NCBI GenBank assembly: GCA_964016885.1
Contig: OZ024748.1
Span: 20,026,001-20,090,000, forward strand
Direction: 5' to 3'
DNA: 64,000 bases
Source of the DNA: Eledone cirrhosa
Lineage: Eukaryota
Shown here: positions 1-64,000 of the stretch, in pieces
How positions within the stretch are numbered: the first letter of the stretch is position 1
Layout of the letters: every line of letters begins with the position of its first letter
Notes under the pieces: model-generated
Told to the model about the DNA's origin: nothing
Databases searched by the model: none
Seen by the model: only the letters and a program-made list of their open reading frames with translations
Position numbers and translations under genes: made by a program

Positions 1-81
1 CGGATAAGAAGCACTCTACAGTTTGTAGGACTGGAGTATACATAATATATAAGATCAAAAGATGGTTAAATGAGTTCCATG

Positions 82-152
82 TATTTTATTATGCGCATTT
101 CAAAATCAAATATCATCATGCAATAACATTTGTGTTTTCATCAGATAAAATA
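82..152 (-). ncRNA. Type I hammerhead ribozyme motif (family C, mirror copy)
   Basis: Reverse complement of 281-351 with one substitution in helix II. Confidence 0.8.
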
Positions 153-280
153 GGAAGACATGATATGAAGGTTAAAAACACTTGTGGATAGTGCAGTTTT
201 AAATCAACATATGAAAAGTAGTTTGTTGATTTAAAACTGCACTATCCACAAGTGTTTTTAACCTTCATATCATGTCTTCC

Positions 281-351
281 TATTTTATCTGATGAAAACA
301 CAAATGTTATTGCATGATGATATTTGTTTTTGAAATGCGCATAATAAAATA
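281..351 (+). ncRNA. Type I hammerhead ribozyme motif (family C)
   Basis: TATTTTAT(281-288)-CTGATGA(289-295)-helix II CAAATGTTATT/GATGATATTTG-GAAA(332-335)-palindromic ATGCGCAT helix III-AUA site (343)-ATAAAATA(344-351); 8-bp helix I. Confidence 0.85.
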
Positions 352-1024
352 CATGGAACTCATTTAACCATCTTTTGATCTTATATATTATATATATATA
401 TATATATATATGCATATATATATATATGTGTGTACATATATACATGCATATACGTACATATATATTTATGCATGCATACATGCATATATATATATATATA
501 TACATACTAACTTGGGGTTTCAGTCTCTAGAATCACATAGTTTAGAGTGGGGGGATTTTGCCTATATACACATATACATACTGAACTTATTCACATATTA
601 TAATATGATGATTTTTTTTTTATTATTTTAATTTTAATATTTACTTATTAAGTGTCACAGTAGGAGATGTTTTAATATGTTTCAATATGTTTGGTTGTTT
701 TTTTTTTTTTGTGGGGGGTGGCGGGGTTAAACATTTATATAATATTTTAGTTATATACTCTATTTTTTTTCAATGTGACTACATTAACAGACATATTACC
801 AGTGAGAGGAAGTCCCTAGAGTTTAGAGATATGTTCCACTTTTGATTCAGTCTGGTGAGCAGATTATAAAGATATATCTGTGTTCATATGATATACACTG
901 GCAGGTCAGATTGTTATTGAGACTTAAAGATATGCCTGCAACTAAAGAAATATGGCTTGCCATACTCCATCAACCAAAGATACATAGCCACCTTGCTAGA
1001 AATTTAACTAACCAATAATGCATA

Positions 1025-1746
1025 TGTAACGGAATATTATGTATGGTTATAACGACAAGTGGATGGATGGATGTAACTGTTGGTATGGTGGTTTCGGTGT
1101 AAATAAAATTACCAGGAGTGTTGTTACAAAGTTTATTTTATTACAACAATATTCAATTTGAATATTGAATGATAAAATAATTGACACAAAATATTCATAC
1201 AATAATTTGGTGGCTCTTCGAGCCACGTAAATTCAAATATCACAGAATATGATTATAATACGTGTAAACAGAAATGAATGGTGCGTGTACAAATGTTGGC
1301 CTCACTATGAATGCGTGTGTGCGGCGTATCAGTATATTTACTTATTTGTATTGCAGGAGTCAGCGATCAGCCAGGAAGGTGAGAATAAATGGTAAGTGGT
1401 AGACTGGTTTTTCGTGACGAGAGCCTGTAAAAACGTCTCATCTTGTCTGTATCCACTTCTTTTCTATTTTTGCCGTAAACAATCCCTGTCTTTATAAGAG
1501 TTGAAGTTAGAAGGATAGATATATCCTCTGAACTTTCGTTAGTCTCCCAAGGGATTAGTTTGCCAAGCGTAAACAAGTCAGAAAGATGGATATATCCTCT
1601 GACCTATTTTCTGTCAGGCGTAAACACCTCTGACCTGTGTTTAGCCTCTCCCAAGGGGTTAGTCTCCTGAGCGTAAACAAGTCACCACGGCTTGTCCCAG
1701 AGGTGGGAAAGCTCAGATTCGGTTTCGAATCTTCGCCGCCGTTATA
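1025..1746 (-). mobile_element. Solo LTR (Gypsy-like)
   Basis: Termini TGTAACGG...CCGTTATA (imperfect inverted repeat); 4-bp TSD CATA at 1021-1024 and 1747-1750; minus-strand TATA-like (~1491) and AATAAA (~1131); internal short duplications. Confidence 0.75.
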
Positions 1747-1919
1747 CATAGCCACCTTGCTAGAAATTTAGCTCTGCTACATAAAATACACCCAGTACAC
1801 TCTGTAAGGTGGTTAGCAATGGGAAGATCACCTCAACAAAAAGGGTTGGAACGACCCTTCAGCTGTGTTAAAGACATAACAACCTTCCTAGTGTTGGTGA
1901 TCTACAAACAGACAGATGC

Positions 1920-2840
1920 CCTCACTCAAATCCACCACCCCATACCCACATCTTCCACACCCACCCTGCCAAACAGTCAACTCCACCTCCCTCTAACCCA
2001 CTTTGTTACACTCCACTCCACCTCCACCACACCCACCTTTCCAGACTCAACTCTACCTCCCCCTCCCGCATCTTGCCACCCTCAACTCCACCTCCCCAAA
2101 CCCACACCTTCCACATTTTACCCCACTTCCACCACACCCACCTTGCCACACTCAAATCTCCCCCTCCACCTTGCCACACTTAACTCCCCCTCCTCCACCT
2201 CGCCACACTCAACTCCACCTCCCCTAGCATTTATCAGACTTTATACTTCCCTCCCCCCCCACCACCTTGTCAGTGTTTATACCAACACTCCCTCCCCCTA
2301 CCCTCTATAACATATCTAACCCTTCATTACAGTACTCTATCTATTCCCCCTTGCACCACCATACTCTATTTAACCCCTTCTCCCCCTCTCATTACTAACC
2401 CTTCATTTCATCCGCAGTCTTCATAGCAACTCTCCCCACCCCACTTTTCCACACATAACTCCCCCTTCTTCTTAGCCCTTTATTACATTACATCAGTCCT
2501 TATGTCCCCCTCCTCCACCATCACTACCACCACCACCCTCACTGCCAACATCATCTCCACCAACATCACCATCACCACCACAAACACCACCCCCATCACC
2601 ACCTCAAACACCACCACCACCACCACAATCATCACTGCCACCCCCACCCCCCACTATCATCACCACCACCACCACCACCATCACCACTACCACAATCATT
2701 ACCACCATAATCATCACCACCACAATCATCCCCAACACCATCACCGCCACTAACAACACCACCACCACAATCATCACCACCACCACCACTACAGTACTCT
2801 CCACTACACCTCCCCCAACACCACTACCCCCCCCCCCCGA
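1920..2840. repeat. C-rich low-complexity region and (ACC/ATC)n microsatellite
   Basis: Degenerate CCACACCCACC motifs followed by (CAC)n; source of spurious Pro/Thr/His ORFs. Confidence 0.85.
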
Positions 2841-3521
2841 CATAAGGTTTCTCTACAAACCAATGACCTGCTCCCAATTCACAGTTTACTTCTTTTTTCC
2901 TTTCTTTTTGTATTGTTTCTCTCTCTAATCTAATATTTTTTCCTGTGTCATTATAAAGTAATCTATGTTACCTTTCCATCATACAATACAGGTGTTGCAA
3001 CTGCTTAATGACTGACTACAGGTAAACTCCAATCAACAGAGAGAGAGAGAGAGAGAGAAAGAGAGAGGGGGAAGTGTGAGCAAGTAAGGAAGAGGGGGAC
3101 GGTGTGAAAAGTGTTTGATTAAAATTTGCAAAGTTTGATTAAGCTACAAACACATGACACAACAAGCGAAAAACATATATACCAGATAAGAGAAAAAGAA
3201 AAAAAAGGAAAAACTATGAGAATATTAAGAAAGTGATTATTTCACAGACAAATTGGTTAATAGAAATTAACCAATTGGAAGACCAATAAGTTGTCATGAA
3301 GTCTAAACTGTGATAAGAGAAATGATACACTAGCTTCCAGGCCTCATTCATTTACTGAGTGAGGTGGAATTCTTCAAATGGAACTAAGGAAACAATGTTT
3401 CCATTGGTTTTTTTCCCATTCCTGATTCTATTTCTGTCTACTGGTCACAATTCTTGGTAGAAAGAACAATGAGAAATAAAGTGTCTCTACAAAAATGACT
3501 CGACTTGCTTCATAATGCTTC

Positions 3522-4273
3522 CTAATCCAAGGCAATAAAACTTCTCTTTGTTGTCTTGATTTTGAGACCTGCTTCAATAAAATGAAGAGTCATCAATTTC
3601 TTGTCACTTGCAACAGCTCCAAAGACCATATTCTTGCTATGCATAGCTGAAGGAACTTGGGAAGGGTCGTACGCTATCATTTGTGAGTTTTGATGGCTTG
3701 CAATTTCATCTACCATAAACTTCTTTTCAGCCACGAAGATGTGGATGTCTCTGCCATGCTGTTTCAGATGTCTGAGAAGTTTGGGACTTCTTTCAGCTTA
3801 AATGGTTTTGGAGTGGGTAGTTAAGGGGGTTACTGTATATCCTCATGTACGATTTCATATGGAGGTCTTCTCTCACAGCCCTAGAAACAGTCATTTTGCT
3901 GATTCCTAGATCTTGAGCCAACTTCACCATTGATTTTGATGGGTTCAACTCAATCAATCTTTTAAGTCCTGCTAAGAAGCAAGGTGTGCGTTTTTGGTCA
4001 CTGCAAGGACTGTGAGGGTTTCTCTGAACATCCTGACTTTTCTTCAAATTAGCTACAACTCTAAAGACAGTAGATTTGTACAATCTCCCCAACAATTTTG
4101 CCAACACGGAATAATTCAGCAATTACATTTCTATGGTTTAATTCTTCATTAACATACATAATTTGTTCAATCTAAAAGATAGTACAAGCAATTGTTCAAG
4201 CTGGTAATATTAAAATTTAGACTCCAACAAAATCTCTATAATTAGAAACTTGTCCCAATTTCCAATTTACCTG
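3522..4273 (-). pseudogene. Tc1/mariner (maT/DD37D-like) transposase remnant
   Basis: ORF 3793-4122 gives HTH motifs (KSTVFRVV...NPSKSMVKLAQDLGISKMTVSRAVREDLHMKSY); ORF 3522-3734 gives catalytic-domain motif MVFGAVASD...LHFIEAGLKI; frameshifted; possible TIR start CAGGTAAATTGG near 4273. Confidence 0.8.
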
Positions 4274-4279
4274 CAATTT

Positions 4280-4440
4280 ACAGCTAGATCCAACAGTTCA
4301 GATCTAGCTGTCGAAACAGCTGGAGCTCAACCATCGGGATCCTGATTCTTTTCCTATTACCCACTCTACTACCTTAAGTATTGAGTACTCTGGTGCATTA
4401 TGGTCCACCTGGTATCTTACCACACCCTCTTTGTTCTTTA
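4280..4440 (+). mobile_element. Family E insert (3' half of hammerhead plus tail)
   Basis: ACAGCTAGATC/GATCTAGCTGT hairpin-GAAA-CAGCTGGAGCTC...TC-GGGATC, then tail ATTACCCACTCTACTACC...GGTCCACCTGG shared with six other copies; ends in (TA)n. Confidence 0.7.
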
Positions 4441-4454
4441 TTATATATATATAT

Positions 4455-4640
4455 GGATTGGCAGTATAGGTAGAGGGTCGGACGCCATGCTTTGACACAT
4501 AGAGTTACGGCCCTTGCCATTCTGAGTTCAAATCCCGCCGAGGTTAACTTTGCCTTTCACCCTTACGGGGTCGATAAAATAAAGTACCAGTAGTACACTG
4601 GATAATTGCTGGCCTTGTGCCAAAAGTAGAAACAATTATA
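4455..4640 (+). mobile_element. tRNA-derived SINE, family 1 (Nin-domain-like core)
   Basis: GGATTGGCAGTAT.GGTAGAG A-box, GAGTTCAAATCC B-box, core CTTTCA.CCTTACGGGGTCGATAAAATAAAGTACCAG, 3' end GGCCTTGTGCCAAAAGTAGAAACAATT. Confidence 0.85.
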
Positions 4641-4652
4641 TATATATATATA

Positions 4653-4856
4653 TAGGTGGATTCCCAATGTATATTGAGAGGTGACCACAGTTAATAAAGA
4701 TATTCAATACGTTAGTATTGTATAGACATATATATTTTATTATAGAAATGATTTGTGCAGGACAAGAACTGTTTCATTCATAAGACATCATCCGGAATGT
4801 CTTTCCTGATGATGTCTTATGAATAAAACAGTTCTAGTTTTGTACAAGTCATTTCA
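4653..4856. mobile_element. Family A fold-back, degenerate hammerheads
   Basis: Inverted repeat centred ~4798; CTGATGA at 4806-4812 followed by AAAACAGTTCTAG; inverted family A tail upstream. Confidence 0.7.
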
Positions 4857-4919
4857 ATGCTTTTATCTTGCCCTTTCCACACTGGCATGAGTTGGATGGA
4901 ACTTTTCGAGGCAATGTTT

Positions 4920-5275
4920 TACAACCAGACATCAGACCTTCTATTTGCTTCTTCCTATAACATGCAAGGATAAAGTGTACTTATTCAAAACCAGATACAC
5001 ATGGACACCCTTCCAGACACAAAACCATTTATTTGCTTCTTCCTAAGACATGCAAAGATATGGTGTAACTACTCTAAACCAGATAAACATGGACACCCTT
5101 CCAGATACTAAATAAACCTTTTATTTGCTTCTTTCTACAACATGCAAGGATAAGGTGTACTTATTCAAAACCAAATACACATGGACACCCTTCCAGACAC
5201 AAAACCTAGTTGATTCCTACGACATGCAAGGATATGATATACCTATTCTAAACCAGATACACCCTTCCTGACAGA
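4920..5275. repeat. ~90-bp minisatellite, ~4 copies
   Basis: Recurring ACATGCAAGGATA...CCAGATACACATGGACACCCTTCCAGA. Confidence 0.85.
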
Positions 5276-6349
5276 CCCTCTTAGTTTCTTCATCTTACAA
5301 TATAACAGATACGGTGGATATGGTGGATATGGTGTACCTAAAACATAAATATGAAATACAATATAATGTATAATGAAAAAAAAAAAAATAAGGAACTTCA
5401 GAATAATTGTATCATAGCAGAAAAGAAGATATTTATGAGAGAAAGACAAGACAAATCACATCTTATAAACATCAGAACCTTTTGAAAACATCTTCAAGTG
5501 TATGGGTTGGGGCAGGTGAGGGGGTGGCTTTAGAAGATAAGAAGAAGATAGATTCTTGACACTTTCAAAGTATTCTTACATTTAGGTGACCAATAAAATA
5601 ATAAGAACATTACCGCATTGGATTCTTTGTAAGATAAACCAGATTAACAAGGAAGGAAAATTTTATGTTAGATGATGTAAAAATTCCTCAACCATTTATC
5701 TACTTACCATATGTCTAATGAAAGACACTGCCTATGATATTCAAGTTACTTTGAAAGGCTAGTAATATAACTAACTTTCTTATTAAGTTGTTGCTTAACC
5801 CTTTTGTTAGTATATTTCTAATAAAAATGCAAAGGAGGATATTCAAAACAATTTTAAAATAATCAAGAATTTGAAAAGATTTAGTAATATAACTATTAAG
5901 TTGGTATTTGGAGCATAATTCTTATATAAAATTATGCTAGTGTAGAAAATGGACGTTAAACGATGATGATGATGATGATGATGGAAGGTTTTTAAGTAAA
6001 TATAAACACTTTAACCCTTTCATTTACCAAGTTTCTAATGAAAGACACTGTTGAAAATTATGAAACAGCACAATGACTACATTACATTAAAAATTGAGGT
6101 CTTTTATAAATTGCGAACAAATATCGTCCTCACCCTGTATACAGGGACCAGTCTGGTGAATTACATCATGTTTTCATTAGTCTTCAGCTAAGGCAGACAA
6201 AAATTCCTATTTTGAGGAACTTTCAGAGGAAAAAAAAAAACAATAATTTCTATATTTTATTTATTTTATTTTTGTATTCCCTTAACTTTCTGCCTTGAGG
6301 AAATAACACACGAGTCTTGTTGCTATGGTGATCATTTCATAACTCTATA

Positions 6350-6916
6350 TCTATTTGTATGCATGTGTCTGTTATCTGTGTGTGCATGTGTGTGTGTATG
6401 TGTACATGTGTGTGTATGTGTACATGTGTGTATGTGTGTGTGTGCATGTGTGTGTATGTGTGTGTGCATGTGTGTGTATGTGTGTATGCATGTGTGTGTA
6501 TGTGCATGTGTGAGTTTGGGTGTGGGTGTTTAGGTGTATATGTGTATGTATACATGTGTGTGTATGAATGTATATGTGTGCATTTATGAGTGTGTATGTG
6601 TATGTGTGAATGTGTGTGTGTGAAAGTGTATGTATGTGTGTGCATATGTGTGCGTATGTATCTGTGTATGTGTGCGTGCTTGTGTGGGTGTATGTGTGAA
6701 TGTGTATGTGTGAATGTGTAAGTGTGTGAATGTGTGTGTATGTGTGGGTGTGTGTGTTTATGTGTATGGTTATGCATGTGTGAGTGAATGTATATGTGTG
6801 CGTTTATGTGTGTATATGTGTGTTTATGTGTGTGTGAATGAAAGTATGTGTATGTGTGTGCATGCATGTGTGTGTATGTGTGTGTGCATGTGTGTGTATG
6901 TATGTGTGTGTGTGTG
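6350..6916. repeat. Degenerate (TG)n microsatellite
   Basis: Direct reading. Confidence 0.95.
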
Positions 6917-7254
6917 GTTTCTTAAAGGATAACATGTGGATCTTTCCTCTCTGAGAAACTAAAACAACAGTGAAACACTAAACACTAAGAGAGAGAGAGG
7001 GGGGAGTGGAAGGGAGAGAGAGAGAGAGAGAGAAATGGAAAGAGAGTGAAAGAGAGAGGGCGAGAGAGAGAGCAGAAACAGAGAGAGGGGGATCAATGTT
7101 ATGTTTGTGTTTGTCAGGTGAGGCAATGAAATATTGAGAGAGAGGTGGGGAGGGAGAGTATGAAAACATGAATGAGATGTAGAGTTAACTATGGGAGTAG
7201 GAGGAAGAGAGACAGACACACACATATACACACACACTCACACATGACTATAAC

Positions 7255-8215
7255 AATAGCAACAACAACATCACAAACAACATCCCCACCACCACCAACA
7301 ACAACACCACCAACAACAACAACACCACCACCAACATCACCATTAACATCACTAATAACAATATTACCAACAACATCAACAACAGTACCAGCAACCATCA
7401 CCACCAACACCACCACCACCAACATAAGTACCAACAATAACATCACCAACAACATCACCACCAACATCACCAACAACAGTACCAACACCAACATCACCAA
7501 CAACACCACCAGCAACCACCACCACCAACATCAGTACCAGCAATAACATCACCAACAACACCACCAGCAACCATCACCACCAACACCACCACCACCAACA
7601 TAAGTACCAACAATAACATCACCAACAACATCACTACCAACAACATAACTAACAACAACATCAGTACCATCATCACTACCAACAACAACACCACCAACAA
7701 CATCATCACCAACAACATCACCACCAACAACACCACCAACAACAACACCACCAACAACAACACCATCACCAACAACAACATCAGTACCATCATCACTACC
7801 AACAACAACACCACCAACAACATCATCACCAACAACATCATCACCACCAACATCACCACCAACACAACCAACAACAACACCACCAACAACAACACCATCA
7901 CCAACAACAACATCAGTACCATCATCACTACCACCAACAACAACACCACCAACAACATCATTACCACCAACATCACCACCAACACAACCAACAACAACAC
8001 CACCAACAACAACACCATCACCAACAACAACATCAGTACCATCATCACTACCAACAACAACAACACCACCAACATCATCACCAACAACAACATCACCACC
8101 AACACAACCAACAACAACACCACCAACAACAACACCATCACCAACAACAACAACATCAGTACCATCATCACTACCAACAATAATATCACCAACATCATCA
8201 CCAACAACAATATAC
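7255..8215. repeat. (AAC/ACC/ATC)n trinucleotide array with ~120-bp higher-order period
   Basis: CATCAGTACCATCATCACTACC recurs at ~7660, 7780, 7911, 8031, 8155. Confidence 0.9.
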
Positions 8216-8359
8216 CAAGTCTATGTTGTATGATGGCTGGCATTAGGAAGTGCACCCAACCATTAAAAACCCATTAAAAATGAAACATGAAAAAGACAGG
8301 TTCATTTGATGCGTCAGGTCGTAGAACATAACAAACTGTTTAACCCATGGTAACATAGA

Positions 8360-8396
<37 letters not shown>

Positions 8397-8397
<1 letters not shown>

Positions 8398-8706
8398 GAT
8401 ATTAAATAAATGGAAACTATATTTATAAAAGCATATTTATTTCATTATACATATTTCAGGGATACCAAATTAAAATATGGTATGCCTTCATCAGACAAAA
8501 TACAATATATAAACAGTTTTATAAATAATTTTGACGTACCCTATTTTGACGTATCCCTGAAATATGTATAATGAAATAAATATGGTTTTATAAATATAGA
8601 TTCCATTTATTTAATATCGTATATCTACTCCAAAAACTTGTCGAGTGCTTTATATCAGTTATAAAATATTTACTTGTTGTATCCCAACAATTTTAAATAG
8701 AACTTT

Positions 8707-8710
<4 letters not shown>
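8397..8710. mobile_element. Family B fold-back insert in (TA)n
   Basis: Arms 8397-8466 and 8551-8620; right arm extended by tail ending GTTGTATCCCAACAATTTTAAATAGAACTTTTGC; TA tracts on both sides. Confidence 0.8.
8438..8502 (-). ncRNA. Type I hammerhead ribozyme motif (family B)
   Basis: Minus strand: TATTTTGT-CTGATGA-AGG.ATACCA/TGGTAT.CCT-GAAA-TATGT-ATA-ATGAAATA. Confidence 0.8.
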
Positions 8711-8742
<32 letters not shown>

Positions 8743-8878
8743 AGGTGCAACCTCGTTATTGAGTATGGCCATTGCACAATATAACATCATTAATAATTAT
8801 CAATTAATGGTATCGTGCAATACCTGTGTGTGAAGATTTTTTTTAATGTGAGGAAAGACTGATATATATATATATATA

Positions 8879-9050
8879 GTAATAATAATAAATTTGAAGA
8901 CTAAAATCCAAAGAGGGCTCAATAAGGATAAATATATATCAAATATATAAGAACCGTAGAGCAAATATTTAGTTAGTTGGACTTTGTTAGTTTCAGAAGA
9001 TCCTGTTAAGGGTGAAAGCAGCGATTCTTTGCTTAAACTTTAATCTGTTA

Positions 9051-9056
<6 letters not shown>
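8879..9056. mobile_element. Family D insert (inverted tail plus sense CAGAAGA hammerhead-like segment)
   Basis: 8879-8968 is the reverse complement of the tail at ~49597-49684; 8980-9056 matches the sense segment at 49515-49591. Confidence 0.75.
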
Positions 9057-9081
<25 letters not shown>

Positions 9082-9084
9082 TGT

Positions 9085-9229
9085 TATACTTGGAAAAGGT
9101 CATATTGTTGTAATAATATTGCCAGAAATAATAACAGAACACACTGTTTGGTTGGTTTTTGCTTCTGTATCTTTTATATCTCCACAGTTAATTCATTTGG
9201 TCCTCAAAACAAATTCATCGCCGTTGGTC
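9085..9229 (-). mobile_element. Family I tail fragment
   Basis: Reverse complement of ~60755-60903; same fragment at 37515-37690. Confidence 0.65.
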
Positions 9230-9412
9230 GATTGGCAGTATCGGTAGAGGGTCGGACGCCATGCTTTGCAGCAAAGAGTTACGGCCCTTTATGGTCTGAG
9301 TTCAAATCCCACCGAGGTTAACTTTGCCTTTCATCCTTACGGGGTCGATAAAATAAGGTACCAGTAATACACTGATATAATTGCTGGCCTTGTGCCAAAA
9401 GTAGAAACAGTT
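9230..9412 (+). mobile_element. SINE family 1
   Basis: Same A/B boxes and core as 4455-4640. Confidence 0.85.
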
Positions 9413-9426
9413 ATATATAATATATA

Positions 9427-9620
9427 AGTTTATCCCGGGTTCAATCGGAGGTAACCACAATAAGTAAGGTACTCAATACAAAGCAGAGTATAAATATTTA
9501 ATATAGAAAAGGCTTCTACAGGACTAGAGCTGTTTCATTCAGGAGAAATCATGAGGAATCTTCCTGATGATTTCTCCCAAATGAAACAGCTCTAGTCCCG
9601 TAGAAGCCTTTTCTATATTA
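9427..9620. mobile_element. Family A fold-back with hammerhead motif
   Basis: Inverted tail plus inverted hammerhead, then CTTC-CTGATGA(9564-9570)-TTTCTCCCAAAT-GAAA-CAG...CCG-TA-GAAG. Confidence 0.8.
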
Positions 9621-9640
9621 TATATATATATATATATATA

Positions 9641-9740
9641 CAGGGTGTCCAAAAAAATGTGTATAAACTTCAACAGCATTCTAATAAATATTGTCTGAAC
9701 AGGTCATCAAAGTGTGTATATATTTTTGGAGGACACCCTG
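9641..9740. mobile_element. Tc1/mariner-type MITE
   Basis: ~30-bp TIRs CAGGGTGTCC...AAACTT / AAGTG...GGACACCCTG after TA; partial second copy at 51361-51410. Confidence 0.8.
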
Positions 9741-9810
9741 TGTATAAATGTGTATATGAATACATAGAAAATAGATATGTATATATATAAATATACATAG
9801 AAAAGAAATA

Positions 9811-11769
9811 TTTATATATATAAAAGCGAGGATGTGTGTGTCTGTGTACAACCTTGGATACCTAAGGCTTTTACAATTACCAACCGAATTTGACCAAATT
9901 TTCTGTGCACGTTGCACAGATCGCTAAGATGGTCACATCACAAACATTTTTCCAATCATCCCACGGTGAGCAATAAAAAAATCGATATCAAAATTATCGG
10001 TAGCAAAATTGATGTAAGGGAGATAACCAACTTTATTGACAATCCTTATAAAAAAAGGGAGATAACCAACTTTATTGACAATCCTTATAAAGAGAGTGAG
10101 ATATGAAGAACTTCGTTTTCAATTTTAAAACAACAATCATCGTCGGACGAAATTTCAGAAATATAAACATCAGATTTATTGGAAGATAAATCACTAATAT
10201 TATCGTTTGTTTCTTGTTTATTCTTTGTTGCACTTTCAAAGTTAAAAAAACACTTGTTGTTTCACTATAGTAAGTGTTAATTTTCGCGTTAAGGGGCTAA
10301 TCTCGCAGCAGTCTCGAATTGACGAGATTTTGATGATGGTTTGTTTATTTTTAGAACAATCGTTATGGCACTTTCCATTCAAACCATTGGGACCTACAAC
10401 TTTTACATTTTTAAAACTTTCATAAGCCATGGTGATACAAAAAAAAATTTGTTGCACTTTCAAAGTTAAAAAAACACTTGTTTTAACTTGTTTCACTATA
10501 TTAAGTGTTAATTTTCGCAGTAAGGGCCTAATCTCGCAGCAGTCTCGAATTGACGAGATTTTGATGATGGTTTGTTTATTTTTAGAACAATCCTTATGGG
10601 ACTTTCCATTCAAACCATTGGGACCTACAGCTTTTACATTTTTAAAGTAATTTCGTCCACATTTTTTGAGGCAGGCATTATCTATGCTTCCAGCTGGATT
10701 CGTACACATCAAACTTTTTTGACAATGAAGGAACATGCTGAACAGGATTCTTCCTGGATGTCCACGGATATATAAATCTAGTGATACTGTATGTGATCCA
10801 CAAGATGCGGTCAACTATCCAGTTGAATTTCTAAATTCTTTAAATCCTCCTGGTTTACCTCCTAATACATTGGTTCTGAAAGAGCGAACGCCAGTTATTT
10901 TGCTGAGAAATATCACTCCTCAAAAACTATGCAATGGTACACGGCTTGTGGTTAAAAAACTGTCTCCACTTAGTATTGACGCTACCATTCTATCCGGATG
11001 TGGAAAAGGCGAGGATGTGATAATAACAAAAATTAGGCTGACTACATCAGGCCTGGATACTCCCTTCTCCTTTCGCCGAACCCAATGTCCCCTTCGTGTT
11101 GCCTTTGTAATGTCCATAAACAAGTCGCAAGGTCAAACTCTGTCCGTCACTGGAATCACTTGAATGAACCTTGCTCTTCGCACGGACAATTTTACGTTGC
11201 CTGCTCAAGAGTTGGCAGTCGAGATAATCTCTTTGCGTTTGTTTCGAAAAGAAAAACAAAGAATATCGTCTATCCTGAAGTGCTTTAGTGTTAACAAAAA
11301 CACTTATTACAGCTCTGCCTTGATTTCACCTTACTCATTACAAAACATTCCAATGAATATGTCATGCAGGATATTTTGGATTATAAGTTCAAAATTTAAC
11401 CATACACAGCAAAGGATGCTCTCAAAGAAAAGATTTTCTCTTATTCTACTCTCATTGTTTTTTTGTTTGTATACAACTCTGCTTTCATTATAACTTTTTA
11501 TACTTTAGCAAAACTGCCTGTTTTTTTACAGATTTGCAACGTGTACTGTCTTTAATCATTTGTATAACTACATCCTGTTCAATGTTTTCCTTCATTATCA
11601 ACATAGATTTATGTGTACAAAGATTGCACTAAATATTCGTTTGCATTAATTATTGAAGACTTCTGCTTATTTTGACAGGTTGGGGACAAATAATGTTCTT
11701 TTTTTACTTCCTAGCTGTATATTCTTAGCATAATTTCAAATCCCGAGCAATGCCGGGTAAATCTGCTAG
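9811..11769 (+). mobile_element. Helitron, internally deleted
   Basis: 5' T(T)TATATATATAAAAG start; 3' hairpin CCCG-AGCAATGC-CGGG (11742-11757) then CTAG(11766-11769)|T; contains Pif1 helicase C-terminus. Confidence 0.85.
10735..11288 (+). pseudogene. Helitron Rep/Hel Pif1-family helicase C-terminal fragment
   Basis: FLNSLNPPGLPP, LLRNI..KLCNGTRL, INKSQGQTL, HGQFYVACSRV, TKNIVYPEVL; frameshift near 11160. Confidence 0.92.
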
Positions 11770-12141
11770 TATATATATATATAATAGATGTGTATATGTA
11801 GATATATACAAAATAGGTGTGTATATATATATATAAAATAGATATCTATTTGTATCACTAGAAAATCACAATAATAATTATGATGATGATTATGATGATG
11901 GTGATGACGACGATGATTATGATGATGGTGATGACGACGGTGATTATGATGATGATGAACAATAACAATAAACAGAAAAAATATGGAAAAAAAAAGATGT
12001 AAACAAAAAAAAGATGGCAGAAAGAAGAATACAAGATTTGAGGAATATAAGATTTAAAGTTTGGTTTGTTTTGTTGAGATATTGTTTGAGAGAGAGAATA
12101 TAGTATGAGAAAGTAAATAATACATATTATATGATGTCCTG

Positions 12142-12183
<42 letters not shown>

Positions 12184-12309
12184 TATACCTATATAAATAT
12201 TACATATATATACATATAATATATATATGTATAATACATAAAATGACTATTTCTATTTCTTCTCATATACTATATATATATCATCATCATCATATATATA
12301 TGTATATAC

Positions 12310-12346
<37 letters not shown>

Positions 12347-12420
12347 CATATGCATATATATATATATATATGTGTATATATATATTTATATATTCATATA
12401 TATTTTTATTATGTGTATAT

Positions 12421-12478
<58 letters not shown>

Positions 12479-12884
12479 GTATGTGTGTATATATATTTAT
12501 ATATATATGTATATATTTATATATATTTATATTATGTGTATATATATATATATATCATCAGGACATCATATATGCTGTATATGTATATAATCACACCCAC
12601 ACATGATTCTTTGGTATGTATATCTCTCACAGATTTTCTTTTTATACATATGATGCATTAGCACAAGTGTACAAAACATATGTAAGCATATATATATATA
12701 TATTATATTTTATATATATATATTATATATATATATATTATATATATATATTATATATATATTATATATATATATTATATATATATATTATATATTATAT
12801 ATATATATTATATATATATATATTATATATATATATTATATATATATTATATATATATATTATATATATATATATATATATATG

Positions 12885-13231
12885 CAGAGGCTATATTTAA
12901 TTTGTTGGGATTCAACAAGCTTAACATTTTTTATAACTTATATAAAGCACTCAACAGTTAGTGGAGTAAATATACAATATATTAATAAATGGAAACTATA
13001 TTTATAAAACCATAATTATTTTATTATATATATTTCAAGGGCAACCAAGGTAAATTATGGTGCGCTTTCATCAGATAAAATACAGATTTGTATTATAAAT
13101 AATATTGACATGGATATCCAGCGAATTTCTATCATTGAAGCGCACCATAACTTGCCTTGGTTGCCCTGGAAATATATATAATAAAATAATTATGGTTTTA
13201 TAAATATAGTTTCCATTTATTAATATATTGT
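12885..13231. mobile_element. Family B fold-back insert in (TA)n
   Basis: Inverted tail 12885-12970; arms ~12971-13067 and 13138-13235. Confidence 0.8.
13017..13082 (-). ncRNA. Type I hammerhead ribozyme motif (family B variant)
   Basis: Minus strand: TATTTTAT-CTGATGA-AAG.GCACCA/TGG.TGC.CTT-GAAA-TATATA-TA-ATAAAATA; helices covary with the 8438 and 26342 copies. Confidence 0.85.
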
Positions 13232-13464
13232 ATATATATATATATTTGTGTGTGTGTGTGTGTGTGTGTGCATTTGTGTGTTTATGTTTACTGCTTGATT
13301 ATGTCTTATAACCTAGCAGTTTGACAAAAAGAGATTGATAAAATAAGTACCAGCTTTGACAAAGATAAGTACAGGGCTGATATGATTGACTAAATCCATT
13401 GAAAACAGTGATCCAGCTTGGCCACAGTCTAATGAGTGAAACAGGTAAAACATAAAAGAATGCA

Positions 13465-13853
13465 TACACATACATATTCACACACACACGCTCTCATACA
13501 CACACACACAAACACTCAAATACACACACTCAGTCACCCATTCACACACACTTAGTCACATACACTCACTCTAACGTACACATTCACACACACATCTTCA
13601 CACACACACACACACACCTACATTCTTACATTTACACACGCACACCCTCACGCACACACACTTAGTCACACAAACCCACTCACACCTACACATTCACACA
13701 GATATTCTCACACGCACACACACATACACACACACCCACACCTACATTCTCACACACAGACACACGTACACATTCACACACTCATACACACACACAAACA
13801 CACACTCACCCACACCCACCTACATTCACACACACACTCATACACACACAGAT

Positions 13854-13890
<37 letters not shown>

Positions 13891-14150
13891 TATTCACACA
13901 CAAAGACATTCACAGATAAAAACACACACTCAGTCACACATTCACACACATACACTCACACACACCTACGTACACATTGACATACGTACACATTCACACA
14001 CACACACTCAAACACACCTACCTTCTCACATTGGCACTTGCACACACACATTCACCCACACACACACATTCACACACACTCACACATACACACCGACACA
14101 TTCACACACAAAGACTCATTCATACACACACACACATTCACACGCACAAA
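13465..14150. repeat. Degenerate (CA)n microsatellite
   Basis: Direct reading. Confidence 0.95.
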
Positions 14151-14363
14151 TACATTAATATATATTTATTCATTTATTTTATTGTTTGCTGAAATGGATA
14201 CAATTATTAGAATATTCTTTATAACTCACACAATGTGTACCAACCTACCCCCCCTCTCCACCCATGCCCCACCCATCTACCTACCTGTCTATCTGTCTTT
14301 ATCATCTAATCACTACAGGTATTTTTTTATATCTATCTTTCTCTGTTGTTCTCTGTACATATA

Positions 14364-14422
<59 letters not shown>

Positions 14423-14522
14423 ATATATATATATATATACATATCCATATATATTCCATATATATATACATATGTATGGATATATATACACACACACATA
14501 CACACACATATATATATTCATA

Positions 14523-14554
<32 letters not shown>

Positions 14555-14603
14555 AAGTTGCTATCTCTGTTTTTACCTGTTTTTTTTTACATACCTGTAA
14601 ATT

Positions 14604-14815
<212 letters not shown>

Positions 14816-14822
14816 GTATATA

Positions 14823-14883
<61 letters not shown>

Positions 14884-15357
14884 GTGTATATATATATATA
14901 TATACTCACACACATGCAGACATACATAACATACATATATATATAGAGAGAGAGAGCGAGAATATATGGGTGCATGTGTACGTCCACATATATAGCTGTA
15001 TGATGTTGTATATATAGGTTTGGTATATATATTCTATTAGATAAAATTGACTTCTACAAAGCAGCTGTTTCATTTCACATGCAGCTCTTCAGAGAGTTCA
15101 ATATAATGAACAAATCAAATACGTATGTATACTAAATATATATATATATATACCACCCCACTATCAAGAGCGTGAAACTAATAAACCTTTGTTCGTACTG
15201 CCTCTCTGTTTTGTTACCGTTCAATTTTTTACTATATATATATATATATATATATAGATAGTAATAAATTACTGTCTTTCACTATTTAGGGTTTAAAATA
15301 TATATAACTATAAACGGTTTTAGTATATACATAACCATAAATAGATAGTATCCTTAA

Positions 15358-15396
<39 letters not shown>

Positions 15397-15414
15397 AATA
15401 GATAGGCAGATAGT

Positions 15415-15455
<41 letters not shown>

Positions 15456-15878
15456 AATATATATCAATATATATTGTACATATATTACTGTATATATATA
15501 CACACATATATACATAATATATATATATATATGTGTGTGTGTGTAGGAAGTTGGTGAGAAGAAATACCACAAAACATCAGAAGACAAAACGATATCAAAT
15601 ATGATTATTTTTCAACATTTATAAATAAATTTGTAAACATGTATGTTCTTCTGGTTTTATAATTTCACAAATTTTTTCCCAATAGAGAGAGAGAGTCGGT
15701 TTCTAACATAGACACAAGACTCTCATTGGAATTTACACAACATCAACTAGGTAGATATGTATGTATGCATGCATGCATGTGTAGATATAGATGTTATTGT
15801 TTGTGTGGATGTGTATGTTTTGAGTTGTATGTGTGCATGTGTATATGCTTTGTATCTGTACATGTGTATATGTAGTTA

Positions 15879-17110
15879 TTAGATGCAACATTTTTGGAAT
15901 GTACATATTTTTACTGTTCCATTAATGGATTGTACTTGTAATTTCCTAACTAGTTGTGTTCTTTCTGTTCCTGTGAAGCCTAGCTTCTCAAAATTTGTAT
16001 TGAGGCAGTTACTAACATACTCCAGTGCCCCAATAATCACAGGCATAAATCTGAAGGTGTAATCAGGGTGGAGTATCTGCAGATTTCTTCTCAGTTCTGC
16101 ATAAATATTCTCCTTTTCGCTAATCTTTGATATTATATTGGCATCTGCTGGGCAGCTAATTTCCACTACCGTGCATGCTTTCTTCTCCCAGTCCCATATG
16201 ATAATATCTGGTCTGTTATGCCTGCATTTTATTGGGGTTTTTACTGGAACATTCCACCAGTACTCTTTCATATTATGTACGTGGATGTCTTCCACATTGC
16301 TGTAGCTTTTAATGTGTTTATTATCGGGGCTATCTTTTTTACGGGCTGCATTGTACAGTGTTTTGGCCACTACATCATGCCTCGTAGGTAGATAGTACCG
16401 CGATGACATCTTTGGACAGCTGCTGATGACATAGGTGATATCCTCGATGTTAGTTCTGCAGAGTCTGCACTTGTTATCACATCTAGGTGTTTTGCCTGCA
16501 TCCCTATCTCTTTTGTGAATCAGGTATTTCGTGCTAATCTCCTGTTCTTGGATTGCAAAAGCGTATCCTTCAAAGTGGGAGCCAATATAGCGGTTGTTGG
16601 TCCAAGATAGACTACTTTCCTTATCTATATTACTCTCACTCTGGAGCTTCCTGGCAACATATCCATGCATGATTTTTTGCTGATAGGCATGCAGTTTTTC
16701 ATCCATGGATTCACTGCGATACTACTGAGCGACTTCCCTCGGTGTGAGTTTTTGATTACCACACAGGGAATATCTCTCGAGGAGTTCCTTCCCAACTCTC
16801 ATGATCTTATCTGTTTCATGCAGATAGACTTGCTCGAGAGACGGGCTCCTACGCTTCGAGGTTCGTAGATGTTGTCAGAGGGATATGATGTGATATTCAA
16901 ATGCTGTCTGGACTGATGTTAGGCCTCTGCCTCTCTGCTTACGTTTCAAGTAGAGGTGGTCTATGTCACTGTTGATGTGGAAGTTTCTGGTGTTGTTTAG
17001 TATTTTTCGAGTTCCAACATCAACTGCTCAGATTTCGTCTATTGTCCAATTGAGTATTCCAAACGTTGGTGTTAGGACAGGCACAGCAAACACATTGTGA
17101 GCCACTGTTT
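15879..17110 (-). pseudogene. Non-LTR retrotransposon fragment with restriction-like endonuclease (R4/NeSL-like)
   Basis: ORF 15879-16706: CRLC...SC zinc-knuckle-like motif, RHDVVA, RPDIIIWD...VEISCP, K..EK...Y, PVIIGAL; upstream continuation disrupted. Confidence 0.85.
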
Positions 17111-17315
17111 TGTTTTGTATGTATGTGTGTATGTATGTATGTATGTATGCATGTATGTATGTATGTATGTATGTATGTGTGAGCTAGAGAGAGTATGTAT
17201 GTAAATGTTTGTATAAATGTGTGTTTGTGCAAATATATATACACATGTAAATGTGTATATATATATATATGTGTGTGTATGTAAATGTATGTATATATAT
17301 GTGTGTGTGCGTGCG

Positions 17316-17352
<37 letters not shown>

Positions 17353-19223
17353 TTATAAAATTTAACAAGCTTAAGGAACTAGATGCCCGAGTCAAATATT
17401 ATATACAAGCAAATTTACAAATATATATATATATATGTATATATACACACACATATATGTATACACACATATATATATATATATAAAAACATATATATAT
17501 AATATATATACATATATATTTATTTATATATATATATATAGAAACAATATATATACATGCACACATACACACACACATATATATATGTGTGTATGTATAT
17601 ATATGAATATTAATTTAGAAGCTTACATCATATTTTTGACTACCCCATGAAGTGAAGAAAGTGGGCATCAGCATGAGTGAGGGAGAAAGAGAGAATGTGT
17701 GTGAGTGTGTGTGGGGGGGTATGTGATTGTGCATGTGGGGGCTATGTGTGCGTGCGTGTGGGTGTGAGGGGTATGCGTGGGGGGGTATGCTTTTGTGTGT
17801 GAGAGAGAGAGGTGGGGGTAGGCCTAGATACATATATACATGCAGACATTATGCGTGTAGCCTCTATAAGTCATAGAAAAGTCAGTTTCTCAGGAATAAA
17901 CAATTGTTCAGTAGAGACTAGGGTCTTCTTAAATTGGAGTAGGCAAAGGATCTTGGAAAACAGGGACTGATACTGTGTAAAGGGGACACTTAAGTTTTGA
18001 GAAATAACCCCTCCAGCGCTGGTGGGATAATACATCACATTGTGACCACACTGTAAAGTGGTTGGTGATAGGAAGTGCATCCAGCCAGAAAAAAACAATG
18101 CTGTGTGTATATCATGACTCATACACTGTTCACTTTCCTGACATTTGTACATTATTCTATGTACTATACATGCACCTTTGATGAGTTGTAGTGCACCTGA
18201 GCACTGTACACAATGGTTTTTAATTATTATTATTAAAATCATGAAGAGTATAACTCATAATATAAAAATATTAACTGTGTATAATCCAGCCCATGTCATC
18301 ATGGATAAATGGACTAAAATGATGAAGATGATGATGATGATCATCACTGTTTAACATCTATTTTTCCATGCTAGCATGGGTTAGACGTATTATCCTGTCG
18401 TAAGCAATGCCAGGTCAGTTGACCATGTCTTGCTCATACATAACTGATTTGGGTTTGGCTACTACAGTTGGATGCTCTTTCTCGCGCCAACCTGATTTAC
18501 AGTGAGTACTGGGTGCTTTTTTGTCATGACACCTACACAACCACTTTACAGTATGGACTGGGGGCTTCACTAGATGTATACTTCTGCCTGTCCTCATGGG
18601 AGATGTATGGGATACATACTATATAGATGTGGGGTGATACATACTATATATATACTTCAGCTTCGGCCTGTCGATGAATATTTATAATAGTGTACTTGTA
18701 TACGTAGAAATATTCATATTCTTAGGGTGGTTGTAAAAAGAATATATATATATTAAATTTAAAATTAAATAACAAGTTACAGTTATAAATAAAAATAGTT
18801 ACAGTTTGAGAAACATGAAAAAAAAAAGTGATGGAATTGTACGTTTAAGTGACATCGACAAAAATTACCAACAAGAATAACAGTAACTCATCTTTTGCTA
18901 GCAATACATGCCAAAAGGAGATAACAGACATGGGTTAACTCCATGTAACAGATAAAGCATGGAAGATGTTTATCACAAAAGAGAATCCATCATTGCTTGA
19001 GGAAGTTTTCCAAGAAATGAAGAGGAAACTGGTGTATCTCTATTTAATATAAAACGGAGAGAGAGAGAGAGAGGAGCTTCTATAAATTCTCAAAAGAGAA
19101 ATTGAAGGAAACTCTGGGAGATGTTTTGTAGGATGTACTTCATTAACCAGGCTACAGGAGAGGGACAGAAGAGCTGGTAACTCAAAACTTGCAAAATGAT
19201 ATACTATATATTGGCATTAATAA

Positions 19224-19500
19224 GGTGCATGACATAGTGGTTAGAGCATTGCAATCATGACGTTGTCACTTTGATTCTTGCACCGGCTGATGCATTGCAC
19301 CCTTGAGCAAGACACTTTATTTCACGTTGCTCCAGTTTACTCAGCTGTAGAAATGAGTTGCGATGTCACTGGTGCCTTTCCCTTAGACAACATTGGTGGC
19401 ATGCAGAGTGGAGACTGGTATGCATGGGCGACTACTGGTCTTCCACAAAACAAACCTTGCCCAGGCTTGTGCCTTAGAGTGGGGCCTAACAATAGCTAAC
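19224..19500 (+). mobile_element. SINE family 2-related, degenerate
   Basis: TAGTGGTTAGAGCATTG head; CCTTGAGCAAGACACTTTATTTCAC core; CTCAGCTGTAGAAATGAG. Confidence 0.7.
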
Positions 19501-19543
19501 ACATATCTCTACATCAATATTTGTATACACCACCCCCTCTCTC

Positions 19544-19618
<75 letters not shown>

Positions 19619-19639
19619 CTATTTATATATATATATATA

Positions 19640-19838
19640 TGAGAGGGTGCGGTAAAATACCAGGTGGACCATAACCCACCAGAGTACTCGATACATGGGG
19701 TAGTAAAGTGGGTACTATAAAAAGATTCAGGACCCCGACGGCAGAGCTCCAGCCATTATGACAGCTAAATCCATTCAGATCTAGCTGCCAAAAGAGCCAG
19801 AGCTCAGAGCTCAGCCGTCGGGGTCCTGAATCTTTTCA
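19640..19838. mobile_element. Family E fold-back
   Basis: Inverted tail, then arms AAAAGATTCAGGACCCCGACGGC...GCCGTCGGGGTCCTGAATCTTTT centred ~19774. Confidence 0.75.
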
Positions 19839-19926
19839 TATATATATATATACATATATACATATATACATGCATACATATATATATATATATATATATA
19901 ATGTATACATATACATACATACGTAC

Positions 19927-20263
19927 ATCATTTCATTTCATTTTACGTCCGCATTCCCCTGCTTGCAAGGGTGGGACGGGAACTGATTCTGGCTTGGTTT
20001 CTACAGCTGGATGCCCTTCCTAACACCAACCTCATTTACAGTGAGTCCTGGGTGCTTTTTTGCCGTGGCACCTGCACGACCACTTTGCAGTGGAATGATA
20101 GGGACCCCAGTCCCTATCATCTCATTTCTACAGCTGAGTAAACTGGAGCAATGTGAAATAAAGTGTCTTGCTCAAGGAAACAACACATCACCCGGTCTGA
20201 GAATTGAACTCACAACCTTTCGATTGCATGGCCAATGCTCTAACCACTAAGCCATGTGCCTCC
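19927..20263 (-). mobile_element. tRNA-derived SINE family 2 with RTE-like 3' tail
   Basis: Minus strand: GGAGGCACATGGCTTAGTGGTTAGAGC (A-box), GAGTTCAATTC (B-box), CCTTGAGCAAGACACTT, end CCCTTGCAAGCAGGG...GGACGTAAAATGAAATGA. Confidence 0.85.
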
Positions 20264-20294
20264 ACATACATATATATATATATAATGTATACAT

Positions 20295-20325
<31 letters not shown>

Positions 20326-20662
20326 ATGTATACATATACATGGTGGCTGCCAACTCGTTTTCGTGTACGGCCACTACTTTATATCCATGTAAGAGAACCC
20401 CTACCGATGCACTGTACGAGTGTGACTTTTTAGTCCAGCCAGCGACTTGAAAACTCTGGTACAAACACTACAACTGTGACAATTATTGACACATAGTGCT
20501 GGGCCCATGGTACCATGTGACGACAAGTGCAGAGAGATCTCCAGATATAAAGCAATGCCTGTGCCGTGAAGCTTTTATAGTGAGCGAAGGCACTGCACAA
20601 AGCCAGTCCCACTCTCTTAACCAAGATGATATTTACCAAAAAGAAGATATACATATACATAC

Positions 20663-20693
<31 letters not shown>

Positions 20694-21099
20694 ACGTATA
20701 CATATACGTATACATATACATACATACATACATATATACATATATATATATAGATAGATATAAATATATACATAAATACAAGGGCGGTGCCCCAGCATGG
20801 CCTCAGCCGGATGGCTGAAACAGGTAAAAGAGTAAAAGAGTATAAATACATATGCAAGTCGTGTGCATCCTTTAATGATGGACACATGTAGCTCATGCAA
20901 CATGTGCACCATATGCAACTAGCATGAGTATTGTTGAGTAAGCTAGTTGTTCCTTTGATGAGAGAATCAAGGAATCTTTCATCACACCACGACATTATTA
21001 CTGAAGCTCAACAACAACAACAACAACTACAACACAACATATACTAAACACATTGTAAAACACTTTAGCTTATACTGATGATAATGAGGAAGGGGGGGG

Positions 21100-21738
21100 A
21101 GTAGTAGTGGCAATGGTGGTTATAGTGGTTGAGCTGGTGGTGATGGTTGTGGTAGTGGTGGTGGTGGTAGTGGTGGTGGTGGTAGTTGTGGTAATGGTGA
21201 TGGTGGTTATGATGGTGATGGTGGTTATAGTGGTTGATGGTAGTGGTGGTGGTGGTGGTGGTGGTGGTAGTTATGGTAATGGTGGTTATGATGGTGATGG
21301 TGGTTATAGTGGTTATAGTGGTTGAGCTGGTGGTGATGGTTGTGGTAGTGGTGGTGGTGGTGGTGGTGGTAGTTGTGGTAGTGGTGGTGGTGGTGGTGGT
21401 GGTAGTTGTGGTAATGGTGATGGTGGTTATGATGGTGATGGTGGTTATAGTGGTTGAGGTGGTGGTGATGGTTGTGGTAGTGGTGGTGGTAGTGGTAGTG
21501 GTGGTGGTGTGGTGGTAGTGGTGGTAATGGTGATGGTGGTTATGATGGTTGAGATGGTGGTGGTGGTTGTGGTAGCAATGTTGGTGGTGGTGGTGGTGAT
21601 AATGTTGGTGGTGGTCATGGTGGTAGTGGGTATTGTGGTTGAGGTGGAGGAGGTGGTGAGGATGATGGGGATGTTAATGATAATGATGATGATAAGGATG
21701 CTGCTGCTATTACTGCTGATGATGATGATGATGATGGC

Positions 21739-21778
<40 letters not shown>

Positions 21779-21791
21779 GTGATGATGGTGG

Positions 21792-21822
<31 letters not shown>

Positions 21823-21835
21823 GATGGTGATGATT
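21100..21835. repeat. (GGT)n grading into (GAT)n microsatellite
   Basis: Direct reading. Confidence 0.95.
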
Positions 21836-21960
21836 AAAACCAACTAATTCAAGATCACACCATAGATTATATGAATTAAACAATACATCATTTTCATCGT
21901 TGTCATCTTCATCATCATCATCATCACCATCATTATGATCATCATCATATATATATATAT

Positions 21961-22325
21961 GAAAAGATTCAGGACCCCGATGGCTGAGCTCCGGCCTTTC
22001 GACAGCTAGATCCGAACTGAAGCAGCTATCGGGGGCTTGAACCTTTTCATATTACCCACTCTACTACTCCAAGTATCGAGTATTCTAGTGAGTTATGGTC
22101 CACCTGGTTTTTTACCACACCCTATCTGATATACATATATATATATATATATAACGATAACGAAGGAAATGTGGTAAGGAACCAGGTGGACCATAACGCA
22201 CCAAAGTACTCAATACTTAGGGTAGTAGAGTGGGTAATAGGAACAAGTAGGACCCCGACGGCTGAGCTCAAGAATTAGCCATTGAAACGGCTTGAGCTCA
22301 GCCGTCGGGGTCCTACTTGTTCCTA
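21961..22325. mobile_element. Two adjacent family E fold-backs separated by (TA)n
   Basis: 21961-22128 (short inverted arm plus sense tail) and 22153-22325 (inverted tail plus GAAACGGCTTGAGCTCAGCCGTCGGGGTC). Confidence 0.75.
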
Positions 22326-22328
22326 TAT

Positions 22329-22765
22329 ATATATTGGTAAACGGAATAGAAAATGCTGACAAATTGTTCACAGTTGAAAAATGGTTTAATTAGGAATAAA
22401 AGAGTATTAGTGATTGTATGGGTTAGTATTCAGTTGTGGTTTTAAGTTTTTAAGTTTTTACCGGTTGCGCATTTCTAAATGCTTTTCAAAAATAATTTTG
22501 AGATAGAGTGTCCGTGTTGTTTGCTCAGATCAGAGCAAACAACACGGACACTCTATCTCAAAATTATTTTTGAAAAGCATTTAGAAATGCGCAACCGGTA
22601 AAAACTTAAAAACTTAAAACCACAACTGAATACTAACCCATACAATCACTAATACTCTTTTATTCCTAATTAAACCATTTTTCAACTGTGAACAATTTGT
22701 CAGCATTTTCTATTCCGTTTACCAATATATAATAACTTGTGTGTTACACCTCTATTCTTTTAACT
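22329..22765. mobile_element. Long fold-back insert (family G)
   Basis: ~198-bp arms 22329-22526 and 22533-22730 with a 6-nt spacer AGATCA; right arm extended by a ~35-nt tail; TA flanks. Confidence 0.85.
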
Positions 22766-23030
22766 ATATATATATATATATATATAAATATATATACTGG
22801 TATCTACATGTTTATGGAAGGGGCAATAACATGGTCAGGACTCCATGAAATCTTGAAAAGATAATTCCAACGAGATCATGCTGTGAGGGCTATTGTTTTT
22901 GTAGTAGACTTGCAGCACTTAAGATTCCATTGTAGATTCTAAATGAGCTACAGAAATCATTTCATTCATCATTTTCATTTCATTTTACGTCCGCTTTTTC
23001 CCTGCTTGCAAGAAATATATATATATATAG

Positions 23031-23222
23031 TAATTGTTTCTACATTTGGCACAAGGCCAGCAATTATCCCAGTGTATTACTGGTGCTTTATTTTATCGAC
23101 CCCGTAAGGATGAATGGCAAAGTTAACCTCGGCGGGATTTGAACTCAGACCATCAAGGGACATAACTCTTTGCTGCAAAGCATGGCGTCCGACCCTCTAA
23201 CAATACTGCCAATCCACCGCCC
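23031..23222 (-). mobile_element. SINE family 1
   Basis: Reverse complement of the family 1 sequence. Confidence 0.85.
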
Positions 23223-23231
23223 TATATATAT

Positions 23232-23762
23232 AGTAATAATAATAAATTTGAAGACTAAAATCCAAAGAGGGCTCGATAAGGATAAATATATATCAAATAT
23301 ATAAGAACCGTAGAGCAAATGGATGCGTGCATGTATATATTTAATTTCTTAGTCTACGACTTCAGTTATACCATAAACGTGGTTTTGTCTTTGCGTGTAA
23401 TTGTTCTCACCGCTCCACATGACGTATTATCTTCGTTTTTTCCGTTCATTGCCAGAGAACGTCTCCATGAACCACCTAATAGAACATTAGTCTACGACTT
23501 CATTTATACCATAAACGTGGTTTTGTCTTTGCGTGTAATTGTTTTCACCGCTCCAAATAATGACGTATCATCTTCGTTTTTTTCCCGTTCTTTGCCAGGG
23601 AACGTTTCCACGAACCAAAGTATCGTCTTCCTGTCTTCCTTCAGTTGCAACGTTTTTCAAAATATTTACTTCTGCGTTCACAGATTGACTTTTTTAGTTT
23701 CAGAAGATCCCGTTAAGGGTGAAAGCAGTGATTCTTTGCTTAAATTTTAATCTGCTATTTTA

Positions 23763-23768
<6 letters not shown>
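23232..23768. mobile_element. Family D insert with longer upstream segment
   Basis: Inverted tail 23232-23320; sense segment with ~140-bp internal tandem duplication, matching 49261-49595; CAGAAGA core at 23701. Confidence 0.75.
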
Positions 23769-23847
<79 letters not shown>

Positions 23848-25053
23848 ATAAGAAAATGCGAAGTAGTTTCAGATGTTAAAGTCCTTTATTGATAAGGCTG
23901 TGATACATATTTTGATGACAACAATGGCCACGCGATTCCACATACCCAGTCCCATGTTCTCATCAGACAGCTTCTTATATAATAAGGTTACGTTCCTCAG
24001 ACAATCCAAATTGAAACGACAAGGGAACGGACAATGATGATGTTCTTGAAGCCTTCATCATCACTATCCTCATTATTTTATGTCTGCTTTTCTGTGCTAT
24101 CATGAATTGGGTCTTTTCCAACACAGTAACCCTTCACTCATTGCTGCTCTTTTATGAGCTTCAGCAATTTGAAATCAGCTCTCACAACCTCTGCCCAGGT
24201 CTTCTCTAGTCTTCTTCTATTGCAGCTTCTTTTCTGCTGGTATTTCTTGGCAATTCTTCACATGCACACATACATTCACACACATACATGCATAACATAC
24301 AAATATACACACCTATACACATTTATATACTTGCTTTAAGCTAACCTTCTGAGAAAAAAGAAATATTTATCGATAAACGGATCCCAATTTCAATACACTT
24401 ATCATCATTCAATACACAAATCATTATTTGACCTAATTCAGATGAAACTAGGGCAAATATTTCACCCTAGCGTTCTTAAAATACTCTCTCTCTAGAGGTT
24501 ACAACTAGAAAATTAATTTTGAACAAAGCTGAAAATGTATGTTCATGTACAAAATTAATAATTCAAACACCCTAAGGGGGATTATTCCATATTCCTTTCC
24601 TGTACAATATTGCTACATCTACATCACTGACTTGGTGCAGGCATCACTGTTTGGTTTCATGAGTTTGTTTCCCAATCATCTTGTTTCAAGTTCAGTCCCT
24701 CCCTATGGCACCTTGTACAATATTTCTCCAAAATGGTTGACTGAATACACGGGGTTTTTTTTTCCATTCCTTCCTCTTGTCACACACTATCTTTCTAATT
24801 CATCTTTCATTTCTCAATCTATCTTCTGATGAAACACTAGTGTCTGAAACATAAATAATCTTTTTGTTCTATATCAAGTATTAAACTTCTGACGATGGAC
24901 CGTGACAAGTGGAGAGATGCTGTGCTGAATAGGACCCGTCCCACTCTTGCAAGCAGGGAAAAGCGGACTTAAAATGATGATGACGATGTGGATTTCTTCA
25001 CTGTACTGTATTGATTGTTTAATTGTTTCCAATTACTTTTACCTTATATATGC

Positions 25054-25093
<40 letters not shown>

Positions 25094-25820
25094 ATATATA
25101 TACACATACACACACATATACACATAGAAACATTCTAAGAGAACATGTGTGATTCTATGTGCAGAGGAACTAAATACGACCCAACCAGGCTTAAAATATG
25201 ACACTTTGTTTTCAGTGCTGTATGTTCTCTCCAGAGATTCTAATCAAAAGAATTATTCTAAAAGCAAATAAGACTAAGACTAGTTATATAGCAACATCAC
25301 TGGTTAACATATGTTTTCAATGATTGCATGGATTAGACCGGTTGGCACATTATGAGGGCAGACAGGTCAGGTGGCAATTTCTTACCCAAATGTTTCATTT
25401 TTGGCTAGGTTTTGTTTACTGTGGCAGGGTGCCCTTCCAAAAGCCAACCCCCTTACAGGGTGGAGTGCATTCTTTTTTTTTGGGGGGGGGGGCACCAGTA
25501 TTACTTCCTTACATACACACACAAAATAAAAAATGAAATTTACACTCTATCCACAAGAAATTCAGTTTATGTCGAAATGAATTTTAAACACATATTCTCA
25601 TATATATATCATCATCATCATCATCGTTTAACGTCCGTGTTCCACGCTTGCATGGGTTTGGACGGGAGTTTTCCCACTTGAGGCAAGAGTGGTTGTCTTG
25701 CTCGCATAGGACTGTCTGGCGGGTTTTCTACAGTTGGATGCCCTTCCTAACACCAACCACATATATATATATATATATATATTTCATTCATACATACATT
25801 CATATATATATATATATATA

Positions 25821-25975
25821 AGTTTATTCCGGGTTCAATCGGGGGTACCCACAGTAAGTAAGGTACTCAATACAAAACAGAGTATAAATATTTAATATAC
25901 CAATGGCTTCATTCGGGCTTCCTGGTGATTTCTCCCAAATGAAACAGTTCTAGTCCTGTAGAAGCTATTTCTATC
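25821..25975. mobile_element. Family A insert
   Basis: Inverted tail, then GCTTC-CTGGTGA-TTTCTCCCAAAT-GAAA-CAG..CTG-TA-GAAGC. Confidence 0.75.
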
Positions 25976-25999
25976 TATCTATCTATCTATCTATCTATA

Positions 26000-26073
<74 letters not shown>

Positions 26074-26097
26074 TTCCTATAAATAATTAATACATTC

Positions 26098-26125
<28 letters not shown>

Positions 26126-26128
<3 letters not shown>

Positions 26129-26445
26129 AAAGTTCTATTTAAAATTGTTGGGATACAACAAGTAAATATTTTTATAAATGATATAAAGTCTTTTTCTTTC
26201 TCTCCGTCTTTTTATAATTGTCCTTAACACTTTGACTTATTAAAATAATATAAACAACTCACTATCCGGATGGCTTCCGAAAATAATGGTTGCATTTTAA
26301 AAGGGTACGTCAAAGCTTATTTGTAAAACTGTTATATATTGTATTTTGTCTGATGAAGGCATACCATAATTTAATTTGGTATCCCTGAAATATGTATAAT
26401 GAAATAAATATGGTTTTATAAATGTAGTTTCCATTTATTATTATC

Positions 26446-26447
<2 letters not shown>
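26126..26447. mobile_element. Family B insert (inverted tail plus sense segment)
   Basis: 26126-26188 is the inverted family B tail; the sense segment ends at the same point as other B short arms. Confidence 0.75.
26342..26406 (+). ncRNA. Type I hammerhead ribozyme motif (family B)
   Basis: TATTTTGT-CTGATGA(26350-26356)-AGGCATACCA/TGGTATCCCT-GAAA(26387-26390)-TATGT-ATA-ATGAAATA. Confidence 0.82.
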
Positions 26448-26493
<46 letters not shown>

Positions 26494-26798
26494 GGACGTT
26501 AAGAATGCTATAGATGGTTTCCCCAACCACACAACCACCAGACCACCATAACAACACACCATCATGCCACCCCATCTGGAAAGAAATCAATACATGTGTC
26601 CTAAAAATATATTCCACAGATCAAACATCCTAAACTTCAAATATTTAGCTCTGGTTTCTAATCAGACCAGCAGGACACTGGAAATATGAAATATGAAATA
26701 TTGGCTCTTATTTGTTTGTTGTTGTTTTGTCTATGGTTTTTTTTTCTTCCAAACATGATACACACAAACATCTTTCAGTACTTAGCAGTAAAGCTCAT

Positions 26799-26867
<69 letters not shown>

Positions 26868-27033
26868 GGGAGGGATAGGGTTAACATTTTCTACTAGTCA
26901 GGTTTAATTAAAACCACTTGATGCCTCCAACATGAAAGGAAACAAATCAACCATTCGATTCAAATGAGTCGCTATATGCACTCTCAGTGGGTGAATATGT
27001 AATATATATAATATACATACATGTACATATACA

Positions 27034-27066
<33 letters not shown>

Positions 27067-27111
27067 GTGGGTGTATACATATATGTATATGGGGGTGTGT
27101 ATATATATATA

Positions 27112-27149
<38 letters not shown>

Positions 27150-27215
27150 TATATGTATATATATATATAAATATATATATATATACACACCCCCATATAT
27201 ATATATGTATACACC

Positions 27216-27249
<34 letters not shown>

Positions 27250-27274
27250 GGTGTATACATATATATATATGGGG

Positions 27275-27317
<43 letters not shown>

Positions 27318-27400
27318 GGTGTATACATATATATATATGGGGGTGTGTATATATATATATATATATATATATGTGGGTGTATACATATATATATATGGGG

Positions 27401-27436
<36 letters not shown>

Positions 27437-27452
27437 AGAAAGATATAGTATG

Positions 27453-27489
<37 letters not shown>

Positions 27490-27505
27490 AGAAAGATATA
27501 GTATG

Positions 27506-27537
<32 letters not shown>

Positions 27538-27600
27538 CCTACAGACATGTATATATATATATATGTATATATATATGTATATATATATATGTATATGTGT

Positions 27601-27702
<102 letters not shown>

Positions 27703-27714
27703 ACACACATGTAT

Positions 27715-27749
<35 letters not shown>

Positions 27750-27803
27750 CCTACAGACATGTATATATATATATATTATGTATATATATATATGTATATG
27801 TGT

Positions 27804-27856
<53 letters not shown>

Positions 27857-27880
27857 GTATATATATATATGTATATGTGT

Positions 27881-27937
<57 letters not shown>

Positions 27938-28216
27938 AGTATATACATATGTATGTGTGTTTATCTATATACTACCTGTTGTGTAGTGCACTAGCAGTTA
28001 TTAAATATTATTTAATATTAGGTTCATATGAACTGAGATTGTACTGGTTAGGTTCATATGTGACTATCTAATGTATACATACATATAGACACACACATAT
28101 TCATGTACGATGATGATGATGATGATGATGATGCTGATGCTACCTGTTGTGTTGCTGTGCACTATCAGCGATATTGAATGTCTTGATGAGATAAACTAAA
28201 ATTGTACATAAGTATA

Positions 28217-28253
<37 letters not shown>

Positions 28254-28259
<6 letters not shown>

Positions 28260-28600
28260 TCTGAAGACGGCATATATATGTGTTGGTATGTATATTTAAT
28301 TTTGATAGTTTGTATAATTTTGTATAATTTTGTACATAGATCTGTTGAATATGCATGCCAATTCTAACACATATATATATCCTAGAAACGATCGTTAAAT
28401 AATGAACTTTTTTTGTTTAATATAAGGAACTGTTTCATTGTTTTATTCATTATTTTTTTAATATTTTATCTTGACTCTGTATTCCGTTTATCTTTCACCG
28501 AAAGTGATTTTTCATTGCATCTCTTCTTTCCATGATATCCGGATTACATTGAGTTCTTCATACGGATTGGACACTACCGTAAACTCTTGGTAGATTTATC

Positions 28601-28603
<3 letters not shown>
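28254..28603 (+). mobile_element. Family F insert with long-helix-II hammerhead
   Basis: ATTATTT-CTGAAGA(28261-28267)-~117 nt-GAAA(28385-28388)-CGATCG-TT-AAATAAT; tail GGATTACATTGAGTTCTT...TTGGTAGATTTATCT shared with 32960-33020. Confidence 0.75.
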
Positions 28604-28650
<47 letters not shown>

Positions 28651-29171
28651 TATATATATAGATAGATATATATACACACACACACCCACACATAAACACA
28701 TACAAAGACAGACAGATACACAAATACACAAACACACACACACACACACATATATGGGGGTATACATGTATGCAAAAAGTAAACAGAAATAACAAAGAAA
28801 ACGACACAGTACAATGAAGAAATATATTAGTCTGATGCTTGATATTGTAGGAACAGTGTTTTAAGATTTCTAACGTTAGCCCTTCATTAGAAAATAGAAT
28901 GACAAATTAAAGAAGAAATAGAGATAGAATGATAGAGGAGAGTGACAAAAATAATTTTAAAAAACTATTTTTAAGCTACATATTTCATAGCATGAGCACA
29001 CCACTTTATATATGTATATATATATATATATATGTGTATATATATATTACCTTAGAGAAACTAAAACTGCATGATCTATGTTCTCATGTAGCTATATACT
29101 ATACATCTCCAGGTATGTATATTTATAAACAGTACCTCTGAGAACAGTTAAAGCGAGACAGACTTACTGAT

Positions 29172-29217
29172 GAAGTTCACTGATGAAGTCCTATAACAGG
29201 ATTGAAACTAGCCAAGC
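29172..29217 (+). ncRNA. Degenerate hammerhead-like motif
   Basis: CTGATGA-AGTCCT/AGGATT helix II-GAAA-CTAG; U16.1 replaced by C and helix I not evident. Confidence 0.35.
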
Positions 29218-29679
29218 AGATCCTTCTTTTAGCGTCCACAGACATTGTGTATAAAGGCAAAGTGTTTACAGCTATCATTTTTGGAGATATGTGGCTTAGT
29301 GGTAAGGTTGTTTGGTTCATGATTGTAAGATCATGTTTTCGACTCTAGCCCACACTAGGTGGCAGATTTTGTCCCTAAGCAAGACACTTTATTTTCATGC
29401 TGCTCCAGTAGTGTGAGGATTTATCATCCTTTTCTCCTGTCCTAACGATATTGAAAGCTCAGTATCAGAACAAAAATGACCTTTTGCTGCCATTACCTCT
29501 TGTTTCTCCTCATCAGGAAGAGACAGGGTCAACCTTACGATGTTATATATATATTCTATTAGTTAAAATCTCTATATATATCTTCTGTAGTAAGATACAG
29601 CATTGAAACAAACATTTCTTAATTTACCAGTAATTTCTTTGATGTCATGGATGCACAGTCATTCTACCCTTTTCACATT

Positions 29680-31732
29680 AACCAGCTCCCAAACCAGCCT
29701 TGGTATGCTCCAATGAAACCAGCCCCCAAACCAGCCTTAGTATGGTACTATGAAACCAACCCCTAAACCAGCCTTGGTATGGTCCAATGAAACCAGCCCC
29801 TAAACCAGCCCTGGTATGGTACTACCAAACCAGCCCTGGTATGGTGCTATCAAACCAGCCCTGGTATGGTACTATCAAACCAGCCCTGGTATGGTACTAT
29901 CAAACAAGCCCTGATATGGTACTATCAAACCAGCCCTGGTATGGTACTATCAAACCAGCCCTGGTATGGTACTGCCAAACCAGCCCTGGTATGGTACTAT
30001 CAAACAAGCCCAGGTATGGTACTATCAAACCAACCCTGGTATGGTACTATCAAACAAGCCCTGGTATGGTACTATCAAACCAGCCCTGGTATGGTACTAT
30101 CAAACCAGCCTTGGTATGGTACTATCAAACCAGCCCTGGTATGGTATTATCAAACCAGCCCTGGTATGGTACTGCCAAACCAGCCCTGGTATGGTACTAT
30201 CAAACCAGCCCTGGTATGGTATTATCAAACCAGCCCTGGTATGGTACTATCAAACAAGTCCTGGTATGGTACTATCAAACCAACCCTGGTATGGTACTAT
30301 CAAACAAGCCCTGGTATGGTACTATCAAACCAGCCTTGGTATGGTACTATCAAACCAGCCCTGGTATGGTATTATCAAACCAGCCCTGGTATGGTACTGC
30401 CAAACCAGCCCTGGTATGGTACTATCAAACCAGCCCTGGTATGGTACTATCAAACAAGCCCTGGTATGGTACTATCAAACCAGCCCTGGTATGGTACTAT
30501 CAAACCAGCCTTGGTATGGTACTATCAAACCAGCCCTGGTATGGTATTATCAAACCAGCCCTGGTATGGTACTATCAAACAAGTCCTGGTATGGTACTAT
30601 CAAACCAACCCTGGTATGGTACTATCAAACAAGCCCTGGTAGGGTACTATCAAACCAGCCCTGGTATGGTACTATCAAACCAGCCTTGGTATGGTACTAT
30701 CAAACCAGCCCTGGTATGGTATTATCAAACCAGCCCTGGTATGGTACTGCCAAACCAGCCCTGGTATGGTACTATCAAACCAGCCCTGGTATGATACTAT
30801 CAAACAAGCCCTGGTATGGTACTATCAAACCAGCCCTGGTATGGTACTATCAAACCAGCCTTGGTATGGTACTATCAAACCAGCCCTGGTATGGTATTAT
30901 CAAACCAGCCCTGGTATGGTACTGCCAAACCAGCCCTGATATGGTACTATCAAACCAGCCCTGGTATGGTATTATCAAACCAGCCCTGGTATGGTACTAT
31001 CAAACATGCCCTGGTATGGTACTATCAAACCAACCCTGGTATGGTACTATCAAACAAGCCCTGGTATGGTACTATCAAACCAGCCCTGGTATGGTACTAT
31101 CAAACCAGCCTTGGTATGGTACTATCAAACCAGCCCTGGTATGGTATTATCAAACCAGCCCTGGTATGGTACTGCCAAACCAGCCCTGGTATGGTACTAT
31201 CAAACCAGCCCTGGTATGGTACTATCAAACAAGCCCTGGTATGGTACTATCAAACCAACCCTGGTATGGTACTATCAAACAAGCCCTGGTATGGTACTAT
31301 CAAACCAGCCCTGGTATGGTACTATCAAACCAACCTTGGTATGGTACTATCAAACCAGCCCTGGTATGGTATTATCAAACCAGCCCTGGTATGGTACTGC
31401 CAAACCAGCCCTGGTATGGTACTATCAAACCAGCCCTGGTATGGTATTATCAAACCAGCCCTGGTATGGTACTATCAAACAAGCCCTGGTATGGTACTAT
31501 CAAACCAACCCTGGTATGGTACTATCAAACAAGCCCTAGTATGGTACTATCAAACCAGCCCTGGTATGGTACTATCAAACCAGCCTTGGTATGGTACTAT
31601 CAAACCAGCCCTGGTATGGTATTATCAAACCAGCCCTGGTATGGTACTGCCAAACCAGCCCTGGTATGGTATTATCAAACCAGCCCTGGTATGATACTAT
31701 CAAACAAGCCCTGGTATGGTACTATCAAACAA
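29680..31732. repeat. 25-bp tandem satellite, ~78 copies
   Basis: Unit CCCTGGTATGGTACTATCAAACCAG; longer diverged units at the left edge. Confidence 0.98.
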
Positions 31733-32129
31733 ATTCCCCTCTTCTAAAAGGTTCCTATTTAAACATCTTCCAACATAATTTGATATAAGAACATTTTGTC
31801 AAGCTATGTTACTAATACCATCTTAATAATTAAAAAATTAATAGTTTCAGTAAATCCTTCCAAATTCTACATTAATTAATTAATCAGACTGTATTTTATT
31901 AGATATATGGTAATGAAGACAATGCCCAAATAGGATTGTGTGTGTATGTATATATGTATGTATGTGTATATATGTATGTGTGTATGTATGTGTGTGTGTC
32001 TGTGTGTATGTACATATATATATATACATATATATAGTTCGAAAACTGCATATAAGATAATTGCATTAAGAACCAATATCCTGGAGCTCAAGTCAATGTT
32101 ATATCTCCACAGATATAATAAAATACAGG

Positions 32130-32263
<134 letters not shown>

Positions 32264-32290
32264 TACATATACATACATATATATATGTAT

Positions 32291-32480
32291 GCATTTCTGA
32301 AGACAGCATATATATGTGTAGGTATGTATATTCCCTCTGATAGTTTGTAAAATGTTTACATAGATCTATATGATATACATACAAACACACACATATATAT
32401 CCTAGAAACGATCGTAAAATGATGAATTTTTTTAATATAAGGAACTGTTTCTTTGTTTTTATTCATTGTTTTTATTAATT
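32291..32480 (+). mobile_element. Family F insert
   Basis: CATTT-CTGAAGA(32297-32303)-~100 nt-GAAA(32405-32408)-CGATCG-TA-AAATG. Confidence 0.75.
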
Positions 32481-32514
32481 TATGTATGCATATATATATT
32501 TTTATATATATATA

Positions 32515-33020
32515 TAGAAATATTAAAACAATGAAATTAAACACAAAACGGTTAATTCATAGTAAAGCTCATTATTTTACGATCGTTTCTGGGGCGTAGT
32601 TTCCCGTATATCCATTCAATTATTGATCTATGTAAAATATTACAAAATATCATAGTAAGAAAAAATACATCCCTCTTCACTCCCCACCGACTTCATTATT
32701 TCTGAAGACGGCGGGGAGTGAAGACGGATGTATTTTTTCTTACTATGATATTTTGTAATATTTTACATAGATCAATAATTGAATGGACATACGAGGAACT
32801 ACCCCCCTAGAAACGATCGTAAAATAATGAGTTTTACTATGAATTAACCGTTTTGTGTTTAATTTCATTGTTTTAATATTTTTAATTTTGACTCTGTATC
32901 CAATGAATTATATCGTTGAAAATTTTGTATTTTAAACTTTGCTTCACGACATCTACTTACGGATTACATTGAGTTCTTTATACGGTTTAGACCCTAACAT
33001 TGATTGGTAGATTTATCTGT
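32515..33020. mobile_element. Family F fold-back
   Basis: Inverted arm 32515-32689, sense arm 32692-32882, tail to 33020. Confidence 0.8.
32693..32830 (+). ncRNA. Type I hammerhead ribozyme motif with ~100-nt helix II domain (family F)
   Basis: TCATTATTT-CTGAAGA(32702-32708)...GAAA(32810-32813)-palindromic ACGATCGT-GUA site (32821)-AAATAATGA; perfect 9-bp helix I. Confidence 0.78.
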
Positions 33021-33269
33021 GTATATATATATATATGGGGGGGATGTATGTATTTCTTTGTGTTTGTGTGTGTGTCTGTGTTTGTGTGTGTGTGTGTGTG
33101 CATCTGTTCATGTGCATGTGTGTTTATCTCTATGTATGTATGTGTGTGTATGTAAATAACTAAAACCTTCAGTATTACAGGTGAGAAAAGTCCGTCAATG
33201 TGGGAGTGCCAGACAAGCCTGTTGTAGATGCAATTGAAACAGAAATTACCATTTTCCAGGTGTGTTTCT

Positions 33270-35150
33270 CTACAGTTCTATATATCAGCAATGTGCAGCA
33301 CCAAAATATTGCAGCTAGTGCACTATTATGTACAGTTCTATATATCAGCAATATGCAGCAACATTATATAGAGTCTTATATATAACAATGTGCAGCAGCA
33401 AAATATTGCAGCAAGTACAACATTATGTACAGTTGTATATATGTCAACAATGTGCAGCACCAAAATATTGCAGCTCTTGCAACTAGTTCAACATTATGTA
33501 CAGTTGTACATATATATCTATCAGTAATATGCAGCACCAAAATATTACATCTAGTGCACTATTATGTACAGTTCTATATATCAGCAATATGCAGCAACAT
33601 TATATAGAGTCTTATATATAACAATGTGCAGCAGCAAAATATTGCAGCAAGTGCACCATTATGTACAGTTGTATATATGTCAACAATGTGCAGCACCAAA
33701 ATATTACAGCTAGTGCACCATTACATATAGTTGTGTATATATATATCAACAATGAGCAGCACCAAAATATTGCAAGTACTGCACCATTATGTACAGTTCT
33801 ATATATTAGCAATGTGCAGCACTAAAATATTGCAGCTATTGCACTATTATGTACAGTTGTATATATATATATATCAACAATGTGCAGCACCAAGATATTG
33901 CAGTTAGTGCATCATTACATATAGTTCTATATATATCAGTAATGTGCAGCATCAACATATTGCAACTAGTACACCATTACGCACAGATCTATATATATCT
34001 CTTGCACCACATATTGCAGTCGTGTACAACAGCAATAGACTATGGCTGAGGTTTTGGTTGTGTAGTGTTGTGTAGAATATACAGTTTTATATAGAATGCA
34101 ATCTGTAATACAAAAATATTGCAACTACTGCAGGCACCAAAATGGTCAGGTGTGTACAACAGCAACAGACTGTGGCTAGGCTGCAGTTGTGTAGCATGGT
34201 GTACTACGTACAGTTGTATATGTATCTACTGAATCAAATATTGCAGTTATGTGCAATAGCAATAGACTGTGGCTGTATGGTGTGGTACCTTACGAACAGT
34301 TCTATATGTTGCTGCTGCACCAAATATTGTAGTTATGTGCAATAGCAATAGATTGTGGCTGTATGGTGTGGTGCACTACGAACAGTTATATATGTCGCTT
34401 CTGCACCAAATATTGCAGTTATGTGCAATAGCAATAGATTGTGGCTGTATGGTGTGGTACCTTACGAACAGTTCTATATGTTGCTGCTGCACCAACTATT
34501 GCAGTTATGTGCAATAGCAATAAATTGTGGCTGTATGGTGTGGTGCACTATGAACAGTTATATATGTCGCTGCTGCACCAAATATTGCAATTATGTGCAA
34601 TAGCAATAGATTGTGGCTGTATGGTGTGGTGCACTACGAACAGTTCTATATGTCGCTGCTGCACCAACTATTGCAGTTATGTGCAATAGCAATAGATTGT
34701 GGCTGTATGGTGTGGTGCACTACGAACAGTTCTAGATGTCGCTGCTGCACCAAATATTGCAGTTATGTGCAATAGCAATATACTGTGGCTGTGTGTTGTG
34801 GTGCACTATGTACAGTTCTATATGTAACTATTTCACCAAACACAGTTCTATATGTCTCTGCTGCACCAAATATTGCAGTGTTATACAACAGCAATAAACT
34901 GTGGCTGTGTGTTGTGGTGCACTATGTACAGTTCTATATGTAACTATTTCATCAAACACAGTTCTATATGTCTCTGCTGCACCAAATATTGCAGTGTTGT
35001 ACAACAGCAATAAACTGTGGCTGTGTGTTGTGGTGCACTATGTACAGTTCTATATGTATCTACTGCACCAAATATTACAGTGTTGTACAACAGCAATAGA
35101 CTATGATTGTATGATGGGGTTGTGTGCTGCACTGCATACAGTTCTATATA
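33270..35150. repeat. Compound minisatellite (~55-60, 86 and 116-bp units)
   Basis: Shared cores GCACCAAA(A)TATTGCAG and ACAGTTCTATAT; 86-bp period at 34269/34355/34441; 116-bp period at 34785/34901/35017. Confidence 0.92.
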
Positions 35151-35933
35151 GGAGCAATACCAGGAATTGCAACAGTGTGTCAGTGTAACATAGAGTTCTA
35201 TTCTCTTTTAGGCTGCTTTGAACATGACAAATTTCTATAGCAGGATGACCTTCCTGATGTCAATTCAACCATTTCAGTATTGTAAGAGATTCACTGGTTT
35301 AATCAGCTTTTCCCCTACCCCCAAATTTGTTGGTCTTATGCCTAAATCAGAAACCATTATTTTGGCAGTGCTTGAGTGCATTAGATTGTCAGTAATCAGT
35401 AGAGCATCGCAAAACATGCTTTGCGGTATATAGTTACGTCCCTTTACATTCTGAGTTCAAATCCCACCGAGATTAGCTTTCTTTTCATCCTTACAGGGTC
35501 GATAACATAAAGTACCAGTAATGCACTGGGGTGAATTTAATCGAGTTTCCCTGCCTTCAAAAAATTGTTGGCCTTATGCTTAAATCAGAAACAATTATTA
35601 CAGGGGCCAATATAATAACGTACCAGTAATGCACTGGGGTCAATTTAATTGACTTTCTCTCCTCCTCCAAATAATTGTTGGTCTTGTGCCCAAATCAGAA
35701 ACTATAAAGGTTCTAACATAAACCTGAGGCATGAGATATTTAGGTAATTATAAACATTTAAAGATAAAGTTTAGTATGATAGAAACACGACAAGAGTGGT
35801 TCCAAGCATTTTGGTATGGAATGTGTTAATCTCACGGCTATTTCTGACATGATGATCTATATCAACTCACAAAACAAATGTGTTTACTTAAATTTTACTT
35901 TAACTAATGAAGACATGTAAGCTTAAATAAACC

Positions 35934-35989
<56 letters not shown>

Positions 35990-36019
35990 ATATATATATA
36001 TTTGTGTGTGTGTATAAAT

Positions 36020-36075
<56 letters not shown>

Positions 36076-36489
36076 AGTGGCGTGTGTATAACTGTATTGA
36101 TCTGCATATGTATGCATATATGAGTGTGTGCATATGTGTAAGTATATATATATATATATATATATGTACATAGATACACACATAATATACAAACATATAT
36201 ACATGCATACATACAAAATACATACACACACACACATATTTTTAGGTGATTAACAAAAAGAAATTGATGAAAGAAAAGTAAAATATCTGAGGTGAAAAAG
36301 AGACAAAAGTATGAATATAATAATCAAACACCTGGAGTTTGGTTCCTTCATTCCGATGTTGATTGGAAAAAAACCAATATCAACAACAAAAACAACAACA
36401 AAAACAACATAAAAAACAACAAAAACATTGATGAAATATTGTATGAAAATAGAACAATTAAAACAATAACAAACAATAACAACAACTGT

Positions 36490-36663
36490 AATGAATATTA
36501 GACAACAGTATAGGACAACAACAACAACAACAACAATAATTATTACTATAATAGTATATAAGTAGAACAGCAACAACAACAATATTTATTATAAATATTG
36601 TATTATTATTAATTTTTTTTCTAGCCTGAGGCTAAGTATATTTGTATACATTTATACACACGT

Positions 36664-36700
<37 letters not shown>

Positions 36701-36935
36701 CAAACACGCATGTAGTATAAATGTATACAAATATACTTAGCCTCAGGTTAGAAAAAAAATTAATAATAATACAATATTTATAATAAATATTGTTGTTGTT
36801 GTTGTAGTTATTGTTCTACTTTCATACAATACTTACTTTATATAATTAGAAATATTGTTGTTGTTGCTGTTCTACTTATATACTATTATAGTAATAATTG
36901 TTGTTGTTGTTGTTGTCCTATACTCTAATATTCAT
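36490..36935. repeat. Fold-back repeat around a central (TA)n/(CA)n tract
   Basis: CTAGCCTGAGGCTAAGTATATTTGTATACATTTATAC vs GTATAAATGTATACAAATATACTTAGCCTCAGGTTAG plus mirrored (AAC)n/(GTT)n flanks. Confidence 0.8.
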
Positions 36936-36968
36936 TATATATATATATGTGTACATATAATATATTTG

Positions 36969-37514
36969 ATAATATACTGTATGTTTATTTGAAAACATTT
37001 TGAAGACTATTCGGTATGAATTTTAAAGTAGTGACTACACATATAAAAGGAACGATCGACTTTCGTCAAATCGGACCGAGGGAACAATGTTTCCGTTGGT
37101 CTTTCCAATTGCTAATACTATCTATCGGTCGCAACTCCAGGTAGAAGGAGCAACGTGAAATAAAGTGTCTTGCTCAAGGACATAACGCATCGCCTGGTCC
37201 AGGAATCGAACTCACAACCTTACAATTGCGAATCCAATTATCTAACCACTCAGCCACACGCCTTCACCATATATATATATATAATATACTGTATGTTTAT
37301 TTAAAAACATTTTGAAGACCATTCGGTATGAATTTTAAAGTAGTGACTACACATATATAAGTATAATATACTGTATGTTTATTTAAAAACATTTTGAAGA
37401 CTATTCGGTATGAATTTTAAAGTAGTGACTACACATATATAAGTATAATATACTGTATGTTTATTTGAAAACATTTTGAAGACCATTCGGTATGAATTTT
37501 AAAGTAGTGACTAC
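36969..37514. repeat. 82-bp tandem repeat (4 copies) interrupted by a minus-strand SINE family 2-related fragment (37045-37268)
   Basis: ATAATATACTGTATGTTTATTT...AAAGTAGTGACTAC at 36969, 37281, ~37364, 37445. Confidence 0.85.
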
Positions 37515-37685
37515 TTTGTTATATTTGGGGAGGGTCATATTGTTATAATATTGCCAGAAATAATAATAGAACACACTCACTGTTTGGTTTGGGTTGGTTT
37601 TCGCTTCTGTGTCTTTTATATCTCCATAGTTAATTTATCTGGCAATCAATGTTTATCATTGATAGACCAACGGTTAAAAATACAG

Positions 37686-37746
<61 letters not shown>

Positions 37747-37866
37747 ATCAAAGTTCTTTCGCCACACATCTGTGACATCATCAGTGGTACTATTATGTTT
37801 CCTTCCGTTGCATTGTAATGCCTACACCATTTTTATTTAATTTATAAATATATATATATATATATA

Positions 37867-37978
37867 TCATCATCATCATCATCATCGTTTAACATCTATC
37901 TTCCACGCTAGCATGGGTTCCCGTCTAAACCCATGCTAGCGTGGAAGATAGACGTTAAACGATGATGATGATGATGAT
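37867..37978. mobile_element. Fold-back of an RTE-type 3' end with (ATG)n tail
   Basis: (ATC)n-GTTTAAC.TCTATCTTCCACGCTAGCATGGGTT / AACCCATGCTAGCGTGGAAGATAGACGTTAAAC-(GAT)n. Confidence 0.8.
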
Positions 37979-37994
37979 ATATATATATATATAT

Positions 37995-38210
37995 ATAATA
38001 CAGTATATAGAGAAGAAATACAAAAAAGGGTTATGTTTTCATTTACAAGGGGTAGAGAACCACTATATCCCTTGTAAATGAAAACATAACCTCTTTTTCT
38101 GTTTACTTCTCTGTATACTGTATTATTGACACCCTGGTAATTTATTACTTGAGCTCATAAACATAAAATTACATAGGATTAATGCGAGTCTTTGACTCTG
38201 TTTTTTCAAT
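37995..38210. mobile_element. Fold-back insert with one-sided tail (family J, no ribozyme seen)
   Basis: Arms 37995-38052 and 38068-38126, right arm extended ~85 nt; TA flanks. Confidence 0.65.
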
Positions 38211-38219
38211 ATATATATA

Positions 38220-38747
38220 TATAGCGAAATCTGTCCACCCCTTGAACCCTAGGTGACACCTAAAAGTCAAATTCTAGGTCACCATCCTTTCATGCGTAGG
38301 CGATCCCTCAAGGCAGGAGACAGAAACGACAGGTATATAAAGCCTCTATCATCCCACATTTGACACAGAGAGATCGGACAGTACGCTATAGACAAGATAT
38401 GTAAAGATTCACCGCTACCTACGTCGAGATCTACAGACAACCACAGACCATTACTCTCTCCCTCTCCTGGTCTCAGACTACACCAGATTCATGAACCAGC
38501 AACAAAATAACATCGTCAACCTTCGAACTCGTGGTAACTTGTTTATTGTTCTTTTTGACTGAAGTGAAGTAAACCTTTTTATATATAAAATAAATCAGTT
38601 ATTTCATCTAACAACCACTACTAATACCCTTTCTTAGATATATACCATATTTCCCGGAGTCAAAGATGCTACTTTTTTCCTAAAATAAGTCTCAAAAACC
38701 TACCATGCGTCCTGGAGGACGAAGCGTCTTTGGCACCGGGAAATACA
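38220..38747 (+). mobile_element. Possible solo LTR
   Basis: Relatively GC-richer 530-bp insert in (TA)n starting TATAGCG and ending ATACA; TATATAAAG at ~38334, AATAAA at ~38589; TSD unclear. Confidence 0.4.
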
Positions 38748-38904
38748 GTATATATATATATATATATACATACACACACACATATATACATATGTATATA
38801 TTATATGTTTGTATTTATAGATATAAACATATATGTGTGTGTATTTGTGTGTGTGTGAGTGTACATGTATATATGCAATATTCGTTCCTACACATATGCA
38901 TATA

Positions 38905-38937
<33 letters not shown>

Positions 38938-38961
38938 CATGTATATATACATATATATATC

Positions 38962-39490
<529 letters not shown>

Positions 39491-39924
39491 ATATGTATAT
39501 ATATATGTGTGTGTGTGTGCGCATATGTATCTATGGCTATGTTTATCTCTGTTTCCACTCTTTGCATTTGATATTACATGTGCAGAGTTTGCTCCATGGC
39601 TGCAGCTGGCCAGCAGTTGAAAGAGCAAAATTCTACATGTAACTTTAATAAACACAAAAAACTATGTCCTGTTTAGCATCAGGAATGGCATCCAATCATA
39701 GAATTCTACCCCAGAAATGTACCGTCTAACATTTGCTATCATAGAAAAATGGATGTAAAACTATATTTTTATTTTTTTCTTATGACAGGCTGAATGAGTT
39801 GGGGGTTCATAACCCAACGAACCTTAAGTACCTGTTTATGTCACTGTAGTAACTATTTATACTAAACTCGTCCTATGGACTAAGTGATCTTACCCTTGGA
39901 TATTTCTACCAAACTTTTACTGCA

Positions 39925-39959
<35 letters not shown>

Positions 39960-39979
39960 TGTATATGTATGTATATATA

Positions 39980-40373
39980 CGAAGGCAATCCCAAAAGTAA
40001 GGTCTCCTTCTGATATTGCAACTTTTCCGTTAAAATCCTGTGGATGGTGCTTCGAGAAACCTCAGCAACCAAAATGCAGAGAGCATCCAGAGTGATCCGC
40101 CGATCTTTATGCATGTTTTCCTCGGAAGGAGACCTTACTTTTGGGATTGCCCTCATATATAATAACTGCGCGAAATTCCCCCTTGGCGGTAGCGTTCAAC
40201 GGGAGCTCCATTCTCAACGGCTGCCAAGCCAAGACTGAGCATCCCAGTGAAGCGCATGCATGCTTGTTTGGGAGTGAAGGAAGCACCAATCACAACAGTG
40301 TTGCCAACAGCCGTATGAACAGTTTCTCTGTCTCCCCATCGCTTTGGAGACCTTACTTTCGGGATAACCCTCG
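39980..40373 (-). mobile_element. Mariner deletion derivatives with three TIR copies
   Basis: 28-bp TIR CGAGGG.ATCCC.AAAGTAAGGTCTCC at 39980 (forward), 40128-40155 and 40346-40373 (reverse), TA-flanked; peptide DRRITLDAL...VSRSTIHRILTEKLQYQK. Confidence 0.85.
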
Positions 40374-40659
40374 TATATATATGTGTGTGTGTGTATGTGT
40401 ACAATAATTAAATTATAAGGTAAGTAAAGAAAAAAAATGAAACAAAAACCCAAAATATTGTCGACTTTTGTGTAAGTTTCACATACACACACATATATAC
40501 ACACATATGTAACTACAGAAAAAAAATATATATACACATATATACGCACACACATACATATTATATATATATATATGTATCTATCTTTGCCCAAATGCAC
40601 TTTACCTTGTATGAATGTGTGTGAGTGAATATACATACATACACACACATATATATATC

Positions 40660-40780
40660 CTTCGAATGAAACAGTCCTAGTCCTGTACAAGCCATTTCTA
40701 TATTTAATTTTTGTATATACCCTACTAACGTATTGAGTACCTTACTTACTGTGATTACCCTCGATGAACCCAGGATTCAC
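40660..40780 (+). mobile_element. Family A truncated sense copy
   Basis: GAATGAAACAGTCCTAGTCCTGTA plus tail GAGTACCTTACTTACTGTG...GAACCCAGG. Confidence 0.7.
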
Positions 40781-40797
40781 ATATATGTGTGTGTGTG

Positions 40798-40879
<82 letters not shown>

Positions 40880-40891
40880 ATATATATATAT

Positions 40892-40926
<35 letters not shown>

Positions 40927-40928
40927 GA

Positions 40929-41460
40929 TATTCTATTCTATTCTAAGGCAGGTAAAATTCCCGAGATCCATGGACGAGCTCTCTTCAGTGGTCCCTGTCC
41001 CTCATTATCGCTGCCATGTCCCGCGTCTCCAACAGACCAGTGTCTGTCCTTAGGGCATCAACATACGTTAACCTTGGTCTGACAGAGTTCTTTGAGATAC
41101 TGTCTGGAGTGCTCCAGGGAGAAACATTGACTCCCTACCTTTTTATCTTCGTAGTGGACTATTGTATGCTCCTTGCACTGGAGAAACACCAGGACTCTGG
41201 CTTTACTGTGGCACCGGCTCAGAGCAGGAGTTAAGGCGAAAAAGGTATCGGATGCTGAATTTGCCGACGACATAGTTTTAGTGACAAATACAGTGAAGAA
41301 GGCAGAGGATTTGATGCGGGAGGTTGAGACTGTGTCGATGAGTGTGGGACTGAGAATGAATGAGACTAAAACAAAATATCTGGTAGAGAATGTTGAGAAG
41401 CCAGAGGGGATCACTAATGTAGGCGGAAAGCCGCTAGAATTGGTTGAGGGCTTCCTGTAT
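40929..41460 (+). pseudogene. RTE-like LINE reverse transcriptase fragment joined to an inverted 3' end
   Basis: GVLQGETLTPYLFIFVVDY, EFADDIVL, GLRMNETKTK; 40929-41016 is the reverse complement of the 3' end seen at 49797-49873. Confidence 0.85.
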
Positions 41461-41539
41461 ATATGATATATATATATACTATATATATATATATATATGA
41501 TATATATATATACACATATATATATATATATACATATAA

Positions 41540-41570
<31 letters not shown>

Positions 41571-41659
41571 AATATATTTATATATAAATATATATATATA
41601 TATAAATAAATATATTTATATATAAATATATATATAAGTATATATATATATATAAGTAG

Positions 41660-42300
41660 CAGCAAATGCCCACAGAATGCTAGCTCATTCCATTACACAG
41701 ATGGATCTATAGAAATAGTGGACACCTTCCGTTACTTGGGTGACAAAATCAGCAGTGGGGGAGGGTGCTCTGAAAGTACAGTAGCTAGAGTCAGAACTGG
41801 ATGGAAAAAGTTCAGAGAGCTTATACCACTATTAGCCGTTAAAGAGTTCTCTCTAAAAATGAAAGGCAGGTTGTACGATGCCTGCATACGAACAGCAATG
41901 TTACATGGCAGTGAGACCTGGGCATCGTGTGCAGAGGATATACGCAGACTGGAGAGGAACGAAGTTTGCATGCTCTGCTGGATGTGTAATAGTAATATAC
42001 GTGAACGGCAAAGCATAAACGAACTAAGGGAAAAATTAGAAATAAGAGGGATCAGATGTTGTTTACTTGAGAGAAGACTACGTTGGTATGGTCACGTGAT
42101 GCACATGAAAGACGACAGCTGTATAAAAAAGTGCAGGGCAATAAAAATAGATGGTAGCCACGGAGTAGGCAGACCCAGAAAAACCTGGGACGACTTGATA
42201 AATTCCGACCTCACACACTTACACCTCTCCAAGACAATGTCTGAGATCTTTGGCGCTACACAGTAATACAGAAGACGCGCCTTACCTAAGTACAAAGTGA
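41660..42300 (+). pseudogene. RTE-clade LINE ORF C-terminal fragment
   Basis: FRYLG, ARVRTGWKKFREL, LYDACIRTAMLHGSETW, RRLRWYGHV, GRPRKTW. Confidence 0.9.
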
Positions 42301-42596
42301 AACCTACTACACTCAGTAGGCACCTCTAACAAAATACACCCCCGTCCCACTACCCCCACCCCATCCACACCACCCCTTTCAATGTAAAGTTATGTTGGTA
42401 CCACAACATCCAGTCCGAAACAAATGAGGTCGTGTAGGTGTCACAACAAAAAAAAACACACAGTCGACGCTGTAATGTGGCCGTGTAGGTAACACGGTAA
42501 AAACCTCCCAGTCCACACTGTAAACGTGGTTGGTGTTAGGAAGGGCATCCAGCCGTAGTATATATATATTATATATATTATATATATATATTTTAT

Positions 42597-42701
<105 letters not shown>

Positions 42702-42710
42702 ATATATATA

Positions 42711-42758
<48 letters not shown>

Positions 42759-42767
42759 TATATATAT

Positions 42768-42821
<54 letters not shown>

Positions 42822-42822
<1 letters not shown>

Positions 42823-43164
42823 TCATCATCATTTCATTTTACGTCCACTTTTCCCTGCTTGCAAGGATGGGACGGGAACTGATTCTGGCTTGATTTCTAC
42901 AGCTGGATGCCCTTCCTAACACCAACCTCATTTACAGTTAGTGCTGGGTGCTTTTTTTTTTGCTGTGGCACCTCCACGACCACTTTGCAGTGGAATGATA
43001 TGGACCCCAGTCCCTATCATCTCATTTCTACAGCTGAGTAAACTGGAGCAATGTGAAATAAAGTGTCTTGCTCAAGGAAACAACACATCACCCGGTCTGA
43101 GAATTGAACTCACAACCTTTCAATTGCAAGGCCAATGCTCTAACCACTAAGCCACGTGCCTCCA
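42822..43164 (-). mobile_element. SINE family 2
   Basis: Near-identical to 19927-20263. Confidence 0.85.
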
Positions 43165-43225
43165 CTTATATATAAATATATATATATATATATGTACATG
43201 TATACACGTGCCTACTTATATATAA

Positions 43226-43281
<56 letters not shown>

Positions 43282-43807
43282 AAATGATGATGATGATATA
43301 TATATACACACATACAGATGTTAAACGATGATGATGATGATGATGGCACATGTATTGTATTTATTCATATGTATGTGCATCTGTGTGTATGCATGTGTAT
43401 GTGTGTGCCCATGTGTGTGCGTGTGCGTATAGGGATGAGTATGTACACGTGCGTGTATGTGCATGTATTTGTAGATATGCATGTGTGTGTATGTGTAAGT
43501 GCATGTGTATGCAGATGAATGAGTGTATGCATGTATGTATGTATGTATGTATGTATGTATGTATGTATGTATGTATGTGTGCATGTGTATTGGCAGAGAT
43601 AAAGTATGGAATAGTTGATCAGATTGCTCCTACATCAAAGCCAGAGAGCCCTGGTTGAACACAGATAATACATCTGCGTTCAATTATTGTCGGCTCTAAT
43701 TGGCTACATTACCATGTGTTGGCTCCAAACAGCATCAAGGATTACTACTGCTACTGGTTTATATGGAAGGCCAGTGGTTATTATTATTGTAATCATTATT
43801 GTTGTTG

Positions 43808-43842
<35 letters not shown>

Positions 43843-44256
43843 CAACAGGCTCTATCTTAGGCTAGGTGAATGACTAATGACTAAGTAGGGTTAGAGAGAG
43901 AGAGAGAGAGGGGTGGGGAGAGAGGGAGGGAGAGATAGATAGAGAGAGAAAAAGGGAGAGAGAGAGAGAGGCTGATCTATGTCTATTTGGCAGTAATGAG
44001 AGAGAAGGAGGAGTAGGAGGGGGAGAGAAAGAAAGAGGGAGAGAGAAAGGAGGAGAGAAAAAGAGAAAGAAAAGGAGAGTAACTGAAAGAGACAGACAGA
44101 CAGACAGATAGATAGATAGACACTAAGCTATGACTATTTGGCAGTAATTAGAAACGTATTCTTTGGTTTCTGCAAGTAGTTTTGTTTTGCAGATCCTGTG
44201 GAATTAGTTAAGTACAAGCAAATGTTGATAAAATATAATGAAAGTTTGGTTTTTAC

Positions 44257-44379
44257 CCGAGGCTTCACCACCATTGAAGAAAATTGGCTCCTCTGCAGTT
44301 GAAGAATATGAAAACTGGCTGAAGAGAAAACCTAACCCTTCCCATACCAATACCAAACTGTCTGAAACCAGCCCTCTTT
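44257..44379 (-). CDS. Candidate internal host exon, product unknown
   Basis: Minus strand T-tract-ATCCTAG acceptor and G|GTAAAA donor; 123 bp, one open frame (RGLVSDSLVLVWEGLGFLFSQFSYSSTAEEPIFFNGGEAS); no family recognised. Confidence 0.25.
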
Positions 44380-44524
44380 CTAGGATAAAAAAAAAAACGT
44401 TTGTTTTTATACTGTTTATAGATTTATGCAAGAAATCTTTGTTAGAACTTGGATATGTAACCATACCAGGCGAGTTTCTATCTTTTTACCATCACAAGAA
44501 ATGGTTCCTGACTGACAGTATATT

Positions 44525-44945
44525 TGTTGACTTGCTGCTTGAGGAACTAGTTTTGTGTTCAGAGTAAGAGATGTATAGAAGCCTTCTGAAACACTTATTC
44601 TTGAATGCAAGGAACTTGTGGCTTGACAAAGTTTGATGAGTAGAAGCCTTCTCAAACCCTTATTCTTGAATGCTAAGTACTTGCTACTTGACAAAATAGT
44701 TTTGTGTTCTGAGTAATGGATGTGTAGAAAGAAGCCTTCTCAAAAACTTATTCTTGAATGCCAAGTACTTGCTGCTTGATAAAATTGTTTTGTATTCTAC
44801 GTCAGGAATGTGTAAAAGGCTTCTCAAACACTTATTGTCGAATGCCAAGGACTTGCTGTTTGACAAAGTTGTCTTGTTTGTCTTATGTTCTTAGTGTCAG
44901 CTGTGTAGAAGAAGCCTACTCAAACATTTATTCTTGAATACCAAG
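44525..44945 (-). repeat. Tandem array (~60-90-bp units, ~5 copies) derived from an RTE LINE coding segment
   Basis: Repeated AGAAGCCTTCTCAAACACTTATTCTTGAATGCCAAG; translates to LAF(D/K)NK(C/F/G)LRRLL. Confidence 0.7.
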
Positions 44946-45425
44946 ATAGTTTGTTCAATGTTGGCTACAGCTTTAAAACTCCAGCCTTCACACCCATACA
45001 GGGGGATTTTTCAGTGCCAAAAAGAAAAAAACAAAACCTGCTATTCTCCTCTTTACATTGATTAGAAGGAATATAAGATAGGCTTGATGTTAAAAGAATT
45101 CTCAACATTCCAACAAACCTTCCACCTAATAACATTTATGTCGATATAACAAACTCTCCTCCTTCAACCTTAAAACAAACTAATAACACACAAAACATTC
45201 AATCATACACACACACAACACAACACATTCACACACACATACAAAAACAGCTATATACACACACAAACATAATGAAACCAGACTTGTATAAAAAAATAAA
45301 CACATGCACACAACACACATATACATAGATACACATACAGTAAATTATAAATTATAAATCATTAGACAGCAATTAGTGTCAAATGTATATTTTAAATAAA
45401 AATCTTAGAGATAGATTGTTTAATA

Positions 45426-45461
<36 letters not shown>

Positions 45462-46053
45462 CATACACACGAACATATACATATATACAAACATATTCAT
45501 ACATATATATATATACATATTCTATATATATATACACACATATAAATATATACCTATACATATATACATATATAAATAAATATATATATATGCTTATACA
45601 AATGAATATATGATAGCGATAAACACTGATACGAGTATACAAATATATGTTTATACATATATGTATATATACATATATATGTACACATATATATACATGT
45701 ATACATATACATACATATATATATATACACATATATACATATGTATACACACACATATATACACACACACACACATACATATATATATATGTATATTAGA
45801 ATCTTAAATGAGCAGTAAATTTATTAACACAATGTGTCTACACATGTATTGTAGACGGACATATATGAAACTTCGAGTAACATGCTATATTTAAATCAAA
45901 GTCACGTTCGTACAAGTAAAGTAAAATCTGAGCAGAGAAAAATTTCTGGTGATAATTTTTCTGCCAATTAGTAATACAGTGCAGTGAAGAGAAATAGTTT
46001 AACCAGTAAAAACGAATTAGCTCCATGTACTTCACATACACACACCCACACAC

Positions 46054-46084
<31 letters not shown>

Positions 46085-46099
46085 TACATATATACACAT

Positions 46100-46173
<74 letters not shown>

Positions 46174-46213
46174 CGTTTCTGAATTTATTGGCAACATGAC
46201 CCTCCCAAAGTAT

Positions 46214-46280
<67 letters not shown>

Positions 46281-46459
46281 TATGATACATATACATATAT
46301 ACACACACACACATATATATGTACATATATAATCAAATAAATCTCTCTTCAAATTTCTCCTCATGTTTTGCCTGTTTTTCCTAATACATACATAAATATA
46401 TATGTATATATATATATATATATACATATATATACATATATATACATATATATATATAC

Positions 46460-46513
<54 letters not shown>

Positions 46514-46515
<2 letters not shown>

Positions 46516-46702
46516 CGAAGGAAATGTGGTAAGGAACCAGGTGGACCATAACGCACCAAAGTACTCAATACTAGAGGTAGTAGAGTGGGTAATAGGAACC
46601 AGTAAGACCCCGACAGCTGAGCTCAAGCCGTTTCGACGGCTAATTCTGGACTGAATTAGCCGTCGAAACGGCTTGAGCTCAGCTGTCGGGGTCTTACTGG
46701 TT

Positions 46703-46706
<4 letters not shown>
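46514..46706. mobile_element. Family E fold-back
   Basis: Perfect ~64-bp arms around TGGACT (46647-46652); right arm GAATTAGCCGTC-GAAA-CGGCT-TGAGCTC-AGCTG-TC-GGGGTC. Confidence 0.85.
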
Positions 46707-46750
<44 letters not shown>

Positions 46751-46828
46751 TATATACATATATATATGTACATATATATATACATATATATATACATATA
46801 AATATACATATATATATGTACACATATA

Positions 46829-46894
<66 letters not shown>

Positions 46895-46952
46895 TACATA
46901 TATACATATTTAGACACCCGTCTAAACCCATGCTAGCGTTAAACGATGATGA

Positions 46953-46993
<41 letters not shown>

Positions 46994-47014
46994 TATACAC
47001 ATATATATGTATAT

Positions 47015-47186
47015 ATTTAATACAGAAATGGTTTCTACATGACTAGAACTGTTTTATTCGGAGGAAAGCTTTCCTGATGATTTCCTCCGAATAAAACAGT
47101 TCTAGTCCTGTAGAAGCCATATTAAATATTTATACACTGCTATGTGTTTAGTTCTTTGCCTGCTGTGGTTACTCCTAATTGAACCT

Positions 47187-47190
<4 letters not shown>
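47015..47190. mobile_element. Family A fold-back
   Basis: Short inverted arm, then TTC-CTGATGA-TTTCCTCCGAAT-AAAA-CAG..CTG-TA-GAAGCC plus tail; G12 mutated. Confidence 0.75.
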
Positions 47191-47223
<33 letters not shown>

Positions 47224-47322
47224 ACAAACCCTCCATGTCAATTCTACTTTTGAAAAGCAGAAGAATATACTTTCATTCGTGTAGGACACCTCGTTTTTTT
47301 CATTTTGTAAAAAAAACCTCAC

Positions 47323-47354
<32 letters not shown>

Positions 47355-47358
47355 CAGC

Positions 47359-47694
47359 ATCATCATCATCATATTACGTCCACTTTTCCCTGCTTGCAAG
47401 GGTGGGACGGGAACTGATTCTGGCTTGATTTCTACAGCTGGATGCCCTTCCTAACACCAACCTCATTTGCAGTGAGTGCTGGGTGCTTTTTTGCCGTGGC
47501 ACCTCCACGACCACTTTACAGTGGAATGATATGGACCCCAGTCCCTATCATCTCATTTCTACAGCTGAGTAAACTGGAGCAATGTGAAATAAAGTGACTT
47601 GCTCAAGGAAACAACACATCACCCGGTCTGAGAATTGAACTCACAACCTTTCGATTGCAAGGCCAATGCTCTAACCACTAAGCCATGTGCCTCC
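47359..47694 (-). mobile_element. SINE family 2
   Basis: Near-identical to 19927-20263; a truncated relative lies at 48043-48400. Confidence 0.85.
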
Positions 47695-47751
47695 ATTATA
47701 TAAATAAATATTTATCTGTAGAACTATTTTGTTCATAGGAAATCATCAGGA

Positions 47752-47895
<144 letters not shown>

Positions 47896-49260
47896 TGCAA
47901 TGGCATGATGTGGTTTACTGAATGTATTTTAAAGATGAGCCACTTCCTATAACATTATTCCAGTCCAGTAAAGCTGGAAATTAAATTGAGTTGTGCTTGT
48001 AATCCAAATGACCATTCTTATCACACACTGCATTACACAGGATCATCATCATCATCATCACCGTTTTACGTCCGTTCTTCCACGCTAGCATGGGTTAGAT
48101 GGGTTGTCTTGTTGTGGGCAGTAGCCGGTCGGCTGACCTTGTCTTGCTCATACAGTAACTGGTTCTGGCTTGATTTCTACAACTGGATGCCCTTCCTAAC
48201 ACCAACCTCATTTACAGTGAGTGCTGAGTGCTTTTTTTTCTGTGGCACCTACATATCTACTTTAAAGTGTGGGCTGGGTAAATTTTTGCCGTGGCACCTC
48301 CACGACCACTTTGCAGTGGAACGACAGGGACCCCAGTCCTATCATCTCATTTCTACAGCTGAGTAAACGGGAGCAATGTGAAATAATACATCACCCGGAC
48401 CAAGTTGAGAAATACATTAAAGGCACACATGCCTGTGTAGTGCTCAGTCACTTGCATGGTAATGGCATATGTTGGTTGTTCTGTTGGACAAACTACTGAA
48501 GCATTTGTCTTTGGAAAGAGAGAGACAGAGACAGACAGGGAGAGGATAGCAAAGAGAAAGAGGGTGTGTGTGAGTGAGAGGAGAGGGAGAGTGTGTATGT
48601 GTGTGAGAGAGAGAGAGTGAGCGAGAGAGAGAGTGAGAGTGTGTGTGTGAGAGAGACAGAGAGAAAGAGTGTGTGAGTGTGAGTAGGAGAGAGAAATGCA
48701 GAGAGAGAGAGTGTGTGTGAGAGAGAGTGTGTGAGAGTGTGCGTGTGAGAGAGAGAGTGAGTGTGTGTGTGAGAGAGACAGAGAGAAAGAGTGTGTGAGT
48801 GTGAGTAGGAGAGAGAGAGAGAAATGCAGAGAGAGAGAGAGTGTGTGTGTGAGAGAGAGTGTGTGTGTGAGAGAGAGTGTGTGTGTGAGAGAGAGAGCAA
48901 GAGATAGAGAGGGGTGTGTGTATGATGGCTTTTAATGAACTATAATAGAGTGAAATAGTTTATTTAGGTTCATCCAACCCCCTGTTATTCTGGAGTTTTC
49001 CTCTTGACTTGCAGCTGTTTTCTCAGACAGGGAAACAAAAACTGGGTCTGAGCCAACAACCCCATGCCAGATGAAACTCAAGAGAAATAGGGCACTGGAT
49101 CAGCCTAATTACGACATATATAGATATATAACAAAGAGGTGTGGTAAGATACCAGGTGGACAATAACGCACCAGAGTACTCAATACTTAGGGTAGTAGAG
49201 TGGGTAATAGGAAAAGTGTCAGGACCCATACGGCTGATATATATGTGTGTGTGTGTGTAT

Positions 49261-49681
49261 GTTTTTTTTTCGTTCATTGCCAGAGAACGTCTCTATGAAC
49301 CACCTAAGAGAACATTAGTCTACGACTTCTTTTATACCATAAACGTGGTTCTGTCTTTGCGCGTAATTGTTTTTCACCGCTCCTATTAATGACGTATTAT
49401 ATTCGTTTTTTCCCGTTCTTCGCCAGCGAACGTTTCCACGAACCAAAGTATCGTCTTCCTGTCTTCCTCCGGTTGCAACGGTTTTTGAAATATCCAGTTC
49501 TGCGTTTACAGATTGACTTTGTTAGTTTCAGAAGATCCCGTTAAGGGTGAAAGCAGCGATTCTTTGCTTAAACTTTAATCTGTTATTTTAATAAATATTT
49601 GCACTACGGTTCTTATATATTTGATATATATTTATCCTTATCGAGCCCTCTTTGGATTTTAGTCTTCAAATTTATTATTAT

Positions 49682-49684
<3 letters not shown>
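49261..49684 (+). mobile_element. Family D uninverted copy (defines the native order)
   Basis: Upstream segment-CAGAAGA hammerhead-like motif-AATAAA-tail-(TA)n; preceded by an inverted family E tail at 49130-49236. Confidence 0.78.
49524..49574 (+). ncRNA. Atypical hammerhead-like motif (U4-to-A core, family D)
   Basis: AGTTT-CAGAAGA-T.CCC/GGG.T-GAAA-GCA/TGC-TT-AAACT; same core in four copies. Confidence 0.55.
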
Positions 49685-49731
<47 letters not shown>

Positions 49732-50380
49732 GTATGCATATATTTATGTAAATATATACACATACAACATATGTACATATATATATACATGTTGTTGGCA
49801 GCGATAATGAGGGACAAAGACCGCTGGAGAGAACTCGTCCATGGATCTCGGGAATTTTACCCGCCTTAGAATATATACATGTATATACATATCATCATCA
49901 TCATTTTAAAGTGGCTGATAAAATGATGATGATATATATATATATCTATGTATATATGTATGTATGTATGTATAAATAAATATATATATATATACATACA
50001 TATGTGTGTGTGTGTGTATGTGTGTTTATATATACACACAGACTTAGATAAATGCATGGACATGTCTGCATGTCTATAGAATTCTAGAGGGAAATCTTTT
50101 TAAACATAGTGTTTACATGCTTATACACTATCAGGAATACACAGACATACACACAGCCACACATGCATGCATACACACATATACACACGCATACACACAT
50201 ATAGCAGCATAATTAGGAAAGTATATTAAGAAATATGTGCACAAAATATATTTACATTAATAAATTTTCCCAACAACTATCTGTGTATTTTTTGCTCATT
50301 ATAAACGTTCTCATCATCTTCACCATGGTTGAACTGGCTACACAGTAAATTGGTAGGTTTCTATACTGCTATAGCTATTG

Positions 50381-50445
<65 letters not shown>

Positions 50446-50494
50446 GTGTGTATATATATATATATAGTAATAATAATAATAGTAATAATAATAA

Positions 50495-50645
50495 ATATGA
50501 AGACTAAAATCCAAAGAGGGCTCGATAAGGATAAATATATATCAAATATATAAGAACCGTAGAGCAAATAGAGTTTCAGAAGATCCCGTTAAGGGTGAAA
50601 GCAGCGATTCTTTGCTTAAACTTTAATCTGTTATTTTAATAAATA
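50495..50645. mobile_element. Family D insert
   Basis: Inverted tail; the sense segment starts at helix I (AGTTTCAGAAGA). Confidence 0.75.
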
Positions 50646-50991
50646 TCATCATCATCATCATCATTTCATTTTACGTCCGCTTTTTCCCTGCTTGCAAGGG
50701 TGGGACGGGAACTGATTCTGGCTTGATTTCTACAGCTGGATGCCCTTCCTAACACCAACCTCATTTACAGTGAGTGCTGGGTGCTTTGTTGCCGTGGTGC
50801 CTACACATCCACTTTACAGTGGAATGATAGGGACCCCAGTCCTATCATCTCATTTCTACAGCTGAGTAAACTGGAGCAATGTGAAATAAAGTGTCTTGCT
50901 CAAGGAAACAACACATCACCCTGTCTGAGAATTGAACTCACAACCTTTCGATTGCAAGGCCAATGCTCTAACCACTAAGCCATGTGCCTCC
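50646..50991 (-). mobile_element. SINE family 2
   Basis: Near-identical to 19927-20263. Confidence 0.85.
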
Positions 50992-51129
50992 ATATATATA
51001 TATATATCACCATTATCATTGTTTTTACATCCGCTTTCCCATGCTTGCATGCGTTGGACTCATATATACTCTTTTACTCTTTTACCTGTTCCAGCCATCC
51101 AGCTGAGGCCATGCTGGGGCATATATGAA

Positions 51130-51312
51130 CAATTTGGGATTCTGATGGCTGAGCTCCTGCCGTTTCAACAGCTAGATCTGAACAGATCATTGAAACGGCA
51201 GGAGCTCAGCCATCGGGGTCCCCCCACATTTTTCATATTACAAACTCTACTATGCCAAGTATCCATTACTCTCGTGAGTAATGGTCTAACTGGTGTTTAC
51301 CGCTTCCTTTCT
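51130..51312. mobile_element. Family E fold-back, diverged
   Basis: GATGGCTGAGCTCCTGCCGTTTCAA / TTGAAACGGCAGGAGCTCAGCCATC plus tail. Confidence 0.7.
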
Positions 51313-52932
51313 GATATATATATATATGTGTGTGTGTATATATATATATATGTATATATACAAGGTGTCCCCCAAAAATATATACACACTTCAACAGCAT
51401 TCTAACCAAAGTATATATATATATATATATAGTACTTGACTACTATTTACTAAACTAAGCTAAGCAGAGTTACATACCTTGTCATATGGTCTATTTCAGA
51501 TAACTTATATGAACTTGTTTATAAATGTATATTAGGTGGTGAATTGGTAGAGTGAAGACACATGGCCTAATGGTTAGGCTGTTTGATGTAGGATCATAAT
51601 ATCATCAGTTCCATTCCTGAACAGGCAGCTGTGTTATGTTCTTGAATAAAACACTTTATTTCACGCTGCTCCAATATACTTACCTGAGAAGAGCACTAGC
51701 AATAGCTGGGGAGTTAAACCTGCGATAGACTGGTATCCTATCCAGGGAGAATATTGTGCTCTTGTCACTATTGGCTTTGCTGGTCTGCTGCTCCACCACC
51801 ACCACCACCACTGTCATGATGACAATGACCAACACCATTTGTTCATATATATAGTTTAGTTTGCGTTTATATTTATGTACTGAGAGACAGAAATAATTTT
51901 TTTTATTTTAGTTTGGAACTTGGAAAATCACATTGAAATGTAATTAGCAAGGTATTTAATAATACATAACAATATTTTAAACGATAACAGCCATAATTAT
52001 GATCATAATCATTATCTCCATCATCACCATCATCATCATCAATTTTATCATCATCACCAAGAGACTTATGTCTTGATAATTATTGAGAGGAAGACTTCTC
52101 AGATATTAAAGGCATTGCAATTTACTAATGCAACTAACTTTCTCATTATTAAGCAGGTGCTTGGAACACAACTTAACAAGTCTTTACATATTTAAAAACA
52201 AACAATTCTGTATTGCAAGAATGGTTTCAGATAGTTTGGTATTTAAACAAGCCGTATTATGCCAGAATTCTCTCACTTCTTTCTGTTCAAACCAGCTGTA
52301 ACTGACTTCTCATACTGATGTTGTTCTCAAAATAAATAATATCAAAATCTCATAAATTTGATAATTATATGAGATAAAGCCTTTACTGTGAAAATATAAT
52401 AGTATATATAGAGAGTAATGTAAATAGTAAAGGGTTAAAAGACAATCAGCAAATTTGTTCTAGTTGTAACTGCAGTTGGTGTTAGGAAGAGCAACCAGTT
52501 GTAAAAATCCCAGCCAAATTACAGTTTCGTCTGAGCAAGGTTCCGCATGGCCAGCTGGCAAAAAAACTTATCTCATGATATGGGTGAATAGTCTAACCCA
52601 TGCAAGCATGGAAAAATGGGTGTTAAACGGTGATGATAACATCATCTGTTGAATTTTGTATCAGCTGGCATAGACATTAGAAGATTGGATTAAATATCTG
52701 GGGCTAGTTCTGGTTCTCTGCATTCCGAGTTCAAATCCTGCTGAAGTCATTAAAGGTCAATAAACTGCCAGTCAAAGACTGGTGGAATTATTAAAGACTC
52801 AGATGGGATGGAATGTTTTGCAGTATCTATTTTAGTTATGTGCGTTTTGAGTTTAAATTCTACCTCCTGTCACCAGAAAAGTGGTGGGTCTTCTGCCAGG
52901 AGGTGAAACTGGCAGATAGAATAAAAAATGGT

Positions 52933-53295
52933 AAGACCAATGGAAACATAGTTTCCTTGGGAAACCAATGAAAGAATACTTTCCTTGGAAAACCAATGGA
53001 AAAATGGTTCTCCTGGAAGACCAATGGAAATATGATTTCCTTCAGATATCAATGAAAGAATAGGTTCCTTGGAAAACCCAATGGAAATATAGTTTTTCTA
53101 GAAGACCAATGGAAAAATAGTTTTTCTAGAGGACCAATGGAAAGATAGTTTTCATGAGAGACCATGGAAGAGCAGTTTTCCTGCAAACTTCAATGGAAAC
53201 ATAATTTTCGTTGAGAGGCCAATGGAAAAGCAGTTTCTGGGAAAACCCAATGGAAATATAGTTTCCATGGAAGAGCAATGGAGAGATAATTTCCA
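52933..53295. repeat. ~28-bp minisatellite
   Basis: Recurring GACCAATGGAAA..TAGTTT. Confidence 0.85.
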
Positions 53296-54158
53296 TGATC
53301 TGATCTGATAATTGGCTCTGTTCCTTTTTTAAGTGCTACCGCTCACACCTATATAAAATTTAGCTGGCATCCTACGAGGTGGCATAAGACATTTCTTGGG
53401 TGTTTTAGTATTACATCTAAACATATTCCAGTTGTAAAGTAAAAGGAAAAATGCATCAATGAAGCTTTATGGAAGATGTCCACAAGAGAAGGGAGATGGT
53501 AGGGTTGGGAAGATGGGGGGGGGGGGGGGGGGATATTTGCAGCAAATGATTACATGAAAACAAAATGTGTTTATAAGAAGAACATACATGGTTGAATAAA
53601 TAAATAAATAAATAAAATAAAATAAAATAAAATAAAATAAAATAAAATAATTTTTAAAAAGTAGTGGTAGAGAAAGAAATTGTAAAGACAAGAAAATAAA
53701 AATTGTAAAATAAATATAAAAAAAAACACCCAAAAGTCCTTTTGAGAACCTTTAGAACGAGAAGAAAAGAAAAAAGGAAAGAAAAAAAAAATATCTCTCT
53801 TAACGAGAGTAATTAATTCTAAGTGTTTTTCCTTAAAAGATAAACATGTTAGCCATTTTCTAAGCTGTTATTACAGAAAGTTAACTCCACTGCCTGTTAG
53901 TCTACAGCATAGCAGTAACATTACATTTACATTTCTACATGTTAAGAGATATTATTCTGATAGCAAATGAGCCATCCCTTCTCACTTTTCATCTTCTGCC
54001 TCTACTTCTATTTCTTCGTCTTTTCACAGTGTGATATATAGGAATATATGAATAATCTTGGCTCCATCGAAACATATTGTAATGAAGAAAAATTAATATA
54101 CATATATATATACATATATATATATATTATATATATATATATTATATATATATATATA

Positions 54159-54192
<34 letters not shown>

Positions 54193-54217
54193 CATATATA
54201 CACATATTTATATTTAC

Positions 54218-54260
<43 letters not shown>

Positions 54261-54294
54261 TCTATATTTATATATATATACACATATCTATATT

Positions 54295-54342
<48 letters not shown>

Positions 54343-54355
54343 CACACATACACAC

Positions 54356-54473
<118 letters not shown>

Positions 54474-54801
54474 TTATATATATAAAGTTTAGGATAAATG
54501 TCACTTCCAGACCACCAGAGAGGTTTCCAGTGTTGTTTGAATGTCGAAAATAGTCTTATCACATCATCCAGTCAATGTTTATAGACAGAACAGCAGGATC
54601 AGTAACAATAGTGAGTAAAGTTGGTAAAGTTGAAAATATATAAACACAAGTCAGACCACAGGAAAATGGATCCACAATGTCAATCACCAACTTGTAATCA
54701 CTTCAATTGAAATATCTCACTTCGTGTTTCTATTATATTTTATTTAAAAAAAACATTTTTTTCTGAAGTCTATCTGACATGTTCACAATCAGTATCACTA
54801 T

Positions 54802-54832
<31 letters not shown>

Positions 54833-55994
54833 TTCAATTCAAACGTCCGTATAGAGCTAGTCTTCTTCTTATCGTGTCACCTACAAAGCTTGGCTAATGT
54901 GATTCCGCCACAGCGGAATATATAATACTTTGCTGTCATTTCTCATTAAACTCTGCCAAGTCAAATGCCATGCAGGGGTGTTCAAGCTGGGGGAATATCA
55001 GGAGGTTCAATGCCACAGTCAACACAACATCCCCATCCTTTAAATATCACCATTTTGCTAGTAAGCCACAACAGACTAGGTGGAAGTATCGAGTACTCCT
55101 TACAGTTAGTAATCAAAAAATAGCTAAAGAGACAAAAAAAAAAATAATAAATAAATAAAAACTAAAATTAAAAAGGGGGGGGGGGGGACAAAAACTGAAA
55201 ACTAAAATAAAAAAGGGGAAAAAAATAAAATTTCAATTACTGAAGGCCAATTATATACATAATAAAATGAAAAAGGAAAGAGGAAACTAGGGAAGCCATA
55301 AAACAGTTAGAAGTTTCTGATGTTGAATCTTTCGTAGCTTCCATGTACTCAAAGATTTTGTTTATATTTGCCTCTATTAAAAGTTGAGAGGATTATACCA
55401 TTGTACTGAGGATCTGATAACACACTCTGATGCTAATGCTATGATAGAATGTCCACCAGGAGTGACCATTAGATAGTATCAGCAGTTGGAAAGACCAATG
55501 GAAACATTGTTTTCTTGGTCCGATCTGTCAAGTTACACTCCACCCCCCACCTCCCTCTTACTTGGTAAGTGAGTGAAGTCTGAGATCCTTTAATTTGGAG
55601 CAATATCATCATCATCATTTAACGTAGAGTTTTCCATGCCTGCATAGGTCAGACGTGTCGTCCGCATCGAGAAGCAAGTCTGGCCAGGATTGGCCACACC
55701 ATACCTTGCTCTGACGAGACTCTAAATTTGGCCAGGGCTTTTACAGCTGGATGTCCTTTCCTTACACCACTAACCATATTTACAGTATATATAATACATA
55801 ATTAAAGTTTATGGCCTTGAGCAAGACCCTTTACTTCACAATGTTCCTTCAACTAAGTGTTGCAACTGCTAGATAGTATCAGTAATGGAAAGACCAATGG
55901 AGACATTATTTACTTGGTTTGATTTAACAAGTTCCATCCCTACTCAGTAAGCAAATGAGGTCTGGCATCTTATTGATTGAACACTATGCAGAAT

Positions 55995-56450
55995 ATGATA
56001 AAATGCATTCAATAAACCCTGGAAAGTGGTTAGCATTAAGAAGGATGTAGAAGTTTAGAAACCATGTCACATGAAAGAGCAAGAGGACATGTCAATTGAG
56101 TCAAGGACATGACAATCCCTATAGTGCTGATGCCATGATAAAATGCACCCAGCACACAGTAGAGTGGATGGTGATAGTAAAGACACTTAGTTGTAGAAAC
56201 CATTCTAGAAAATGTTAGAGAGAACTCTTCAGAAATATCAAGGACACAACAGCCACTTTAGTGCAAGTACCATAATATGTGCACCCAGTACACTCTGTAA
56301 AGTGGTTGGTGTTAGCAAGGGATACCAGTTGTAGAAACTTTGCCATAAACAGAGCTGAGAGACCTCTTCAGTTATGTCAAAGACACAGCAACCTCCTTTG
56401 AGCTAGGGTTTTGATAAAATGCACAAAGTACAATCTGTAAAGTGGTTGAT
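55995..56450 (+). repeat. ~140-bp degenerate tandem of a retroposon 3' segment
   Basis: AAATGCACCCAGTACACTCTGTAAAGTGGTTGG...GTTGTAGAAAC recurs about 4 times. Confidence 0.6.
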
Positions 56451-57111
56451 TTCCTTCAATTTAACTTACATTCATGATGACAGCTTTTTCTCAGATTATT
56501 ATGGCTGGCTTTCTGCCAATTCAAGAGATCATCATCACCATCATCATTACCATTATTATTATTATTATTAGCAGTAAAAGGAAACTAGATCAAAATGTAT
56601 TAAAGAATAAAAGACATTCTCTCCACCCTGTTACCTTATACATGAAGGGACCAGGAAAGAGAAGATGGGAGAGAGAGGGAGAGAGAGAGAGAGAAAGAGA
56701 GAGATAGGGAGAGAGAGAGATAGGTGGGCGGTGGGGGGTGTAGATGTATGGTAAATATAAGGAAAAAGTCTGCAATAGCAGCAACAGATGATTCACAATG
56801 GGTGTAGTTCCAACCGAAAATAGGTAAACAAAAATATTAACCATGAAACCCTCTGAACAAAAAAACAATGTGTATATGGTTGGTTTAGATAAGGAATGAG
56901 AGCTTCTGGAAGTAGAGGGAGGAGGTGAGGTGAATGGAAGAGCAGAAGATTAGGTCAACACCCTAGAAATAAAAACAGCAAAGATAGTTGTTGCTAGATT
57001 TAACCCTCTTCTGACCATATTTCTAATGAATCACACTGTATTTCAATTAACTAATTATTTAATTAAGAATTTTTCAAAGAATTTACTAACATTATTAATT
57101 ATGCGGTGGAA

Positions 57112-57310
57112 GGGCGGTGGATTGGCAGTATCGGTAGAGGGTCGGACGCCATGCTTTCCAGCATAGTTACGTCCCTTTACGATCTGAGTTCAAATCCCGC
57201 CGAGGTTCACTTTGCCTTTCATCCTTACAGGGTCGATAAAATAAAGTACCAGTAATGCACAAATAAAGTACCAGTAATGCTGGCCTTGTGCCAAAAGTAG
57301 AAACAATTAT
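57112..57310 (+). mobile_element. SINE family 1
   Basis: Family 1 sequence with a short internal duplication; flanked by ATTATTAATTATGC direct repeats (probable TSD). Confidence 0.88.
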
Positions 57311-57838
57311 TAATTATGCTGTCATTAATTAACAACATCCTGTAATGATTTTGCAGAAAATATCTAAAAAAAGGACGTCTTTGTGAAAATCTGCAGAAAA
57401 TTAAAGATATTAATTTCTTATATAATGTAACCCCAGTGCTGTCTTATACGTTTCAAGAGTATCTTGCTAATGTGCTTTTATGTTCTATAGCATATTAAAT
57501 AGTTAAGAAGGTATTTATAACATAGCTTAACAAAAGGTCCTTATATCAAATTACATAGGAAGGTTTTAATCTGTGTATCTGATTTACAATGGTTACATTG
57601 CATTGTTGCATGTCATAAGAAGTGATTAGAAAGGTTAATGTCAGGCAGGGCATTAAATTGGAAGGTTTTAATCTGTTTCAAGAAGGGCATCCAGCCATAA
57701 CACATTGTGACAAAAAAGACCTCCTGATGTGTATGAAGCCAACCATAGAGTATACAAATATAACTTTAGAATGGAAAAGGGCCTTAAAATGCTTGCTGTT
57801 GCTGATTTTCTTTAAATATAAACATACAGCAGATCTCA

Positions 57839-57958
<120 letters not shown>

Positions 57959-57986
57959 ATATATACACACACATATATATATTTGC

Positions 57987-58022
<36 letters not shown>

Positions 58023-58066
58023 CTATACCTACTTTGTATAAGTCATTCTATATGTATATCTAGATG

Positions 58067-58098
<32 letters not shown>

Positions 58099-58900
58099 AT
58101 ATATATATATAATATATATATAGATAGATAGATAGATTGATAGATATACATATAGAATAACTTATACAAAGTCACCGAGGGGTAGATTGTATCTTTGATG
58201 GTGATGATGGATATATATATATATATACTTGTGGCCCAGTGCCAATATAAGTAAGCCTTATTTAACATACAACAATGATGTAATTGTTGGGTTATTTATT
58301 ATTATAATCTTGTGTTTTACAAAAAACACACAATGAGAATCTGATATAACTTTATTTCTTTTGGCCAATATCTGTGTGTATTGATTCATAACAAAAATGA
58401 CACTCCCAGGAAGAACTACGAAGCAGAACTAGTAGGTTTGTTTTGGCCAATACCTATGTTTAGGGAGATGTTATAACTGTGACACTCCCAAGAAAACTAA
58501 TATAAACATATCTAGACTGTCTGTTTTTACAGTGAACTACAGATATTAGAAAATTACTCAGAATAATAATTGAGATCATAATCTATACAAGTTCTATAAT
58601 GAAGTGATGATTTTTAAGTTCATTTTTAAAACATTTCTTTATCTTAACTAATGCTCCTTTCACTTAATTTAATGCCAACCTGTCTGAAAACCCTCCTGGT
58701 TCTATGATAGCAACCTGCCTATTTTAAAGAACTCATTTTTTTTTTATTAAAACATTCGCATACGATTCATGTAAAAACTTGTTTATATATATATATAGAT
58801 AGCAGCTGTTTTAGGTTATGTAACTGTTATAGAAACACGTGTCAATAAATTCCTTTCAACTAAACTGTATCCATTCAAACCTTTCTATATATATATATAT

Positions 58901-59094
58901 ACGTTATTCCGGGTTGAATCGGAGGTAACCACAGTAAGTAAGGTACTCAATACATTGCAGAGTATAAAAGTTTTAATATAGATGAGATTCTACAGGACTA
59001 GAACTGTTTCATTCTTTAGAAATCATCAGGAATCTCTATAGAGATTCCTGATGATTTCTAAAGAATGAAACAGTTCTAGTCCTGTAGAATCTCA

Positions 59095-59103
<9 letters not shown>
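58901..59103. mobile_element. Family A perfect fold-back
   Basis: Spacerless palindrome centred 59038/59039 with ~63-bp arms; left arm extended by the family A tail. Confidence 0.88.
59041..59093 (+). ncRNA. Type I hammerhead ribozyme motif (family A); mirror copy 58984-59036 on minus
   Basis: GAGATTC-CTGATGA(59048-59054)-T.TTC-TAAA-GAA.T-GAAA(59067-59070)-CAG/CTG-GUA site (59086)-GAATCTC; perfect 7-bp helix I. Confidence 0.85.
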
Positions 59104-59175
<72 letters not shown>

Positions 59176-59477
59176 AAATTGGAAATAGCACGAAAAATAT
59201 ATTCAAGGGTCTGTTTTTCTTTTTTTTCCTTTCTTTCATTTGTCTAACTGATATTATTGAAAAAATGAGAGGGACAATTCTTTTAAAAAAGAGTTTTATA
59301 AAGTATATCAAGTATATAAAGTATTACCGGTTTCGATGTATTAGTAAAATTCATCTTATCAAATGTTGAGTATTACGATTAAAAAGAATTAATAAAAATT
59401 AAAAACTAAAAATTAAAGATTTAAAATTAAGTGTTGAGGTAAGTTTTTTTTCCATTTTCCTTGTTGAGAAGGATATA

Positions 59478-59522
<45 letters not shown>

Positions 59523-59562
59523 GAAACATAAGTCAATTGCATGAACTCATAATCCTTTATTT

Positions 59563-59618
59563 ACTGCTATATATATTTCGATGATAGCCATTGAATGGTT
59601 ATGACCTCATCAGGCAGT
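59563..59618 (-). ncRNA. Type I hammerhead ribozyme motif (family H)
   Basis: Minus strand: ACTGC-CTGATGA-GGTCATAACCAT/ATGGCTATCATC-GAAA-TATATA-TA-GCAGT then AATAAA; inside a TA-flanked insert 59517-59661. Confidence 0.85.
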
Positions 59619-59694
59619 TAGTCAGTTCTTAGATATGCCAACTCTGTGTTTTTGGTGTTGATATATATATATATAAATATATATATATATATGT

Positions 59695-59863
59695 GAGTCC
59701 CAGGTTCAATTGGGGGTAACCACAGTAAGTAAGGTATTGAATACATTAGCAGACTGTATACAACAAATTTAATATAGAAATGGCTTCTACAGGATTAGAA
59801 CTGTTTCCTTCAAATTAGAGATTTCTAGTCCTGTTGAAGCCATTTCTATATTAAATTTGTTAC
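59695..59863. mobile_element. Family A fold-back, truncated within the ribozyme
   Basis: Inverted tail; arms AAATTTAATATAGAAATGGCTTC / GAAGCCATTTCTATATTAAATTT. Confidence 0.75.
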
Positions 59864-59887
59864 ATATATATATATATTCGAGACAAC

Positions 59888-59932
<45 letters not shown>

Positions 59933-60609
59933 CATACATACGCAGTCCTATATGAGAGAGACATGGTCACCCAACCCAACTTGCCTCTCATGGGACAAAC
60001 CTGTCTAACCCATGCTAGTGTGGACGATATACATTAAATGATGATGATGATGATGATGATGATAACAACATATATACTATTTTTTTAAAGGGCATGGGCT
60101 GCATAAGAAGAATATATAATTATCTATAGTCCATATTTAAATATGAATGTTACATAACAAACTTCTTACTTTAATTGTATGATGGTTGCATTATGTAATC
60201 ATGAGTGCCACAGAAATATGTATCACAACCAATTCTGAAGAAAATGAGTTATGAATATCTACATCTGGCCTTCGCCAGATTATTGTATAGAAAAATCATC
60301 ATCATCATCATCATCATTATCATTACCATTTAATATCCCTTTTCCACACTAGCATGGGTTAGATAAATTGTCTAATCGTGAGACAAGTCAGATTATGTGA
60401 CCATGTCTTGCTTATACAGAACTGTGTCTGGCTTGGCTTCTTTGGCTGGAAGCACTTCTTAATGCCAGCCACATTTACAGTGTGGACTGGATGCTTTATA
60501 TATATATATATATATATATGTGTATGTATATATATATATATGTATACACACACACACACACATATATTATATATATATATATATATATACCAAAAAAAAA
60601 AAAATAATA

Positions 60610-60902
60610 AATAGACTAAATAAAGATGGCGTAAGCATACAATACAATGGGAGGAAACATAATAGCACCACTGACGATGTTGCAGATGTGCAATGAAAGA
60701 ACTTTGTTAGACTATATATATATGTGTTTGTGTCTATATTGTATCTGTATTTTTGACCGTTGGTCAGTCAATGGTAACATTGAGGACCGAATAAATTAAA
60801 TTAACTGATATAAAAGACACAGAAGCGAAAACCAACCAAACAGTGAGTGTGTTCTGTTATTAATTCTGGCAATATTATTACACAAATACGACCCTCACCA
60901 AG

Positions 60903-60903
<1 letters not shown>
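60610..60903 (+). mobile_element. Family I insert with degenerate hammerhead-like motif
   Basis: CTGACGA(60671-60677)-TTGCA/TGCAA-GAAA; helices I and III weak; tail matches 9085 and 37515 in reverse. Confidence 0.55.
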
Positions 60904-60954
<51 letters not shown>

Positions 60955-61002
60955 GTAAGTATGTATGTACTAAGAGTGAGAAATGAAATTTCGTTTTCAT
61001 TT

Positions 61003-61039
<37 letters not shown>

Positions 61040-61332
61040 TATTTAAAAAATGCTATGGTATTTCTTACACTTTCATTTTTAAATAAAGTGGCTGGGACAT
61101 TTTATGAGGAAAAATATCAAGTTGTCTTTCTAAATAAAATCTTTAATATGATATATCACCAACATCGTCATCATCATCATCATCATCATTACCATCATCA
61201 TAATACATAATATAACTATGATACAATATAATAAACTGCAAGTGGTTATAGAGCTTGTAGCATGTATAAATAGGTTAATTCATGCCACAACTAATTCCCT
61301 TGATCATGTCAAGGACTAGCAATACTGTTACT

Positions 61333-61848
61333 AAGACTGTGTGTTCTTAAGATTATATGCCCTTAAGACTATGAGCAGATAAGACTGTGTGTTATTATGA
61401 CTGTGCTCCCAAGACTATGAGCAGATAAGACTATATGTTTAAAGACTATGAGCAGATAAGACTGTGTTGTTATGACTGTGTTCTTAAGACTATGAGCAGA
61501 TAAGACTGTGTTGTTAAGACCATGTGTTGTTATGACTGTGTTCTTAAGACTATGAGCAGATAAGTGTGTTGTTAAGACTATGTGTTGTTATGACTGTGTT
61601 CTTAAGACTATGAGCAGATAAGACTGTGTTGTTATGACTGTGTTCTTAAGACTATGAGCAGATAAGACTGTGTTGTTAAGACTATGTGTTGTTATGACTG
61701 TGTTCTTAAGACTATGAGCAGATAAGTGTGTTGTTAAGACTATGTGTTGTTATGACTGTGTTCTTAAGACTATGAGCAAATAAGACTGTGTTGTTATGAC
61801 TGTGTTCTTAAGACTGTGCTCTTAAGACTCTGTCTCTAAGACTATGAA
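61333..61848. repeat. Minisatellite of ~14-16-bp subunits (44-60-bp period)
   Basis: AAGACTATGAGCAGAT / AAGACTGTGTTGTT / ATGACTGTGTTCTT. Confidence 0.92.
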
Positions 61849-61852
61849 CTGC

Positions 61853-62045
61853 TGCGGTGGATTGGCAGTATCGGTAGAGGGTCAGACGCCATGCTTTGAC
61901 GCATAGAGTTACGGCCCTTGCCATTCTGAGTTCAAATCCCGCCAAGGTTAACTTTGCCTTTCATCCTTACGGGGTCGATAAAATAAAGTACCAGTGGGTA
62001 CCACTGGGTAATTGCTGGCCTTGTGCCAAAAGTAGAAACAATTAT
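61853..62045 (+). mobile_element. SINE family 1
   Basis: Family 1 sequence. Confidence 0.85.
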
Positions 62046-63047
62046 CTTTACAGGGCACATAAGAACTTTCTTTGTGTTGTATTATCCCTTTTATGTCTGT
62101 TAGTTTGTGTGTGTGTGTGTGTGTGTGTTTGTGCATGTTAGAGTGTATGTGTGTGTTTGTGTCTCTAACATTGGGACTGCCCTCCTGTTAAGCTACATGT
62201 TTACTTTTATATTTATTCATTTACTTCCTGCTTGTAGCATTTTTTTTCTATTTATTATAATTATTAAGAACATTATCATTATTATTGTTGTTGTTGTTGT
62301 TGGGGTTTTTTTGTAGAACTTTTTTTCTATTTTTCTCAGTTGTTTTATTTTAAGAAATCTTTCAGTTTATATTCTGCCATATCAGTTGAGTTTTTGCAAA
62401 TCTGGTTCATTGCCATCATACTGTTTTAATTATAGAACACAACCTCAACTGTGGACCCCCTTGTTTCTTTATCTCTCCTACCATTCTTCTTGCTCCTTCT
62501 ATTATGTCAAGCCCTGTCCTTCTTTTAAGAGGAATAATTATATCAGTAAAAGCACAAGGTGAAGTCTTCTACCCTGGTGGTGCCCTTGTCTTACCACAGA
62601 TTGTAACACACGCCTTAACAAATGAGTCATTCCTATTATGTCAAGCCCTGTCCTTCATTTAAGAGGAACAATTTTATCAGTAAAAGCACAAGTTTGCTAC
62701 CCTGGTGGTGCCCCAGTCTTACCAAAAATTCTAACACATCCCTTCACAAATGAGTCACCTTCATAAACCTCTGAACTCTTCTTTATTTTACATAAATTAT
62801 ATTTTTGTCGCCATCCCTCAGTTTTTGACTGTGAGAGTAGTTTATATATATGTGTGTATGTCTATATATATATGCACAATGTACTATGATTTGCTTTGTC
62901 ATTTCTGTTTACTTTTTGCATATATATATACAGAGAGAGAGAGAGAGTTAGTTCCACAACAAATTAGCAATATAACTCTATACTGAACTCTTCCTCTGGT
63001 GGACTGAGTGCTCTCCTCACTACGGGTATAACCTCCTAGTTTTTTAC

Positions 63048-63107
<60 letters not shown>

Positions 63108-63110
<3 letters not shown>

Positions 63111-63608
63111 CCAGCAATTTAGGTGAAGGGGAAAGTTGATTAAATCGATCCCAGTGCATTACTGGTACTTTATTTTAGTGACCCCATAAGGATGAAAGGC
63201 AAAATTACCCTTGGCGGGATTTGAACTCAGATCATAAAGGGCCGTAACTCTATGCTGCAAAGCATGGTGCCCAACTCTACCGTTACTGCCAATCCACCGC
63301 CCTAATAATAATAATAATAATAATTGTTTCTACTTTAGGCACAAGGCCAGCAATCACCCAGTGCATTACTGGTACTTTATTTTATCGACCCCGTAAGGAT
63401 GAAAGGCAAAGTCAACCTCGGCGGGATTTGAACTTAGATCATAAAGAGCCGTAACTCTATGTATGCTGCAAAGCATGGCGTCCGACCCTCTACCGATACT
63501 GCCAATCCACCGCCCCTTATAATAATAATAATAATTGTTAATCTTGCCTCAAGTGGGAAAATTGCCGTCCAAACCCATGCTAGTGTGGAAGATGGACGTC
63601 AAACGATA

Positions 63609-63647
<39 letters not shown>

Positions 63648-63966
63648 TTTCTACTTTTGGCACAAGGCCAGCAATTACCCAGTGCATTACTGGTGCTTTA
63701 TTTCATTGACCCCGTAAGGATGAAAGGCAAAGTTAACCTCGGCAGGATTTGAACTCAGACCATAAAGGGCCGTAACGCTTTGCTGCAAAGCATGGCATCC
63801 GACCCTCTACCGATACTGCCAATCCGAATAATAATAATTGTTTCTACTTTTGGCACAAGGCCAGCAATTATCCAGTGCATTACTGGTACTTTATTTTATT
63901 GACCCCGTAAGGATGAAAGGCAAAGTTAACCTCGGCGGGATTTGAACTCAGAATGGCAAGGGCCGA
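63108..63966 (-). mobile_element. Cluster of four SINE family 1 copies
   Basis: 63108-63302, 63324-63514, 63646-63826, 63837-63966, separated by (TAA)n or (GAT)n; RTE-type tail fragment at 63540-63646. Confidence 0.88.
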
Positions 63967-64000
63967 TAAGGAATATATACTTATAAAATTCTGAGAAACA

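What the first reader, a model, noticed from the sequence alone, without database searches (positions are those of the whole stretch)
46514..46706. Family E folds back at the presumed helix II loop, erasing the CUGANGA half
In several copies (4280, 19640, 46514, more loosely 51130) the symmetry axis lies about 12 nt plus a short loop upstream of GAAA-CGGCT-TGAGCTC-AGC(C/T)G-TC-GGGGTC, which reads as the 3' half of a hammerhead (helix III, GUC site, helix I'). No family E copy here retains the 5' core. Inference: nascent cDNA self-primes on the helix II hairpin, so the ribozyme fold sets the insertion architecture. Prediction: the parent reads GACCCC-CTGANGA-GAC(A/G)GCTA...loop...TAGC(C/T)GTC-GAAA.
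Basis: inference. Interest (0 to 1): 0.72.

Follow-up and report, generated by a model that had tools for sequence, protein, structure and literature searches.

The report
Penelope stumps and swapped-pair hammerhead
This mirror-image insert is the short end of a very abundant Penelope-like jumping gene whose full-length parent carries a hammerhead-shaped RNA motif with a swapped core pair; its two arms were likely copied separately up to a fixed RNA start inside that motif rather than by one copy folding back, and a few percent of copies stop exactly at the predicted cut site, likely a trace of self-cutting in living cells.

Summary
The palindrome is real: 55-nt perfect arms, 6-nt centre 12 nt upstream of GAAA, one 78-nt tail, in (TA)n. 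It is the stump of a 3.54-kb Hydra-clade Penelope-like element; the tailed arm differs at 1 of 139 nt from a parent unit with an intact ORF. The parent has the predicted hammerhead, but its core mostly reads UUGA-N-AA (U3-A8), not CUGANGA, and helix II is long and covarying. Ends are strongly clustered: 82 of 101 young arms stop in a 15-nt zone inside helix II. Fold-back of one cDNA does not fit: in 12 of 43 pairs the tail-less arm reaches at least 5 nt further than the tailed arm. Best reading: two target-primed cDNAs run to a fixed RNA 5' end, likely a transcription start, and are joined head-to-head. About 2% of copies end exactly at the predicted cut site, about half as often in a lineage rich in mismatched C3·A8 cores. 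Architecture and U3-A8 are in print; I did not find the cut-site and start-site stops in print, but this scan noted both before on other DNA. No RNA data.

The parts
46514..46591 (-). 78-nt tail, present on one arm only (segment between the two inferred RT start sites)
   Evidence: sequence; continues into the 5' UTR and ORF in full-length copies
46592..46652 (-). tailed arm; 5' end at the A of AGTCCAG in helix II; with the tail it is 139 nt, 1 mismatch to the parent unit in L329
46653..46707 (+). tail-less inverted arm, 55 nt, ends at the proximal start site in (TA)n
46647..46652 (.). 6-nt unpaired centre; parent sequence belonging to the tailed arm
46665..46692 (+). 3' half of the hammerhead fold: GAAA, helix III, GUC, predicted cut between 46687 and 46688, helix I 3' strand (mirror copy on the other arm, 46607-46634)
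   Evidence: cleavage not tested
4290..4424 (+). older-subfamily copy, tailed arm plus 11-nt inverted remnant
19641..19840 (-). decayed older-subfamily two-arm copy
21958..22119 (+). older-subfamily two-arm copy; tailed arm short
22159..22326 (-). young two-arm copy in which the tail-less arm reaches further 5' than the tailed arm
49138..49237 (-). single tailed fragment
51130..51311 (+). decayed older-subfamily two-arm copy

Best explanation
The feature is a short head-to-head insertion from a Hydra-clade Penelope-like retrotransposon, likely made when the element's enzyme nicked both strands of a (TA)n repeat, copied its RNA twice from two internal start sites up to a fixed RNA 5' end inside helix II of its hammerhead motif, and the two cDNA ends were then joined. 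Shown: the parent (3.54-kb unit, 717-719-aa ORF), the one-tail rule, the clustered ends, the hammerhead-shaped fold with a U3-A8 core, and a second small peak of ends at the predicted cut site. Inferred: two independent primings (from arm asymmetry, and by analogy with the in vitro PAc data); that the main stop is an RNA 5' end, most likely a transcription start at the initiator-like T(T/C)AGT(C/T), 231 nt before the ATG, which would leave the 5' copy of the ribozyme without its core; that the cut-site class records real self-cleavage of read-through RNA. The ribozyme fold therefore marks where the arms end, but likely does not cause the inversion.
For: Parent: tandem arrays of 3.54-kb units, intact ORFs in 3 of 6 arrays examined, neighbouring units 99.8% alike, motifs collinear by eye with Hydra-1_Obim. 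One tail in 41 of 41 two-arm insertions. Ends: 82 of 101 arms within 0-14 nt upstream of AATTAGCC, none at 15-44, 19 beyond; the older subfamily peaks at the same position, 19 of 44 core-less arms. Tail-less arm longer by 5 nt or more in 12 of 43 pairs and by 15 or more in 6 of 43. 5 of 26 independent tail-to-ORF copies begin in the zone, run into the ORF and restart at or near it, so the template began there and was not a transcript of a short palindrome. Fold: helix IIa has three pairs changed on both sides; covariation score 0.156 against 0.093 shuffled, 0 of 500; minimum-energy folds give the three-helix junction in 3 of 4 copies. Core: 5,686 matches, position 8 = A in 100 of 100 listed while position 7 takes all four bases; old subfamily 90 U3-A8, 6 U3-G8, 3 C3-G8, 1 C3-A8 of 100 listed, p=0.002. 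Cut site: 25 of 30 inspected loci begin at GUC^G, 8 are GACCCC-W-GGGGTC with both arms ending there; in a search not fixing the end, 38 of the first 50 of 211 mini-palindromes have an arm ending at the cut and none passing it, 13 with both arms unambiguous (hand count; p=6e-8). Lineage contrast: 211 of 7,382 (parents 17 of 17 U3-A8) against 122 of 8,106 (parents 12 C3-A8, 5 U3-A8, 1 C3-G8 of 18), p=6e-9. PMC11167929: RT starts at two sites that bound the tail and extends both strands.
Against: No RNA 5'-end data. A cap-derived extra G was not found: 4 G against 3 A at the expected position in unbiased loci. None of the 12 independent tail-to-ORF copies without a nearby second arm and with an intact upstream arm starts at the zone; all run further upstream, so a second, read-through RNA class must be assumed. 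The TTAGT motif also pairs in helix IIb, so its conservation is not independent evidence of a promoter; I saw no DPE-like motif at the usual spacing (by eye). The two arms match in lineage in nearly all pairs; only 1 of 41 is clearly mixed, which fits one RNA copied twice but also fold-back. Arm asymmetry could come from later deletion. The cut-site peak is also present in the C3-A8-rich lineage (31 of 49 loci by hand) and is weaker in subfamily A (about 20 of 50); 10 of 50 blunt junctions are ambiguous by one base; the lineage contrast is confounded by age, and the parent sample was shaped by my own searches. Rfam gives no hammerhead hit. Two of four folds are no more stable than shuffles.
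Confidence: 0.62

Rival explanations
1. Two primed cDNAs, but the main stop zone is an RT stall or RNA break caused by the ribozyme's helix II fold in a long read-through RNA, not a transcription start; the fold would then set the architecture, though without self-priming.
For: The zone lies on the 3' strand of helix II in three subfamilies with covarying pairs; long copies never start at the zone; no cap-G signal.
Against: Ends lie near the top of a weak, partly mispaired helix (71% paired), after helices I, III and IIa have already been copied, and almost none lie in the next 40 nt; about a fifth of arms pass through; restarts at the same point inside ORF-bearing copies.
Confidence: 0.22
2. 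One reading: one nascent cDNA ends in helix II, folds back and primes on itself, making the second arm.
For: A natural ATTC/GAAT microhomology in one parent lineage reproduces the window's own centre; arms nearly always match in lineage; PMC3846280 reads PLE junction palindromes as self-priming (on an antisense template).
Against: A copy of the tailed cDNA cannot hold more 5' sequence than its template, yet it does in 12 of 43 pairs; the recurrent centre occurs in both orientations relative to the tail (4 against 1 of 41); 0- or 1-nt centres such as GACCCC-W-GGGGTC leave no loop to fold; arms of another hammerhead-bearing family are joined head-to-head to this one in L031 and L045.
Confidence: 0.1
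3. The cut-site class is not cleavage but a stop at the base of helix III or joining favoured at the palindromic CG, and the motif is a catalytically dead protein-binding fold.
For: Lineages with a mismatched C3-A8 core spread to many copies (24 of 100 rows); the peak persists in that lineage; PMC11167929 found cleavage unnecessary in vitro and no reads at the cut site.
Against: A stall at helix III predicts one more base than seen in the 13 unambiguous double ends; CG joining does not explain W centres; frequency tracks the 3-8 pairing about twofold; U3-A8 is a compensated pair kept across three subfamilies.
Confidence: 0.25

Closest known systems
Hydra-clade C-terminal EN+ Penelope-like elements, nearest named Hydra-1_Obim (Craig et al. 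2021, PMC8557442; read passages, section 11, supplement part 2 and search hits)
   Same: RT plus C-terminal GIY-YIG, DKT, CxCX5C linker, CxxC and CxH, (TA)n target, hammerhead near the 3' end, inverted 5'-truncated copy with a one-sided tail
   Different: 3.54-kb unit (most listed are under 3 kb); RWR for RWK; 78-nt tail instead of 30-40; hammerhead has U3-A8, a long two-part helix II and a 5-6-bp helix III, unlike the listed Hydra-1_oBim motif
U3-A8 min-HHR of Schistosoma mansoni Cercyon PLEs (Cervera and De la Pena 2014, PMC4209133; read parts 1-2 of 4)
   Same: same core covariation, short helix I, long helix II, in a pLTR
   Different: here helix III is full and could fold as a monomer; C3-G8, C3-A8, U3-G8 and U3-A8 states coexist in one family
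PAc Poseidon element of Anolis (Frangieh et al. 2024, PMC11167929; read parts 1-2 of 4)
   Same: two internal RT start sites bounding the tail, both strands extended, AT-rich target
   Different: PAc's ribozyme overlaps the ORF start; no reads were found at its cut site, whereas here genomic copies end there
D. virilis Penelope internal promoter (Schostak et al. 2008, PMC2377424; passages)
   Same: TATA-less promoter inside the pLTR with an initiator
   Different: there a DPE and an intron follow the start; here the inferred start lies inside helix II and no DPE was seen

Membership tests
Hydra-clade PLE (parent) | single ORF, RT with C-terminal GIY-YIG | tested here: met
   719-aa ORF with YRDD and VIY...YIG; weak GIY-YIG hit E=0.069 on a fragment, none on the whole protein; 2,018 homologues at E<=1e-10, the best carrying PF01541; collinear by eye with Hydra proteins
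Hydra-clade PLE (parent) | DKT in place of DKG; RWK motif | tested here: met
   SDKTG and RLRWR (one conservative change)
Hydra-clade PLE (parent) | CxCX5C linker, CxxC and CxH, no CCHH | tested here: met
   CNCPDRSIC, CNLC, CKH read by eye; absence of CCHH judged by eye only
Hydra-clade PLE (parent) | placement in the Hydra clade of an RT tree | not tested
   reference sequences were seen only in the supplement; no tree was built
EN+ PLE insertion unit | inverted 5'-truncated copy, one-sided tail, (TA)n target | tested here: met
type I hammerhead ribozyme | three helices around the core, G10.1-C11.1, A15.1-U16.1, NUH | tested here: met
   86% of cells paired; covariation confined mainly to helix II; helices I and III vary little
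type I hammerhead ribozyme | canonical CUGANGA core | tested here: not met
   U3-A8 in most parents, C3-A8 in about a quarter, CUGAGGA only in minor lineages; U3-A8 is a published natural variant
type I hammerhead ribozyme | self-cleavage | not testable with these tools
   indirect only: ends at the predicted site
MITE or Helitron-derived element | fixed internal sequence moved as a unit between termini | tested here: not met
   centre differs from copy to copy and comes from a retroelement parent

The most novel reading that the evidence does not exclude
Most insertions of this Penelope family are paired strong-stop-like cDNAs: the promoter sits inside helix II so the 5' ribozyme is born disarmed, the U3-A8 ribozyme at the 3' end cuts in the germ line, and lineages that drifted to C3·A8 lost much of that cutting yet kept spreading, giving a natural in vivo activity series for the hammerhead 3-8 pair; jumps from the RNA 5' end to downstream RNA build the tandem pLTRs.
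Probability: 0.35. Interest if true: 0.72.

Novelty: new variant of a known kind. Interest (0 to 1): 0.5.

Why it matters
How Penelope-like elements make inverted ends, and whether their hammerheads cut in vivo, are stated as open in PMC8557442, PMC4209133 and PMC11167929. This family has tens of thousands of young arms, intact parents and coexisting core variants, so it gives sharp tests: where the RNA starts, whether one or two cDNAs make the palindrome, and whether cut-site insertions scale with ribozyme activity. It also shows that standard CUGANGA descriptors and Rfam miss an abundant PLE hammerhead. The single copy at 46514 is itself an ordinary stump, and the scan has seen the same stop classes in other genomes.

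Tried and rejected
Literal prediction: CTGANGA within 5-30 nt of GAAACGGCTTGAGCTC gave 38 genome matches; none of the 27 inspected was a parent with GACCCC-CTGANGA, they were junction accidents; the true core lies about 62 nt upstream, outside that gap. Type II hammerhead downstream of the tail: not seen in full-length copies. Rfam: nothing at gathering score in the window, no hammerhead at E<=10 in four parent loci. Cap-derived G: 19 of 23 in all loci but only 4 of 7 in unbiased loci, so rejected as a selection effect (its Y and A tallies overlap and count as one set). A 3' splice site at the zone: no shared upstream exon. Positional control was mis-specified and returned the lineage total (5,096); one search replaced it. 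Scripts had errors and were redone. RNA: no RNA holder listed; contigs of four runs show a steep depth step at the zone but may come from the source sample and cannot show a start. Protein: no PDB match, Atlas did not answer, single-sequence model pLDDT 32 and unused. Not in print as far as searched: searches found no report of PLE copies ending at the cut site or at a start inside helix II; subscription journals, Repbase and preprint supplements were not searchable. From 10.64898/2026.07.22.740005 I read part 1 of 5; from PMC7151607 and PMC3846280 passages only.

Full report
Observation. The 193-nt feature is a 78-nt tail plus a palindrome with perfect 55-nt arms and a 6-nt centre, 12 nt upstream of GAAA, set in (TA)n. 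The copies at 4280, 19640 and 51130 have the axis at the same place, with more decay. No 5' core of this family is in the window. The window lies in a 3.0-Gb animal genome, likely an octopus (inferred from the protein's likeness to Hydra-1_Obim). A 30-mer of the arm has 31,953 exact matches. Thirty close copies share both outer ends but differ in the centre, and diagnostic changes are mirrored in both arms, so the junction is made anew at each insertion.

The parent. Non-inverted copies exist (1,458 exact matches of one upstream pattern). They lead to an RT plus GIY-YIG ORF with the Hydra-clade marks of PMC8557442. Head-to-tail arrays of 3.54-kb units were found; 3 of 6 arrays examined have intact 717-719-aa ORFs. 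The window's tailed arm matches one such unit at 138 of 139 nt. In full-length copies the arm and tail sit in the pLTR just before the ORF. An inverted truncated copy with a one-sided tail is the described PLE arrangement, and PMC11167929 ties the tail to two internal RT start sites with both target strands extended.

The ribozyme. About 62 nt upstream of GAAA all three subfamilies read ACCCC-(T/C)TGA-N-AA-G-N-TC(A/G)GCTA. ACCCC pairs with GGGGT after GUC; helix IIa covaries between subfamilies at three pairs; a weaker helix IIb caps it. Minimum-energy folds show the three-helix junction with an open core in 3 of 4 copies; two of the four beat shuffles (z -2.4 and -4.2) and two do not. Of 5,686 genome matches, the 100 listed all have A at position 8, any base at 7, and T (76) or C (24) at 3. 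In the old subfamily G8 goes with C3 (3 of 4 against 6 of 96, p=0.002); an old sublineage keeps CTGAGGA, while other such hits may be single mutations. U3-A8 is published for S. mansoni PLEs. GAAA lies 121 nt from the 3' end, about where Hydra-clade hammerheads sit. Rfam misses it. Cleavage is untested.

Where arms end. In the first 101 exact arm matches on C1 that could be scored, 82 end 0-14 nt upstream of AATTAGCC, none at 15-44 nt and 19 beyond. A strict count peaks at the G and A of TTAGTCC in young and old subfamilies. Five of 26 independent copies that run from the tail into the ORF begin in this zone and carry a second arm within 1 kb, joined from ORF sequence straight to the zone. The template therefore ended there and continued into the ORF. 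I read this as a fixed RNA 5' end, most likely an initiator-like start (consensus recalled; internal PLE promoters), 41 nt before the cut site and 231 nt before the ATG. Against this: no cap-G signal, the motif is also base-paired, and the 12 long ORF copies with an intact upstream arm all start further upstream, which needs read-through RNA as a second template class.

One cDNA or two. All 41 two-arm insertions scored have exactly one tail. In 43 adjacent pairs the tail-less arm reaches further 5' by at least 5 nt in 12, the tailed arm in 7, and 24 are within 4 nt; for 15 nt or more the counts are 6 and 2 (16 other tailed arms had no scorable adjacent partner). A fold-back copy cannot exceed its template. 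One pair mixes lineages (L273), two loci join this arm to another family's arm (L031, L045), and in L108 the tailed arm lacks about 1.1 kb that the other arm has. Later deletion could explain some cases, and arm concordance suggests one RNA is usually copied twice.

Ends at the cut site. 172 tailed arms of the window's lineage have non-parental bases right before GGGGTC; 25 of 30 inspected begin there, 8 as GACCCC-W-GGGGTC. A search allowing any centre up to 24 nt found 211 loci; by hand, 38 of the first 50 have an arm ending at the cut and none passing it, 13 with both ends unambiguous and 10 blunt and ambiguous by one base. That is roughly 2% of 7,382 tailed arms. In a sister lineage whose sampled parents are mostly C3-A8 the rate of such mini-palindromes is 122 of 8,106, against 211 of 7,382 (p=6e-9), but the peak is still there (31 of 49), and it is weaker in subfamily A (about 20 of 50 listed of 63). 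This favours real cleavage of read-through RNA but does not prove it.

Verdict. It is a new family of a known clade with a known kind of core variant and a known insertion shape. The start-site and cut-site stops were not found in print. I reached them before reading the scan's notes, which report the same in other genomes; those notes are not independent support. Interest 0.5.

Noticed in passing
L332 (G000:C2:356029000-356032500): Seven or more tandem 299-nt units, each with the whole U3-A8 hammerhead (helix IIb deleted up to the A of AGTCC), tail and ORF start: a retrozyme-like array derived from this PLE, in line with 10.64898/2026.07.22.740005.
   Followed up: partly
L031 and L045, upstream of the arm: Head-to-head partner comes from another hammerhead-bearing family; in both loci that partner ends at the same point, which reads (T)CAGTT on its own strand, again initiator-like (n=2).
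   Followed up: no
window 59613, 37784, 29167, 26350, 13074, 8494: Other CTGATGA...GAAA motifs from unrelated repeat families, likely further PLE hammerheads.
   Followed up: no
window 29652-31850: 25-nt tandem array, about 77 overlapping 300-nt copies listed.
   Followed up: no
L032, L039, L044: Family arm joined to long palindromes of other sequence, suggesting multi-template insertions.
   Followed up: no
L288, L204, L301 junctions: Runs of A/T at the junction beyond what the parent has, suggesting untemplated A-addition to cDNA ends.
   Followed up: partly
G000:C1:91476610-91487262, C1:437200348-437210966, C2:320551593-320558706: Three- to four-unit full-length tandem arrays of the young subfamily.
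   Followed up: partly
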